The position numbers and the translations under genes are program-made. Shown one piece after another: positions 1 through 54,849 of a DNA stretch of 54,849 bases. Origin of the DNA: Actinomycetota bacterium (GTDB taxonomy: Bacteria; Actinomycetota; UBA4738; HRBIN12); contig DASTHN010000054.1 of assembly GCA_035718185.1 (NCBI GenBank), forward strand, positions 1-54,849, written 5' to 3'. The notes beneath the pieces are model-generated. The model was not told the DNA's origin, made no database searches, and saw only the letters and a program-made list of their open reading frames with translations. The first letter of the stretch is position 1. Every line of letters starts with the position of its first letter.

Positions 1-399
1 CAGCACGGCGCCGAGCGCGAAGTTCGGGGCGACGATGACGTTCGACTCGCCGCCCTCGGCCTCGATCAGCCCCTCGACCTGGAGCAGGTCGTCGGGGGTG
101 AGCCCGGTGGTCCCGACCACGAGATGCACCGCGTGGGTCACGCACCACCGGACGTTGTCCATCACGACCTCGGGGTGGGTGAAGTCGACGGCCACCTCGG
201 CCTCCGCCTCGAGGAGCCGGTCGAGCTCGTCCGTCACCGGGACGTCGAGCTTCGGGTGGCCGATCAGCCCGCCGATCGACTGGCCGACGCGGGACCGGTC
301 GATGGCCGCGACGAGCGACAGATCGTCCGCCTCGGCGACCGAGCGGGAGACCAGCTGGCCCACCCTGCCGCACGCTCCCACGACCCCGACACGGATCAC
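1..399 (-). CDS. dapB: 4-hydroxy-tetrahydrodipicolinate reductase, 5' part (runs off the window)
   Basis: Not in the ORF track; translated by hand from GTG at 399: MIRVGVVGACGRVGQ (Rossmann GxxGxxG), VDFTHP, VVGTTG, APNFALG. GTGA overlap with the upstream peptidase stop; usual pnp-M16-dapB order. Confidence 0.93.
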   Translation of the reverse strand, partial: MIRVGVVGACGRVGQLVSRSVAEADDLSLVAAIDRSRVGQSIGGLIGHPKLDVPVTDELDRLLEAEAEVAVDFTHPEVVMDNVRWCVTHAVHLVVGTTGLTPDDLLQVEGLIEAEGGESNVIVAPNFALGAVL

Positions 400-1655
400 G
401 AGATCTCACCCCTGCGGAACGGCCCGAGCACCGTCAGCGACATCGGTTGCGACAGTACGCGCTCGGCGACCCGGTGCGCATCCTCCAGCGTCACGGCGTC
501 GATCCGGCGCAGCATCTGGCTGAGCGTGAGGATCTCGCCGTGCCCGATCTCCGACTTACCGAGCCGCGACATCCTCCCGCCGGGGTCCTCCTGCGAGAGC
601 ACGAGCGCCCCCTTCACGTGCCCCCTCGCGCGGTCGAACTCCGCGCCGGTGAGTCCGCCCCGGGCGAGATCGGCGATCTGGCGACGGATGATGTCGACGA
701 CCTCCTGCGCCCGGACGGGCGTGGTGCCGGCGTACGCGCAGAACAAGCCGGCGTCCGCGTACATCGAGTGGTAGCTGTAGACCGAGTACGCGAGCCCCCG
801 CTGCTCACGCACCTCCTGGAACAGGCGGGAGGACATCCCGCCGCCGAGGGCGTTGTTGAGGACGCCGAACGCGAATCGATCTGGATCGTGGCGCGAGATC
901 CCGCTGGTCCCGATGCAGATGTGCGCCTGCTCGGTCTTCCGCCGCTTCACGCGTGTCCGGCCCGACGGGTCCGGCGGGGTGCCCACCTCGCGGAGGTTCC
1001 AGCCGCCCGGCCCCTCCGAGCGCACCGGCCCGGTCGCCATCAGCGAGCGGAGGCGTCCGACCAGGTCGTCGTGGTCGACGTTGCCGGCGGCGACCACGAC
1101 GACGTTGCCCGGGACGTAGTGCGCGCGGTAGAAGCGCCGGACCTGATCGCGCTTGGCGGCTCGGATGCTCTCCGGCGTCCCGAGGATCGGTCGTCCGAGC
1201 GGATGCCCCGGCCACAGCGTCTCGGTGAACAGGTCGTGCACCAGATCGTCCGGGGTGTCCTCGTGGACGTTGATCTCTTCGAGGATCACCTGCCGCTCTC
1301 CGTCGAAGTCCGTCGTCCGGATCACCGAGTGCTGGAGCATGTCGGTGAGGTGCTCGAGCGCCATCGGCAGGTCGCGGTCGAGCACGCGCGCGTAGTAGGC
1401 GGTGTACTCCTTCGCGGTGAAGGCGTTCACCTCACCCCCGACGGCGTCGAACGCCTCGGCGATGTCTCGCGCGCTCCTCGTCTTCGTCCCCTTGAACAGC
1501 AGGTGCTCGAGGAAGTGGCTCGACCCGCTGATCGGGGGCGGCTCGTCACGCGAGCCCGCGAGCACCCACAGCCCGAGCGTCACCGAGCGGACCGAGGGCA
1601 TCCGCTCGGTGACGACGCGCAGGCCGGAGACGAACTCCGTTCGACGGATCGCCAT
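396..1655 (-). CDS. M16 family (insulinase/pitrilysin-like) zinc peptidase
   Basis: Inverted zinc motif HFLEH (HxxEH), LFKGT, GGEVNAFT, GHPLGRPILG, LGGGMSSRLFQEVRE. Start reassigned to the ATG of MAIRRTEF. Confidence 0.93.
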   Translation of the reverse strand: MAIRRTEFVSGLRVVTERMPSVRSVTLGLWVLAGSRDEPPPISGSSHFLEHLLFKGTKTRSARDIAEAFDAVGGEVNAFTAKEYTAYYARVLDRDLPMALEHLTDMLQHSVIRTTDFDGERQVILEEINVHEDTPDDLVHDLFTETLWPGHPLGRPILGTPESIRAAKRDQVRRFYRAHYVPGNVVVVAAGNVDHDDLVGRLRSLMATGPVRSEGPGGWNLREVGTPPDPSGRTRVKRRKTEQAHICIGTSGISRHDPDRFAFGVLNNALGGGMSSRLFQEVREQRGLAYSVYSYHSMYADAGLFCAYAGTTPVRAQEVVDIIRRQIADLARGGLTGAEFDRARGHVKGALVLSQEDPGGRMSRLGKSEIGHGEILTLSQMLRRIDAVTLEDAHRVAERVLSQPMSLTVLGPFRRGEIS

Positions 1656-1663
1656 CGGGCGTG

Positions 1664-3946
1664 CTAGGCGTCCCGGCGCGGCTCGTGCTCGCGGTCGCGA
1701 CGGGGCCGACGCGGTCGCCGGTCGCGGTCGCCCCCGTCGCGCGGACGGCGCTCGCGGGGGGCCTGCTCGACCTCCATGCCCTCGGGGATCGCCCACTCCT
1801 CGCCGATCGGCTTCAGGCTGATCTTGCCCATCGCGTCGATGTCCTGGATCTCGACCTCGAGCGTGTCGCCTTCCTTGAGGCCCGACTCCTCGACGCTGGA
1901 CAGACGCTTGCCACGGCCGAGCTTCGAGATGTGGACCAGCCCGTCGCGTCCCGGAACCAGGTTGACGAACGCGCCGAAGGTCGCGATCTTCACGACCTTG
2001 CCGCCGAAGGTCTCCCCGACCGAGAGCGGCCTCGGGTTCGCGATCTCGTCGATCATCCGGGCGGCCTCGTCTGCCCCCGCGCCCTCGCGCGAGCCGATGA
2101 ACACCGTGCCGTCGTCCTGGATGTCGATGTCGGCGCCGGTGACGGCGATGATCTCGTTGATCCGCTTGCCCTTGGGCCCGATCACCTCGCCGATCTTGTC
2201 GACGGGGATCTGGATCGTGAGGATCCGCGGCGCCTTCGGGTTGACCTCGGACCTCGGAGCGGGGATGGCTCCGAGCATCACGTCGAGGATCTTCAGGCGA
2301 GCCTCCTTCGCCTGCTGGAGGGCCCCTGCGAGGACCTCGCCCGGCAGGCCCGTCACCTTCATGTCGAGCTGGATCGCGGTGACGAACTCGCGGGTGCCGG
2401 CGACCTTGAAGTCCATGTCGCCGAGCGCGTCCTCCGCGCCGAGGATATCGGTCAGCGTGATGAACGTGCCGTCGTCGGCGATCATGCCCATCGCGATACC
2501 TGCCACGGGCGACTTGATCGGCACGCCGGCGTCCATGAGGGACAGCGTCGAGGCGCACACGCTGGCCATCGAGGTCGACCCGTTGCTCCCGAGCACGTCG
2601 GAGACGAGGCGCAGCGCGTACGGGAACTCCTCCTCCGGCGGGACGATCGGCACGAGCGCCCGCTCCGCCAGCGCGCCGTGACCGATCTCACGGCGACGGG
2701 GGCTGCCGATGCGGCCGACCTCGCCCGTCGAGAACGGCGGGAAGTTGTAGTGGTGGATGTAGCGCTTCGTGTCCTCGGGGTCGAGCGTGTCGATCATCTG
2801 CGTCATCCGCAGCATCCCGAGCGTCGTCACGTTGAGGACCTGGGTGTCGCCGCGCTGGAACAGGCTGCTGCCGTGCGCGCGGGGCACCAGGCCGACCTCG
2901 GCCGACAGCTGCCGGATGTCGCGGGGGCCGCGGCCGTCCAGGCGCACGCCCTCGTCGATCACGCGCTTGCGCATCACCTTCTTCTGCAGGTCCTTCCACG
3001 CGGGCGAGATCTCCGACGCGCGCTCTGCGAACGTCTCCTCGCCCCACGTCTGGAGCAGGTGGGCCTTCAGCTCGTCCTTGATGGCGTCGAGCTTCGCCTC
3101 CCGCTCGGCCTTGTCCGTCGTGATCGCGCCCTCTAGGCGCGGCCTCGCGAACGCCGACACGGCCTCGATCGTCTCGTCCGAGTAGAGCGGCCGCGGCGTC
3201 CACTCCTTCTCCCCGACGCCCAACTGCGCGACGAACTCGCGCTGGAAGTCGATCATCTCCGCGATCGCGCGCTTCGCGGCCTCGAGCCCCTCGGCGACGA
3301 CCTCCTCGGTCGGCGCGACCGCGCCCTCGGCGGCCTGGAGGAGTTGCCAGGTGTTGTCGGGCGCCTCGCCCTCGATCATGAGGATGTCGATCCCGCCGCC
3401 GTCGTTGCGGCGGCCGGCGACCACGATGTCGAACGTGGCGTCCTCGACCTCCTGGAACGTGGGGTTCACCACCCACTCGCCGCCGATGAGCCCCATCCGG
3501 ACCGACCCCACTGGGCCCTCGAACGGCAGACCCGCGATGCAGGTCGCGAGGCTGGCGGCGTTCATGCCGGGGATGTCGTACGGGTTCGCCATGTCGGCCG
3601 ACAGGACCGTGAGGACGACCTGCACCTCGTCCCGGTACCCGTCCTTGAAGCTGGGGCGCATGGGACGGTCGGTGAGCCGGGCCGTGAGGATCGCCGTCTC
3701 GGACGGTCGTCCCTCGCGGCGGAAGAAGCCGCCGGGGATCTTCCCAGCCGCGTACATCCGCTCCTCGACGTCGATCGTGAGCGGGAAGAAATCGATGCCC
3801 TCGCGGGGCGCGGCGGTGGTGCAGGTGCCGAGCACCTGCGTCTCGCCATAGGTGACGACGACGGATCCCTCCGCCTGGCGGGCGAGCTTGCCGGAGTCGA
3901 ACACCATGGTCTGGTTCCCGATCTTGCGGGAAAGCGTGGTGGCCAT
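1664..3946 (-). CDS. pnp: Polyribonucleotide nucleotidyltransferase (PNPase)
   Basis: FFPLTIDVEE, FFRREGRP, RLDGR, RRREIGHG, SNGSTSMAS, GDMDFKVAG, KH (IGPKG) and S1 domains. AGGAGG SD before MATTLSRK. Confidence 0.98.
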   Translation of the reverse strand: MATTLSRKIGNQTMVFDSGKLARQAEGSVVVTYGETQVLGTCTTAAPREGIDFFPLTIDVEERMYAAGKIPGGFFRREGRPSETAILTARLTDRPMRPSFKDGYRDEVQVVLTVLSADMANPYDIPGMNAASLATCIAGLPFEGPVGSVRMGLIGGEWVVNPTFQEVEDATFDIVVAGRRNDGGGIDILMIEGEAPDNTWQLLQAAEGAVAPTEEVVAEGLEAAKRAIAEMIDFQREFVAQLGVGEKEWTPRPLYSDETIEAVSAFARPRLEGAITTDKAEREAKLDAIKDELKAHLLQTWGEETFAERASEISPAWKDLQKKVMRKRVIDEGVRLDGRGPRDIRQLSAEVGLVPRAHGSSLFQRGDTQVLNVTTLGMLRMTQMIDTLDPEDTKRYIHHYNFPPFSTGEVGRIGSPRRREIGHGALAERALVPIVPPEEEFPYALRLVSDVLGSNGSTSMASVCASTLSLMDAGVPIKSPVAGIAMGMIADDGTFITLTDILGAEDALGDMDFKVAGTREFVTAIQLDMKVTGLPGEVLAGALQQAKEARLKILDVMLGAIPAPRSEVNPKAPRILTIQIPVDKIGEVIGPKGKRINEIIAVTGADIDIQDDGTVFIGSREGAGADEAARMIDEIANPRPLSVGETFGGKVVKIATFGAFVNLVPGRDGLVHISKLGRGKRLSSVEESGLKEGDTLEVEIQDIDAMGKISLKPIGEEWAIPEGMEVEQAPRERRPRDGGDRDRRPRRPRRDREHEPRRDA

Positions 3947-3972
3947 CGGCCTGGTTCCTCCTTGCGTGCCGT

Positions 3973-3994
3973 GCGCGGCGAGGTTTCGCCGCGC
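3973..3994 (-). promoter_or_regulatory. Perfect 9-bp stem-loop in the pnp 5' leader
   Basis: GCGCGGCGA-ggtt-TCGCCGCGC, just upstream of the pnp SD. Confidence 0.5.
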
Positions 3995-4012
3995 GGGTGA
4001 GGAGGTGGGACC

Positions 4013-4077
4013 CGGCCGGTTGTCAGTGGTGAACCGCCGATGCGTTCGCTCGGAGGCTCGCGACTGAGAACCGACCG
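4013..4077 (-). promoter_or_regulatory. Long hairpin in the rpsO-pnp intergenic region, candidate RNase III processing site
   Basis: On the mRNA CGGUCGGUUCUCAGU pairs with ACUGACAACCGGCCG (14/15 including one GU). RNase III cleavage of an rpsO-pnp intergenic hairpin is established in E. coli and Streptomyces. Confidence 0.65.
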
Positions 4078-4134
4078 CGGGCTGCCCCACCCCCTGGTTC
4101 GGTCAGTGGGTCGTTCGCATCCCTCCTACGGGGA

Positions 4135-4154
4135 AGGCGCCCCGAGAGGCGCCT
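4135..4154 (-). terminator. GC hairpin after rpsO (possible terminator without a U-tract)
   Basis: AGGCGCC-ccgaga-GGCGCCT, 9 nt past the rpsO stop. Confidence 0.45.
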
Positions 4155-4163
4155 CCACGGTCG

Positions 4164-4433
4164 CTATCGCCGCAGACCGAGGCGCGCGACCAGCTCTCGG
4201 TAGCGGTTGATGTCCTCGCGCTTCAGATACTCGAGCATCCGGCGGCGCCGACCGACCAGCATCAGCAGCCCACGGCGGGACGCGTGGTCCTTCTTGTGGG
4301 ACTTCAGGTGCTCGGTCAGGTCGGAGATGCGCTTGCTGAGCACGGCGATCTGGACCTCGGCAGAGCCGGTGTCCGCGTCGCTCCGCCGGTGCCCGGCGAT
4401 GATCGTCGCCTTCTGTTCGGTGGTGAGTGCCAT
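4164..4433 (-). CDS. rpsO: 30S ribosomal protein S15
   Basis: [32 protein letters not shown]; 89 aa. Confidence 0.99.
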
Positions 4434-4489
4434 ACGCAGTGGCCAAGGCTACCAGCCGGGGTACCGGGTCGTCCGGGTCGACGGCGTCC

Positions 4490-5563
4490 CTAGCGGAGCA
4501 CGGGGTGGCCGTCGGAGACGATGAAGGCGGGCAGCAGCCGTCCCTCGACGGTCCCGTCCGGACGGACGACCGCCTCCGCGACGGCCGTCGTCGAGCCCTC
4601 GGCCGAGAGGCTCGGCCACACGAAGTTGCCCAGGCCGTAGAAGATGGGCCTGCCCTCGTAGACCTCCATCGGCTGGAGCCGATGGGCGTGGTGGCCGAAG
4701 ATGACGTCCGCCCCCGCGTCGATCATGCGATGCGCCTCCAGGACCTGGTACTCGCGGGGCCGGGTGTCGAGCTCGACGCCCCAGTGGATCGCCACGACGA
4801 CCAGATCCGCGTTCGCGTCGGCCTCACGGATCGCGCGGAGCGCCCGCCGGAAGTCGTGACCCACGGCCGTGCCGATCTCGTCGCCCACGGCGACCTGGTG
4901 GTCCGGGTCGATGACCTCGCCGACGCCGACGAGTCCGATGCGCCAGCCCTTGACCTCGACGTACCGGGGCGCGTCCGCCTCCTCCTGGCTCGCGCCGGCG
5001 CCGATCGACACGATGCCCGCCCGCTTGAGGTTCCTGATCGAGTCCAGCAGCCCCTGGGGCCCCTGGTCGAACCCGTGGTTGTTCGCCAGGTTCGCGACCT
5101 CGACGCCGGCGTCGCGCGCCTCGTCGAGCGCCTCAGGGTCGCACCGGAAGCTGAACGTCTTCGGGATCGGATCGACGATGTCGGTCGACGGGCACTCGTG
5201 GTTGATCACCGTGAGGTCGTCCCTGCGGAACAGGCCGTCGAGTCCGCTCCAGGCCCAGCCGTAGCCGTTCGTGCGGAACGCCGGGATGTAGCTGGGGTCA
5301 AGGCTCACGTCTCCGGTGCCGTGGATCACGATCGTCTGCTTGGGGTCCGGCGAGGGCGACGGGCTCGGCGACGGGGCGACGCTCGGGCTGGTGCTGACGC
5401 TCGGGCCCGGCGAAACGCTCCGAGCCGCCCCGAGGGCGCGGGCGGGCGGGCCGTGGTCGCCCGCGCTCCAGGCGAACGCGACCGCTCCCGCCGCCACGGC
5501 GACCAGGAGGACGACGACCGCGCCGAACGGGACCTTCGATCGGCGAGCGTGATGAGCGGTCAT
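4490..5563 (-). CDS. CapA/PGA_cap family metallophosphoesterase-fold protein, N-terminal TM anchor and Ser/Pro linker
   Basis: GDVSL, INHE, LANNHGFDQG, IHWGVE, GADVIFGHHAHRLQP, YGLGNFVW. Start at MTAHHARR, followed by a hydrophobic helix. Confidence 0.85.
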   Translation of the reverse strand: MTAHHARRSKVPFGAVVVLLVAVAAGAVAFAWSAGDHGPPARALGAARSVSPGPSVSTSPSVAPSPSPSPSPDPKQTIVIHGTGDVSLDPSYIPAFRTNGYGWAWSGLDGLFRRDDLTVINHECPSTDIVDPIPKTFSFRCDPEALDEARDAGVEVANLANNHGFDQGPQGLLDSIRNLKRAGIVSIGAGASQEEADAPRYVEVKGWRIGLVGVGEVIDPDHQVAVGDEIGTAVGHDFRRALRAIREADANADLVVVAIHWGVELDTRPREYQVLEAHRMIDAGADVIFGHHAHRLQPMEVYEGRPIFYGLGNFVWPSLSAEGSTTAVAEAVVRPDGTVEGRLLPAFIVSDGHPVLR

Positions 5564-5576
5564 CGCCGGCAGTGTC

Positions 5577-6506
5577 TCACGGGGCCGGGACCAGCTCGCG
5601 GGTCCTGCGCACGTCGTCCTCGATCGCGCGCGAGAGCTCCTCGGCCGTCCCGAAGCGGACCTCGTCGCGCAGACGCGCCCAGAACTCGACCGACATCGGC
5701 GACCCCTCGAGGTCGCCCTCGAAGTCCAGCAGGTAGGACTCCACGTGCAGGGGCTCGACGCCGAAGGTCGGGTTCGTGCCGACGCTGACCGCGGCCACCC
5801 ACTCACCGGGCCCCACCCGGGCCCGCCCCGCGTAGATGCCGCTGCCGGGTAGGAGCAGCCGTGGGTGGGTCCGCAGGTTCGCCGTCGGCCATCCGAGGCC
5901 GGTGCCTCGCCCCGCCCCCGGGACGACCGTCCCGTCGAGCGCGAAGCGCCGGCCGAGCGCGCGCTCGGGCCATGCGAGGTCGCCCTCGACGAGGGCCGAG
6001 CGGATCGAGGACGACGACACCCGCCGATCGCCGATATGCACGAGCTCGACCCGCTCCGCGGAGAAGCCATGCGCGGGGCCGATCTCCATCAGCATCTCGG
6101 GCGTGCCGAGGGCCTTGAACCCGAACGTGAAGTCCGCACCGACGACGGCGTGTCGCACGCGCAGGCCATCGACGAGCACGCGGGTGACGAACGCCTCGGC
6201 GGGCCAGCGCGAGAAGGCCTCGGTGAACTCGAGGACGACCACGGTATCGATGCCGGTCGCCGCGATCAGTTCCGCCTTGCGCTCGACGGTGGTGAGCAGG
6301 CGGGGCTCGTGACCGGGCGTCAGGATCTCGCGCGGATGCCGGTCGAACGTGACCGCCACCGAGCGAACGCCGAGCGCGGAGGCCTCGGCGACCGCGCGGC
6401 GCAAGACGGCCTGATGCCCGAGGTGCACGCCGTCGAAGAAGCCGACCGTGACCACGGTCGCACCGTCGGGCGGCGGCAGCGCCTGCAGACCGCGCACGGG
6501 CTCCAT
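5577..6506 (-). CDS. ribF: Bifunctional riboflavin kinase / FAD synthetase
   Basis: GFFDGVHLGHQ, TFDRHP, VGADFTFG, VSSSSIR, GWPTANL, VGTNPTF, VESYLLDF. Confidence 0.97.
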   Translation of the reverse strand: MEPVRGLQALPPPDGATVVTVGFFDGVHLGHQAVLRRAVAEASALGVRSVAVTFDRHPREILTPGHEPRLLTTVERKAELIAATGIDTVVVLEFTEAFSRWPAEAFVTRVLVDGLRVRHAVVGADFTFGFKALGTPEMLMEIGPAHGFSAERVELVHIGDRRVSSSSIRSALVEGDLAWPERALGRRFALDGTVVPGAGRGTGLGWPTANLRTHPRLLLPGSGIYAGRARVGPGEWVAAVSVGTNPTFGVEPLHVESYLLDFEGDLEGSPMSVEFWARLRDEVRFGTAEELSRAIEDDVRRTRELVPAP

Positions 6507-6565
6507 GGCCAGGCAGGGTATCGCCGGAACGGGCGCGCCGACGGCCGGCGGGCGATGATACCGGC

Positions 6566-7486
6566 ATGCTCCGGGTCCGACGTTCGCTCATCGCCCTCGC
6601 GACCGCCGCGCTCGTCGCGGCCGCCTGCGCCCCCGAGGTCGACCCGATCACCACGGTCCTCGACGACGACGCGATCACGATCGGGTCCTTCAACTTCCCG
6701 GAGAGCGTCCTGCTGGGGCAGATCTACGCGCTCGCGCTCGAGCGGGAGGGCTACCAGGTGATCCGCGAGCTCGACCTCGGCCCTCGCGAGTTCGTGGCGC
6801 CCGCCGTGCTCCGCGGCCTCGTCGAGCTGGTCCCGGAGTACAGCGGGAGCGCCCTCGAGTTCCTCGAGCTGACCGCCTCGCCCGACCCCCAGGCGACCCA
6901 CACGGCGCTCGTCGAGGCGTTGGCGGATCACGGGCTGACCGCGCTCGCGCCGGCGCCCGCCGAGGACCGGAACGCGTTCGCCGTCACCGCGGAGACGGCG
7001 AACGAGCTCGGCATCCGCACGCTGAGCGAACTCGTGCCCTACTCGGCCGACCTCACCTTCGGGGGCCCGCCGGAGTGCCTGAGCCGCCCGCTCTGCCTCC
7101 TGGGGCTGGAGCGCGCCTACGGGATGCAGATCGGCAGCTTCGTACCGCTGGACGAGGGCGGCCCGCTCACCGTCGCAGCGCTCCGGACGGGCGAGGTCGA
7201 TGTGGCGCTCCTGTTCTCGAGCGCGGGGGCGATCGAGACGAACGGCTTCGTGCTCCTCGAGGACGACGGCCAGCTCCAGCCCGCCGAGAACGTGACGCCG
7301 GTGATCCAGCGGGAGGTGCTCGAGCGGTTCGGCGACGGCGTCGCAGAGGCCCTCGACGCCGTCTCGGCCCAGCTGACCACCCAGGACCTCCGGCGGATGA
7401 ACGCGGCGGTCGCGGGCGGGGCCTCCCCGCGGTCCGTGGCTGCGCGGTGGCTCCTCGAGCACCCATCGGCGCAACCGCCCGGGTAG
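6566..7486 (+). CDS. OpuAC/OsmX-family ABC substrate-binding lipoprotein (orphan in this window)
   Basis: Lipobox LVAAAC; IGSFNFPESVLLGQIY, PEYSGS, LEDD...PAENVTP. No permease or ATPase gene adjacent. Confidence 0.85.
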   Translation: MLRVRRSLIALATAALVAAACAPEVDPITTVLDDDAITIGSFNFPESVLLGQIYALALEREGYQVIRELDLGPREFVAPAVLRGLVELVPEYSGSALEFLELTASPDPQATHTALVEALADHGLTALAPAPAEDRNAFAVTAETANELGIRTLSELVPYSADLTFGGPPECLSRPLCLLGLERAYGMQIGSFVPLDEGGPLTVAALRTGEVDVALLFSSAGAIETNGFVLLEDDGQLQPAENVTPVIQREVLERFGDGVAEALDAVSAQLTTQDLRRMNAAVAGGASPRSVAARWLLEHPSAQPPG

Positions 7487-7510
7487 AGTCGGCCCTCGGA
7501 GGAGATCGCG

Positions 7511-9196
7511 GTGGACACGAGAGGTGGATCCGAGGGCACCACGCTCCGACTGCCCCCGCCGCCCGACGCGCTGGGGCACCGGCGGCGCCCGTCCGGCGAG
7601 GCGCCCCCGCTCCCCCACGAGCTCGGCCGCACGGGGAGGATCTGGCTCCTGCTCGCCCTCTACCTGGCGATCGCGATCACGATCGCGATGTCGTACGGCC
7701 CGCTCCGGCGAGCCGCGGAGGCCTTCGACACCGCCCTGTTGCGCTTCTTCGCCGAGCTGCGGACACCGTGGCTCACGGACCTGGCGCTCGTCGTCAACGC
7801 GCTCGCATCCCGATGGACCATCCGGATCCTCCGATGGGTGACGATCGGGATACTGGTGGCCTTCCGTCGATGGCGGCACCTCGTGGTCTTCCTCGGCGCG
7901 GTCGTGAGCGTCGAGATCATCGCGTACCAGCTCTCGCTCGCGATCGCGCGCCCCCGGAGCTTCGACGTTCGGATCATCACGGACTGGAACGGCTTCGCGA
8001 TGCCGTCTCGCCCGGTGGTCTCGATCGCCATCACGATGATCGCTATCGCGTACACGCTGATCGTCCCCGGACGCTCCCGGTACCTAGCGAAGTGGGCGAT
8101 CGCGGGCGTGCTCGGGCTGCTCTGGCTCACGCGCATGTACCTGGGGGTCGACCAGCCATCGAGCCTGCTGTTCGGGGCCGTGCTCGGGGTGGCGCTCGGC
8201 GTGACCGCGTTCCGCTGGTTCGCCCCGAACGACGTGTTCCCGGTCTCCTACCGACGAGGCAAGGCGGCGCACCTGGACGTCGGCGGTCGACGAGGCGAGG
8301 CGATCGTCCGGGCCGTCCGCGACCAGCTCGGGCTCGAGGTGGCCCAGGTCAAGCCGGTGGGGCTCGAGGGCTCGGGCGGTTCCACGCCGCTGCGCCTGCG
8401 TGTCCGCGGGGAGGACGGCACCGAGCACTCCGTCTTCGCGAAGCTCTACGCGAGGAGCCACGTCCGCGCGGACCGCTGGTACAAGGCCGGGCGGACGATC
8501 CTGTACGGCGCCCTGGAGGACGAGGCGCCCTTCCACGGCGTCCGGCGCTTCGTCGAGTACGAGGACTACACGCTCCGCCTGCTCGAGGACTACGACCTGC
8601 CGACGCCGGAGCCGTACGGCATCGTCGAGATCACGCCGGAGCGCGAGTACCTGATCGTGATGGAGTTCTTCGACGGCGCGGTCGAGCTCGGCGACGCCGA
8701 GATCGACGAGCAGGTCGTGGACGAAGGGTTGCGACTCGTCCGGAACCTGTGGGACGCGGGGCTCGCGCATCGGGACGTGAAGCCCGCGAACCTCATGGTC
8801 CAGGACGGCCATCTCCGGCTCATCGACGTGTTCTTCGTCCAGGTCCGGCCATCGCCGTGGCGTCAGGCCGTGGACCTCGCGAACATGATGCTCGTCCTGG
8901 CGCTCCGCTCGGACGCACCGACCGTCTACCGGCGGGCGCTCGCGTACTTCACCGAGGATGAGATCGCGGAGGCGTTCGCCGCCACCCGAGGGGTCGCGAG
9001 CCCCACGCAACTTCGGACCAGCTTGAAGCGAGACGGCCGTGACCTCCTGGGCGAGTTCCGCGCGCTCGCGCCCGCCCGGCCGCCCATCCGGATCCAACGA
9101 TGGAGCCTGCGTCGGATCGTGCTCACGATCGGCGTCGCCATCGCCGCGTTCTTCGCGGTCGGGATGGTCATCAGCAACTGGACGGTGTTCGCATGA
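7511..9196 (+). CDS. Membrane protein: degenerate PAP2-like TM domain fused to a protein-kinase-like (RIO/Kdo/Hanks-like) domain, plus a C-terminal TM helix
   Basis: PAP2 remnants ARPRS / MPSRP / TRMYLGVDQPSS. Kinase motifs GLEGSGGS, FAKLY, EYEDY, VMEF, HRDVKPAN, LIDVF. SD GGAGGA before the GTG. Confidence 0.8.
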   Translation: MDTRGGSEGTTLRLPPPPDALGHRRRPSGEAPPLPHELGRTGRIWLLLALYLAIAITIAMSYGPLRRAAEAFDTALLRFFAELRTPWLTDLALVVNALASRWTIRILRWVTIGILVAFRRWRHLVVFLGAVVSVEIIAYQLSLAIARPRSFDVRIITDWNGFAMPSRPVVSIAITMIAIAYTLIVPGRSRYLAKWAIAGVLGLLWLTRMYLGVDQPSSLLFGAVLGVALGVTAFRWFAPNDVFPVSYRRGKAAHLDVGGRRGEAIVRAVRDQLGLEVAQVKPVGLEGSGGSTPLRLRVRGEDGTEHSVFAKLYARSHVRADRWYKAGRTILYGALEDEAPFHGVRRFVEYEDYTLRLLEDYDLPTPEPYGIVEITPEREYLIVMEFFDGAVELGDAEIDEQVVDEGLRLVRNLWDAGLAHRDVKPANLMVQDGHLRLIDVFFVQVRPSPWRQAVDLANMMLVLALRSDAPTVYRRALAYFTEDEIAEAFAATRGVASPTQLRTSLKRDGRDLLGEFRALAPARPPIRIQRWSLRRIVLTIGVAIAAFFAVGMVISNWTVFA

Positions 9197-9762
9197 GGGC
9201 ACGCGGCGTGCTCGTCCTCCTGGTGGTCCTGGCGGCGCTCCAGCCGGCCTGCGCGACCAGCACGAGCGCGATCCTCTCGTGTCGGCTGAACGAGCAGAGC
9301 CTCATCCTCACGGCGCAGGCGGTGCCGTCGGCCGCGCTCGTGCCCTGCGTCGCGGAGCTCCCCGCCGGGTGGTCGTACGCGGGCACGGACATCCGGAGCG
9401 GGCGGGCCCGGTTCTGGCTCGACTCCGACCGCGGCGGCCTCCACGCCGTCGAGGTCGAGCTGACGCGCTCGTGCGATACCTCGAAGGCCGTCGAGGTGCG
9501 GCCGGCCCCGGACGAGAGCGGCGCCCGCGTCTACGCCGAGCCGATCTCGCTCGAGCCGGCGCTCTGGGCGAACCGATACGTCGTGTTCTCCGGCGGCTGC
9601 ACGACGTACCGCTACCGGTTCGTGCCCGACGCCCCGTCGACGCTCTCCCTGGAGGCGGAGGAGGCGTTGGGGTTCTTCCCTCGCTCGGCGCTCGTCCAGG
9701 ATGTGCAGGACCGGTTCGGTCTCACGCTCTGCGGGGCGGGGGCGCCCCCGTGTGAAGGGTAG
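9193..9762 (+). CDS. Cys-rich lipoprotein of unknown function (189 aa)
   Basis: ATGA overlap with the kinase stop; MRAR + hydrophobic core + LQPAC lipobox-like site; six further Cys. Confidence 0.75.
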   Translation: MRARGVLVLLVVLAALQPACATSTSAILSCRLNEQSLILTAQAVPSAALVPCVAELPAGWSYAGTDIRSGRARFWLDSDRGGLHAVEVELTRSCDTSKAVEVRPAPDESGARVYAEPISLEPALWANRYVVFSGGCTTYRYRFVPDAPSTLSLEAEEALGFFPRSALVQDVQDRFGLTLCGAGAPPCEG

Positions 9763-9773
9763 GCTGGCCCCCC

Positions 9774-10466
9774 GTGCTGAGGAACCATCGCCGCTCCTTC
9801 CTCCACGCCATCGCGCTCCTCGGAGCGATGGCCGCCGTCTTCTACGCGGTCGGCGTCCATCCCCCGACCGCTGCCCCGCGGACGACCGTGCCCTTCGTCG
9901 GCGAGATCGACAAGATCGTCTACGAGTCGATGGACGACATCCGGAACCTGGTCCTGAGCGGTCTCGCCAGGGCGCTCAACGTCCTCGGCGGAGGTTGGGT
10001 CACGATCCCGCTCCGGATCCTGGTCGCCGGATGGCTGGCGCTGCGCCGCAGGTGGCGGGCGTTCGCCGTCTGGGTGCTCACGTGGGCGACGGCGGAGACC
10101 ATCGTCGAGGTGGCGAAGACCTTCTTCCACCGAGGCCGGCCGGACCTCCCACTCGTCGACACCGTCGGCTATTCCTTCCCCTCCGGCCACGCCGTGGCCG
10201 GAGCCTCGATCGCGGTCGCGCTGGTGCTCGTGCTCTTCCCCGCGGGGCCCGAGCGCCGGCGCTGGGAGTGGCTCGCGGTCGCGTTCGCGTTCGTGATGGC
10301 GTTCTCCCGGGTGTACCTGCGTGCGCACTGGCTCTCGGACGTCGTCGCGGGGGTCCTGCTCGGGAGCGGCGTCGCCCTGGGGATCGCGGCGACCGTCTCC
10401 GAGATCCGATACCACGTCCTCCGCCGGTGGTGGCCGACCCCCGAACCCGAGCCCGAACGCAGCTGA
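9774..10466 (+). CDS. PAP2 family membrane lipid-phosphate phosphatase
   Basis: All three motifs intact: KTFFHRGRP, FPSGH, SRVYLRAHWLSD. Confidence 0.92.
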   Translation: MLRNHRRSFLHAIALLGAMAAVFYAVGVHPPTAAPRTTVPFVGEIDKIVYESMDDIRNLVLSGLARALNVLGGGWVTIPLRILVAGWLALRRRWRAFAVWVLTWATAETIVEVAKTFFHRGRPDLPLVDTVGYSFPSGHAVAGASIAVALVLVLFPAGPERRRWEWLAVAFAFVMAFSRVYLRAHWLSDVVAGVLLGSGVALGIAATVSEIRYHVLRRWWPTPEPEPERS

Positions 10467-10469
10467 GGC

Positions 10470-11555
10470 TCACTCGCCGACGACGGGGACGCTCAGCGCA
10501 TCCCGCGGGGCGGGCGCTCGCCGCCAGCTCCGCTTGAGGCGCCAGATGACGTACGTGAACGCGCCGAGCGGGATCTGCACCCCGTACGTGAGGGCGCGGA
10601 AGAGCAGCACCGCGGCGACCACCTGTGCCTCGTTGCCGCCCGCCGCGACCAGCCCGCCGATGTACCCGAGCTCCACCACGCCGAGCCCCCCGGGCGTGAT
10701 GGGCAGGGCCGCGATCAAGCGGCCGAAGGCGAACACCGCGAGGACCTGCGCCCAGCTCACCTCCTCCTCCGAGATCCCCACGTTCCTGAGCGACAGCAGC
10801 AGCACGAAGTACAGGGCCAGCTGACTGAGGACCGTCGTGAACGTGAGCCACGGCCATCGGCGCGCGACGAGCTGGATCGTCTGCTTGCGGAACCGGACCG
10901 CCGCCTCCCCCCAGCCGGACACCGGCGGTCGACGCACGATGCGCAGGAACCACGAGGCCGCGGCGCCCAGACCGTCGCCGATCCGCCGGGCGAAGGCCTT
11001 CTTCCACAGGATCAACCCGAACAGCGAGACCGCGACGAGGAGGACCACCACGCCGACCATCGCCGCGACGACCAACACGCTCGTGAGCTCCCCCGTGATC
11101 GCGAGGAGGCCGAGCGAGACGATCGGCAGACCCAGCTTCATGAACACGTTCCAGATGCCGGTCACGAGGACGTAGAGCGAGATCGCGGACGCCGTGAAGC
11201 CCCACGAGCCGAGGATCTGGTACGTGAGCCCGACGGCGATCGCGCCGCCGGCGGGGATCGTGTTCGCCACCGAGGTCGTCGTCTGCGTCACCACCGCTGC
11301 CTGCCCCAGCCGGAGCCCGGGCAACGCGGCCATGTTCGCGAGCCAATACGTGAACAGGTTGAAGACCGTTGCGGCCACCAGCGACCAGAGCTCGAGCGGG
11401 GTCAGATCCTGCAGGGTGCGCCAGACGTCGTGGTAGTCGGCGATGCGCGGGATCGCGAACCAGAAGATGCCGACCACCAGCGCCAGCGACACCACGGCCT
11501 GGACGACGCGTTTCATCGTCGAGCGCCGCGCTCGAGGCGGGGCGGCCTCGCTCAC
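10470..11555 (-). CDS. UPF0104 / lysylphosphatidylglycerol-synthase TM (flippase-like) membrane protein
   Basis: About 8 TM segments; ANTIPAGG, LPITPGGLGVVE, AVLLFRALTY. GTGA overlap with the ppk2 stop. Confidence 0.85.
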   Translation of the reverse strand: MSEAAPPRARRSTMKRVVQAVVSLALVVGIFWFAIPRIADYHDVWRTLQDLTPLELWSLVAATVFNLFTYWLANMAALPGLRLGQAAVVTQTTTSVANTIPAGGAIAVGLTYQILGSWGFTASAISLYVLVTGIWNVFMKLGLPIVSLGLLAITGELTSVLVVAAMVGVVVLLVAVSLFGLILWKKAFARRIGDGLGAAASWFLRIVRRPPVSGWGEAAVRFRKQTIQLVARRWPWLTFTTVLSQLALYFVLLLSLRNVGISEEEVSWAQVLAVFAFGRLIAALPITPGGLGVVELGYIGGLVAAGGNEAQVVAAVLLFRALTYGVQIPLGAFTYVIWRLKRSWRRAPAPRDALSVPVVGE

Positions 11556-12469
11556 CCGACCAGCGATGCCGCGTGGTCCGGCACGTATGCGGAGGCCTCG
11601 CGCGGGGGGCGGACGTACCCCTCGTCGCTCTGGCGCGGCGGGATCTCGATGTCGGCCTCGGGGCGGGCCTCGTACGGGATCTGCGACAGCAGGTGCGCGA
11701 TGCAGTTCAGCCGCGCGCTCGGCTTGTCGTCAGCCTCGACCGTGTACCAGGGCGCCTCGGGGATGTCCGTGAAGACGAACATCTCGTCCTTCGCGCGCGA
11801 GTAGTCGACCCACCGGCTCCGCGAATGCAGGTCGGTCGGCGACAGCTTCCAGCGGCGCATCGGATCATTGATCCGCGATTGGAACCGCCGCTCCTGCTCC
11901 TCGTCGGAGACCGAGAACCAGTACTTGATGAGGATGATGCCCTCCTCGACGAGCAGCCGCTCGAAGATCGGGCACTGCCGCAGGAACCGGCGGTGCTCCT
12001 CCGGCGTGCAGAAGCCGAGGACCTTCTCCACGCCGGCGCGGTTGTACCAGGAGCGGTCGAACAGTGCGATCTCGCCCGCTGCCGGGAGATGCTGGATGTA
12101 GCGTTGGAAGTACCACTGCGAGCGCTCGCGCTCGGTCGGGACCGGCAGCGCGACGATACGCGTGATCCTTGGGTTCATGTACTGCGTGATCCGCTTGATG
12201 GTCCCGCCCTTCCCGGCGGCGTCCCGGCCCTCGAAGATCACGACGAGCCGCGCGCCGACGTCGGCGACCCACTGCTCCATCTTCGCGAGCTCTTCCTGCA
12301 GTCGGCGCAGCTCCTTCTCGTAGACCTTCTTCGGCAGTCGCGTCCGGTGATCCTCGATGTCCGAGTGCTTCGGGTGCTTCTTCGGCTCGCGTCCCTGCTC
12401 GGTCTTCACGACGGACCTCCCCACCACGTCCCCTGGCGGCATCTTCGCATGCGAACGGGGAGCGCTCAT
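11552..12469 (-). CDS. ppk2: Polyphosphate kinase 2 (single domain)
   Basis: FEGRDAAGKGG (Walker A), FDRSWYNRAGVEKV, KYWFSVS, WKLSP. Start taken at the ATGA overlap with truB (alternative ATG at 12442). Confidence 0.95.
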   Translation of the reverse strand: MSAPRSHAKMPPGDVVGRSVVKTEQGREPKKHPKHSDIEDHRTRLPKKVYEKELRRLQEELAKMEQWVADVGARLVVIFEGRDAAGKGGTIKRITQYMNPRITRIVALPVPTERERSQWYFQRYIQHLPAAGEIALFDRSWYNRAGVEKVLGFCTPEEHRRFLRQCPIFERLLVEEGIILIKYWFSVSDEEQERRFQSRINDPMRRWKLSPTDLHSRSRWVDYSRAKDEMFVFTDIPEAPWYTVEADDKPSARLNCIAHLLSQIPYEARPEADIEIPPRQSDEGYVRPPREASAYVPDHAASLVG

Positions 12470-13341
12470 CCGGGCGCGAGCACCATCTGCGGCTTCGCCT
12501 TCGCGCCCACGTCCCGCCAGATGCCGATCAGCCGCCCGTCGGGCGCATGGACCGCGTAGGGCCCATCGATCCCGGCCGGGGCCAGGATGCTGCCGTTCGC
12601 CGCGGCGCGGGCCTCGTCGGGCTCCTCGAGGACCACCCGGGGCAGGTGCGCCACGGCCCGCTCGAGGGGCATCGGCGCACCCGGGTCCCTCGGCGGCGCG
12701 GCGTGCGCCACGCGGAACGGACCGATCGCGGTTCGCCGCAGCCGAGACAGGTGCGCGCCGCAGCCGAGCGCCGTCCCGAGGTCGGCCACCAGGACTCGGA
12801 CGTAGGTCCCGCCCGAGCACATGACGACGAACCCGAACGTCGGGCCGTCGAGGTCGACGATCCGGAAGGCGTCGACGCGGATCGGTCTGGGCGCAGCCTC
12901 GAGCGTCTCGCCGCGGCGCGCCGCCTCGTAGAGCTTGCGCCCCCCGACCTTCACCGCGGAGAACGCGGGAGGGCGCTGGAGGGACTCGCCGACGAGCGCC
13001 GTCGCCGCGGCCTCGAGCTGCTCGCGGGTGACACTGACCGGCGAGGTGTGCGTGACCTCGCCGGCGGAGTCGAGCGTCGTCGTCTCGACCCCGAGCACGC
13101 CGGTGCCTTCGTAGGTCTTCGGCAGGTCGCCGAGGAACCGCAGCAGACGGGTCGCCCGCCCGACCCCCACGAGCAGCAGTCCGGTGGCCATCGGGTCGAG
13201 CGTCCCCGCGTGCCCCACCTTCCGGGTGCCGAGCGCCCGGCGGACCGCGTCCACGACGTCGTGCGAGGTCACGCCCTGCGGCTTGTCGACGAGCAGCAGC
13301 CCCTCCGGTCCCGTGCGCCGAGGCTCGCCCACGAGGGTCAT
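12466..13341 (-). CDS. truB: tRNA pseudouridine(55) synthase
   Basis: DKPQGVTSHD, KVGHAGTLDPMATG, PPAFSAVKVGG, CSGGTYVR. Confidence 0.98.
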   Translation of the reverse strand: MTLVGEPRRTGPEGLLLVDKPQGVTSHDVVDAVRRALGTRKVGHAGTLDPMATGLLLVGVGRATRLLRFLGDLPKTYEGTGVLGVETTTLDSAGEVTHTSPVSVTREQLEAAATALVGESLQRPPAFSAVKVGGRKLYEAARRGETLEAAPRPIRVDAFRIVDLDGPTFGFVVMCSGGTYVRVLVADLGTALGCGAHLSRLRRTAIGPFRVAHAAPPRDPGAPMPLERAVAHLPRVVLEEPDEARAAANGSILAPAGIDGPYAVHAPDGRLIGIWRDVGAKAKPQMVLAPG

Positions 13342-14318
13342 GGCTCGGTCGGCGCACCCCGCAGCGACGCCTTCAGCAGCTCGACCGTCCCGGCGAGCCC
13401 GTGCGGGGACGTGTAGCCAGCCGCGAGGCGGTGGCCGCCGCCGCCGAACGCCTGGGCTACTTTCGCGACGTCGTGCGTCCCCCGCGATCGCATGCTTACC
13501 TTGAACCGTCCATCGCGCTGCTGCTTGATCACCGCCGCGACGTCGGCATCGCGTGCCGTCCGGACGACGTCGATCAGGTCGTCCGCCTCGGCGGGCCGTA
13601 CGTCGGCGTTCGCGAGGTCGTCGAGCGTGAGGTACGTCCACACCAGGTCGGCCTCGGTGTCGAGCTCCACCCGGCCGAGCGCGACGGCGAGCGCTCGCAG
13701 GTACGCCGCGCGGTTGTCCTCGTACAGGACGCGCGCCATGTGCGCGTGGTCGAAGGGGTGCTCGCGCAGTTCGGCAGCCACGCGCAGGGTCTCGGGACGG
13801 ACGGCCTGGTACTGGAACCGACCCGTGTCGGTGACGAGACCCGCATACAGGCACATCGCGGCCTCGTCCGGCAGGTCGCCGCCGATCCGGCGACTCAGCC
13901 GGAACACGATCTCGCACGTCGAGGACGCCTCCGGGTCCACGAGCGGGATCGTGCCGAGGCCGTCGTTGCTCCGGTGGTGGTCGATCCAGATCACCTCGCC
14001 CGCTCGGCCGGCGTTGTGCGCGAGCGACGCGAGCCGGTCCATCGAGGCGACGTCGCACGTCACCATCACGGTTGGGGCCTCCGGGAAGGCCCTCGGCGCG
14101 ACGAGCGCATCGCGGCCGGGCAGCTCCTCGGCCCAGCGGGGCAGCTCGAACGGCTCGTTCGGGAACGAGCACACGGTCCTCGCGCCGCGGGAGCGCAGGA
14201 ACACCGAGAGACCCAGCGTCGCGCCGAGGGCGTCGGCGTCCGGGTTCACGTGGCACGCGATCGCGACCTCGTCCGCCGAGGCGAGCACCTCGGACGCGCG
14301 CTCGAGCCGGTACGTCAC
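13338..14318 (-). CDS. nrnA: DHH/DHHA1 phosphoesterase (NrnA-like nanoRNase / pAp phosphatase)
   Basis: HVNPDAD, CD, IDHH, TDTGRF, GGGGHRLAAG; usual position between rbfA and truB. Confidence 0.9.
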   Translation of the reverse strand: MTYRLERASEVLASADEVAIACHVNPDADALGATLGLSVFLRSRGARTVCSFPNEPFELPRWAEELPGRDALVAPRAFPEAPTVMVTCDVASMDRLASLAHNAGRAGEVIWIDHHRSNDGLGTIPLVDPEASSTCEIVFRLSRRIGGDLPDEAAMCLYAGLVTDTGRFQYQAVRPETLRVAAELREHPFDHAHMARVLYEDNRAAYLRALAVALGRVELDTEADLVWTYLTLDDLANADVRPAEADDLIDVVRTARDADVAAVIKQQRDGRFKVSMRSRGTHDVAKVAQAFGGGGHRLAAGYTSPHGLAGTVELLKASLRGAPTEP

Positions 14319-14665
14319 CGGTCCCCCTCGTGCAGCTGTTGGATGAGGCGCTCGATCCGCTCGGCCGTCCGGAGGGTCTCGTCCTCCTCGAACTCGAGGT
14401 CCGGCAGCGTCTTCATCCGCACCTGGTGCCCGATGACCTGCCGCAGGTGCGCCGTCGCCGAGCGCAGCCCGGCGGCCGTCGCCCGCCGGTCGCGATCGTC
14501 GCCCAGCGCCGTGTAGAACACGATCGCGCGGCGCAGATCGGGCGTCACCTTGACGCCCGTCACCGTCACGAAGCCGACGCGCGGGTCTTTCAGCCTCGGG
14601 ATCTCCTCGGCCAGGATCTCGCGGAACTCCTCCTGGACGCGGCTCGGTCGGGTGCCCTCCGTCAT
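14315..14665 (-). CDS. rbfA: 30S ribosome-binding factor A
   Basis: KDPRVGFVTVTGVKVTPDLR, PDLEF. Start could also be 14674. Confidence 0.96.
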   Translation of the reverse strand: MTEGTRPSRVQEEFREILAEEIPRLKDPRVGFVTVTGVKVTPDLRRAIVFYTALGDDRDRRATAAGLRSATAHLRQVIGHQVRMKTLPDLEFEEDETLRTAERIERLIQQLHEGDR

Positions 14666-14666
14666 G

Positions 14667-14963
14667 TCACTCATCGTCCGGGTCGTGGAGCGAAACATCG
14701 GCGTCGATCACGTCGACCTCTCCCCAGCGACCGACCAGCTTCTCCACCTCGTGCAACACCCGCTTGGCGTGATATCCATCGGTGGCGACCACCGACACAC
14801 CGAGGGTGGTCCGCTGCCACAGGTCGTGGTGGTCCACCTCCGCGACCGAGACGTTGAACTTCTGACGGATCGCGGCGGTCAGCGCCTTCACGACGTGGCG
14901 CTTCTGCTTGAGCGAGCCGCATGCCGGGATGCGAAGATCGAACCGTTCGACCGCGACGAGCAT
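14667..14963 (-). CDS. DUF503 (YlxP-like) protein
   Basis: [23 protein letters not shown]; conserved position between infB and rbfA. Confidence 0.93.
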
Positions 14964-14983
14964 CCGCGCCCCCGTCGTCCGGG

Positions 14984-17095
14984 CTACAGCTCGCGGGCGA
15001 CCTCACGGACCTCGTAGGCCTCGATGACGTCGCCCTCCTTCACGTCGTTGAAGTTCTCGATGCCGATGCCGCACTCGAACCCCTCGGCGACCTCGCGGGT
15101 GTCGTCCTTGAAGCGGCGCAGCGACCCGATCCGGCCGTCGTACACGATGACGCCGTCGCGGACCACGCGGGCCCGCGCGTTCCGCACGATCGTGCCCTGC
15201 AGGACCATGCATCCCGCCACGACCCCCACCCTCGGGACGCGGAACAGCGCGCGAACCTCGGCGCGGCCGAGCTCCGTCTCGCGCTCCTCGGGCTTCAGCA
15301 TGCCCGAGAGGGCGCTGCGGATGTCGTCGATCGCGTCGTAGATCACGCGGTACAGGCGGACATCCACGCCCTCGCGCTCGGCGAGCTCGCGCGCGGTCGC
15401 ATCGGGACGGACGTTGAAGCCCACGACGATCGCCCGCGAGGCCATGGCGAGCTTGATGTCGCTCTCGGTCACGGCCCCGGCGGCGCTGCGGATCACGTTC
15501 ACCCGCACCTCGTCTTGCGGGAGCTTCATGAACGCGTCCACGAGCGCACCGATCGACCCCTGTACGTCCGCCTTCACGACCAGGTTGAGCTCCGGGATCT
15601 CGGCGGCGCTGGCCTGGGCCATCAGCTCGGCCAGGGTGGGCGGCCGCGTGGCCACGAGCTCCGCGGCGCGGACCTTGGCCTCGCGCTCCTGGGCGACGTG
15701 CCGCGCCTCGCGCTCGTCCTCGACCTCGCGGAACTCGTCCCCGGCGTTCGGCACGTGCGACCAGCCGAGGATCTGGACCGGCTTGCTGGGCCCGGCCTGC
15801 TTCACCGGCCGGCCGTTCTCGTCGAGCATCGCCCGGATCTTCGCCCAGGTGATGCCCGAGACGAGCGTGTCGCCGACGTCGAGCGTGCCCTTCTGCACGA
15901 GGACCGTCGCCACCGGTCCCCGACCCTTGTCCAGGTTGGCCTCGAGCACCGCGCCACGGGCCCGGCCCTCGGGGTCCGCCTTCAGCTCCTCGATGTCGGC
16001 GACGAGCAGGATCGTCTCGAGCAGCGTGTCGAGGTTGGTACGGGCTTTCGCCGACACGTCGACGAACTCGTGGTTCCCGCCCCACTCCGATGGCACGATG
16101 CCGAGCTCCACCATCTGCTGACGGACACGCGTCGGGTCGGCCTCGGGCTTGTCGATCTTGTTGACCGCGACGACGATCGGCACCGCCGCCGCCTTCGCGT
16201 GGTCGAGCGCTTCGACCGTCTGCGGCTTCACCCCGTCGTCCGCGGCAACCACGAGGACCGCGATGTCGGTGACCTCGGCGCCGCGGGCCCGCATCGCCGT
16301 GAACGCCTCGTGGCCCGGGGTGTCGATGAACGTGATCTCGCGGCCGTTCACATGGGTCTGGTAGGCGCCGATGTGCTGCGTGATCCCCCCGAACTCGCCC
16401 GAGACCACGTCGGTCTGACGGATCGCGTCCAGGAGCTTCGTCTTCCCGTGGTCGACGTGCCCCATGATCGTGACCACCGGCGCTCGCGGGACGAGCCGGG
16501 ACTGGTCGACGGGCTCCTCCTCCGGCTCCTCCTCCTCGATGCCGACGAGCTCCGCCTCGTAGCCGAGCTCGGTCGCGACCAGCGAGAGCGCATCGTCCGA
16601 CAGCGACTGGGTCGCCGTGGCCATCTCCCCCATCGTGAACAGGACCTTCACGACGTCGGCCGAGGTCCGGTTCGTCTTGTCGGCGACGTCCTGGGCCGTC
16701 GAGCCGCGCAGCAGCTTGAGCGTCGGCAGCTCGGGCCTGCGGCGCTCCGGCTGGGGCGGTGCGGCGGGTGCCGGCTGCGGCGCCGGCGACGCTGGCGCCG
16801 GTGGAGCCTCGGCCGCGGGCACTGGGGCCTCCTCGGCCGCGGTCGGGACGGTCGGGGCGGCCGGGGCCGGTTCCTCGGCCTTCTTCCTCGGGCGGCGCTT
16901 CGGCGGGGGCTCCTCCGTGACCTCGCGGATCCGCGCCTCGGGCACGGCCTTGCCGCCCGAGGCGCGGAGCCGTGGCACCGCCTGGTCGGGCACCGAGGAC
17001 GAGGCCGTCAGACCGTCGATCCCCATCTCCTTCAGGACCGCGAGCAGATCCTTGCTCGCGACCCCAAGCTCCTTGGCCAGCTCGTGAACCCTCAA
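14984..17095 (-). CDS. infB: Translation initiation factor IF-2
   Basis: [10 protein letters not shown]-terminus, [30 protein letters not shown] start overlapping the ylxR stop. Confidence 0.99.
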
Positions 17096-17367
17096 CCCTG
17101 CAGCGCTCCTTCGATGTCTCGCCCTAGCCTAGCGGCTTCCTCCGGCCCCACGCCCGTGCGCAGCGCCCTGCCGAGCGACCCCTTCGCGAGCGCGGCCCGC
17201 GCGCAGTCGCGGCTCCGATGCACGTACGCCCCTCGGCCAGGTGACGACCCGGTGGGGTCGACGCGGACCGTCGCACCCGGACCCCGGACGATCCTCAGCA
17301 GCTCGGCCTTCCGCGCCCTGGCCCTGCACCCCACGCAGGTCCGCTCGGGCTCCCTGCGGGTGGACAC
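17092..17367 (-). CDS. ylxR: YlxR/DUF448 RNA-binding protein
   Basis: [21 protein letters not shown]; between nusA and infB. Confidence 0.93.
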
Positions 17368-17370
17368 GAC

Positions 17371-18585
17371 TCAGGCCTCCGCCGGTTCCTCCGCGTCCGC
17401 CTCGACCGCCTCCGCGGCAGCCTCGGTTCCCCCCGCCTCGGCCATGGCCTGCGGCTCCGCCGCCGGCTCGGGCTCGGCGGGCCCCGGCTCGGGCTCGGAC
17501 GGGGCCGCGGCTTCCGGCGCGGCGACGGGTCGCGGTGCGCGGCCCTCGTCCGCCTGCTGGGTCTCGCTCTTGATGTCGATCCGGAACCCGGTCAGGCGAG
17601 CGGCGAGGCGGGCGTTCTGCCCCTCCTTGCCGATCGCAAGCGACAGCTGGTAGTCGGGGACGATCACGGTCGCGGTCTGCGTCTCGGGATCGACCCGCGC
17701 CTCCTTCACCTTGGCGGGCTGGAGAGCGTTGGCGACGAACGGCCCTGGATCCGCGCTCCACGGAACCACATCGATCTTCTCGCCTCGCAGCTCGGTCACG
17801 ACGTTGCGGACCCGCGAGCCCTTCGGCCCGACGCACGCGCCGACCGGGTCGACCGCCGGCTCACGCGAGGCGACGGCGATCTTCGAGCGGTGCCCGGGCT
17901 CCCGTGCGACCGCCTTGATCTCGACGATCCCCTCCTCGATCTCGGGCACCTCCATGGCGAAGAGGGCTTTCAGCAGACCGGGGTGCGTTCGCGAGACGAC
18001 GATCTGCGGCCCCTTCGTGCCGCGCCGGACCTCCGTGATGTACGCCTTCACCCGTTCGCCGTGCCGGTAGGACTCGGCCGGGACCTGCTCCGAGGCCGGC
18101 ATGAGCGCCTCCACCTTGCCCAGGTCGAGGAGGATGTACCGGCGGTCCTGCTGCTGCACGATCCCCGTCACCACATCGCCCTCGCGGCCGGCGAATTCCT
18201 CGTAGGTCATCTCGCGCTCGGCGTCCCGCAGCTTCTGGAAGATCACCTGCTTGGCGGTCTGCGCGCCGATGCGCCCCTTGAACTCGTCGGTGACCTCGAC
18301 CTCGTCCTCGGACAGGACCCGGTGCTCGACCGTGGTCTCGCCGGTCTCGGGGTCCTCGTGCTCGATCTCCTCGAGCTGCTGCAGCCAGACCCGCAGGTCG
18401 CCCGACTCGGGGTCGATCGTCGCGCGCACGCCGATCGCCTCCTCGTCGGCCTCCGGGTGCTGCTGCTTCCACCACGACTTGTACGCGGACGCCATCGCCT
18501 CCTCGAGACCCGAGAGGATCGTCTCGAAGGCGATGCCCTTCTCGCGCTCCAGCTCGCGGAGCGCCGCGATCATCTCCTGGTTCAT
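17371..18585 (-). CDS. nusA: Transcription termination factor NusA with Ala/Glu/Pro tail
   Basis: [13 protein letters not shown]1 and KH domains, [29 protein letters not shown]. Confidence 0.98.
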
Positions 18586-19043
18586 CTCCTGCTCCTCGCC
18601 GCTCCCCACTCGACGACGGTGCGCGCCGACACGATGTCGGCGTAGGGGACGCGTCGCTCTCCGCCCTCGGAGGCGATCCGGATCGCCTCCGCGTCGGCCG
18701 AGACCAACGCGCCCTCCTGCACCTTGGCACCATCGATCGGCGCCACCGTCTTCACCTTCACCTTCTGTCCCACGCTGCGCCCGAAGTGCCACGGCGTCCG
18801 GAGCGGCCGCTCGATCCCCGGCGAGCTGACCTCGAGCGTGTAGCCTCGGGGACCGAAGTCCTCCAGGTCCAGGCGCCGAGACAGCCGCTCGGAGACGTCC
18901 GCGATCGTGTCCAGGTCGACCCCTCCCTCTCGATCGACCGAAACGCGCAGGACGCTCCTGCGCCCTTCCCCGCGGAAGGCCACGTCCCACAGCTCGAGGC
19001 CGGACGACTCGACCACCGGCCGGACCAGCGCCTCGACGTCCAT
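18582..19043 (-). CDS. rimP: Ribosome maturation factor RimP
   Basis: LRVSVDREGGVDLD, YTLEVSSPGIERPL. Confidence 0.96.
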   Translation of the reverse strand: MDVEALVRPVVESSGLELWDVAFRGEGRRSVLRVSVDREGGVDLDTIADVSERLSRRLDLEDFGPRGYTLEVSSPGIERPLRTPWHFGRSVGQKVKVKTVAPIDGAKVQEGALVSADAEAIRIASEGGERRVPYADIVSARTVVEWGAARSRR

Positions 19044-19056
19044 CCCTCGCCTCTCG

Positions 19057-19083
19057 AAAAAGAAAGTGGGCGCGAGCCCACTT
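19057..19083 (-). terminator. Intrinsic terminator in the rimP 5' leader (rimP-leader attenuator)
   Basis: mRNA AAGUGGGC-ucgc-GCCCACUU-UCUUUUU between a -10 box and the rimP start; matches the GGGC..GCCC premature terminator described upstream of rimP-nusA in many bacteria. Confidence 0.85.
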
Positions 19084-19112
19084 CCGGGTGCAACCGCTCC
19101 GTTGACCTTGCG

Positions 19113-19118
19113 AGTATA
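19113..19118 (-). promoter_or_regulatory. -10 element of the rimP-nusA-infB operon promoter
   Basis: TATACT on the minus strand about 30 nt upstream of the leader terminator, conspicuous in GC-rich DNA. Confidence 0.65.
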
Positions 19119-19153
19119 GCGGAGCGACGGCGCTCGAGTGGCGGAAGCGCTGG

Positions 19154-19432
19154 TCAGAGGGCCCGGCGCTGCCCTCCCGGGGTGCCCCAGTGGTCCCGTG
19201 CCATCCGGCGGGTCACCCGCGGGTCGTCCCACCCATGGTGCACGCGCAGGCCGAGCGCCCGGGCCGCGGCCTCCGCGGCCTCCACGCTGGGGTACTCCTC
19301 GCGGACCCACGTGCCGTCCACCGAGATCAGGAGCAGGTCCCAGGTCTGGCGGCCGACGTGCTGCAGGACGGCCTCGACCTCGGGTCGGAGCTTCACGAAG
19401 TCGAGGAGCCGCCCGGCGGGACGCACGGTCAC
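19154..19432 (-). CDS. Small hypothetical protein (92 aa)
   Basis: Fills the proS-rimP gap, GC3-rich codons, ordinary globular composition; TAGGCT hexamer 6 nt before its GTG. Confidence 0.75.
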   Translation of the reverse strand: MTVRPAGRLLDFVKLRPEVEAVLQHVGRQTWDLLLISVDGTWVREEYPSVEAAEAAARALGLRVHHGWDDPRVTRRMARDHWGTPGGQRRAL

Positions 19433-19438
19433 CGGCCG

Positions 19439-19444
19439 AGCCTA
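19439..19444 (-). promoter_or_regulatory. -10 hexamer TAGGCT (includes the proS TAG stop), leaderless spacing
   Basis: 6 nt upstream of the GTG at 19432. Confidence 0.5.
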
Positions 19445-21151
19445 CGGCGCCGACGCCAGGAGGTCGAGCGCGGCCTCCGCAGCTCCGGCGAGGGGTACCT
19501 GGGAACGTTCCCCGGTGGCTCGCAGCTTCAGGTCGACCGACCCCGCCTGGATGCCCCGCGTGCCCACGACAACCTGCACCGGGCACCCGATCAGGTCGGC
19601 GTCGGCGAACTTCACGCCGGCGGCGTCCTCTCGGTCGTCGAAGAGGACCTCGACGCCCCGCGAAACGAGATCGGCGTAGATCCGCTCCGACTCGGCCACC
19701 GCCCGCTCGTGGTCCCGCGTCGCGAGGATCACCTCGACCTGGAACGGAGCGATCGCCTTCGGCCAGCGCAGGCCCGCGTCGTCGTGCCGCTGCTCCGCCG
19801 CGGCGGCCATGATCCGCGAGATCCCCATCCCGTAACAGCCCATCTGGAATGGCTTGGCGATGCCGTCCTCGTCGATGAAGGACGCCTTGAGAGGCTCCGA
19901 GTACTTCGTGTGGAGCTGGAAGATGTGTCCGACCACGATCGAGCGCCCCATGCGGAGCGCTCCACCGTCGATCGGACAGCGGTCGCCTTCTCGGATCTCG
20001 ACGAGGTCCTCGAACCGGTCCACGCGGAAGTCCCGCGGCATGTTCGCCCCACGGACGTGGTGGTCCCGCTCGTTGGCGCCGGTGATCCAGTCGCGGCCGC
20101 CTCGCACCGTGTGGTCGGCGAGCACGATGGCGTCGTCGGGCATCACCTGGGGACCGACATACCCCTTCACGAACCCGCGCTCCACGAAGTCGACGTCCTC
20201 GAACGGGCGGAGAGGCGTGGGGAAGAACAGCCGCTCCAGCTTCGGCTCGGCGACCTCGCGGTCGCCCGGGACCAGCACCGCGACGGTCTGCCCGCCCGCG
20301 TCGAACATGACGCACTTGAGGGTCTCGCGCGCCTCGACGCCGAGGAGGGATGCCAGCGCATCGATCGTCGGTGTGTCCGGCGTGTCGAGCACCTCCACGG
20401 GTAGCAGGTCGGTCTGGTCAGCGGGCTCGGGCGCCATGGGGCGGGCGGCCTCCACGTCCGCGAAGTAATCCCCGTTCGAGCACTCGACGAACAGGTCCTC
20501 GCCGATCTCGGCACGGGCCATGAACTCGTGATTGACGCCCCCGCCGATCTGCCCCGGATCCGCCTCGACCGTGACGTGGTCCAGGCCGCAGCGGTCGAGG
20601 ATCCGCTCGTACGCCGCGTACATCACGTCGTACGACGCCCGCATGCCCTCCTCGTCGCGGTCGAAGGAGTATGCGTCCTTCATGAGGAACTCGCGCACGC
20701 GCAGCAGTCCGAACCGGGGCCGGAACTCGTCCCGGTACTTCCACTCGACCTGGTACAGGTTCACCGGGAGGTCCCGGTACGAGGGCAGGTTCGCCGCCAC
20801 CAGCGGCGCGACCACCTCCTCCTCCGTCGGGCCGAGCAGCATCTGTCGTCCGTGCCGGTCGGTGAGCTTGAACAGGAGCTCGCCGTACAGGTCGAAGCGC
20901 CCGGTCGCCTTCCAGGGCTCGGCGGGAAGGACGATCGGCATACGTATCTCCTGCGCGCCGGAGGCGTCCATCTCGTCGCGCGTGATCTCCTCGATCTTGC
21001 GCATGCTCCGAACGCCGAGCGGCAGGGTCGTGTACACCCCGGCGGCGACCTGTCGGATGAAGCCGGCGCGCAGCAGCAGCCGGTGGCTGGCAACCTCGGC
21101 CTCGGCGGGATCCTCTCGGAGCGTCGGTGCGAACAGGTGCGAGAGCCGCAT
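19442..21151 (-). CDS. proS: Proline--tRNA ligase (bacterial type with INS editing domain)
   Basis: MRLSHLFAPTLRE, LGPTEEE, RDEFRPRFGLLRVREFLMKDAYSF, GHIFQL, MGCYGMGISR, GVKFADADLIG. The 1027-aa ORF-track extension is antisense to trpE. Confidence 0.98.
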   Translation of the reverse strand: MRLSHLFAPTLREDPAEAEVASHRLLLRAGFIRQVAAGVYTTLPLGVRSMRKIEEITRDEMDASGAQEIRMPIVLPAEPWKATGRFDLYGELLFKLTDRHGRQMLLGPTEEEVVAPLVAANLPSYRDLPVNLYQVEWKYRDEFRPRFGLLRVREFLMKDAYSFDRDEEGMRASYDVMYAAYERILDRCGLDHVTVEADPGQIGGGVNHEFMARAEIGEDLFVECSNGDYFADVEAARPMAPEPADQTDLLPVEVLDTPDTPTIDALASLLGVEARETLKCVMFDAGGQTVAVLVPGDREVAEPKLERLFFPTPLRPFEDVDFVERGFVKGYVGPQVMPDDAIVLADHTVRGGRDWITGANERDHHVRGANMPRDFRVDRFEDLVEIREGDRCPIDGGALRMGRSIVVGHIFQLHTKYSEPLKASFIDEDGIAKPFQMGCYGMGISRIMAAAAEQRHDDAGLRWPKAIAPFQVEVILATRDHERAVAESERIYADLVSRGVEVLFDDREDAAGVKFADADLIGCPVQVVVGTRGIQAGSVDLKLRATGERSQVPLAGAAEAALDLLASAP

Positions 21152-21172
21152 GGGGCTGGAAGGATACCGGGA

Positions 21173-22642
21173 ATGCACATCCGACCGGACCGTTCGGGAT
21201 TCGACACCCTGGCGGCGTCGTGGCCGCTCGTCCCCGTGTGGACCGAGATGCTCGCCGACGTCTCGACCCCCGTCGGCGTGTTCCCCGCGCTCGCCGGCGA
21301 CGGTGCCGGGATCCTCCTCGAGAGCGTGGAGCGCTCGGAGCGATGGGGGCGCTACTCGTTCGTGGCGGGCGACCCGGCGGCGATCGTCGTGGTCGACGAC
21401 GACGGACTGCGGCTCGAGCATCCGGTGCGTTCGCTCCCGCCGACACCGGAGCCAACCGGGGACGCGCGGGTCGACCTCCGCGCCCTCGCCGAGGCGCTCG
21501 GCGGGCCTCGGCTCGAGGGGCTCCCCTCGCTCACCGGGGGGCTGATGGGCGTCCTCTCCTACGAGGCCGCCGGACTCCTCGACGGCCACCCGACGCCGCA
21601 GGGAGTCATGCCCGCGCCGCCGATCGCGCTCCTGGTCATCGATCGCGCGGTCGTCTTCGACCACTGGCGACAGCGGCTCCTCCTCGTGGCCCACGTGCCC
21701 GAGGGTCGATACGACGAGGGCGTCGCGGCGCTCGAGGACCTCGCGACCCGGCTCTCCAGGCCCGCGGTCCCCGCACCCGAACCCTTGGGGGGGGCGGCGT
21801 CTGTCGACATGACCGGCGTCACGAACATGCCCGACGAGCGCTATACGGCGATCGTCGGCGCCATGAAGGAGCACATCGCCGCCGGCGACATCTACCAGGG
21901 GGTGCCGTCGCGTCGGGTATCGTTCCCGGCGCCCCGGGGCGGTTTCCCGATCTACCGGCGGCTGCGCGTCTCGAACCCGGCGCCGTACATGTTCTTCGTG
22001 CGGATGCTCGGGCTCGAGCTCGCCGGCTCCTCCCCCGAGCCCCTCGTCCGCGTCGAGGGCCGGACCGTGACGACCCGCCCGATCGCCGGCACCCGACCCC
22101 GCGGAGAGACCGAGCTCCGCGACCGGCTCTACGAGCACGAGCTCCTCGCGGATCCCAAGGAGCGCGCCGAGCACGCGATGCTCGTGGACCTGGCGCGCAA
22201 CGACCTCGGTCGCGTGTGCACGCCGGGCACGGTCCGCCCGACCGAGCTCATGGTGGTCGAGCGCTTCTCCAAAGTCATGCACATCGTGAGCACCGTGGAG
22301 GGCGAGCTGGCCGAGGACATGCACGCGCTCGACGCGCTCGCGGTCGCCTTCCCGGCCGGCACGGTGACCGGCGCCCCGAAGCGGCGGGCGATGGAGATCA
22401 TCGCGGAGCACGAGCCCACGGCGCGAGGCCCGTACGCCGGGGCCGTCGGCTACTGCACGTTCGCCGGCGACCTGGACTTCTGCATCACCATCCGCACGGC
22501 GGTCGTCACGGACGGCACGGCCCACGTCCAGACCGGCGCGGGCGTCGTCGCGGACTCGGACCCCGAGGCCGAGCTGCGCGAGACGAAGAGCAAGGCCCTC
22601 GCGCTGCTCCCCGCCGTCCAGGGCGGAGGAGCCGCCCCGTGA
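21173..22642 (+). CDS. trpE: Anthranilate synthase component I family
   Basis: LLESVE..GRYSF, NPAPYM, GSSPE, PIAGT (Ala where PabB has Lys), EHAMLVDLARND, FPAGTVTGAPK, GAGVVADS. Confidence 0.88.
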   Translation: MHIRPDRSGFDTLAASWPLVPVWTEMLADVSTPVGVFPALAGDGAGILLESVERSERWGRYSFVAGDPAAIVVVDDDGLRLEHPVRSLPPTPEPTGDARVDLRALAEALGGPRLEGLPSLTGGLMGVLSYEAAGLLDGHPTPQGVMPAPPIALLVIDRAVVFDHWRQRLLLVAHVPEGRYDEGVAALEDLATRLSRPAVPAPEPLGGAASVDMTGVTNMPDERYTAIVGAMKEHIAAGDIYQGVPSRRVSFPAPRGGFPIYRRLRVSNPAPYMFFVRMLGLELAGSSPEPLVRVEGRTVTTRPIAGTRPRGETELRDRLYEHELLADPKERAEHAMLVDLARNDLGRVCTPGTVRPTELMVVERFSKVMHIVSTVEGELAEDMHALDALAVAFPAGTVTGAPKRRAMEIIAEHEPTARGPYAGAVGYCTFAGDLDFCITIRTAVVTDGTAHVQTGAGVVADSDPEAELRETKSKALALLPAVQGGGAAP

Positions 22643-23208
22643 TCCTCGTCGTCGACCACTACGACTCGTTCACGTACAACCTCGTCCAGCTCGTCGAGGG
22701 TCTGGGCCACGCGACGGAGGTCGTGAAGAGCGACGCCGAGACCGCCGCGGCGCTCGTCGCGCGCGAGCCGGCCGCCGTGATCCTGTCACCGGGGCCGGGA
22801 CGCCCCGAGGATGCAGGCGTGTTCACCGATCTGCTCGGCCTGCTGCCCGCCGAGATCCCGGTCCTGGGCGTGTGCCTCGGCCACCAGGCGCTCGGTCTGG
22901 TCGCCGGCGGGCACGTCGACCGCGCCGAGCCCGTCCACGGCAAGGCGAGCCTGGTCTTCAACGACGGGAAAGGCATCCTGGCGGGGCTGCCGAACCCGTT
23001 CGAGGCCGGGCGCTACCACTCGCTCGTCGTCCGGCGGGACGGCCTGCCCGAGGAGCTGGAGCTCACCGCCTGGAGCGAGGACGGCCTCGTCATGGCGACC
23101 CAGCATCGAGCGCTCCCCCGCTTCGGCGTCCAGTTCCACCCCGAGTCGATCCTCACCCCAGACGGCCCGAAGATCGTGCGGAACTTCCTCGCGCTCCCCC
23201 GCGGCTGA
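22639..23208 (+). CDS. trpG: Glutamine amidotransferase component II (TrpG/PabA)
   Basis: GTGA overlap; VDHYDSFTYNL, SPGPG, GVCLGHQ, RYHSL, QFHPES. Confidence 0.9.
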   Translation: MILVVDHYDSFTYNLVQLVEGLGHATEVVKSDAETAAALVAREPAAVILSPGPGRPEDAGVFTDLLGLLPAEIPVLGVCLGHQALGLVAGGHVDRAEPVHGKASLVFNDGKGILAGLPNPFEAGRYHSLVVRRDGLPEELELTAWSEDGLVMATQHRALPRFGVQFHPESILTPDGPKIVRNFLALPRG

Positions 23209-23228
23209 GCGGCTCGGAACTTCCGCAC
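23176..23228. terminator. Long inverted repeat straddling the trpG stop
   Basis: GTGCGGAACTTCC (23176-88) pairs 12/13 with GGAACTTCCGCAC (23216-28); located at the convergent trpG/ispG junction. Confidence 0.4.
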
Positions 23229-23390
23229 CACGCGCCGGGTCCCCTCCATGGGAGGCCCGCATCCGTCGCGACGCGCGAACCGGCAGCACGTGGCCGAGCC
23301 ATCGCCCGGCGGTTCCTGCCGTACCGCGTCCGCCTGGCGATCTGCGGACGGCCGCGGCGCACTACCTGTTCCGGAAGCCCTGAGGGGCGA

Positions 23391-24485
23391 TCAGGCCTCG
23401 GCGGGCTCGGCGGCCTTCTCGGCGGCGACCTTGCGGGCTTCGGCGAGCAGGGCATCCACCAGATCGGCCTCGGCCACCTTCGCGACCACCTCGCCCTGCC
23501 GAACGATGAAGCCGAGACCGTTGCCCGCGGCGATGCCCACGTCGGCCTCGCGCGCCTCCCCGGGGCCGTTCACGACGCAGCCCATCACGGCGACGCGCAT
23601 GGGGACGGTGAACCGCTCGCGCTCGATCGCCTCGTTCACCTTGCGCGTGAGCTCGAGGACGTTCACCTCGGCCCGGCCGCAACTGGGACACGCCACGAGG
23701 TCCAGCCCCCGCTCGCGCATCCCGAGCGACTGCAGGATCCAGGTCCCCGCCTTGACCTCCTCGACCGGGTCGTCGGTGAGGCTCACGCGGATCGTGTCAC
23801 CGATGCCCTCGGCGAGAAGGGCCCCGATGCCGACCGCGCTCTTGATGCCCCCCATCGGCATGGGGCCGGCCTCGGTCACGCCGAGGTGCAGGGGATAGTC
23901 GCACTTCTCGGCGAGCTGGCGGTAGGCCTCGATCATCACGCGCGGGTTCGAGTGCTTCACGCTGATCTTCATGTCGAGGAAGTCCTCGTCCTCGAGGATC
24001 CGCGCCTCGGCGAGGGCGCTCTCGACGAGCGCCTCGGGGGTGGGGGTCCCGTAGCGCGCGAGCAGGTCCTTCTCGAGCGATCCGGCGTTCACGCCGATCC
24101 GGATGGGCACGCCCCGAGCCTTGGCCTCGCGGGCGATCAGGCGGACCTTGTCGTGGTACTTGATGTTGCCCGGGTTGATCCGCAGCCCCTGGACGCCGGC
24201 CTCGAGCGCGGCCATCGCGTACTTCCACTGGAAGTGGATGTCCGCCACCACCGGCACCGTGGACTTCGCCGCGATGGCCGTGAGCGCCTCGGCGTCCTCC
24301 CAGTGCGGGACCGCGACACGGACGATGTCGACCCCGGCGGCGACCAGCGAGGCGATCTGCTGCAGCGTGGCGTTGATGTCGGCGGTCTTCGTCGTCGTCA
24401 TCGACTGCACGCTGATCGGGGCGTCGCCACCGATCGAGACGTCGCCGATACGGATCTGCCGGGTGGTCCTGCGCGGCACGGGCAT
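23391..24485 (-). CDS. ispG: HMBPP synthase (MEP pathway)
   Basis: [64 protein letters not shown]. Confidence 0.98.
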
Positions 24486-24505
24486 CTCGCTCCCAGGCTA
24501 GCCGC

Positions 24506-24955
24506 TCACTCGCCGAACACGTGGAACATGATCTGCCGATCCTTCGGCTCGTCCATCTCGAACAGGATCAGCCGCTGCCAGCGCCCGAAGGCAGGCTCGC
24601 CGCCCTGCACCGGGATCGACTGCGAGGTCGCCGAGAGCAGCATCGACTTGACGTGTGAGTGACCGTTGCGGCGCTCGTGCGACTCCTCCAGATTCTGCGT
24701 CCGGCGGTCGAGATCGTCGTGCGCGTAGTAGATGTCCTCGGGCACGACGTGGAGCATCCGCGCCCGGAAGTCCTGCATCGCGCCCTCCTCCCACTCGTTG
24801 ATCAGGAGCGCACAGGTCGTGTGGGCGCAGAAGACGATCGCGGCGCCCTCGGTGACGCCGGAGTCCTTGATCGCCCGCTCCAGCTCCTCGGTGAGGTCGA
24901 GGTAGGCGTAGCGTTGCGGAGCGGCGACCTCGACCGTGGTGGTGACCGACCTCAC
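24506..24955 (-). CDS. YjbQ/UPF0047 family protein
   Basis: HTTCALLINE, YAHD, NGHSHVKS, FGRWQRL. Confidence 0.88.
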   Translation of the reverse strand: MRSVTTTVEVAAPQRYAYLDLTEELERAIKDSGVTEGAAIVFCAHTTCALLINEWEEGAMQDFRARMLHVVPEDIYYAHDDLDRRTQNLEESHERRNGHSHVKSMLLSATSQSIPVQGGEPAFGRWQRLILFEMDEPKDRQIMFHVFGE

Positions 24956-26013
24956 GGTTCCCTCCTTGTCGTCGTGGCCGCGGGCGCGACCGGTAGCTCG
25001 AACGTGAACACGCTCCCCCGTCCCGGGCTGCTGTCGGCCCAGATGCGACCGCCGTGAGCCTCGACGACCGAGCGCGCGATCGCGAGGCCGATGCCGGTCC
25101 CGCCCTCCTTCTGCGAGCGGGCCGGGTCCACACGATAGAACCGCTCGAAGAGCCGTGGCAGGTGCTCGGCGGCGATGCCCGGCCCCGTGTCCGCGACGTG
25201 GACGTCGACGGCCCCATCGTGGCGCTCGGCCGAGACCGTGACCCGCCCGCCCTCGGGAGTGAAACGCACGGCGTTGTCGAGCAGGTTGAACAGGACCTGG
25301 TGGATCCGCTCGCGATCGGCGAGCACCGGGGGCAGATCCTCGGCCAGCCGGCGCTCGAGCACGACGCCCCGGTCGGCGCGGGCGACCCCGATCTCCGAGA
25401 GCACCTCGGAGACCAGCGGCCCGAGCGTCACCTCCTCACGCAGGAGGGGCAGATCGCCCGATTCCAGGCGCGAGAGCTCCAGGAGCTGGTCCACGAGCCG
25501 CCCGAGCCGGTCGGACTGCACGAGCATGACCTGCAGGGTCTCGGGGTCGGGGCGCTCGACCCCGTCGAGCAGGTTCTCGAGGTGCGCACGGAGCGCGGAG
25601 ATCGGGGTCTTCAACTCGTGGCTGACGTTCGCCACGAGGTCACGACGGAGCCGCTCCAGCTGCTCGAGCTCCTCACTCATCCGGTTGAAGGCGTGGGCGA
25701 GCTGGCCGACCTCGTCGATCGACGCGGTCCGGACCCGGGCACGGTAGTCCCCGGTCTCCATCCGCCCAGCTGCCCTGGCCATGTCGCGCAGCGGCTGGGT
25801 CATCCCGCGCGCGACCAGCCGGGCGATCACGAGCGCGATCCCGGCCCCGAGCGTCCCGGCCAGCAGCAGCTCCCACCAGTGCTCGCGGATCGCGAAGACG
25901 CGGAAGCCCAGACCGAGGATCACGTACACCAGGGCGATGGTCAGGCCGACCGCGAACACGATGATGGTCGCGAACTTCGCGCGGATCGTGGGCAGCCGCT
26001 GGAGGAACGTCAC
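24952..26013 (-). CDS. HAMP-domain sensor histidine kinase with 2 TM helices and a very short external loop
   Basis: HAMP, H-box SHELKTP, NLLDNA, DTGPGI, FYRVDPARS, GTGIGL. Confidence 0.95.
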   Translation of the reverse strand: MTFLQRLPTIRAKFATIIVFAVGLTIALVYVILGLGFRVFAIREHWWELLLAGTLGAGIALVIARLVARGMTQPLRDMARAAGRMETGDYRARVRTASIDEVGQLAHAFNRMSEELEQLERLRRDLVANVSHELKTPISALRAHLENLLDGVERPDPETLQVMLVQSDRLGRLVDQLLELSRLESGDLPLLREEVTLGPLVSEVLSEIGVARADRGVVLERRLAEDLPPVLADRERIHQVLFNLLDNAVRFTPEGGRVTVSAERHDGAVDVHVADTGPGIAAEHLPRLFERFYRVDPARSQKEGGTGIGLAIARSVVEAHGGRIWADSSPGRGSVFTFELPVAPAATTTRREP

Positions 26014-26014
26014 C

Positions 26015-26725
26015 TCAGGGCTCCTGGTCCTCGCGGAAGGCGTACCCGACGCCGTGGACCGTTCGGATGAACCCGCGATCGCTCCCGTCCTCCCCGAGCT
26101 TGCGTCGGATCCTCGCGACGTGGGAATCGACGACCCGTCCCCCTGCGTAGTCGCGGTAGCCCCAGATCCGGTCCATCAGCTGCTCGCGCGTGAAGACGAC
26201 GCCGGGTTCGCGTGCCAGGGTGAGTAGGATCTCGAACTCGAGCGGCGTCAGGGCGATCTCCTCGCCCTCGACGCTCGCGCGGTGCCGGTGGGCGTCGATC
26301 GTCAGACCCCGGCGGTTGAGGGGTTCCGTAGGCGGCGCGCTCTCGAGGGCGGTCGCCCGCTCGACCCGGCGCAGGATCGCGCGTACCCGCACGGCCAGCT
26401 CCCGGAGGCTGAACGGCTTCGTGAGGTAGTCGTCGGCGCCGACCGCGAAGCCGGCCACCTTGTCGGACTCCTCCGTGCGCGCGGTGAGCATGAGGACCGG
26501 GACCCAGCGCTCGCGCTGGATGATCCTGCACACCTCGAGCCCGTCCATCCCCGGGAGCATGAGGTCGAGCACGACGAGGTCGGGGCGCTCCTCGTCGCAG
26601 ATCTTGATCGCCTCGGGGCCGTCTGCCGCTACGAAGACCTGGTACCCCTCGCTCTGCAGCCTGGCGCGGACGGCCTCGGCGATCGCCTCCTCGTCGTCAA
26701 CGACGAGCACCGTCGGCTGGCTCAC
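26015..26725 (-). CDS. OmpR/PhoB family response regulator
   Basis: LVVDDE, DLVVLDLMLPGMDG, MLTAR, GADDYLTKPF, winged helix RVVDSHVARIRRKL, TVHGVGY. Confidence 0.96.
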   Translation of the reverse strand: MSQPTVLVVDDEEAIAEAVRARLQSEGYQVFVAADGPEAIKICDEERPDLVVLDLMLPGMDGLEVCRIIQRERWVPVLMLTARTEESDKVAGFAVGADDYLTKPFSLRELAVRVRAILRRVERATALESAPPTEPLNRRGLTIDAHRHRASVEGEEIALTPLEFEILLTLAREPGVVFTREQLMDRIWGYRDYAGGRVVDSHVARIRRKLGEDGSDRGFIRTVHGVGYAFREDQEP

Positions 26726-26731
26726 CCGCCC

Positions 26732-26737
26732 ATCGTA
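26732..26737 (-). promoter_or_regulatory. -10 hexamer TACGAT, leaderless spacing
   Basis: 6 nt upstream of the response regulator GTG; no SD. Confidence 0.65.
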
Positions 26738-26747
26738 TCCGCAGGTC

Positions 26748-26766
26748 GTGGCCGCCTTTCGGCCAC
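26748..26766 (-). terminator. Hairpin after rseP
   Basis: GTGGCCG-aaagg-CGGCCAC between the rseP stop and the two-component promoter. Confidence 0.4.
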
Positions 26767-26790
26767 CGTGTTGAGAAGTTATGGCGGCGC

Positions 26791-27912
26791 CTAGGGCCCG
26801 AGAGGGATCGGTTTGACGATGTCCAGGTAGACGAACGACACCGTCAGCACGATGAAGAACGTGGCCACGGCCAGCGAGACCGGCACCACCTTGCGCATGT
26901 CGACGGGCTTGCCGCGGACCTTCTCGATCGCCAGCACCGCGAGGTGGCCGCCGTCGAACGGCGGCAGCGGCAGCAGATTCAGGAACCCGATCACGACGTT
27001 CACGAACGCGAAGAGCGCCAGCAGGTCCGCCGGGTTGCCGGCCGATGCCGTTTGACCGGCCGCCTGACCGATGGCGACCAAGCTCCCCGCGTCGGTGGGC
27101 TGGCGCGGGGCGTCGGTGAACACGAGCTCCGCCACCCGCCCGATCCCCTCGGGTCCGAACACGCGGCCGAGGCTCCCCGCGATGTCGCCGATCGACCGCA
27201 CCACCAGGTTCGCGCCGCCCGCCAGCGACCCGAGGACGCCACGCTCCTCGCGCGCCCAGTCCAGGAGCACGCCGATCCGGCCGACGCGCTCGCCCGCGAC
27301 CGTCGCGGGCACCGGCGCGATCGTCACCGTGAACCGCTCGCCATCCCGCTCGACCACGAACGCGATCGGCTCGCCGACGTGCTCGCGCGTGTAGGCGACG
27401 AGCTCGCTGTCCAAGGGATCGTCGATGTCACCGATGCGGACGATCCGGTCGCCCGCCTGGAGCCCGGCCACCGACGCGGGCGACGGTTCGCCGCCGAGCG
27501 TCGGCGCCACTTCCGAGACGATCGGGCTGTTCGGGACCTGCTCGCCGACCAGCCCGAGCCACAGGGCGAACAGCACGAACGCGAGGACGAAGTGCGTCGC
27601 CGGTCCGGCGACGATCACGAGCGCGCGTTGCCAGATCGGCTTCGCGCCGAACGTGCGGGGCAGGTCCTCCGGTTTGACGGTCTCGTACGGGTTCATCCCG
27701 GCGATCTTCACGTAGCCACCGGCCGGGATCCATTTGACCCCGTACTCGGTCTCGCCGCGCCGTGTGGACCAGATCCGCGGCCCGAAGCCGACGAAGAACT
27801 CGGTCACCATGATCCCGAACGCCTTCGCGACCCCGAAGTGCGCGAGCTCGTGGACGACGATGACGGCGATCAGGGCGACGACGAGGCCGACGATCCCGAG
27901 CGACCCGTCCAT
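26791..27912 (-). CDS. rseP: RIP (M50B) intramembrane metalloprotease with PDZ domain
   Basis: VHELAH (HExxH), GFGP, GGYVKIAGM, PDZ, NLLPLPPFDGGH; follows dxr. Confidence 0.95.
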   Translation of the reverse strand: MDGSLGIVGLVVALIAVIVVHELAHFGVAKAFGIMVTEFFVGFGPRIWSTRRGETEYGVKWIPAGGYVKIAGMNPYETVKPEDLPRTFGAKPIWQRALVIVAGPATHFVLAFVLFALWLGLVGEQVPNSPIVSEVAPTLGGEPSPASVAGLQAGDRIVRIGDIDDPLDSELVAYTREHVGEPIAFVVERDGERFTVTIAPVPATVAGERVGRIGVLLDWAREERGVLGSLAGGANLVVRSIGDIAGSLGRVFGPEGIGRVAELVFTDAPRQPTDAGSLVAIGQAAGQTASAGNPADLLALFAFVNVVIGFLNLLPLPPFDGGHLAVLAIEKVRGKPVDMRKVVPVSLAVATFFIVLTVSFVYLDIVKPIPLGP

Positions 27913-27925
27913 CAGCTCGCTCCGG

Positions 27926-29083
27926 TCACCGGGCCTCGACGAGCTCGGCGGCCCGGCGTCGGGCCCAGCCGTCGGCTCGCTCGAGGCTGACGACGGAGAC
28001 GACGGACGAGGGTGCCTCGTGCTCGTCGACCACCGCCGTGACGATCTCGACGATCCGCGTGAGCGGGATCTTGCCCTCGAGGAAGGCCATCACCGCCACC
28101 TCGTTCGCGGCGCTCATCACCGCGGGGAACGTGAGCCCGAGCTCGCCGACGCGGTACGCGAGGTCGATCGCGGGGAACGCCTCGCGGTCGACGGGCTCGA
28201 ACGTCAACGAGCGCTCGGTGAGGGGCACGGACGCGACGCCGGTGGGCAGCCGCTCGGGCCACCCGAGCGCCAGCTGGATCGGCAGCTTCATATCCGGCAC
28301 GGCGAGCTGCGCCGTCATCGATCCGTCGCGGAACTCGGCGATCGCATGCACGAGTCCCTCGGGGTGGATCACCACGTGGATCTGCGCGTAGTCGATCCCG
28401 AACAGGTAGTGCGCCTCGATCACCTCGAGACCCTTGTTCATGAGCGTCGCCGAGTCGATGGTGATCTTCGGTCCCATCACCCAGACCGGGTGCGCGAGCG
28501 CCTCCTTGACCGACGCCTTCGCGAGCTCGGCGCGGCTCCACCCGCGGAACGGACCTCCCGAGCCGGTCAGGATCACGCGCTTCAGGTCCTCGCGCCGCTC
28601 GCCCCGCAGGCACTGGGCCAGCGCGGCGTGCTCCGAGTCCACGGGGATCAGGCGCTCGGGCTCCCCCTTGATCAGGTCGAGCACGAGCTCGCCGCCGATC
28701 ACCAGGCTCTCCTTGTTCGCCAGCGCGAGGGTCTTGCCGGCCTGGAGCGCCGCGAGCGTGGGAGCGAGCCCCGCCGAGCCGACGAGCGCGTTCAGCACGA
28801 GGTCCGCCTCGGCGTCGCGGGCGAGCGTCTCGGCCGCCTCGGGACCGACGAGCAGCTCGACGCCCCGGATGCCCGAGAGCCTCTCGTTCAGGTCGCGCGC
28901 CGCGTCCTCGTCGGCGATCGCGACGTGGGGCGGCAGGAACTCACGGATCTGGCCGACCAACAGCTCCCGGTTCGTGCCGGCCGAGAGCCCGACGACCTTG
29001 AAGCGGTCGGGGTTCCGCCGCACGACGTCCAAGGCCTGCGTGCCGACCGACCCCGTCGACCCGAGGATCACGAGCGTGCGCAT
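27926..29083 (-). CDS. dxr: 1-deoxy-D-xylulose 5-phosphate reductoisomerase
   Basis: LGSTGSVG, LANKESL, PVDSEH, SGGPFR, MGPKITIDSATLMNKGLE. Start at MRTLVIL. Confidence 0.98.
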   Translation of the reverse strand: MRTLVILGSTGSVGTQALDVVRRNPDRFKVVGLSAGTNRELLVGQIREFLPPHVAIADEDAARDLNERLSGIRGVELLVGPEAAETLARDAEADLVLNALVGSAGLAPTLAALQAGKTLALANKESLVIGGELVLDLIKGEPERLIPVDSEHAALAQCLRGERREDLKRVILTGSGGPFRGWSRAELAKASVKEALAHPVWVMGPKITIDSATLMNKGLEVIEAHYLFGIDYAQIHVVIHPEGLVHAIAEFRDGSMTAQLAVPDMKLPIQLALGWPERLPTGVASVPLTERSLTFEPVDREAFPAIDLAYRVGELGLTFPAVMSAANEVAVMAFLEGKIPLTRIVEIVTAVVDEHEAPSSVVSVVSLERADGWARRRAAELVEAR

Positions 29084-29090
29084 CGGAGGA

Positions 29091-29096
29091 AGATTA
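29091..29096 (-). promoter_or_regulatory. -10 hexamer TAATCT, leaderless spacing
   Basis: 7 nt upstream of the dxr ATG; no SD. Confidence 0.65.
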
Positions 29097-29140
29097 CCCC
29101 GGGTGCCGACGAAACCACGCATCGGGCTGCGAGCGCCGGC

Positions 29141-30688
29141 TCAGGCCAGCAGGAGCCGCAGGTACAGGAACGCAGCCGGCAGCACGAACAGCATCCCGTC
29201 GATCCGATCCAGGATGCCGCCGTGCCCAGGCAGGATGCTGCCCATGTCCTTGATGCCCAGGTCGCGCTTCACGAGCGACTCGGCGAGGTCTCCGAGCGGT
29301 GCGAACACCGACACGACGAGCGCCAGGCCCACGGCCCGCGGGAGCTCGAGCAGGTCGATCTGCGTGACGAGGCCGACGGCCAGGGCGACCACGACGAGCG
29401 ACGCCCCGAGCGCGCCCTCCCACGACTTCTTCGGAGACACGGTCGGCGCGAGTGGCCGGCTGCCCCATAGGTATCCGACCGCGAACGCCGACGCGTCGTA
29501 GGCGACCGTGAGACCGAGGATCGCGACCACCAGGCTCGATCCCTCGTCCAGCCAGAGGGTGGTCATCACGTACCCGGCGAACAGCGGGATCCAGGCGATC
29601 CCGAGGACCGTCAGCGCGACGTTCGAGATCACGTTGCGGCGGTGGGCGGCGGGGACGGTCATGTACCACAGGAAGGAGGCCATCGCGCCGAGCGCCGTGA
29701 TCGCCAGCATCGCGGCCTCGCCCTGGAAGTAGCCGGCTGCGAGGACGAGCACGCCGGTGACGAGGCCGAGCGCGGTCGCGGGCTGGTAGTGGCGCTTCTG
29801 GAGCGCGAAGTAGAACTCCCCCTGGGCGATCACGACGACCGCGCCGGCCAGGACGGCGAACGGCGCCGGTCCGATCGCGATCGCGCCGACCGCGAGGATC
29901 GCGAGCACCACGCCCGTGAGGAAGGCGATCTGGACGTTGCGGCCCGGGGCGCGCCGCTCGACGTCCGGGCCGACCTCGACGGCCGTCGGCTCCTGCCAGC
30001 TGGGTCCCCCCAGCCCTTCCGCCCCCACCCGGACCGTTCGGACCGGGGTTTCCGGCTCCGGCCCGTCTGGGGTGCCGCCTTCGGCGGCGGTCGGCGCGAG
30101 CAGCTCCTCGATCCCGGCCTCGGGCCGCGTCTCGTACTCCTCGGTCGTCGCCCCCGACTCGGGCGGCACATCCTCGCGGACGGAGGCCGCGAAGTGCTCG
30201 GCCGCGGCCTCGAGATCCGCCGACGACGGTGCCTCCTCCGGCTCCTCGATCGGTTCGGCGACGGCCTCGGTGTCCTCCCCGCTCGGACCGCCGGGCAGAT
30301 CGACATACGCGTCGGGTGGCCGCTCGCGCTCTGAGGCGATCGCCGCGCCCACGTCCTCCTCCTCGTCCTCCTCCGCGAACAGGAACGCTTCGACCGCGCT
30401 CTCGCCTTCCTCCTCGAGGTCCTCGCCCCCGCTCGATGCCGGCTCCTCCGGAGCGGGGGGTTCGGCGAACAGCGCCTCCGCCTTGGGCTCCTCCGCCTTG
30501 GGCTCCTCGGCCGCGGGCCCCTCCCGCTCGGCCGTCGGAGCATGCTCCTCCGGCGCCGGTGCCTGGGCCTCGGACGTCGCCGAGGGCTCGACAGACTCGG
30601 GCCAGTCGACGTCCTGGATCGGCGCGAAGAACTTGTCCAGGTCCTCGAACAGGTCCTCGCGGTCCTCGCGCCCTTCGTCCTCGGCCAC
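29141..30688 (-). CDS. cdsA: Phosphatidate cytidylyltransferase with a long acidic N-terminal extension
   Basis: C-terminal DASAF..G, SPKKSWEG, GDLAESLVKRDLGIKDMGSILPGHGGILDRID. AAGGAG SD inside the frr 3' end supports the long start. Confidence 0.93.
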   Translation of the reverse strand: MAEDEGREDREDLFEDLDKFFAPIQDVDWPESVEPSATSEAQAPAPEEHAPTAEREGPAAEEPKAEEPKAEALFAEPPAPEEPASSGGEDLEEEGESAVEAFLFAEEDEEEDVGAAIASERERPPDAYVDLPGGPSGEDTEAVAEPIEEPEEAPSSADLEAAAEHFAASVREDVPPESGATTEEYETRPEAGIEELLAPTAAEGGTPDGPEPETPVRTVRVGAEGLGGPSWQEPTAVEVGPDVERRAPGRNVQIAFLTGVVLAILAVGAIAIGPAPFAVLAGAVVVIAQGEFYFALQKRHYQPATALGLVTGVLVLAAGYFQGEAAMLAITALGAMASFLWYMTVPAAHRRNVISNVALTVLGIAWIPLFAGYVMTTLWLDEGSSLVVAILGLTVAYDASAFAVGYLWGSRPLAPTVSPKKSWEGALGASLVVVALAVGLVTQIDLLELPRAVGLALVVSVFAPLGDLAESLVKRDLGIKDMGSILPGHGGILDRIDGMLFVLPAAFLYLRLLLA

Positions 30689-31249
30689 CTAGATCTCCTT
30701 GAGCTCCTGCTCCTTGTGGCTCACGACCTCGTCGATGAGCACCACGTGCCGATCGGTCAGCTTCTGGAGCTCTTTCTCCGAGCGGACGAGGTCATCTTCC
30801 GAGATGGAACCGTCCCGCTCAAGTCTCTCGAGCTCTTCCTTCGAATGCCGGCGGACGTTCCGGACGGCCACGCGGCCCTCTTCGCCACGGTGGTGCACGA
30901 CCTTGATGAGATCCTTCCGCCTCTCCTCGGTCAGCGGGGGGAAGCTGAGGCGGATGATCTGGCCGTCGTTCGAGGGCGTGATGCCGACGTCGCTCGCGAG
31001 GAGCGCCTTCTCCATCGCGCCGATCGCGTTCTTGTCGAAGGGTTGGATCACGAGCATGCGCGGCTCCGGCACGGAGAACGAGGCGAGCTGCTGGATCGGA
31101 ACCTGCGTCCCGTAGTAGTCGACGGTGAGGCGCGACAGCAGGGCGGGCGTCGCGCGGCCCGTCCGGACGCCCGCGAGCTCCTCCTTGAGGACGGACACCG
31201 CCTTGTCCATCTTGTCCGCTGCGTCGGCGAGGACGGCCTCGATCGTCAC
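30689..31249 (-). CDS. frr: Ribosome recycling factor
   Basis: [35 protein letters not shown] overlap with pyrH. Confidence 0.98.
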
Positions 31250-31998
31250 CGCACGCCTCCGTGGACCAAGGTCCCGATGGGCTCCCCCGAGACCACCCGC
31301 CGGATGTTGCCCGGCTCCCGAACGTCGAACACGATGATCGGCAGGCGGTTCTCCATGCACAGCGAGATCGCCGTCGCATCCATGACCGAGTAGCCCTCGC
31401 GCAGGACGTCGAGGTATTCGATGGAGTCGAACCGCTCGGCCGAGGCATCGAGGTGCGGATCGGCCGTGTACACGCCGTCGACCTTCGTGCCCTTCAGGAT
31501 CGCCTGCGCACCGATCTCGAGCGCACGCTGCGCGGCCGTGGTGTCGGTGGAGAAGAACGGCGCGCCGATGCCGGCCGCGAAGATCACGATCCGACCCTTC
31601 TCGAGGTGCCGGGTCGCTCGGAGCGGGATGTAGGGTTCGGCGATCTGCGCCATGTGGATCGCGGTCTGGACCCGCGTGGGGACGTGGATCTTCTCGAGCG
31701 CGTCCTGGAGCGCGAGCGCGTTCATCACGGTGGCGAGCATCCCCATGTAGTCCGCGCGCGCGCGCTCGATCCCCGGCGCCTGCCGGCCGCGGAAGATGTT
31801 GCCGCCGCCGACGACGACCGCCGCCTGCACACCGAGGTCGACGACGTCGGCGAGTTCGTGCGCGATCTGAGTCGTCGAGTCCGTCGAGATGCCGTACCCC
31901 GTGTCCGATGGCGAGAACGCGTCTCCCGAAAGCTTCAGGAGGACCCGGTGGTAGTGCGACCGGGCCGAGCCCTCCGAGGACCGCTCGGCTTCGTCCAT
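31246..31998 (-). CDS. pyrH: Uridylate kinase
   Basis: [41 protein letters not shown]. Confidence 0.98.
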
Positions 31999-32003
31999 GC
32001 GCG

Positions 32004-32009
32004 ACCCTA
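32004..32009 (-). promoter_or_regulatory. -10 hexamer TAGGGT, leaderless spacing (a second, TAGGCT at 32009-32014, uses the tsf stop)
   Basis: 5 nt upstream of the pyrH ATG; no SD. Confidence 0.5.
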
Positions 32010-32011
32010 GC

Positions 32012-32620
32012 CTAGTCGAGTTCCTCGCCCAGCTTGTACCGAACGAACCGGCGCACCGCGATCTTCTCGCCCACCTTCGCGCTCACCTCGTCGAGGAGAC
32101 CCTGGATCGTGCGGGAGTCGTCCTTCACGAACTTCTGGTCGAGCAGGACCGTCTCCTCGTAGAACGCCTTCAACTTGCCCTCGACGATGTTCGGGATGAC
32201 CTTCTCGGGCTTGCCCATCTCCTTGGCCTGCGCCTCGAAGACCCTTCGCTCGTGCTCCAGCACGTCGGGCGGGACCTGCTCGCGTTGCAGGTACTTCGGC
32301 GCCGCGGGGCTCGCGATGTGGAGCGCGATGTCCTTCACGAGCTGCGTGAACTCGTCGGTGTTCGCGACGAAGTCGGTCTCCGAGTTCACCTCCACGAGCA
32401 CCCCGACGGTGTTGTTGAAGTGGACGTAGGCGTCGATGCGCCCCTGGTTCGCCGTCCGGCCGGCACGCTTCGCCGCGGATGCGAGGCCCTTCTGCCGCAG
32501 GAGCTCGACGGCCTTGTCGACGTCGCCGGCCGCCTCCCGGAGCGCGGACTTGCAGTCCATCATCCCGGCCCCGGTCAGCTCCCGGAGCGCCTTCACCTGC
32601 TCGGCACTGATGTCGGCCAT
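32012..32620 (-). CDS. tsf: Elongation factor Ts (short form)
   Basis: [37 protein letters not shown]. Confidence 0.98.
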
Positions 32621-32623
32621 GTC

Positions 32624-33544
32624 TCAGCTCTCTTCCTTCGTCGCGTCCGACGTATCGGCGGACGCCTCCGCGGCCTGGCTCGTTTGCTCCGCGGCCTGGC
32701 TCGTTTGCTCCGCGGCCTGGCTCGCCTGCTCCGCGGTTGCTGGAGCGGTCGGCGCGGACGCGGGAGCGGGGGCCGAGGCGACGACCTCGTCGGGCTCGGG
32801 CTCGATGTCGGGCTCGGGCTCGATCTCGGGGCCCGTCGCGCGCGTCACGATCGCTTCGCGGCCTTCCTGCCGCCCCTCGGCGAGCGCGTCGGCGATGATC
32901 CTGGTGACGAGGGACACGGACCGGATCGCGTCGTCGTTGCCGGGGATCACGTAGTCGACCTCGTCGGGGTCGCAGTTCGTGTCCACGATGGCGATGATCG
33001 GCAGGCCCAGCTTGCGCGCCTCGTTCACCGCGATGTGCTCCTTCTTCGTGTCGATCACGAAGATGGCATCCGGCAGCCGGTCCAGGGCCTGCATCCCACC
33101 CAGGTTGCGCTCGAGCTTGTCGGCCTCGTGGCGGAGCCGGATCGCCTCCTTCTTCGGGAGGAAATCGAAGGCGCCGGTCCGCTCCATCTCCCGAAGCTCC
33201 CGAAGGCGGATCAGCCGGCGCGAGACGGTCTGGAAGTTCGTGAGCATCCCGCCGAGCCAGCGGGTGGTGACGTACGGCATGCCGACCCGGGTCGCGTGCT
33301 CCTCGATGACCTCCTGCGCCTGCTTCTTGGTCCCGACGAACAGGACGACACCGCCGCGGCGGCCCAGGTCCCTGGCGAACGCGTAGGCCTCCTCGAGACC
33401 CGTCAGCGTCTTCTCGAGGTCGACGATGTAGATCCCGGAGCGTTCCCCGTACAGGAACCGACCCATCTTCGGGTTCCAGCGTCTCGTCTGGTGCCCGAAG
33501 TGGACGCCTGCCTCGAGGAGCTCCCGCCTGGTGACGACAGGCAC
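32624..33544 (-). CDS. rpsB: 30S ribosomal protein S2 with acidic low-complexity C-terminal tail
   Basis: [53 protein letters not shown]. Confidence 0.99.
32666..32736. repeat. 21-bp tandem repeat, about 3.4 copies, in the rpsB tail
   Basis: CTCCGCGGCCTGGCTCGTTTG x2 exact, third copy CTCCGCGGCCTGGCTCGCCTG; encodes AAEQ(T/A)SQ. Confidence 0.9.
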
Positions 33545-33677
33545 GGCGCTGCCTCCTTCCGGTTGTCCCTCCGCCCGGCTCTCCCCGCCCCGACCCGGCC
33601 TGCCGGCCGAGACCTCGGGTACGGTCCCCGGGCGTGCGTGCTCGACGCTCGTCGCGCCGGCGGCGGGCAGTCTAGCA
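33545..33677 (-). promoter_or_regulatory. rpsB promoter (extended -10 TGcTAGACT at 33669-33677) and ~115-nt structured leader
   Basis: TG-n-TAGACT, GC hairpins, strong SD GGAAGGAGG. rpsB leaders are known autoregulatory sites in other phyla. Confidence 0.55.
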
Positions 33678-33700
33678 GCGGGGGCCCCGGACCCGGCGGC

Positions 33701-34645
33701 TCACCGCCGCCGGAGCTTCACCGGGGTGTCGGGGATCTCGTCCTCGACGGCCATGAGCCGGTAGGCGAACGCCGCCAGGAACGACAGGTGCACGTAGGTG
33801 CACACGAGGGCGTACACCCAGGTCGCGAGCGGCGGATTCACCCCGAGCAGCACGCCGCCGGGCGCCAGCGCCGTGAGGATCGGAAGCGTGAGGAAGATGT
33901 AGAGCAGGCACATGAGCAGGTGCCGGCTCCCGGGCATCAGCGCCGCCCTCACCCCCCGCCGCACGACCTCCTGGAGGGGGGTCCGCGGCTCGCGCAGCGC
34001 CAGGACGGGAGCGAACACGAACAGGAACAGCGCGGCGACGAGGCTGAGGATCGAGACGAGCAACCCGAGCCCGGCGCCCAGGGCTTGCTGCACGATGCTG
34101 CCGACGAACATGAACGTCATCGACATCAGGCCGTACACGATCGTCACGGGGATCACGCGCAGACCGCGCCGGAGGGCCTCGCCGATCGTGCCCTCACCTT
34201 CGTAGGCCCGCACGATCAGCGCCGTGAGCAGGCCGAGAACGACCGCGCGAACGAGCAGGAACCCCCCCGTCGAGATGAGGCCGGTGAAACCCGGGCCGAA
34301 GATCTCGAACGAGGTGTTCGCGTCGTAGTACGTGCTGATCGGCGGGAGCGCAAGCAGGTTCACGAGGAGGCTGAACGGACCCTCGAGACCCAGTGCCACG
34401 AGCCCGAGCCACATCACGAACTGCAGGCCGAACGCCGAGAGCAGGGTTATCGGTGAGGCCCCCACGGTGATGAACCCTCGTGCGAGCGAGCGGCCGATCG
34501 GCGGCCACGCGCTATCGGCGCTCGGCGGCGCGAGCCAGCTGAGGAGCCGGGGGACCTGGGGACGCTCGTCGGTCGTGGCGGGTGTTCGCGCCTGGGCCCC
34601 GGAGGGGCGGCGAGAGCCCGTCGGCTTCTTCCGCTTCCGGCTCAT
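33701..34645 (-). CDS. Hypothetical multi-pass membrane protein with basic N-terminus
   Basis: About 6-7 hydrophobic helices; ATGA overlap with the upstream gene. Confidence 0.8.
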   Translation of the reverse strand: MSRKRKKPTGSRRPSGAQARTPATTDERPQVPRLLSWLAPPSADSAWPPIGRSLARGFITVGASPITLLSAFGLQFVMWLGLVALGLEGPFSLLVNLLALPPISTYYDANTSFEIFGPGFTGLISTGGFLLVRAVVLGLLTALIVRAYEGEGTIGEALRRGLRVIPVTIVYGLMSMTFMFVGSIVQQALGAGLGLLVSILSLVAALFLFVFAPVLALREPRTPLQEVVRRGVRAALMPGSRHLLMCLLYIFLTLPILTALAPGGVLLGVNPPLATWVYALVCTYVHLSFLAAFAYRLMAVEDEIPDTPVKLRRR

Positions 34646-36135
34646 CGGCGCCCCTCCTCCGGTGGGGCCTGAGCGTCCCCCTCCGCGTCACGCGTGAACG
34701 CCGGCCCGATCCTGCCGTGCACCAGCCGGAAGGGGACGAGGATCGCCACCCCCGCAAGGACGAAGGCCAGGGCGAAGGCGCCGAACAACACCGCCGGATC
34801 CAGCACGGTCGGCGAGACCTCGCGCCCGAGGCTGGCGTCGGGATCGTGCTCGAACGCGACCAGCCCGGGTCCGCCGCCGCCCTTCACCGCCACCAGGACG
34901 TCTGCGGACAGGGCGATCGCCCCGAGGTAGCCGGGCGTCGCGGGCGTGGTCCAGACGAGGTCCCCGTTGGACGGGTCGAACGCCGCCAGCTCTCCTCCGC
35001 TCAGACCCACGATCACGGAGCCGCCGGCGAGGACGGGCGAGCTCCGCACGACCCGCTCGTTCGTCTGGTGCCCCCAGCGCCGATCCCCGCTCGAAGCGTC
35101 GATCCGGTAGAGGCCTCCGGGTTCATCCGCGGCGAAGATCGCTCCCTCGCTCGCCGCTGGCGCCGACACGGGCCAGAACAGCCCGTGCACGAGGGACTCC
35201 CAACGAACCCGCCCATTGTCCGCGCCGAAGGCCCTGACCACCCGGTCGACCGCGGCGACCGCGACGCCATCCCCCGCCGAGATCGCGGAGGCGAGGTACC
35301 CGGACGTCGAGAACCTCGGCCACGCCGGCTCTCCGCTCTGCGCGTCGAGCGCCAGCATCTCGACGCGCGGTTGGTCCTGCGCCTGCGCGGCGACGTACAC
35401 GTTGCCATCCGCCACCGCGACGGGCGACTCCACGCGGCCCGCGGCGTCCGCCGTCCACCCGACGCCCCCGCCATCGAGATCGACGGCGTACACCGTGCCC
35501 TCGTCGTCCGCCACGTACGCCCGGTCCCCGTCGATCGTGACCCCGCTGCGGCTCCGATGATCGAGCGTCGTCCGCCACAACTCGGAGCGGTCAGCCAGAT
35601 CGATCGCGACGAGGTCGCTCGATGTCGCGTCCCGTGACGCGCCGCCCTCCGTCGGGCTCGACGAGGCGGTCGGGCTGGGCGAGGCGGTCGGGCTCGGCGA
35701 GGCCTGGTCCTCGATCGGCGGCCCGTCGAGGTACACGAGCACCCTGCGGTCCCCGACCGTGCCGAGCGCGGGAGTGGAGAGCGGTCCGCCGTCCCGCGGG
35801 ATCTCCCACGTGAGGTCCCCCGTCGCGAGATCGAGCGCGAACACCGCCTGGTCGCCCACGGCGATCGCCAGGTCGTCCGTGATCACCGCAGCCGAGAGGG
35901 AGCCCTCGGGCGGCGTGAAGCGCCAGAGCTGCCGGTAGGGCGGCGAGGGCGCCTGCGCGACGGTCCCGGGGTGGCCGGGGCCGCCCTGGAACTGCGACCA
36001 CGCGAACCCGCCCTCCTGTGCGTGGGCCGCAGATCCGCCGAGACACGCGAGGGCGAGCGCCACGGGCGCGGCGCGGGAGAACGTGCGGAGCAGCTTCGAG
36101 CGCAGGCGGGCCGTCCTCGGGTCGCGGGCGCCCAT
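34642..36135 (-). CDS. Exported PQQ-like (BamB-type) beta-propeller repeat protein with C-terminal TM anchor
   Basis: WSQFQGGPGHPG; repeated AxDxxTGxxxW docking motifs (ALDLATGDLTW, AIDLADRSELW, ALDAQSGEPAW, AFDPSNGDLVW). Start position uncertain. Confidence 0.85.
   Translation of the reverse strand: MGARDPRTARLRSKLLRTFSRAAPVALALACLGGSAAHAQEGGFAWSQFQGGPGHPGTVAQAPSPPYRQLWRFTPPEGSLSAAVITDDLAIAVGDQAVFALDLATGDLTWEIPRDGGPLSTPALGTVGDRRVLVYLDGPPIEDQASPSPTASPSPTASSSPTEGGASRDATSSDLVAIDLADRSELWRTTLDHRSRSGVTIDGDRAYVADDEGTVYAVDLDGGGVGWTADAAGRVESPVAVADGNVYVAAQAQDQPRVEMLALDAQSGEPAWPRFSTSGYLASAISAGDGVAVAAVDRVVRAFGADNGRVRWESLVHGLFWPVSAPAASEGAIFAADEPGGLYRIDASSGDRRWGHQTNERVVRSSPVLAGGSVIVGLSGGELAAFDPSNGDLVWTTPATPGYLGAIALSADVLVAVKGGGGPGLVAFEHDPDASLGREVSPTVLDPAVLFGAFALAFVLAGVAILVPFRLVHGRIGPAFTRDAEGDAQAPPEEGRR
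35651..35704. repeat. 18-bp imperfect tandem repeat x3 encoding (ASPSPT)n
   Basis: GTCGGGCTCGACGAGGCG / GTCGGGCTGGGCGAGGCG / GTCGGGCTCGGCGAGGCC. Confidence 0.8.
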
Positions 36136-36179
36136 CGTAGCGCCGCGCCGGTGGCTGCGACCCGCGCTTGGCGAGGCGT

Positions 36180-36731
36180 TCAGGCGGCGATCGGTGTCGG
36201 CAGGTCGGGGGCGAGATGCACCAGCTGTGCCACCGGCGCCGGACCGAGGTACGCGAGCGGGTCGACGTACGCATCGTCGAGCCGGACGCCGAGGTGCAGA
36301 TGGGGAACGGTCGAGCCCGGATGCCCGACGCCGGTCGAGCCGATCGCCGCGCCGCGAGGTACCACATCGCCTTCCCGCACGAGCGTCGCCGAGAGCCACG
36401 AGTACGAGCTCCGGAGGCCGCCGCCGTGGTCGAGCGTCACGAACAGCTGCCCGCCAACGCTTCCCGCGAAGGTGACCACCCCGGCCTCCGGGGCCAGGAT
36501 GGCCGTGCCGACCGGCACGGCGATGTCGATGCCTCGATGCCCGGAGCCGTACGGGTCCTCCGGAGGATCGAAGCCACGGACGATCGGGCCCTCGACGGGC
36601 CAAGTCCACGAACCGCGGGCAGCGACGATCGTGCCGACCGTCCGATCCACGGTCCGAGCCGGGGCGGATGCCGCCGGAGACGCCAACATGCCGAGCACGA
36701 GGGGGAGGACCAGGCACCAGGTGGGAGCCAT
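36180..36731 (-). CDS. Secreted M23 family peptidase
   Basis: Signal peptide; HRGIDI (HxxxD), HLHLG (HxH). Typical whiG-M23-rpsB neighbourhood. Confidence 0.92.
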   Translation of the reverse strand: MAPTWCLVLPLVLGMLASPAASAPARTVDRTVGTIVAARGSWTWPVEGPIVRGFDPPEDPYGSGHRGIDIAVPVGTAILAPEAGVVTFAGSVGGQLFVTLDHGGGLRSSYSWLSATLVREGDVVPRGAAIGSTGVGHPGSTVPHLHLGVRLDDAYVDPLAYLGPAPVAQLVHLAPDLPTPIAA

Positions 36732-36817
36732 CGGACCTCCGTTTCGTCGACCGGCACGGACGCTACCGGGCGAGGGCGACGGGCGCAGTGAGATCGGTCA
36801 CACGCGCGGGTGGGCGG

Positions 36818-37711
36818 TCACTCGGTCTCGACGAACTGGAGGCGGAGCTGCCCCACCGCCTTCGTGTGGATCTGGCACACGCGCGACTCGGTCACGCCGA
36901 GGATGTCGCCGATCTCCGCGAGGGTGAGGCCCTCGAAGTAGTAGAGGGTGACGACGATCTTCTCGCGCTCAGACAGCGAGTTGATCGCGGCCGCCAGCAG
37001 GCCCCGGGTCTCCTGCCCCTCGAGGCCCGTCGTGGGATCCACGCTCTTGTCCGCCAGCGTGTCCATCAGCGACATGTGCTCGCCTCGGTCGCTGCCCACG
37101 GCCAGGAGCTCATCGAGCGCGAGCACTGACACGAACGAGATCTGGTTGATCACATCGTGGAGCTCGCCCATCGTCACGCCGAGGCGCTCGGCGACCTCGC
37201 GCTCGCTCGGCGCGCGCTTCAGCATCGACTCCAGATCCGCGTACGCCTTCTCGATCTCGCGCGCCTTGAAGCGGACCGAGCGCGGCACCCAGTCCATCGC
37301 GCGGAGCTCGTCGATGATCGCCCCCTTGATCCGCGGGATCGCGTACGTCTCGAACTTGTTGCCGCGGGCCGGCTCGAACTTCTCGAGCGCGTCGATGAGT
37401 CCGAACATCCCGTACGAGACCAGGTCGGCCTGCTCGACGCTGGCGGGAAGACCGGTCGCCACCCTGCTCGCCACGTACTTCACGAGCGGGGCGTAATGCA
37501 GGATGAGCCGCTCGCGGATGGCCGCCGAACCGGTCGACTTGAATTCGTCCCAGAGCGCCCGGAGCTCGGCGAGCGCGGCGTCCGCCTCCGCGGTCGCGGT
37601 CGCCGCGGCCCGCGCACGCCCGGGTGCCTTCGCGACCTTCACGGCCGTCTTCGAGGCCCTGACCCCGGACTTGGCGGCCTTCTTCGGCTCGGTCTTCGTC
37701 GGCCTCGCCAT
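36818..37711 (-). CDS. whiG: FliA/WhiG (sigma-28) family RNA polymerase sigma factor
   Basis: [81 protein letters not shown] coupling to xerC. Confidence 0.93.
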
Positions 37712-38643
37712 CACGCCCTCGGGTGGCTCTGCCGGTAGGCCTCGAACAGCCGCGCCCTGGACACGTGCGTGTATCGCTGCGTGGTCGCCACGCTCGCGTG
37801 GCCGAGCAACTCCTGGACCGCCCTGATGTCGGCTCCTCCTTCGAGCAGGTGCGTCGCGAACGAGTGCCGCAGGGTGTGCGGAGTCACGTGCCGTCCCCCG
37901 AGCGTTCGCTCGCCGTATCGTCCCACAAGCCGACGGATGTCGCGCGTGCCGATCGGGTGCTTCCGGCGGTTGAAGAAGGCGGTCGCCGAGCCGTCGGACA
38001 GGTTCCGGCGCCCCTGCCGAAGGTACGCGTCGAGCGCCTCGCACGCAGGATCCGACAGGGGAACTTCGCGCTCCTTCGAGCCCTTGCCCATCACGGTCAC
38101 CCGCCCTCGGTCGAGGTCGAGCCGATCCACCGTGAGCCCGGCAACCTCGGCGACCCGCAGACCCGATCCGTACATCAGCTCGAGGATCGCCCGATCACGG
38201 AGCGCGATGGAGCGCTCGAACGGGGACGCCTCCTCCGTGGCACCGGGGGTCTCGACGAGCTCGGCCGCCTCACGGGGCCGCAGCACGCCGGGCAGACGGT
38301 TCGCGACCTTGGGCCGTCCGAGCAGCGCCGCGGGATCGCGATCGACCACGCCGCGTGCGGCCGCCCACCGGTAGAATGTATGGATCGCGCCCACGCGCCG
38401 AGCGATCGACGACCGCGCGTACCCGAGCGTCGCCTGCTGGGCCAGGAAACGCCGCAGCTCCGGATAGGTGGCGGCCGTGAGGCTCCGGCGCTGCCGGGCC
38501 AGGAACACCGCGAGCTGTGTCAGGTCCCGGCGGTACGCCGACACGGTGTGCTCGGACAACCGGCGCTCCAGCTCGAGGTGCTCCGCGAACGCACCGATCA
38601 GCGCCTCGTCGTCCGGTCGGGGAAGGGTCTCGCGGGCAGCCAT
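37711..38643 (-). CDS. xerC: Chromosomal tyrosine recombinase, XerC type
   Basis: [46 protein letters not shown] (full R-K-H-R-H-Y set); usual dprA-xerC position. Confidence 0.9.
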
Positions 38644-38728
38644 CGTCCTCGGGTGTCGTGGGCCGGCCCTCTTGTACCAACGGGACCGCGGCGGTGCAAG
38701 CGTCCGAGCCCGGTTCGCCGCGTCCGAC

Positions 38729-38734
38729 TACGAT
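38729..38734 (+). promoter_or_regulatory. -10 hexamer TACGAT, leaderless spacing
   Basis: 6 nt upstream of the ATG at 38741; no SD. Confidence 0.65.
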
Positions 38735-38740
38735 GCGCCG

Positions 38741-40108
38741 ATGGACCTGGAGCGGGACCTCGACCTCGTCGAGACGCCGGGGCTCGGGGACACGAGCTAC
38801 CTCCTCGCTTCGTACGACGAGGCGCTGGTGGTCGACCCGCAGCGCGACGCCGGCAGGCTGCTCGCGGCCGCCGAGGCTCGCGGCGCGCGCGTGCGCTTCG
38901 TCCTGGAGACGCATGTCCACAACGACTACGTCTCGGGTGCCGCCGAGGTCCGAGCGGCCACCGGGGCCCGGGTCGTCGGGCCGGCGGACGCCGGCTACGC
39001 CTTCCCGTTCGACCCGATGGAAGAAGGTGCCGAGCTGCAGGTCGGGGACCTCCGCCTGGTCGCGCTGCGGACCCCCGGCCACACGCCCGAGCACACCTCG
39101 TACGCCCTCCATCGGACCGGTTCCGAGGAGGTTCTCGCTGTGTTCTCGGGCGGGAGCCTGTTGGTCGGCAGCGCGGGGCGGACCGACCTGCTGGGCGCGG
39201 ACCGGACCCAGGAACTCACGCGCGCCCAGTTCCGGACGATGCGCCGGTTCGCCGAGATGCCGGGCGGCGTTATGGTGCTCCCCACCCACGGCGCGGGGAG
39301 CTTCTGCGCCAGCGGGCCAACCCAGGACGATCGAACCTCCACGATCGAGCGCGAGCGCGCGTCGAACCCCGCGCTCCGAGCGCCGGACGAGGAGACGTTC
39401 GTCCGCGAGCAGCTCTCGGGCCTGCTGGCCTTCCCCGCGTACTACGCGCACATGGCGCCGATCAACCGCGCCGGCCCGCAGGTCCGCGGCGCCGTGCCGG
39501 GGGCGCCGCCGATCTCGCCCCAGGACCTCGAGCGCGCCGCCGCGTCCGGCGCCCGCCTCGTCGACGCGCGGCCGGGGGCCGATTTCGCGGCCGCCCACGT
39601 GGCAGGGTCGCTCAACGTGCCCCTCGAGGACTCGTTCGCCAGTTACGTAGGATGGCTCGTCCCGTTCGGGACCCCGATCGCGCTGATCGCCGACGCCAGC
39701 GACGTCGTCACCGAGGCGACGACCCAGCTGTTCCGCATCGGGTACGAGGTCCTCGGCGCGCTGGACGGCGGCGTCGACGCCTGGGCCGTGTCGAGCCGCC
39801 CCGTCATCTCCTACCCGGTCGCGACCGTCGCCGACGTGATCGAGGAGGCACGAGCGGGCGGCGGCCGGATCCTGGACGTCCGCCAGCGGGCCGAGTGGGA
39901 CGCGGGCCACGTGCCGGGGAGCCGCCACTGCTTCGTCGGCGACCTGCCGCTGCATCTGTCCGATCTCGCCTCGGCCGAGGAGACCATCGTCGCGTGCGCG
40001 AGCGGCCATCGCTCGGCGATGGCCGCGAGCCTGCTCGACGCGGCCGGCGCGAGCGTCCGTCTGGTTGCGCGCGGCGGCGTGCCGAACGCGCTGCGGCGCA
40101 TGGGTTGA
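38741..40108 (+). CDS. MBL-fold hydrolase / persulfide dioxygenase fused to two rhodanese domains (CstB-like)
   Basis: THVHND, TPGHTPEH, PTHG; first rhodanese lacks Cys, second has CASGHRS. Confidence 0.9.
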   Translation: MDLERDLDLVETPGLGDTSYLLASYDEALVVDPQRDAGRLLAAAEARGARVRFVLETHVHNDYVSGAAEVRAATGARVVGPADAGYAFPFDPMEEGAELQVGDLRLVALRTPGHTPEHTSYALHRTGSEEVLAVFSGGSLLVGSAGRTDLLGADRTQELTRAQFRTMRRFAEMPGGVMVLPTHGAGSFCASGPTQDDRTSTIERERASNPALRAPDEETFVREQLSGLLAFPAYYAHMAPINRAGPQVRGAVPGAPPISPQDLERAAASGARLVDARPGADFAAAHVAGSLNVPLEDSFASYVGWLVPFGTPIALIADASDVVTEATTQLFRIGYEVLGALDGGVDAWAVSSRPVISYPVATVADVIEEARAGGGRILDVRQRAEWDAGHVPGSRHCFVGDLPLHLSDLASAEETIVACASGHRSAMAASLLDAAGASVRLVARGGVPNALRRMG

Positions 40109-40109
40109 A

Positions 40110-41237
40110 TCACCCGGTCGTCGCCATCGTCGCCGCGAGGGTCGCCTCGAACCGACCACCCACGGTACGGACGAACCCCCGCATCTCGAGCTCCATCAGG
40201 AGCGTGAGCGCGTCCGCCAGGCCGATCCGCAGCTCGCGGGCCACGTGCTCGGGGAGGGTCGGTCCCGTGAGGGCACGGAGCGCGGCGAGCTCTGCCAGGG
40301 TGAGCTCGGCCCGCCGGCCACCGGACCCTGGCTCCAGACCGAGCTCCTCGAGGAGGTCCTCCGCTCCGCGGATCATCGTGGCGCCGTCCCGGATCAACTT
40401 GAGTGGCGCGAACGAGAGCGGGTTGTTGAGCGCCGCCGGCACCGCGAACACCTCGCGCCCGAACTCGAGCGCGTGCGAGCCGGTGATGAGCGACCCGCTC
40501 TCCTTCTCCCCCTCGACCACCACGGCCGCTCGGCACAGCCCCGCGACGATGCGGTTGCGCGCCGGGAACCGGAAGGCGCGCGCCGGCACGCCCGGTGGGT
40601 ACTCGCTCACGAGGGCGCCGCGCTCCCGGATCCGCCCGAACAGCCCGCGGCTGCTCGCCGGGTAGGTGGCGTCGATGCCGCCGCCGAGGACGGCGACCGT
40701 CGGCCCGCCGGCGTCGAGCGCTCCCTCGTGGGAGGCGGCGTCGACGCCTCGCGCCGCGCCGCTGACCACCGTGACGCCGGCGGCCGCGAGCCCCCTGCCC
40801 ATCGCCCGCGCGAGCTCGCGGGCGAGGTCGGTGCACCGCCGGGCGCCGACGATCGCCACGGCGTGCGAGGCCTCGGGCAGCCGTCCGCCACGGACGTAGA
40901 GCAGGAAGGGCGGGTCGTGGATCTGGCGGAGCTGCGGCGGGTACTCCGGGTCGTCCCACACGATCGTGCGGGCCCCACACCGGTCGATCGTTGCCTGGAT
41001 CCGTTCCGCCCTGAGCAGGCGAACGAACCGCCGATCCTCGTCAGTGCCGAGCGCCCCTCGGGCGACGAGCCCGACACAGGCGCTCGCGGTCGGCGCCTCC
41101 GCCGCCGCGCGGATCAGGGTGGTCGGCCGCAGCCCCGCGAGCGCCGAGAGCACCAGCGCGGCCCGACGCTCCCGCTCGCCCGCGGTGAAGCCATCGGGCC
41201 AGACGGGCCACGGATCGCGAACGCGGTCAGCCCGCAC
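40110..41237 (-). CDS. dprA: DNA-processing protein DprA
   Basis: YPPQLRQIHDPP, AIVGAR, VVSGAARGVD, VLGGG, FPARNRIVAG, SGSLIT, GREVFAVP. Confidence 0.96.
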   Translation of the reverse strand: MRADRVRDPWPVWPDGFTAGERERRAALVLSALAGLRPTTLIRAAAEAPTASACVGLVARGALGTDEDRRFVRLLRAERIQATIDRCGARTIVWDDPEYPPQLRQIHDPPFLLYVRGGRLPEASHAVAIVGARRCTDLARELARAMGRGLAAAGVTVVSGAARGVDAASHEGALDAGGPTVAVLGGGIDATYPASSRGLFGRIRERGALVSEYPPGVPARAFRFPARNRIVAGLCRAAVVVEGEKESGSLITGSHALEFGREVFAVPAALNNPLSFAPLKLIRDGATMIRGAEDLLEELGLEPGSGGRRAELTLAELAALRALTGPTLPEHVARELRIGLADALTLLMELEMRGFVRTVGGRFEATLAATMATTG

Positions 41238-42765
41238 GCGCGAGATCCGCGTCGACCATGTTCATCCGGTACACGAGCGCCTCGGAGACGTGGTCGCGCT
41301 CCACCTCGGAGGCCCCGTCGAGATCGGCGATCGTGCGCGCCACCTTCAGCGCGCGGTCGAAACCCCTTCCCGTGAGGGCCATGCCGTCGACGGCCTGGGC
41401 GAGCAGGTCCCAGGCTGGCCGGCTCACCCGGGCGACCCGGCGCGCGAGGGGTCCCGGGAGCTGTGCGTTGCACGGGTAGCCCGTGTCCGCGTACCGACGG
41501 CGCTGGATCTCGCGCGCGGCCTCGACGCGGCCGCGGATGGGCGCCGAGGGCTCGCCCGGCGCCTCGTCGAGCAGCTCCTGCTTCGAGAGGCGTGGGACCA
41601 CGAGCTGGATGTCGATGCGGTCGAGCAGCGGTCCCGAGAGCTTCTGCCGGTACGTCTGCAGACGGTCGTCTCGGCAGTCGCACCGACGCCGTGGGTCGCC
41701 GAGGAACCCGCAAGGGCACGGGTTGGCCGCCGCGACGAGCGTGAACCGTGCGGGGAACTCGACCGTGCCCGCCATCCGCGAGACGACGACGCGGCCGTCC
41801 TCGAGCGGCTGGCGCAGCCCCTCGACCGCGTCGCGGCGGAACTCCGTCAGCTCGTCTAGGAACAGCACCCCCTGATCCGCCAGGCTGACCTCGCCCGGCC
41901 GCAGGAGCGCGGACCCGCCACCGAGCAGCGCGGCGAGCGAGATCGAGTGGTGTGGCGACCGGAACGGGCGTTCCCGCAGCAGCCCCCCGCCGTCGAGCAG
42001 ACCGGCCACCGAGTGCAGTTGCGTGACCTCGAGCGCCTCCTCTCGCGACATCGCCGGCAGGATCGTCGGGAGCCGGCGGGCGAGCATCGTCTTGCCGGCC
42101 CCGGGCGAGCCCACCAGCAGCACGTTGTGACCGCCGGCGGCCGCGATCTCGAGCGCGCGGCGGGCCTGGGCCTGCCCGCGGATCTCGGAGAAGTCCACGC
42201 CGTGCCCGGGCGTGTCGCGGTCGGGCGCGGTGGTCCGCGGCTCCGGCGGTGTCCAGGCGTCGCGGAAGAAGCCCACGACCTCGCGGAGCGAGGGAGCCGG
42301 CACCACGTGGAGCCCTCCGACGAGCTCGGCCTCGGCCGCGTTGTCGGCCGGCACGACGACCCCGCGCAGGCCGGCCCGCGCCGCCGCCATCGCGACCGAG
42401 AGCACACCCGGCGTCCCCACGAGCGTCCCTCTCAGGGACAGCTCGCCCGCGAACGCGTAGCCCGAGACCCGCGTGGCCGGCACCTGCGTAGAGGCGACGA
42501 GCACGCCCATCGCGACCGGGAGGTCCAGACCGGCGCCCTCCTTGCGCAGGTTCCCCGGCGACAGGTTCACGACGACGCGCCGGAGCGGCCACTCGAGCCC
42601 AGAGCTCTCGACCGCGGGCCGGATCCGGTCGCGCGCGTCCTGGACCCGCGCGCCGGGGAGCCCGGTCAGCGTGAGCGATGGCAGGCCGCGTCCGATGTGG
42701 GCCTCGACGGCCACCAGATGACCGCGGACGCCCACGACGGCGACACCGTTGACCCGCCCGTACAC
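41227..42765 (-). CDS. comM: YifB/ComM Mg-chelatase-like AAA+ ATPase
   Basis: NLSPG, DLPVA, GSPGAGKT (Walker A), RPFRSPHH, LFLDE, AANPCPCG, SGPLLDRID. Confidence 0.94.
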   Translation of the reverse strand: MYGRVNGVAVVGVRGHLVAVEAHIGRGLPSLTLTGLPGARVQDARDRIRPAVESSGLEWPLRRVVVNLSPGNLRKEGAGLDLPVAMGVLVASTQVPATRVSGYAFAGELSLRGTLVGTPGVLSVAMAAARAGLRGVVVPADNAAEAELVGGLHVVPAPSLREVVGFFRDAWTPPEPRTTAPDRDTPGHGVDFSEIRGQAQARRALEIAAAGGHNVLLVGSPGAGKTMLARRLPTILPAMSREEALEVTQLHSVAGLLDGGGLLRERPFRSPHHSISLAALLGGGSALLRPGEVSLADQGVLFLDELTEFRRDAVEGLRQPLEDGRVVVSRMAGTVEFPARFTLVAAANPCPCGFLGDPRRRCDCRDDRLQTYRQKLSGPLLDRIDIQLVVPRLSKQELLDEAPGEPSAPIRGRVEAAREIQRRRYADTGYPCNAQLPGPLARRVARVSRPAWDLLAQAVDGMALTGRGFDRALKVARTIADLDGASEVERDHVSEALVYRMNMVDADLARAG

Positions 42766-42796
42766 GACCGGCGGACGCTAGCGCGCGGCACCGACA

Positions 42797-43426
42797 TCAG
42801 CCCTCCTTGAAGGTCGCGTACCAGACGCGCTCGGCGACCTCGACCAGGTCCTCGCTGACCCGTGAGAAGCGCCGGTAGAGCTCGCGCCGGCCCATCACCT
42901 CGCGGAGGTCGTCGACCTCCAGGAGCGCCGACATCGCACCGCGGTAGACACGCTCGAGGTTGCGCTGGCTCTTCACGGCCTCATCGGCGGCGTCGGTCGC
43001 CGTCCGACCATCCGCGGCCACGCGCCGCTCCGGCCCCAACCGCCCGAACGCGTCGGCAAGATGCCGGACGCCCTCGGCGAGGAGCTGGCACATCTCGCGC
43101 ACGTGCTCGTCGGGCGCCATCCCCATCACCTCGGCCTCGCGGACGGCGTCCTTGGCCCCGTTCATCACCGCGTCCAGACGCACGGACATCGTGTAGACGT
43201 CCTCGGCATCGATCGGCGTCGTGTACGCCTCGGTCAGGGCTCGCCGGAGCTCGCGCTTGCGATCGTCGGCGCGGTGCTCGCACTCGCGGACGAGGTCGGC
43301 ACCGCCCGGATCGCCCTCGCCCCACGAGACGAGCGCCTCCACCCCTTCGATCGTCACGGCCGCCTGCCCGCGGAGCATGCCGAGCACGTCCGGCGTCTCG
43401 GGAAGGAACCAGGACCTCCGCGTCAC
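42797..43426 (-). CDS. DUF47 (PhoU-like phosphate transport regulator)
   Basis: ECEHRADDRKREL, YTTPIDAED, ELYRRF. GTGA overlap with the PiT gene. Confidence 0.88.
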   Translation of the reverse strand: MTRRSWFLPETPDVLGMLRGQAAVTIEGVEALVSWGEGDPGGADLVRECEHRADDRKRELRRALTEAYTTPIDAEDVYTMSVRLDAVMNGAKDAVREAEVMGMAPDEHVREMCQLLAEGVRHLADAFGRLGPERRVAADGRTATDAADEAVKSQRNLERVYRGAMSALLEVDDLREVMGRRELYRRFSRVSEDLVEVAERVWYATFKEG

Positions 43427-44433
43427 GCCAACCACCTCCAGATCGGGTACGCGGCGGCGGCGAGCGCGCCGGCCACCGGCATCGTCGTGATCCACGCCAC
43501 CGCGATGTCGCGCACCACCTGCCATCGGATGCGGCGCACCCGTCGGCGCCCCACCCCCGTTCCGACGACGGCGGACGACACCACCTGCGTCGTGCTCACG
43601 GGCGCGCCGATCAGCGACGCCCCGATGATCACGGCCGCCGAGCTCGTCTGGGCCACGAGCCCGTCGAGCCGTCGCAGCCGGTAGATCCGGCGCCCGATCG
43701 TGCGGACGATCGACCAGCCGCCGAACGCCGTCCCGACGGTGAGCGCCGCCGCCGCCGCGAGCTCGACCCACACGGGTGCCGCCAGCGACTCGGTGGACCC
43801 GTTCGCGAGCAACAGCGCCGCGACGATCCCGACCGTCTTCTGCGCGTCGTTCGACCCGTGCGAGAACGCGAGCCATGCCGACGTCACCCATTGCGCCCGG
43901 CGCACGGGCACGCCGATCGCGTACGCGGCGCGTCGGAGCATCCGTCGAACGGCCAGCTCGAGGACCGCCGCGACCGCCACGCCGAGCACCGGTGAGATCG
44001 CGAGGGCGATCAGGACGCCGAAGACGCCGACCGGGTGCCCGCCCTCGATCCCGCCCCAGTTCACGGCGTCCGCCCCGGCCGCGACGAGGGCGCCGCCGAC
44101 GAGCCCGCCGACGAGCGCGTGGCTCGAGCTCGACGGGAGCCCGCGCAGCCACGTGACCACGTTCCATACGACGGCGCCCGTCAGGCCCGCGCCGATGACG
44201 GGGATCGCGACGTCGGCCGGGGGCTCGACGATCTTCGCCACGGTGTTCGCCACGGCGGCGCCGAGCAGCAGCGGGCCGAGCAGGTTGAACACCGACGCCA
44301 TGAGCACGGCCGGTAGCGGTCGAGCTGCACGGGTCGCGACGAGCGTCGCGATCGCGTTCGCCGCGTCGTGGAAGCCGTTCGTGAGCGCGAAGACGAGCGC
44401 CATGCCGATGGACAGGACGAACACGAGGCTCAC
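43423..44433 (-). CDS. PiT family inorganic phosphate transporter
   Basis: NGFHDAANAIAT, PSSSSHAL, HGSNDAQK, PVSTT. Start placed at the GTG after GAGGGGG. Confidence 0.93.
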   Translation of the reverse strand: MSLVFVLSIGMALVFALTNGFHDAANAIATLVATRAARPLPAVLMASVFNLLGPLLLGAAVANTVAKIVEPPADVAIPVIGAGLTGAVVWNVVTWLRGLPSSSSHALVGGLVGGALVAAGADAVNWGGIEGGHPVGVFGVLIALAISPVLGVAVAAVLELAVRRMLRRAAYAIGVPVRRAQWVTSAWLAFSHGSNDAQKTVGIVAALLLANGSTESLAAPVWVELAAAAALTVGTAFGGWSIVRTIGRRIYRLRRLDGLVAQTSSAAVIIGASLIGAPVSTTQVVSSAVVGTGVGRRRVRRIRWQVVRDIAVAWITTMPVAGALAAAAYPIWRWLA

Positions 44434-44474
44434 GACGACCCCCTCATCGGCCGATGATGGCATGCCCCGGAGGC

Positions 44475-44846
44475 TCAGAACGCGTCTTCGAAGACCTCGA
44501 CGTCCGCCCCGTTTGGGCCGAGCCACACGCTGGCAACGTCGAAGCGGATCGCGGCCTGGGGCGGGCGCTCGGTCGCCATGAAGGCCTCCGCGAGCTGGCG
44601 GAGCTTGCGGCGCTTGGACCAGGTGACGGCCTCATACCCGCCGCCGAAGGCCGCCCCCGAGCGTGTCTTCACCTCGCAGACGACCAGCAGGCCGTCGCGC
44701 TCCACGACGAGGTCGATCTCGCCGAGCGGACAGCGCCAGTTCCGCACGACCTCGCGGAACCCGCGACGGACGTACACGCGGAGGGCGGCGTCCTCACCGA
44801 CCCGGCCGCGTCCGGCCCGTGCGGCGGTTGCCGACCGCGGACGCAT
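44475..44846 (-). CDS. yraN: YraN/UPF0102 endonuclease-like protein
   Basis: GEDAA, RNWRCPLGEIDLV, EVKTR, RFDV. Confidence 0.93.
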   Translation of the reverse strand: MRPRSATAARAGRGRVGEDAALRVYVRRGFREVVRNWRCPLGEIDLVVERDGLLVVCEVKTRSGAAFGGGYEAVTWSKRRKLRQLAEAFMATERPPQAAIRFDVASVWLGPNGADVEVFEDAF

Positions 44847-44901
44847 CGAGGGTCGAGGCTAGCCCGGCCCTCTGACATCCCGAGGCGGCGACCGGTGAAC
44901 G

Positions 44902-45204
44902 CTACTCCGGGAGCTGGAGGCCCTCCTCACGCCGGAGCTCCTCGACGTTCACGTCCCGACGGGTCATGACCCGCACGCTCGAGACGAAGCGCGCCGGCCG
45001 GAACATGTCCCAGACCCACGCGTCGCCGAGCTCGACCTCGAGCCAGCCGTCCGAGCGCTCGTGGATCTTGACCTCGTTCGCCAGGTAGAAACGGCGCTCG
45101 GTCTCGACGACGTGCGAGAACATCGGCACGACGTCGCGGTACTCGCGGTACAGCTCGAGCTCGCGCTCTTCCTCGAACCGCTCGATGTCGTCGTCGTGGT
45201 TCAT
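44902..45204 (-). CDS. DUF2469 family protein
   Basis: ELELYREYRDVV, VETERRFYLAN, DAWVWDMFRPARFV, DVNVEEL. ATGA overlap with rnhB. Confidence 0.93.
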   Translation of the reverse strand: MNHDDDIERFEEERELELYREYRDVVPMFSHVVETERRFYLANEVKIHERSDGWLEVELGDAWVWDMFRPARFVSSVRVMTRRDVNVEELRREEGLQLPE

Positions 45205-45845
45205 CCGTCCCCCTCGCCCTCGCCGTCGTAGTACCCCGTCGCGAGCCCCTTGAACGAGAAGCGGTGGATCGGCGACGGCCCGTGCTCGCGGATCGCGTCG
45301 CGGTGCTCCCTCGTCCCATAGCCGCGGTTGTGGTCGAAGCCGTAGACGGGGAAGCACCGATGGTACCGGTCCATCATGCGGTCGCGCGTGACCTTCGCGA
45401 CGATCGAGGCCGCCGCGACCGACGCCGTCACGGCGTCGCCCTTCTTGATCGACAGGTTCGGCATGGACAGGCGGCGGATCGGGAACCCGTCCGTCAGGAC
45501 GTAGTCCGGCACGATCGGCAATGTCGTCACGCAACGGCGGAGCAACCACAGGTTGGTCTTGTGGAGTCCTCGGCGATCGATCCGGGTCGGCATGCTGCGG
45601 CAGACGGTCCACGCGACGGCCTCGCGGACGATCCGCGCGTAGCCGTGGTCGCGCTCCTCGGCGGTGAGCACCTTCGAGTCGGCGATGCCGTCCAGGTCGA
45701 ACCCCTCCGGCAGGATCACGGCCGCGGCGACCAGCGGTCCGGCGAGCGCCCCACGCCCGGCTTCGTCGACGCCGGCGATGCGCGAGAAGCCCTGCTCGCG
45801 CAGGCCTCGCTCGTACCGCCCCAGGTCGATCGTTAGCGCAACCAC
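45201..45845 (-). CDS. rnhB: Ribonuclease HII
   Basis: GVDEAGRGALAGP, DSK, TDG, KGD..AAASIVAKVTRD, GYGT..H. Confidence 0.97.
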   Translation of the reverse strand: MVALTIDLGRYERGLREQGFSRIAGVDEAGRGALAGPLVAAAVILPEGFDLDGIADSKVLTAEERDHGYARIVREAVAWTVCRSMPTRIDRRGLHKTNLWLLRRCVTTLPIVPDYVLTDGFPIRRLSMPNLSIKKGDAVTASVAAASIVAKVTRDRMMDRYHRCFPVYGFDHNRGYGTREHRDAIREHGPSPIHRFSFKGLATGYYDGEGEGDG

Positions 45846-46573
45846 CCGATCCGCGAGGGTGGCCAGATGATGACGAAGGCCTCCCCCACCACCTTATCCT
45901 TCGGGACGAACCCGAGCCCGAACCTCGAGTCGTTCGAGTTCCGGCGGTTGTCGCCGAGGACGAACAGCATCCCGTCGGGGACCGTCGTCGGCCCATAGTC
46001 CCGCTTGTCGGGGCGGCCGGTCAGGTACGGCTCGGGCGTCAGCACCCCGTCGATGTAGAGCTCGCCGTCCCGGATCTCCACCGACTCGCCGGGCAGCCCG
46101 ATGACACGCTTGATGAAGTCCTCGTCCGCCGGACGCGCGAAACCGAGGCCCTCGGACAGCCAGTGGAGGAAGCCGCCGACCACGCCGCGGTCGGGCTGGC
46201 GCCCGGGGTTGGGATCCTCGAACACGACGATGTCGCCGCGCTGGGGGGTGTCGAAGGCCTTCATCACGAGCACGCGGTCCCCGGGCATGAGGGTCGGCTC
46301 CATCGACCCGGAGGGGATGTAGAAGGCCTGGATGAGGAAGGTCTTCAGCAGCAGCGCCAGGGCGAACGCCACCACGATCAGGACCGGCAGCTCGCGGAAG
46401 AACGCGAGCGCGCCTCCATCCTTCTTCTCGGGCTCGGCTCCCTCGGCGGCGCCGGGCTTGGGACCAGCGCTGAAGGCGTCGGTGGGGCGCGTGGGGGATG
46501 CAGGCGACGGGTTCGATGCGGTGGTCGGGGCGTCCGCCTCGGCCGGCTCGCCGGAGCCGGTCGGCCGATCCAC
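45833..46573 (-). CDS. lepB: Signal peptidase I
   Basis: TM, then IPSGSMEPTL, RGDIVVF, FIKRVIG, GDNRRNSNDSR. Confidence 0.97.
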   Translation of the reverse strand: MDRPTGSGEPAEADAPTTASNPSPASPTRPTDAFSAGPKPGAAEGAEPEKKDGGALAFFRELPVLIVVAFALALLLKTFLIQAFYIPSGSMEPTLMPGDRVLVMKAFDTPQRGDIVVFEDPNPGRQPDRGVVGGFLHWLSEGLGFARPADEDFIKRVIGLPGESVEIRDGELYIDGVLTPEPYLTGRPDKRDYGPTTVPDGMLFVLGDNRRNSNDSRFGLGFVPKDKVVGEAFVIIWPPSRIGWLR

Positions 46574-46576
46574 GTC

Positions 46577-47128
46577 CTAGCCTTGCACCGGCTCGTCGTC
46601 GACGGCGGCCTCGACCTCGGCCTCCGCGGCCGGGACCTCGGTCTCCTCGGCGCCGGGCTCGGCCTGCGCGAGATCCTCCGTGCCCTCGACGGCCTCGAGG
46701 TCCTCCTCCTCGGCGGCCTCCGGCTCCTCCGTGGCGAGCCCCGCGGCGACGGCGGCGGCGTTCACCGCGGCGAGGTCCTCGCCCTCGATCCGGCGCTCCT
46801 TGATCCGAGCCTTCTTCCCGCGGAGCTCGCGGAGGTAGTAGAGCTTCGCGCGGCGGACGTGGCCGCGGGAGACGATCTCGAGCTTGGAGATCGACGGCGA
46901 GTGCACCGGGAAGGTCCGCTCGACGCCGACCCCGAACGAAATCTTCCGGACCGTGAACGTCTCCTGGAGCCCGCCGCCCTGGCGGCGGATCACGACGCCC
47001 TGGAAGACCTGCACGCGTTCGCGTCCGGCCTCGACGACGCGGACGTGCACCTTGACGGTGTCGCCCGGCCGGAAGTCCGGGATGTCGGCGCGCAGGTACG
47101 CCTTGTCGATCAGGTCGGTGGTCTTCAT
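46577..47128 (-). CDS. rplS: 50S ribosomal protein L19 with acidic C-terminal extension
   Basis: [46 protein letters not shown]. Confidence 0.99.
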
Positions 47129-47164
47129 GGCGGGACGAGGAACGATAACAGACCGAGCCGGACC

Positions 47165-47854
47165 CTAGCCGCCCTCGGGCGGCTCTTCCAGCAGGTCGGG
47201 ACGGTTGTGGCGGGTCTTCTCGAGGGCCGCCTCGCGGCGCCAGCGTTCGATCTGCGCGTGGTTGCCGGAGAGCAGGACCTCAGGCACCGCCATGCCTCGG
47301 AACTCGGCCGGGCGGGTGTAGTGGGGATGGTCCAGGAGCCCCTCCGGACCGAACGAGTCGCGCTCGTGCGACCCCTCGCGGCCGATCACGCCCGGGACGA
47401 GCCGCGTCACCGCCTCGAGCAGCACGAGGGCTGCCACCTCCCCGCCCGACAGCACGTAGTCACCGATCGAGATCTCCTCGGCCGGCAGGCCCTCGACCAG
47501 GCGCTCGTCGACGCCCTCGTAGCGTCCGCAGATCAGCACGAGCCACGGCTCGGCCGCGAGCTCGCGGACGATCGCCTGGTCGAGCCGCCGCCCGGCGGGC
47601 GAGAGCAGGAGCACCCGCTTGTCCCCCTCGCCGAGCGCCTCGACCGCCGCGAACACCGGCTCGGCCTTCATCACCATGCCGGGCCCGCCGCCGTAGGACT
47701 CGTCGTCGACCTGCCGGTGCTTGTCGGTCGTGTGCTCCCGGATGTCGTGCACGCGCACGTCGAGGATGCCGTCCGAGATCGCCTTGCCCAGCAGGCTCTC
47801 GCGCAGCGGGCTCTCGAAGATCGGAGGGAAGATGGTGAGGACGTCGATCCGCAC
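47165..47854 (-). CDS. trmD: tRNA (guanine-N1)-methyltransferase
   Basis: [44 protein letters not shown]. Confidence 0.98.
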
Positions 47855-47860
47855 GGGGGC

Positions 47861-47866
47861 AGGCTA
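47861..47866 (-). promoter_or_regulatory. Extended -10 TGtTAGCCT, leaderless spacing
   Basis: Hexamer 6 nt upstream of the trmD GTG; no SD. Confidence 0.65.
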
Positions 47867-47890
47867 ACAACCGTCGGAGAGGAGCGAGCG

Positions 47891-48322
47891 ATGCGACTTC
47901 GGTTCCCACGCGATCGGGGCGCCAACCGACACCCGGTGAACATCCGCCATCACGGTCGAGACCGGACGTTCGGCGAGCGCCTCGCCGACGGCGTGACGGC
48001 CGCGGTGGGCTCGTGGCCGTTCATCGCATCGCAGACGGCGCTGCTCGGGATGTGGATCGTCGCCAACGCCGTGTTGATCCGCGATTGGCTCCACGGCGCT
48101 CCGTTCGATCCGTACCCGTTCATCCTGCTGAACCTGATCCTGTCGTTCCAGGCCGCGTACACGGGACCGGTGGTGATGATGAGCCAGAACCGCCAATCGG
48201 CGAAGGACCGGGACGAGGCCGAGCACGATTACGACGTCGACCGGCGCGCGCTCGAGCGTCTCGACGCGATCGACGCGCGGCTCGGGCGCCTGGAACAGGC
48301 GCTCACGCGCCGGGAGCCGTGA
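47891..48322 (+). CDS. DUF1003 family small membrane protein
   Basis: GSWPFI, FDPYPFILLNLILSFQAAYTGPVVMMSQNRQ..KDR. SD GAGGAG. Confidence 0.92.
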   Translation: MRLRFPRDRGANRHPVNIRHHGRDRTFGERLADGVTAAVGSWPFIASQTALLGMWIVANAVLIRDWLHGAPFDPYPFILLNLILSFQAAYTGPVVMMSQNRQSAKDRDEAEHDYDVDRRALERLDAIDARLGRLEQALTRREP

Positions 48323-48818
48323 GGCCTGGGATCTCGCGGACGACGATCTGTCGCGCGCCCACGTCCACGGACACGAGCACGTCCTTCAGCACCGGGATCA
48401 GCGTCTCGGCGCGCGCATCGTCGATCACCGACCAGACGTCGTTCGCGGCGGTGTGGATCACCTCGGTCAGCGTGCCGAGCGCGCGACCGGTATCGGTCCC
48501 GACCGAGCACCCGACCAGCTGGTGATCCCACCACGACCCCTCGGGCAACGGCGGCGACATCGACTCGGGCACCACGAGGAGTGCGCCGTGGAGCGCCTCC
48601 CCCTGCGCGCGGTCGGTGATCTCCCGGAAGCGGACGAGCAGCCGATCCTTGTGCGGGCGCGAGGATCCGACCGTGAGCGCGCGCCCGTCCTCGAGCCACA
48701 CGGTCGCGCCGTCGGCGAAGCGTTCGGGGACCTCCGAGAGCACGACGACGGCGACCTCGCCGGTGACGCCGTGGGGTCGGGTGATGCGGCCGACCGCGAC
48801 GGTCGGCTCGCGGACCAT
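48303..48818 (-). CDS. rimM: Ribosome maturation factor RimM
   Basis: VGRITRPHGVTGEV, WWDHQLVGC, ANDVW, LIP. Confidence 0.96.
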   Translation of the reverse strand: MVREPTVAVGRITRPHGVTGEVAVVVLSEVPERFADGATVWLEDGRALTVGSSRPHKDRLLVRFREITDRAQGEALHGALLVVPESMSPPLPEGSWWDHQLVGCSVGTDTGRALGTLTEVIHTAANDVWSVIDDARAETLIPVLKDVLVSVDVGARQIVVREIPGLTAPGA

Positions 48819-48819
48819 C

Positions 48820-49050
48820 TCAGTCGACGATCTCTACCGACGCGTGCTCGCCGGAGCGCGTGCCTGCGGCACGGATCACGGTGCGGAGCGCGCGAGCCGT
48901 CCGTCCGGCGCGGCCGATCACCTTGCCCATGTCGTCCGGGGCGACACGGAGCGAGAGCAGGGTGCCGCGGTCGTCGTGGGTCTCGGTCACCTCGACGGCG
49001 TCGGGCTCGTCGACGATCTCGCGGGCGATGAACTCGAGCAGGTCCCTCAC
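48820..49050 (-). CDS. khpA: KH-domain RNA-binding protein (KhpA/UPF0109)
   Basis: [32 protein letters not shown] overlap with rpsP. Confidence 0.95.
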
Positions 49051-49340
49051 GAGGTCGTCGCCGCCGCCTTCGCGGCCTTCTTCGCGTCTTCGAACTTCTC
49101 CCAGATGCCGGTCTTCGTCATCAGGACACGGACCGTGTTGCTGGGCTGGGCGCCGACGCCCAACCAGTAGAGCGCGCGCTCCTCGTCGATGTCGATGACC
49201 GACGGGTCCTCGAGCGGGTGGTACTTGCCGATGTTCTCGATGAACCGACCGTCGCGCGGGCTGCGCTGGTCGGCCACCACCACGCGGTAGAACGGGCGCT
49301 TCTTCGCGCCGAGCCGTTTCAACCTGATCCGTACCGCCAT
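49047..49340 (-). CDS. rpsP: 30S ribosomal protein S16
   Basis: [35 protein letters not shown]. Confidence 0.99.
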
Positions 49341-49361
49341 CTGTTCCGCTCCTCGCCTCGC

Positions 49362-50705
49362 TCAGATCCCCTGGCCGGGCATCGGCGGCATACCCGGGAT
49401 CCGAGGCATCCGCTTGCCGCCCATCATGGTCTTCATCATCTTCCTGGCGGCCTCGAACTCCTTCAGCAGGGAGTTCACGTCGGCCGTCGTGGTCCCCGAC
49501 CCGCGCGCGATCCGCAGCCGTCGGGACCCGCCGATGATAGCGGGATTCTGGCGCTCCTCCCTGGTCATGGACGAGATGACGGCCTCGGCGCGCGCCATCT
49601 GGCCCTCGTCGACCTGGAGGTCCTTCAGCGCGTTCTTGCCGCCTGGGACGCTCGGCAGCATCGCGAGCAGGTCCTGCAACGGTCCGAGCTTCTTCATCTC
49701 GCGCATCTGGACCAGGAAGTCCTCGAGCGTGAATCGCGCTTCGAGCAGCCGCTTCGCGCTGTCGGCCGCCTGCTCGGCGTCCATCGTCTCCTGCGCCTTG
49801 TCGATCAGCGACAGGACGTCGCCCATCCCCATGATCCGCGACGCCATCCGGTCGGGGTAGAAGGGCTCCAGGTCCTGTGGGCGCTCCCCCGTCCCGACGT
49901 AGAACACCGGGCGGCCGGTCACGGCCGTGATCGAGAGCGCCGCGCCGCCCCGAGCGTCGCCGTCGAGCTTCGTCAGCACGAACCCGGTCGTGTCGACCTC
50001 GCGCATGAAGGCCGTGGCCTGGACGACGGCGTCCTGGCCGGTCATCGCGTCGCACGCCATGAGCACGTGGTGCGGCTTGAGGGCGTCCTTCACGCGGCGG
50101 GCCTCGCGCATCATCTCCTCGTCGACGTGGAGGCGTCCGGCGGTGTCGACGATGACCACGTCGTGGCCCTCGCGGTCGGCGTGCTTCATCGCGTTCTTCG
50201 CGACCTTCACGGCGTCCCTGCCGTCCGAGACGACGGGCACGTCGGTCTCACGGCCGAGGGTCATCAGCTGCTCGACGGCGGCCGGGCGCCACAGGTCGGC
50301 GGCGACGAGCAGCGGGCGCTTGCCCTTCGACTTCAGCTGCACCGCCAGCTTCGCGCACGCCGTCGTCTTGCCCGAGCCCTGGACGCCGGCCATCATCACG
50401 ACGGCCGGCTTCGCGCTCGGGAGCTGGAACGGCGTCTGGGTGCCACCCATCGTCTCCTGGAGCTCGTCCCGCACGACCTTCACGACCTGTTGGGCCGGGG
50501 TCAGGCTCTTCATGACCTCCTCGGACAGGGCGCGCATGCGGACGCGCTCGAGCAGGTCGTCGGCGACCTCGACGGCCACGTCGGCCTCGAGCAACGCGGT
50601 GCGCATCTCGGTCAGGGCGTTGTCAACCTGCTTCGGGTGCAGCTTCCCGCGCGAGCGGAGCTTCTTGAAGATCCCGTCCAGGCGGCCGGTCAGCGTGTCG
50701 AACAT
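49362..50705 (-). CDS. ffh: Signal recognition particle protein
   Basis: GVQGSGKTT, DTAGRL, TKLDGDARGGAA, RMASRIMGMGD, Met-rich M domain. Confidence 0.99.
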   Translation of the reverse strand: MFDTLTGRLDGIFKKLRSRGKLHPKQVDNALTEMRTALLEADVAVEVADDLLERVRMRALSEEVMKSLTPAQQVVKVVRDELQETMGGTQTPFQLPSAKPAVVMMAGVQGSGKTTACAKLAVQLKSKGKRPLLVAADLWRPAAVEQLMTLGRETDVPVVSDGRDAVKVAKNAMKHADREGHDVVIVDTAGRLHVDEEMMREARRVKDALKPHHVLMACDAMTGQDAVVQATAFMREVDTTGFVLTKLDGDARGGAALSITAVTGRPVFYVGTGERPQDLEPFYPDRMASRIMGMGDVLSLIDKAQETMDAEQAADSAKRLLEARFTLEDFLVQMREMKKLGPLQDLLAMLPSVPGGKNALKDLQVDEGQMARAEAVISSMTREERQNPAIIGGSRRLRIARGSGTTTADVNSLLKEFEAARKMMKTMMGGKRMPRIPGMPPMPGQGI

Positions 50706-50739
50706 CGGGTGCTCATCCTCGTTTGGGCCCGATAGGTTC

Positions 50740-51132
50740 TCACGTGGTTGGGGACGGCGCCTCGCCCGGATCCAGGACGCGCTCGACGGTGCGCAGCAGG
50801 GCCGTGGGTGAGAAGGGTTTCGTGAAGTACTCGTCGGCGCCGAGCGACAGGACGTAGTCGCGCCCCTCCTCGCCCGTGGCGGTCACGATGATCACGCGCA
50901 CGCCGGCCGTCCCGGGCTCGGCCTTCAGCTCGCGCAGGACGTCGGCGCCGCTCGCCCCCGGGATGTTCAGGTCCAGGAACATCAGGTCCGGTGGCTGCTC
51001 CCGAGCCAGCCGCAGCGCACTCGGGCCGTCGGCGGCCTCGCGGATCACGAACCCCTCGTGCTCGAGCACGAGGCGCATGGCCTCGCGCATCGTGGGGTGG
51101 TCCTCGACGATCAGGATGTCTGCCTTGGCCAT
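50740..51132 (-). CDS. Single-domain response regulator (receiver only)
   Basis: LIVEDH, DLMFLDLNIPG, VTA, FTKPF; 130 aa with no output domain. Confidence 0.92.
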   Translation of the reverse strand: MAKADILIVEDHPTMREAMRLVLEHEGFVIREAADGPSALRLAREQPPDLMFLDLNIPGASGADVLRELKAEPGTAGVRVIIVTATGEEGRDYVLSLGADEYFTKPFSPTALLRTVERVLDPGEAPSPTT

Positions 51133-51134
51133 CG

Positions 51135-52130
51135 TCAGCCCGCCAGGAGTCGGTCGGCGAACTCGCGGGCGTCGAATGGCCGCAGGTCATCGACGCCCTC
51201 TCCGGTCCCGATCAGCTTCACCGGGACCCCGAGGAGCTCGCGCACCGCCAGCACGACACCCCCCTTCGCGGTGCCATCCAGCTTCGTGAGCGCCACCCCC
51301 GTCACCTCCACGGCATCCGTGAACGCACGAGCCTGCGCGATCCCATTCTGCCCTGTCGTCGCGTCGAGCACGAGCAGGGTCTCGTCGGGTGCGCGGCCCG
51401 AGGCTTTCTCGATCACCCGCCGAACCTTCTGGAGCTCGTCCATGAGCGGCGCCTTCGTGTGCAATCGGCCGGCCGTGTCCACGATGAGGACATCCATGCC
51501 CCGTGCCTCAGCCGCCTTGACCGCGTCGAACGCGACCGCGCCGGGGTCGGCGCCGCGCTCCTGACTCACCAGCTGCGCGCCCGAGCGCCGCGCCCACACA
51601 TCGAGCTGCTCGGACGCGGCCGCCCGGAACGTGTCGCTGCCGGCCAGGCTGACCTTCCTCCCCTGTCCACCGAGCCATGCGGCGAGCTTCCCGATCGTCG
51701 TCGTCTTGCCCGAGCCGTTCACGCCGACCACGAGCATCACCCCGAGCCCCTCCTGCGTGAGGTGCAGCGCCGTGTCGTCACCCGAGAGCACGTCGACGAC
51801 CTCGCCGGCGAGCATCTCCGCCGGGTCGTCGCCGGGCTGGTAGCGACCCCGCAGGTCGCCGACGATGCGTGCCGCGGTGGCCGGGCCGACGTCCGCCTTC
51901 ACGAGCAGCTCCTCGAGCGCATCCCACTCGGCGTCGCCCCCGGTCGCTCCGGCGAACAGCGCTCGGACCCGTCCGCCGAGACCATCGGCCCTGGGCGCCG
52001 CCCGAGCGGGGCTCCGCACCGCGGTGGGCGCCCCCGCCGATGCGGGGGCCGGCCGGCGCCGGGCCCGGCCGAGCAGCAACCCGAGCGCGACGAGGACCAC
52101 GACGGCGCCGACGAGGATCCAGATCAGCAC
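51135..52130 (-). CDS. ftsY: SRP receptor FtsY with N-terminal TM helix
   Basis: VGVNGSGKTTTIGKLA, DTFRAAA, DTAGRLH, TKLDGTAKGG. Confidence 0.98.
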   Translation of the reverse strand: MLIWILVGAVVVLVALGLLLGRARRRPAPASAGAPTAVRSPARAAPRADGLGGRVRALFAGATGGDAEWDALEELLVKADVGPATAARIVGDLRGRYQPGDDPAEMLAGEVVDVLSGDDTALHLTQEGLGVMLVVGVNGSGKTTTIGKLAAWLGGQGRKVSLAGSDTFRAAASEQLDVWARRSGAQLVSQERGADPGAVAFDAVKAAEARGMDVLIVDTAGRLHTKAPLMDELQKVRRVIEKASGRAPDETLLVLDATTGQNGIAQARAFTDAVEVTGVALTKLDGTAKGGVVLAVRELLGVPVKLIGTGEGVDDLRPFDAREFADRLLAG

Positions 52131-52142
52131 GACGCGTTCAGG

Positions 52143-54849
52143 CTAATGGACGGCGTCGGGCTCCGGCACCACGACGGGCTCGGGCAGCCGCTCCACCCCG
52201 ACCTCGGCGCGAGCCCCGGGCTCGTCGAGCCGTTGAGCGACGACCTTCGACGTGCCGTCCTTGCTCATCGACACGCCGTACATCATCCCGGCGACCTCCA
52301 TGGTGCGCTTCTGGTGCGTGACGATGAGGACCTGGGAGTCGGCGGCGAAGCCCTCGAGCAACCGGAGGAACCGGTGGAGGTTCACATCGTCGAGGGCGGG
52401 CTCGACCTCGTCCATCAGGTAGAACGGGCTCGGCCGAGCACGGAAGATCGCGAACAGGAACGCCATCGCGGTGAGCGCTCGCTCACCGCCCGAGAGCAGG
52501 CTGATCCGCTTCACGCGCTTGCGGCCCGGCCGGGCCTCGATCTCGATGCCGGTGTTGAGCAGGTCACCCGGCTCGGTGGCGACCAGGCGGCCTTCACCGC
52601 CGGGGAACAGCTCCTTGAACAGGCGCTCGAACTCGGCCGCGACGTCCCGGTAGGCCGACTCGAACGTCGAGGTGATCTCGCTCTCGATCCGCTGGATCAC
52701 CTCGAGCAGGTCGCGCTTCGCGCGACGGACGTCGTCGAGCTCCCGCGCGAGGAAGTCGTGGCGCTCCTGGAGGGCCTCGAACTCGCCCCCGGCCAGCAGG
52801 TTCACGCGGCCGAGCAGCCCGAGCCGGCGCTGCACCAGCTCGGCGCGCTTCTCGAGCGACTCGACCGTGTCGTCGGCCGACAGCTCGGCCAGCGCCTCCT
52901 GCGGCTCACGCTGGTGACCCTCGCGCAGAAGGCGCTCGGCGTCGCGGATCCTGCGCTCCAGGTCGCCGCGGACCCGGTCCTCGTCTTCGTACGCCTCGCG
53001 GAGGCGGTCGAGCTCCGTCGAGGCCTCGCGCCAGGCGCGATTGACCTGCGCCTCGTCCTCGGTCGCCGCCCGCTCGGAGGCGGCTGCCGCGTTGCGCATC
53101 ACCGTGGCCTCCTCGAGCGCGGCCTCGGCCTGCGCGAGGGTCTGCTCCGCGTCCAGACGGGTGGCCTCGGCCACATCCACCGCGGTCTGCAGCGCCGCTG
53201 GATCCTGCGCCGCGAGGCTCTCGCGCTCCGCGCGCACCGCCGACAGGCGGGACTCGAGGGCGACGCGGTCGCGCCGGAGCGTCTCGACGGCGACCCGCGC
53301 CTGGATCGGCGGCTCGGCCAGACGCGGAAGCTCGGGGAGCTCGTGGGTGACCGGCTCGACCTGCGCGAGCCGCTCCCGCCAGGTCGTCGCGGCATCGTCC
53401 ATGCCGCCGAGCCGCTGGGCGAGGATCTCCTCCTCCTTGCCGAGCGACGCCAGCTCGGTCTCCAGGCGCGAGAGGCGCTCGGCGGCGCGGGTGATGTCGG
53501 CGTCGGCCGCCTCGATCCGCTCGGCCAGCCCCGACAGCTCCCGCTGCATCTGCTCCAGACGCTCGCGCTTGGGCCGGAGCGCGGCGCGGCCCTGCGCGAG
53601 GTCGTGGTCGACGACCGCGAGCTCGCGCCGGATCTCGGCGGCACGGGAGTCGCCACGCCGGGTCGTTCGGATCACCGCGGGTCCGATCAGCACGCCCTCG
53701 GGCGTCACGAACCCGGCCTTCGGGTGCCGCGCGTGCTTGTCGGCGGCCTCCTCGAGGGTGTCGGCGAGGTAGATGTCCTTGAGGACGGTGCAGACGAGCC
53801 CGCGGACCGAGGGATCGGCCGAGACGATCGACAGGAGCGTGCGCTCGCCCTGGATCACGAAGGACGCGGGCCCGCCGCCGGCGATCGCGAGGATCGCGCC
53901 GTCGCCACGGGGGGCGTCGGCGACCGCTTCTCGCCCGTCCAGGTACACCACCGCGTCGGCGAGCGAGCCCAGGCCGGCGGTCAGGGCCGCTTCCCACCCC
54001 TGCTGAGCGCTGACCAGGCCGCTGAGCAGACCGATCGCGCGGCCACGGTGCCCGTCGAGGAACCGCGATCCCGCCGTCTGCTCGATGTCCTCCAGGCGTG
54101 CGATCAGCACGTCGCGGCGGTGCTCGTGGCCGCGGACGGCCTCTTCGAGCTCCGCGACCCGGTCGGCCAGACCGTGGCGCTCGCGCTCCAGGCTCGCCCG
54201 GCGCTCGGACAGCGGCGCGGTCTCGGCGTCCAGACGCTCGATCTCCTCGGCGAGCCGCTCGTGCTCGGTGTCCGCGGACTCCCGCCGGTGGCGCACGCCC
54301 GCGAGCTGCTCGTCGAGGCGCCCGCGGTCGCGGTCGTGGCCGGCCAGCGAGCGGCGAAGGGTCTCCACCTCGGCGCGGTGCGCGGCGGCCTCCTCGGAGA
54401 TGCGCCGCCGCTCCTCGTCCACCTCGCGCCGGTGCTCCTGCTCCTGGCGGAAAGCGGCCTCCGCGCCATCGAGCTCCGCCTCGCGCTGCTTGAGCTCGGC
54501 CGCGACCTCCTCCAGCCGCGTCCGGATGCGGCCGGCGTCCTCCTCGAGCGCCTGGAGGCGGACCCCTCGCGTGGCCTCGGCGGCGAGCGCCTGCCGCGCG
54601 ATGGACTCGGCCTCCACCGCGTGGCGGAGCGTCGCCTCTGCCTCGGACTTGGCCGCCTGCGTCTGTCGGAGCGTCCCCTCCGTCTCCTGGAGCGCCCAGA
54701 CGGCGCGCGCGCGCTCGTCGCCCGCCTCCTGGACCCGGTCGTCCAGGGCATCGAGGCGCTCGCGGGCCTCCTTGCGGCGCGCGAGCCCCTCCTCCCAGCC
54801 GCCCGTCCTCCGGTCGCGTTCGGTGAGCAGGCTCCGCAGGCGCGCCGCC
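52143..54849 (-). CDS. smc: Chromosome segregation protein SMC, 3' part (5' end beyond the window)
   Basis: Coiled coils, hinge domain, LLSGGE signature, MDEVEPALD, VTHQKRTM. Frame open to the window edge. Confidence 0.95.
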   Translation of the reverse strand, partial: AARLRSLLTERDRRTGGWEEGLARRKEARERLDALDDRVQEAGDERARAVWALQETEGTLRQTQAAKSEAEATLRHAVEAESIARQALAAEATRGVRLQALEEDAGRIRTRLEEVAAELKQREAELDGAEAAFRQEQEHRREVDEERRRISEEAAAHRAEVETLRRSLAGHDRDRGRLDEQLAGVRHRRESADTEHERLAEEIERLDAETAPLSERRASLERERHGLADRVAELEEAVRGHEHRRDVLIARLEDIEQTAGSRFLDGHRGRAIGLLSGLVSAQQGWEAALTAGLGSLADAVVYLDGREAVADAPRGDGAILAIAGGGPASFVIQGERTLLSIVSADPSVRGLVCTVLKDIYLADTLEEAADKHARHPKAGFVTPEGVLIGPAVIRTTRRGDSRAAEIRRELAVVDHDLAQGRAALRPKRERLEQMQRELSGLAERIEAADADITRAAERLSRLETELASLGKEEEILAQRLGGMDDAATTWRERLAQVEPVTHELPELPRLAEPPIQARVAVETLRRDRVALESRLSAVRAERESLAAQDPAALQTAVDVAEATRLDAEQTLAQAEAALEEATVMRNAAAASERAATEDEAQVNRAWREASTELDRLREAYEDEDRVRGDLERRIRDAERLLREGHQREPQEALAELSADDTVESLEKRAELVQRRLGLLGRVNLLAGGEFEALQERHDFLARELDDVRRAKRDLLEVIQRIESEITSTFESAYRDVAAEFERLFKELFPGGEGRLVATEPGDLLNTGIEIEARPGRKRVKRISLLSGGERALTAMAFLFAIFRARPSPFYLMDEVEPALDDVNLHRFLRLLEGFAADSQVLIVTHQKRTMEVAGMMYGVSMSKDGTSKVVAQRLDEPGARAEVGVERLPEPVVVPEPDAVH

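Follow-up and report, generated by a model that had tools for sequence, protein, structure and literature searches.

The gene at positions 7511..9196 (+ strand) of the window, the 54,849-nucleotide stretch of actinobacterial DNA that was analyzed, encodes a 561-amino-acid fusion protein in which a PAP2-like membrane domain is followed by a RIO/Bud32-like kinase and a C-terminal transmembrane (TM) helix. This layout was derived from the ORF and its translation, Pfam and NCBIfam matches, the AF2 model, and Foldseek. In the PAP2-like domain (residues 41-238) the C1 Lys, the C2 His, the C3 His, and the C3 Asp are all replaced and, to judge by its sequence, the domain appears no longer able to act as a PAP2 phosphatase. 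Since the loss is common to a large family and a gene for a working phosphatase co-travels with the fusion, the dead domain is probably a sensor.

PAP2 fold and replaced active-site residues

The pseudo-phosphatase domain is encoded at 7631..8224 (+), and its helices in the model run from residues 41-60 through 216-237. The sequence-only reading had taken this N-terminal region for a PAP2 homolog, a claim borne out by two results: the family profile matched B. subtilis PgpB (5jki) with an E-value of 2.5e-9, and in Foldseek the AF2 model (pLDDT 77.5) superimposed on 5jki with a TM-score of 0.79 and an rmsd of 2.8 Å over 196 columns, which corresponds to the six-TM PAP2 fold. Pfam PAP2 (PF01569) matched the fusion protein at residues 161-238 with 20.1 bits (E 5.6e-4), under the gathering cut-off of 27.2, and some relatives clear that cut-off (e.g. 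P0128, with 35.3 bits). In pairwise BLASTP, residues 1-260 of the fusion showed 28% identity over 163 aa (42.7 bits, E 1e-9) to the PAP2 protein encoded at 9774-10466, hereafter the live PAP2; the same pair gave an E-value of 2.4e-5 when searched against all ORFs of the genome. The two sequences had also been said to be alignable by eye, and the strings aligned in that way agree with the BLASTP alignment.

In the topology predicted from the model, motifs C1-C3 lie outside, the positively charged loops RRWRH and PGRSR point into the cytosol, and the kinase comes after TM6. The RRWRH loop (residues 119-123; 7865..7879, +) is the best-conserved part of the domain, with R120, W121, and R122 invariant in the family alignment, and comparison of the loops identified its counterpart, R[RK]RWRA, in the live PAP2. 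Also cytosolic is a near-invariant N-terminal motif, RRRPSGxPPPLP (residues 24-35; 7580..7615, +), in which R25, R26, P27, S28, G29, P32, P33, L34, and P35 are each at least 90% conserved in the family alignment; the segment is disordered in the AF2 model. The C-terminal TM helix (residues 533-555; 9107..9175, +), a helix in the AF2 model, exits to the outside and runs on into an ectodomain in many relatives as well as in paralog C148.

Motifs of the dead and the live PAP2 were aligned with three MAFFT modes and hmmalign, all of which agreed and were gap-free in the motifs. At C1, the live PAP2 reads KTFFHRGRP and the fusion SLAIARPRS (remnant LAIARPRS, 7937..7960, +), with both the Lys and the Pro converted to Ser, and Arg147 and Arg149 kept. 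At C2, PSGH of the live PAP2 corresponds to PSRP (8003..8014, +), in which Ser166 is kept and the His has become Pro168. The C3 motif, SRVYLRAHWLSD in the live PAP2, is represented by TRMYLGVDQPSS in the fusion (8129..8164, +), where Arg208 is kept, the nucleophile His is replaced by Asp214, followed by Gln215, and the Asp by Ser218. The alignments confirm the earlier observation that both catalytic His residues are gone and the Arg residues retained.

The losses of His were conserved across 192 family members and are not strain-specific decay. The position of the C2 His was occupied by Pro in 168/192 (His in 2/192) and that of the C3 His by Asp in 171/192 or Glu in 10/192, while R147 (184/192), R149 (182/192), S166 (184/192), and R208 (171/192) were kept. 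Close orthologs of the fusion have DQP[ST]S in common at C3. The dN/dS ratio was taken from the closest ortholog pair only, values from distant orthologs being unreliable because dS is saturated, and amounted to 0.20 for the PAP2-like domain and 0.10 for the kinase. By this measure the dead domain is under purifying selection.

In PgpB, activity is undetectable for H207A and falls to 0.07-0.1% for D211A, and H207A shows tighter phosphate binding (+17 °C) via R104, S161, and R201 (PMC7413402). These three phosphate-holding residues are the counterparts of the retained Arg149, Ser166, and Arg208. Other substitutions are better tolerated: H163A retains 27% of the C55-PP activity and K97A is fully active (PMC7413402), so that loss of the C1 Lys alone is not decisive.

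Most deep lineages of the family carry DHPxD at C3, with a His one residue past the canonical nucleophile position and the C3 Asp, the two in an i,i+3 spacing. That this His is the retained C3 nucleophile was ruled out, since in the three MAFFT modes and hmmalign it falls at +1 and the canonical position holds Asp. The family tree shows at least 19 changes of the +1 His and at least 10 of the C3 Asp, in proteins still under selection; the window's clade has neither residue. The raw association between the +1 His and the Asp was strong and not phylogenetically independent (H/D in 57/192, Q/S in 62/192), and for their coupled loss independent tree pairs, few of them informative, gave a median p of 0.63. 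The presence of an adjacent live PAP2 showed no correlation with loss of these two residues, as DHxxD and DQPxS/DAPTS/EAPTS types were both found among 20 syntenic orthologs.

Family spread and the conserved gene cluster

The fusion family is large and unstudied. It accounts for at least 8000 matches (1319 clusters at 50% identity), for which the databases offer only the names "RIO1 family kinase/ATPase" or "PAP2 family protein". The fusion was present in 191 of the 294 genomes of the class, most genomes of the class having 1-4 copies, and the source genome has four paralogs. Outside the class, fusions with the same lost residues were found in Acidimicrobiia, in MAGs assigned to Frankiaceae and Mycobacteriales by their labels, and in Blastococcus. 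One DHPxD-type relative is encoded in the cultured strain Blastococcus sp. VKM Ac-2987 (NZ_JAPVBG010000002.1). The family layout runs from the PAP2-like domain through the atypical kinase and the TM helix to a Cys-rich ectodomain, which some members carry in the same chain and others as a separate lipoprotein; some relatives have N-terminal STAND NTPase+TPR or REC+LuxR modules. These are ancient, widespread, actinobacterial, receptor-like membrane proteins, with the PAP2-fold domain as their defining N-terminal module.

The fusion gene sits in a conserved cluster whose first gene encodes an orphan OpuAC-type substrate-binding protein (6566..7486, +; Pfam OpuAC, E 6.3e-44) and immediately precedes the fusion gene in 20/20 orthologous loci. 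Overlapping the 3' end of the fusion gene by ATGA is the gene of a Cys-rich lipoprotein (9193..9762, +), the family's split-off ectodomain: it is 36% identical to the C-terminus of the same-genome paralog C148, and the ectodomain is fused in family members of 707-735 aa. The lipoprotein gene lies directly 3' of the fusion in 20/20 orthologous loci and in the majority of the distant ones. When the lipoprotein model was used as the query of a fold search, all matches were weak (TM-score at most 0.41); they resembled PsbP, Apa, RseB, and DcrB.

The live PAP2, a predicted lipid phosphatase (9774..10466, +; Pfam PAP2, 71.2 bits), is encoded two genes downstream of the fusion, as had been noted, with the lipoprotein gene in between. 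Its motifs (K..RP, PSGH, and SR..H..D) were intact in the window copy and in all 20 orthologs (21/21). The order of binding protein, fusion, lipoprotein, and PAP2 was kept in 20/20 orthologous loci, and the pairing of fusion and live PAP2 in the cluster, together with their co-inheritance, is real. A live PAP2 was lacking beside the other three paralogs of the source genome and at most distant loci, and it is therefore not a universal partner. A convergent LPG_synthase_TM/PplT-type lipid-translocase-like gene (10470..11555, -; Pfam E 4.6e-19) adjoins the cluster in 17/20 orthologous loci, and at several distant loci it comes immediately after the lipoprotein gene. Signaling is also suggested by the wider setting of the family, with its STAND/TPR or REC/LuxR modules in relatives, fused ectodomains, and the adjacent orphan binding protein.

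Proposed role, alternatives, and origin

In the kinase domain (8285..9070, +), the catalytic residues K311, H420-R421-D422, K424, N427, and D439 are all invariant, and the activation segment is very short, with only ~9 residues from D439 to SPW. Pfam RIO1 (PF01163) was passed marginally (23.8 bits, cut-off 22), and the Foldseek matches were RIOK1, PRPK, and ePKs. The domain is not an ortholog of Bud32 or Rio1, because its NCBIfam equivalog scores are far under the cut-offs. It does not qualify as Hanks-type either, as Pkinase (PF00069) reached 21.9 bits (cut-off 31.7) and matched the catalytic loop only.

With moderate confidence, we favor for the dead domain the role of an outward-facing, lipid-(pyro)phosphate-binding pseudoenzyme sensor for the kinase. 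The retained Arg149, Ser166, and Arg208, together with the near-invariant Asp at the former nucleophile position, would form a degenerate pocket facing the outer leaflet. This pocket would bind, without catalysis, a phosphorylated envelope lipid, e.g. polyprenyl or another lipid (pyro)phosphate, and the lipid signal would be handed on to the cytoplasmic kinase. The live PAP2 probably acts on the same lipid class as the ligand of the dead domain. Ligand binding, signaling, and the dimerization or pairing with the live PAP2 that the sequence-only reading had proposed are what we infer. Several points weigh against a sensor. The retained Arg, Ser, and Asp could be structural, and the ancestral role of the family may be catalytic rather than sensory; indeed, some relatives may still be enzymes, since DHPxD is kept in most deep lineages and PgpB stays active without the C1 Lys and partly active on C55-PP without the C2 His. 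In addition, the live PAP2 accompanies only part of the family, and the kinase fold is nearest to RIO/Bud32 kinases, which are often ATPases rather than signaling kinases.

More tentatively, the fusion may represent a new receptor-kinase class, in which a fossil PAP2 active site (an Arg-Ser-Arg cradle plus Asp) reads the outer-leaflet pool of carrier-lipid (pyro)phosphate that would also be turned over by the live PAP2 and the PplT-type translocase. If so, envelope lipid recycling would be coupled directly to cytoplasmic phosphorylation. With a pocket that binds carrier-lipid phosphate, the protein would directly sense how envelope lipids are recycled in Actinomycetota, a process whose sensing has, to our knowledge, so far been approached only via indirect stress sensors. 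The conserved operon with a dead and a live copy would also offer a clean natural case of a hydrolase becoming a receptor.

It seems unlikely that the domain is instead a plain membrane anchor or oligomerization scaffold that lacks a ligand pocket, with either the live PAP2 or a second copy of itself as a possible docking partner. Its most invariant residues (R120, W121, R122, G187, and R190) do lie in cytosolic loops and not in the pocket, and it evolves faster than the kinase (51-56% versus 76-79% identity to distant orthologs). PAP2 proteins can, moreover, oligomerize, PLPP3 being reported to be a tetramer (PMC13500480). However, a plain anchor would have no need of R147, R149, S166, R208, and D214, which are kept on the outer face in 171-184 of the 192 members and include those by which PgpB holds phosphate (PMC7413402).

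Quite improbable, in our estimate, is a domain that remains an enzyme with altered chemistry, in which Asp214, or the +1 His of relatives, would serve as the nucleophile on a pyrophosphate lipid and the protein would be a phosphatase-kinase lipid-cycling enzyme, not a receptor. Such chemistry would fit the Asp or Glu found at position 214 in 181/192 members, the His-Asp pair of DHPxD in deep lineages, the activity of PgpB K97A and H163A, and the link of the cluster to a PplT-type translocase. It is hard to reconcile with the repeated changes at both the +1 His and the C3 Asp under continued selection and with the absence of both from the window's clade, while the REC-LuxR and STAND-TPR fusions suggest signaling. 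We also know of no PAP2 enzyme with an Asp nucleophile.

As to its origin, the sequence-only reading had attributed the dead domain to a local duplication. The live PAP2 is indeed the stand-alone PAP2 nearest to the dead-domain family profile (92.6 bits versus at most 53.3 for the others of the genome); with its orthologs it covers 70-100 bits on that profile, other PAP2s scoring at most 53. It was likewise the best BLASTP match of the dead domain among the stand-alone PAP2s of the genome (42.7 bits, next 33.5), the loop motifs RRWR and PxGxxRRxW are common to both, and an ancient sister relation of the two was not rejected by the AU test (p 0.277). Nevertheless, a recent event in or near this lineage, in which the operon PAP2 was copied, fused to a kinase, and stripped of its catalytic residues, is very improbable and already contradicted by the spread of the same losses through the class and beyond it, by the four paralogs in the source genome, by the nearest paralog of the live PAP2, which is on contig C41 (48% identity and 92 bits, against 28% to the dead domain and 41.6 bits to the fusion), and by the ML tree, where the live PAP2 groups with C41 (91/90) and all fusion domains form one separate clade (100/99). 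The live PAP2 is an old paralog of the dead domain, stably co-inherited with it in one operon.

Comparison with known systems

The fusion domain resembles B. subtilis PgpB/YodM (5jki), E. coli PgpB, and LpxE (6ebu) in its six-TM fold, its outward pocket, and the positions of the C1 Arg, C2 Ser, and C3 Arg, and differs from these phosphatases in the replaced C1 Lys, C2 His, C3 His, and C3 Asp and in the attached cytosolic kinase. Our literature search found no report of a PAP2-derived domain joined to a kinase in bacteria, nor of a bacterial pseudo-PAP2. Pseudoenzyme domains that act as sensors are already known from the animal PLPPR proteins and the MviN-fused pseudokinase of mycobacteria. The eukaryotic PLPPR/PRG proteins are PAP2-fold pseudoenzymes without catalytic residues that function in lipid-phosphate signaling and not in hydrolysis; they share the loss of catalytic residues with the fusion but are of independent origin and have no kinase fusion. 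The mycobacterial MviN/MurJ-pseudokinase (Rv3910) consists of a polytopic lipid-handling domain, a cytosolic kinase-like domain, a single TM helix, and an extracellular domain. Its layout is that of the fusion with the roles reversed: in Rv3910 the flippase is active and the kinase dead, whereas in the fusion it is the lipid domain that is dead, next to a kinase that looks intact.

Two further systems recall the gene cluster. In the GlnH-GlnX-PknG signaling system of Mycobacterium and Corynebacterium (PMC6069109, PMC9769921), the gene of an orphan solute-binding lipoprotein neighbors, as here, those of a membrane component and of a Ser/Thr-type kinase; both the membrane component and the kinase belong to other families than in the fusion, and the likeness is a functional analogy only. 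Actinobacteria also possess protein kinase-PplT fusions, in which a kinase domain is linked to an MprF-type translocase domain (bioRxiv 10.1101/2022.03.11.483950). No PAP2 domain is described in that preprint, and none of the 270 family proteins examined here was fused to PplT. In the window, the kinase and the PplT-type translocase are instead encoded by separate, convergent genes.

Gene layout and catalytic motifs of the fusion

The fusion gene (7511-9196, + strand; 561 aa) lies on a contig of 71% GC from a 3.0-Mb actinobacterial MAG, 24 bp downstream of a gene for an OpuAC-type binding protein (6566-7486). It overlaps by ATGA the gene of a Cys-rich lipoprotein (9193-9762), which is followed after 11 bp by that of a stand-alone, 230-aa PAP2 (the live PAP2; 9774-10466) and then by a convergent LPG_synthase_TM/PplT-type gene (10470-11555). 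A PPK2 gene (11552-12469) adjoins the PplT-type gene here and is found between ribF and the OpuAC-type gene in other genomes (compared: L049, L051, L065), making it a movable neighbour outside the fixed gene set of the cluster.

The Pfam matches of the fusion protein are weak (PAP2 at residues 161-238, 20.1 bits, under the cut-off of 27.2; RIO1 at residues 344-440, 23.8 bits, cut-off 22), while the live PAP2 matches PAP2 clearly (71.2 bits). BLASTP nevertheless aligned fusion residues 1-260 with the live PAP2 (28% identity over 163 aa, E 1e-9; still E 2.4e-5 when searched against all ORFs of the genome), returning the strings that the sequence-only reading had aligned by eye when it described a visible paralog of the live PAP2 that lacks both catalytic His residues. 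A profile of 58 full-length homologs matched Bacillus subtilis PgpB (5jki) over residues 60-228 (E 2.5e-9), and the AF2 model of the fusion (pLDDT 77.5, pTM 0.61) superposes on this structure with a TM-score of 0.79 (rmsd 2.8 Å, 196 columns).

Compared with the live PAP2, motif C1 has changed from KTFFHRGRP to SLAIARPRS, C2 from PSGH to PSRP, and C3 from SRVYLRAHWLSD to TRMYLGVDQPSS, as that reading had stated. The C3 alignment is free of gaps by all four methods used (three MAFFT modes and hmmalign) and places Asp214 at the position of the canonical nucleophile His and Ser218 at that of the charge-relay Asp, so that both catalytic His residues are indeed gone. The domain, with a PAP2 fold but failing every catalytic-motif test, is classed here as a pseudo-PAP2.

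In Escherichia coli PgpB, K97A (C1 Lys) retains full activity, H163A (C2 His) keeps 27% on C55-PP and 0.09% on PGP, D211A keeps 0.07-0.1%, and the activity of H207A (C3 His) is undetectable; phosphate binding by H207A is tighter (+17 °C) and goes through R104, S161, and R201 (PMC7413402). Having lost the equivalents of H163, H207, and D211, the window protein should be inactive as a PAP2 phosphatase; with those of R104, S161, and R201 in place, its pocket could still accommodate phosphate.

Conservation and origin of the PAP2-like domain

A word-indexed search returned at least 8000 family matches; with the N-terminal domain alone as query, 1319 clusters at 50% identity matched, including 140 with E-values of 1e-30 or better. 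Within the class, 191 of 294 genomes carry 1-4 copies, and named records come from Acidimicrobiia, Ilumatobacter, and Blastococcus sp. and from MAGs labelled Frankiaceae and Mycobacteriales. Full-length members of 52-58% identity are also present in contigs whose MAGs bear the labels Planctomycetaceae, Kiloniellaceae, and Myxococcales (L066, L069, L072), probably through binning errors and not wide transfer.

Among 192 full-length members, the C2 His position is Pro in 168 and His in 2, and the C3 His position is Asp in 171 and Glu in 10, so the loss of both His residues is ancient and spans the family. The residues that hold phosphate persist (Ser166 in 184 members, Arg149 in 182, and Arg208 in 171), and Arg147 is likewise kept in 184. 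Most deep lineages carry R-x5-D-H-P-x-D, with a His one residue after the nucleophile position (+1) and the canonical Asp, and residual or altered activity is possible in these relatives. In the window's clade, Gln and Ser replace the two (DQP[ST]S), a state common to most homologs of at least 65% identity. The family tree requires at least 19 changes of the +1 His and at least 10 of the C3 Asp, and syntenic orthologs include both types, which argues that these two residues are dispensable. Strain-specific decay is ruled against by the family-wide losses and by dN/dS relative to the closest ortholog (0.20 for the domain, 0.10 for the kinase), indicative of purifying selection; the pseudoenzyme reading is supported and reaches the whole family.

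The sequence-only reading had derived the domain from the live PAP2 by local duplication. An HMM of 104 fusion N-terminal domains scored the live PAP2 at 92.6 bits, above the genome's other stand-alone PAP2s (53, 43, and at most 32 bits), and all 20 of its orthologs at 70-100 bits; a clade of fusion domains plus live PAP2 was not rejected (AU test, p 0.277), and the fusion-family cytosolic loop motifs R[RK]RWRA and PxGxxRR[RK]WEW also occur in the live PAP2. Together these point to a special relation between the two, which may go back to an ancient duplication in the operon's ancestor. A recent event is not supported: the best paralog of the live PAP2 is a stand-alone PAP2 on contig C41 (48% identity, 92 bits), the live PAP2 matches the fusion (41.6 bits) no better than the PAP2 on contig C26 (41.2 bits), an HMM of 21 live-PAP2 orthologs gives 110 bits for C41, 59 for C26, and only 33-36 for the fusions, and in the ML tree all fusion domains form a single clade (100/99) while the live PAP2 groups with C41 (91/90).

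The cytosolic loop motifs RRWR and PxGxxRRxW, present in the dead domain (7865-7879) and in its live counterpart (10050-10070 region), are mostly absent from the genome's other PAP2s. This suggests that the two have a cytosolic partner surface in common.

Gene order in relatives

The OpuAC-type, fusion, lipoprotein, and PAP2 genes keep identical order and strand in 20 of 20 orthologous loci, drawn from 13 genus-level groups that belong to two family-level groups of the order; in 17 of these loci the PplT-type gene adjoins the set. All 21 live PAP2s (the window copy and 20 orthologs) have intact motifs. This conserved gene order is the sole support for a functional pairing with the active copy. 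At loci of more distant relatives, the fusion is mostly followed by the lipoprotein gene and often then by the PplT-type gene; the OpuAC-type gene is frequent, and a neighbour-type PAP2 is present only sometimes.

The genome encodes four fusion paralogs (the window copy and those on contigs C148, C178, and C107; 48-64% identity overall), and the latter three have no PAP2 neighbour. The C148 paralog (locus L011) keeps DHPSD; the PAP2 motifs of those on C107 (L012) and C178 (L013) are far more degenerate. Two related genomes carry a second, diverged paralog with C3 DYPxN beyond the PplT-type gene (L048:2828-4765, L052:2834-4561), giving two fusions in one locus.

Receptor-like architecture and related systems

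The family alignment and the AF2 model put the positive loops RRWRH and PGRSR, together with the N-terminal tail, on the cytosolic side and the C1-C3 remnants on the outer face; the kinase comes after TM6, within the cytoplasm, and the last TM helix (533-555) leads out. In the C148 paralog, as in many relatives of 707-735 aa, the helix runs on into a lipoprotein-homologous domain, making the full design receptor-like. The kinase, closest in fold to RIO/Bud32 and with a very short activation segment, has all catalytic residues invariant (K311, HRDxKPAN 420-427, D439). In larger relatives (P0159, P0174, P0198, P0214, P0141, P0251), the PAP2-like domain and kinase are preceded by signalling domains, either STAND NTPase and TPR or response-regulator receiver (REC) modules, with or without a LuxR HTH.

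The separate lipoprotein (9193-9762) is a split-off ectodomain, 36% identical to the C-terminus of the C148 paralog (C148:9091-11241); it is modelled by AF2 with good confidence (pLDDT 86.6), and its fold matches are weak (TM at most 0.41, to PsbP, Apa, RseB, and DcrB-like proteins). The disordered cytosolic N-terminal tail carries a near-invariant RRRPSGxPPPLP (residues 24-35; 7580-7615), which resembles a basophilic phospho-site, a pseudosubstrate, or a docking motif of the proline-rich kind.

Given the receptor-like design, the intact kinase, and the signalling modules, we favour a reading in which the degenerate domain would be a non-catalytic sensor binding lipid-(pyro)phosphates and controlling the kinase of the fusion. 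The live PAP2 would then act on lipids of the same class and may pair physically with the fusion protein.

No PAP2-kinase fusion is described in the literature searched. Among the closest concepts are the eukaryotic PLPPR proteins, which are pseudo-phosphatases, and the mycobacterial MviN-pseudokinase layout. Close as well are the GlnH-GlnX-PknG system (PMC6069109, PMC9769921) and the kinase-PplT fusions described in a preprint (bioRxiv 10.1101/2022.03.11.483950).
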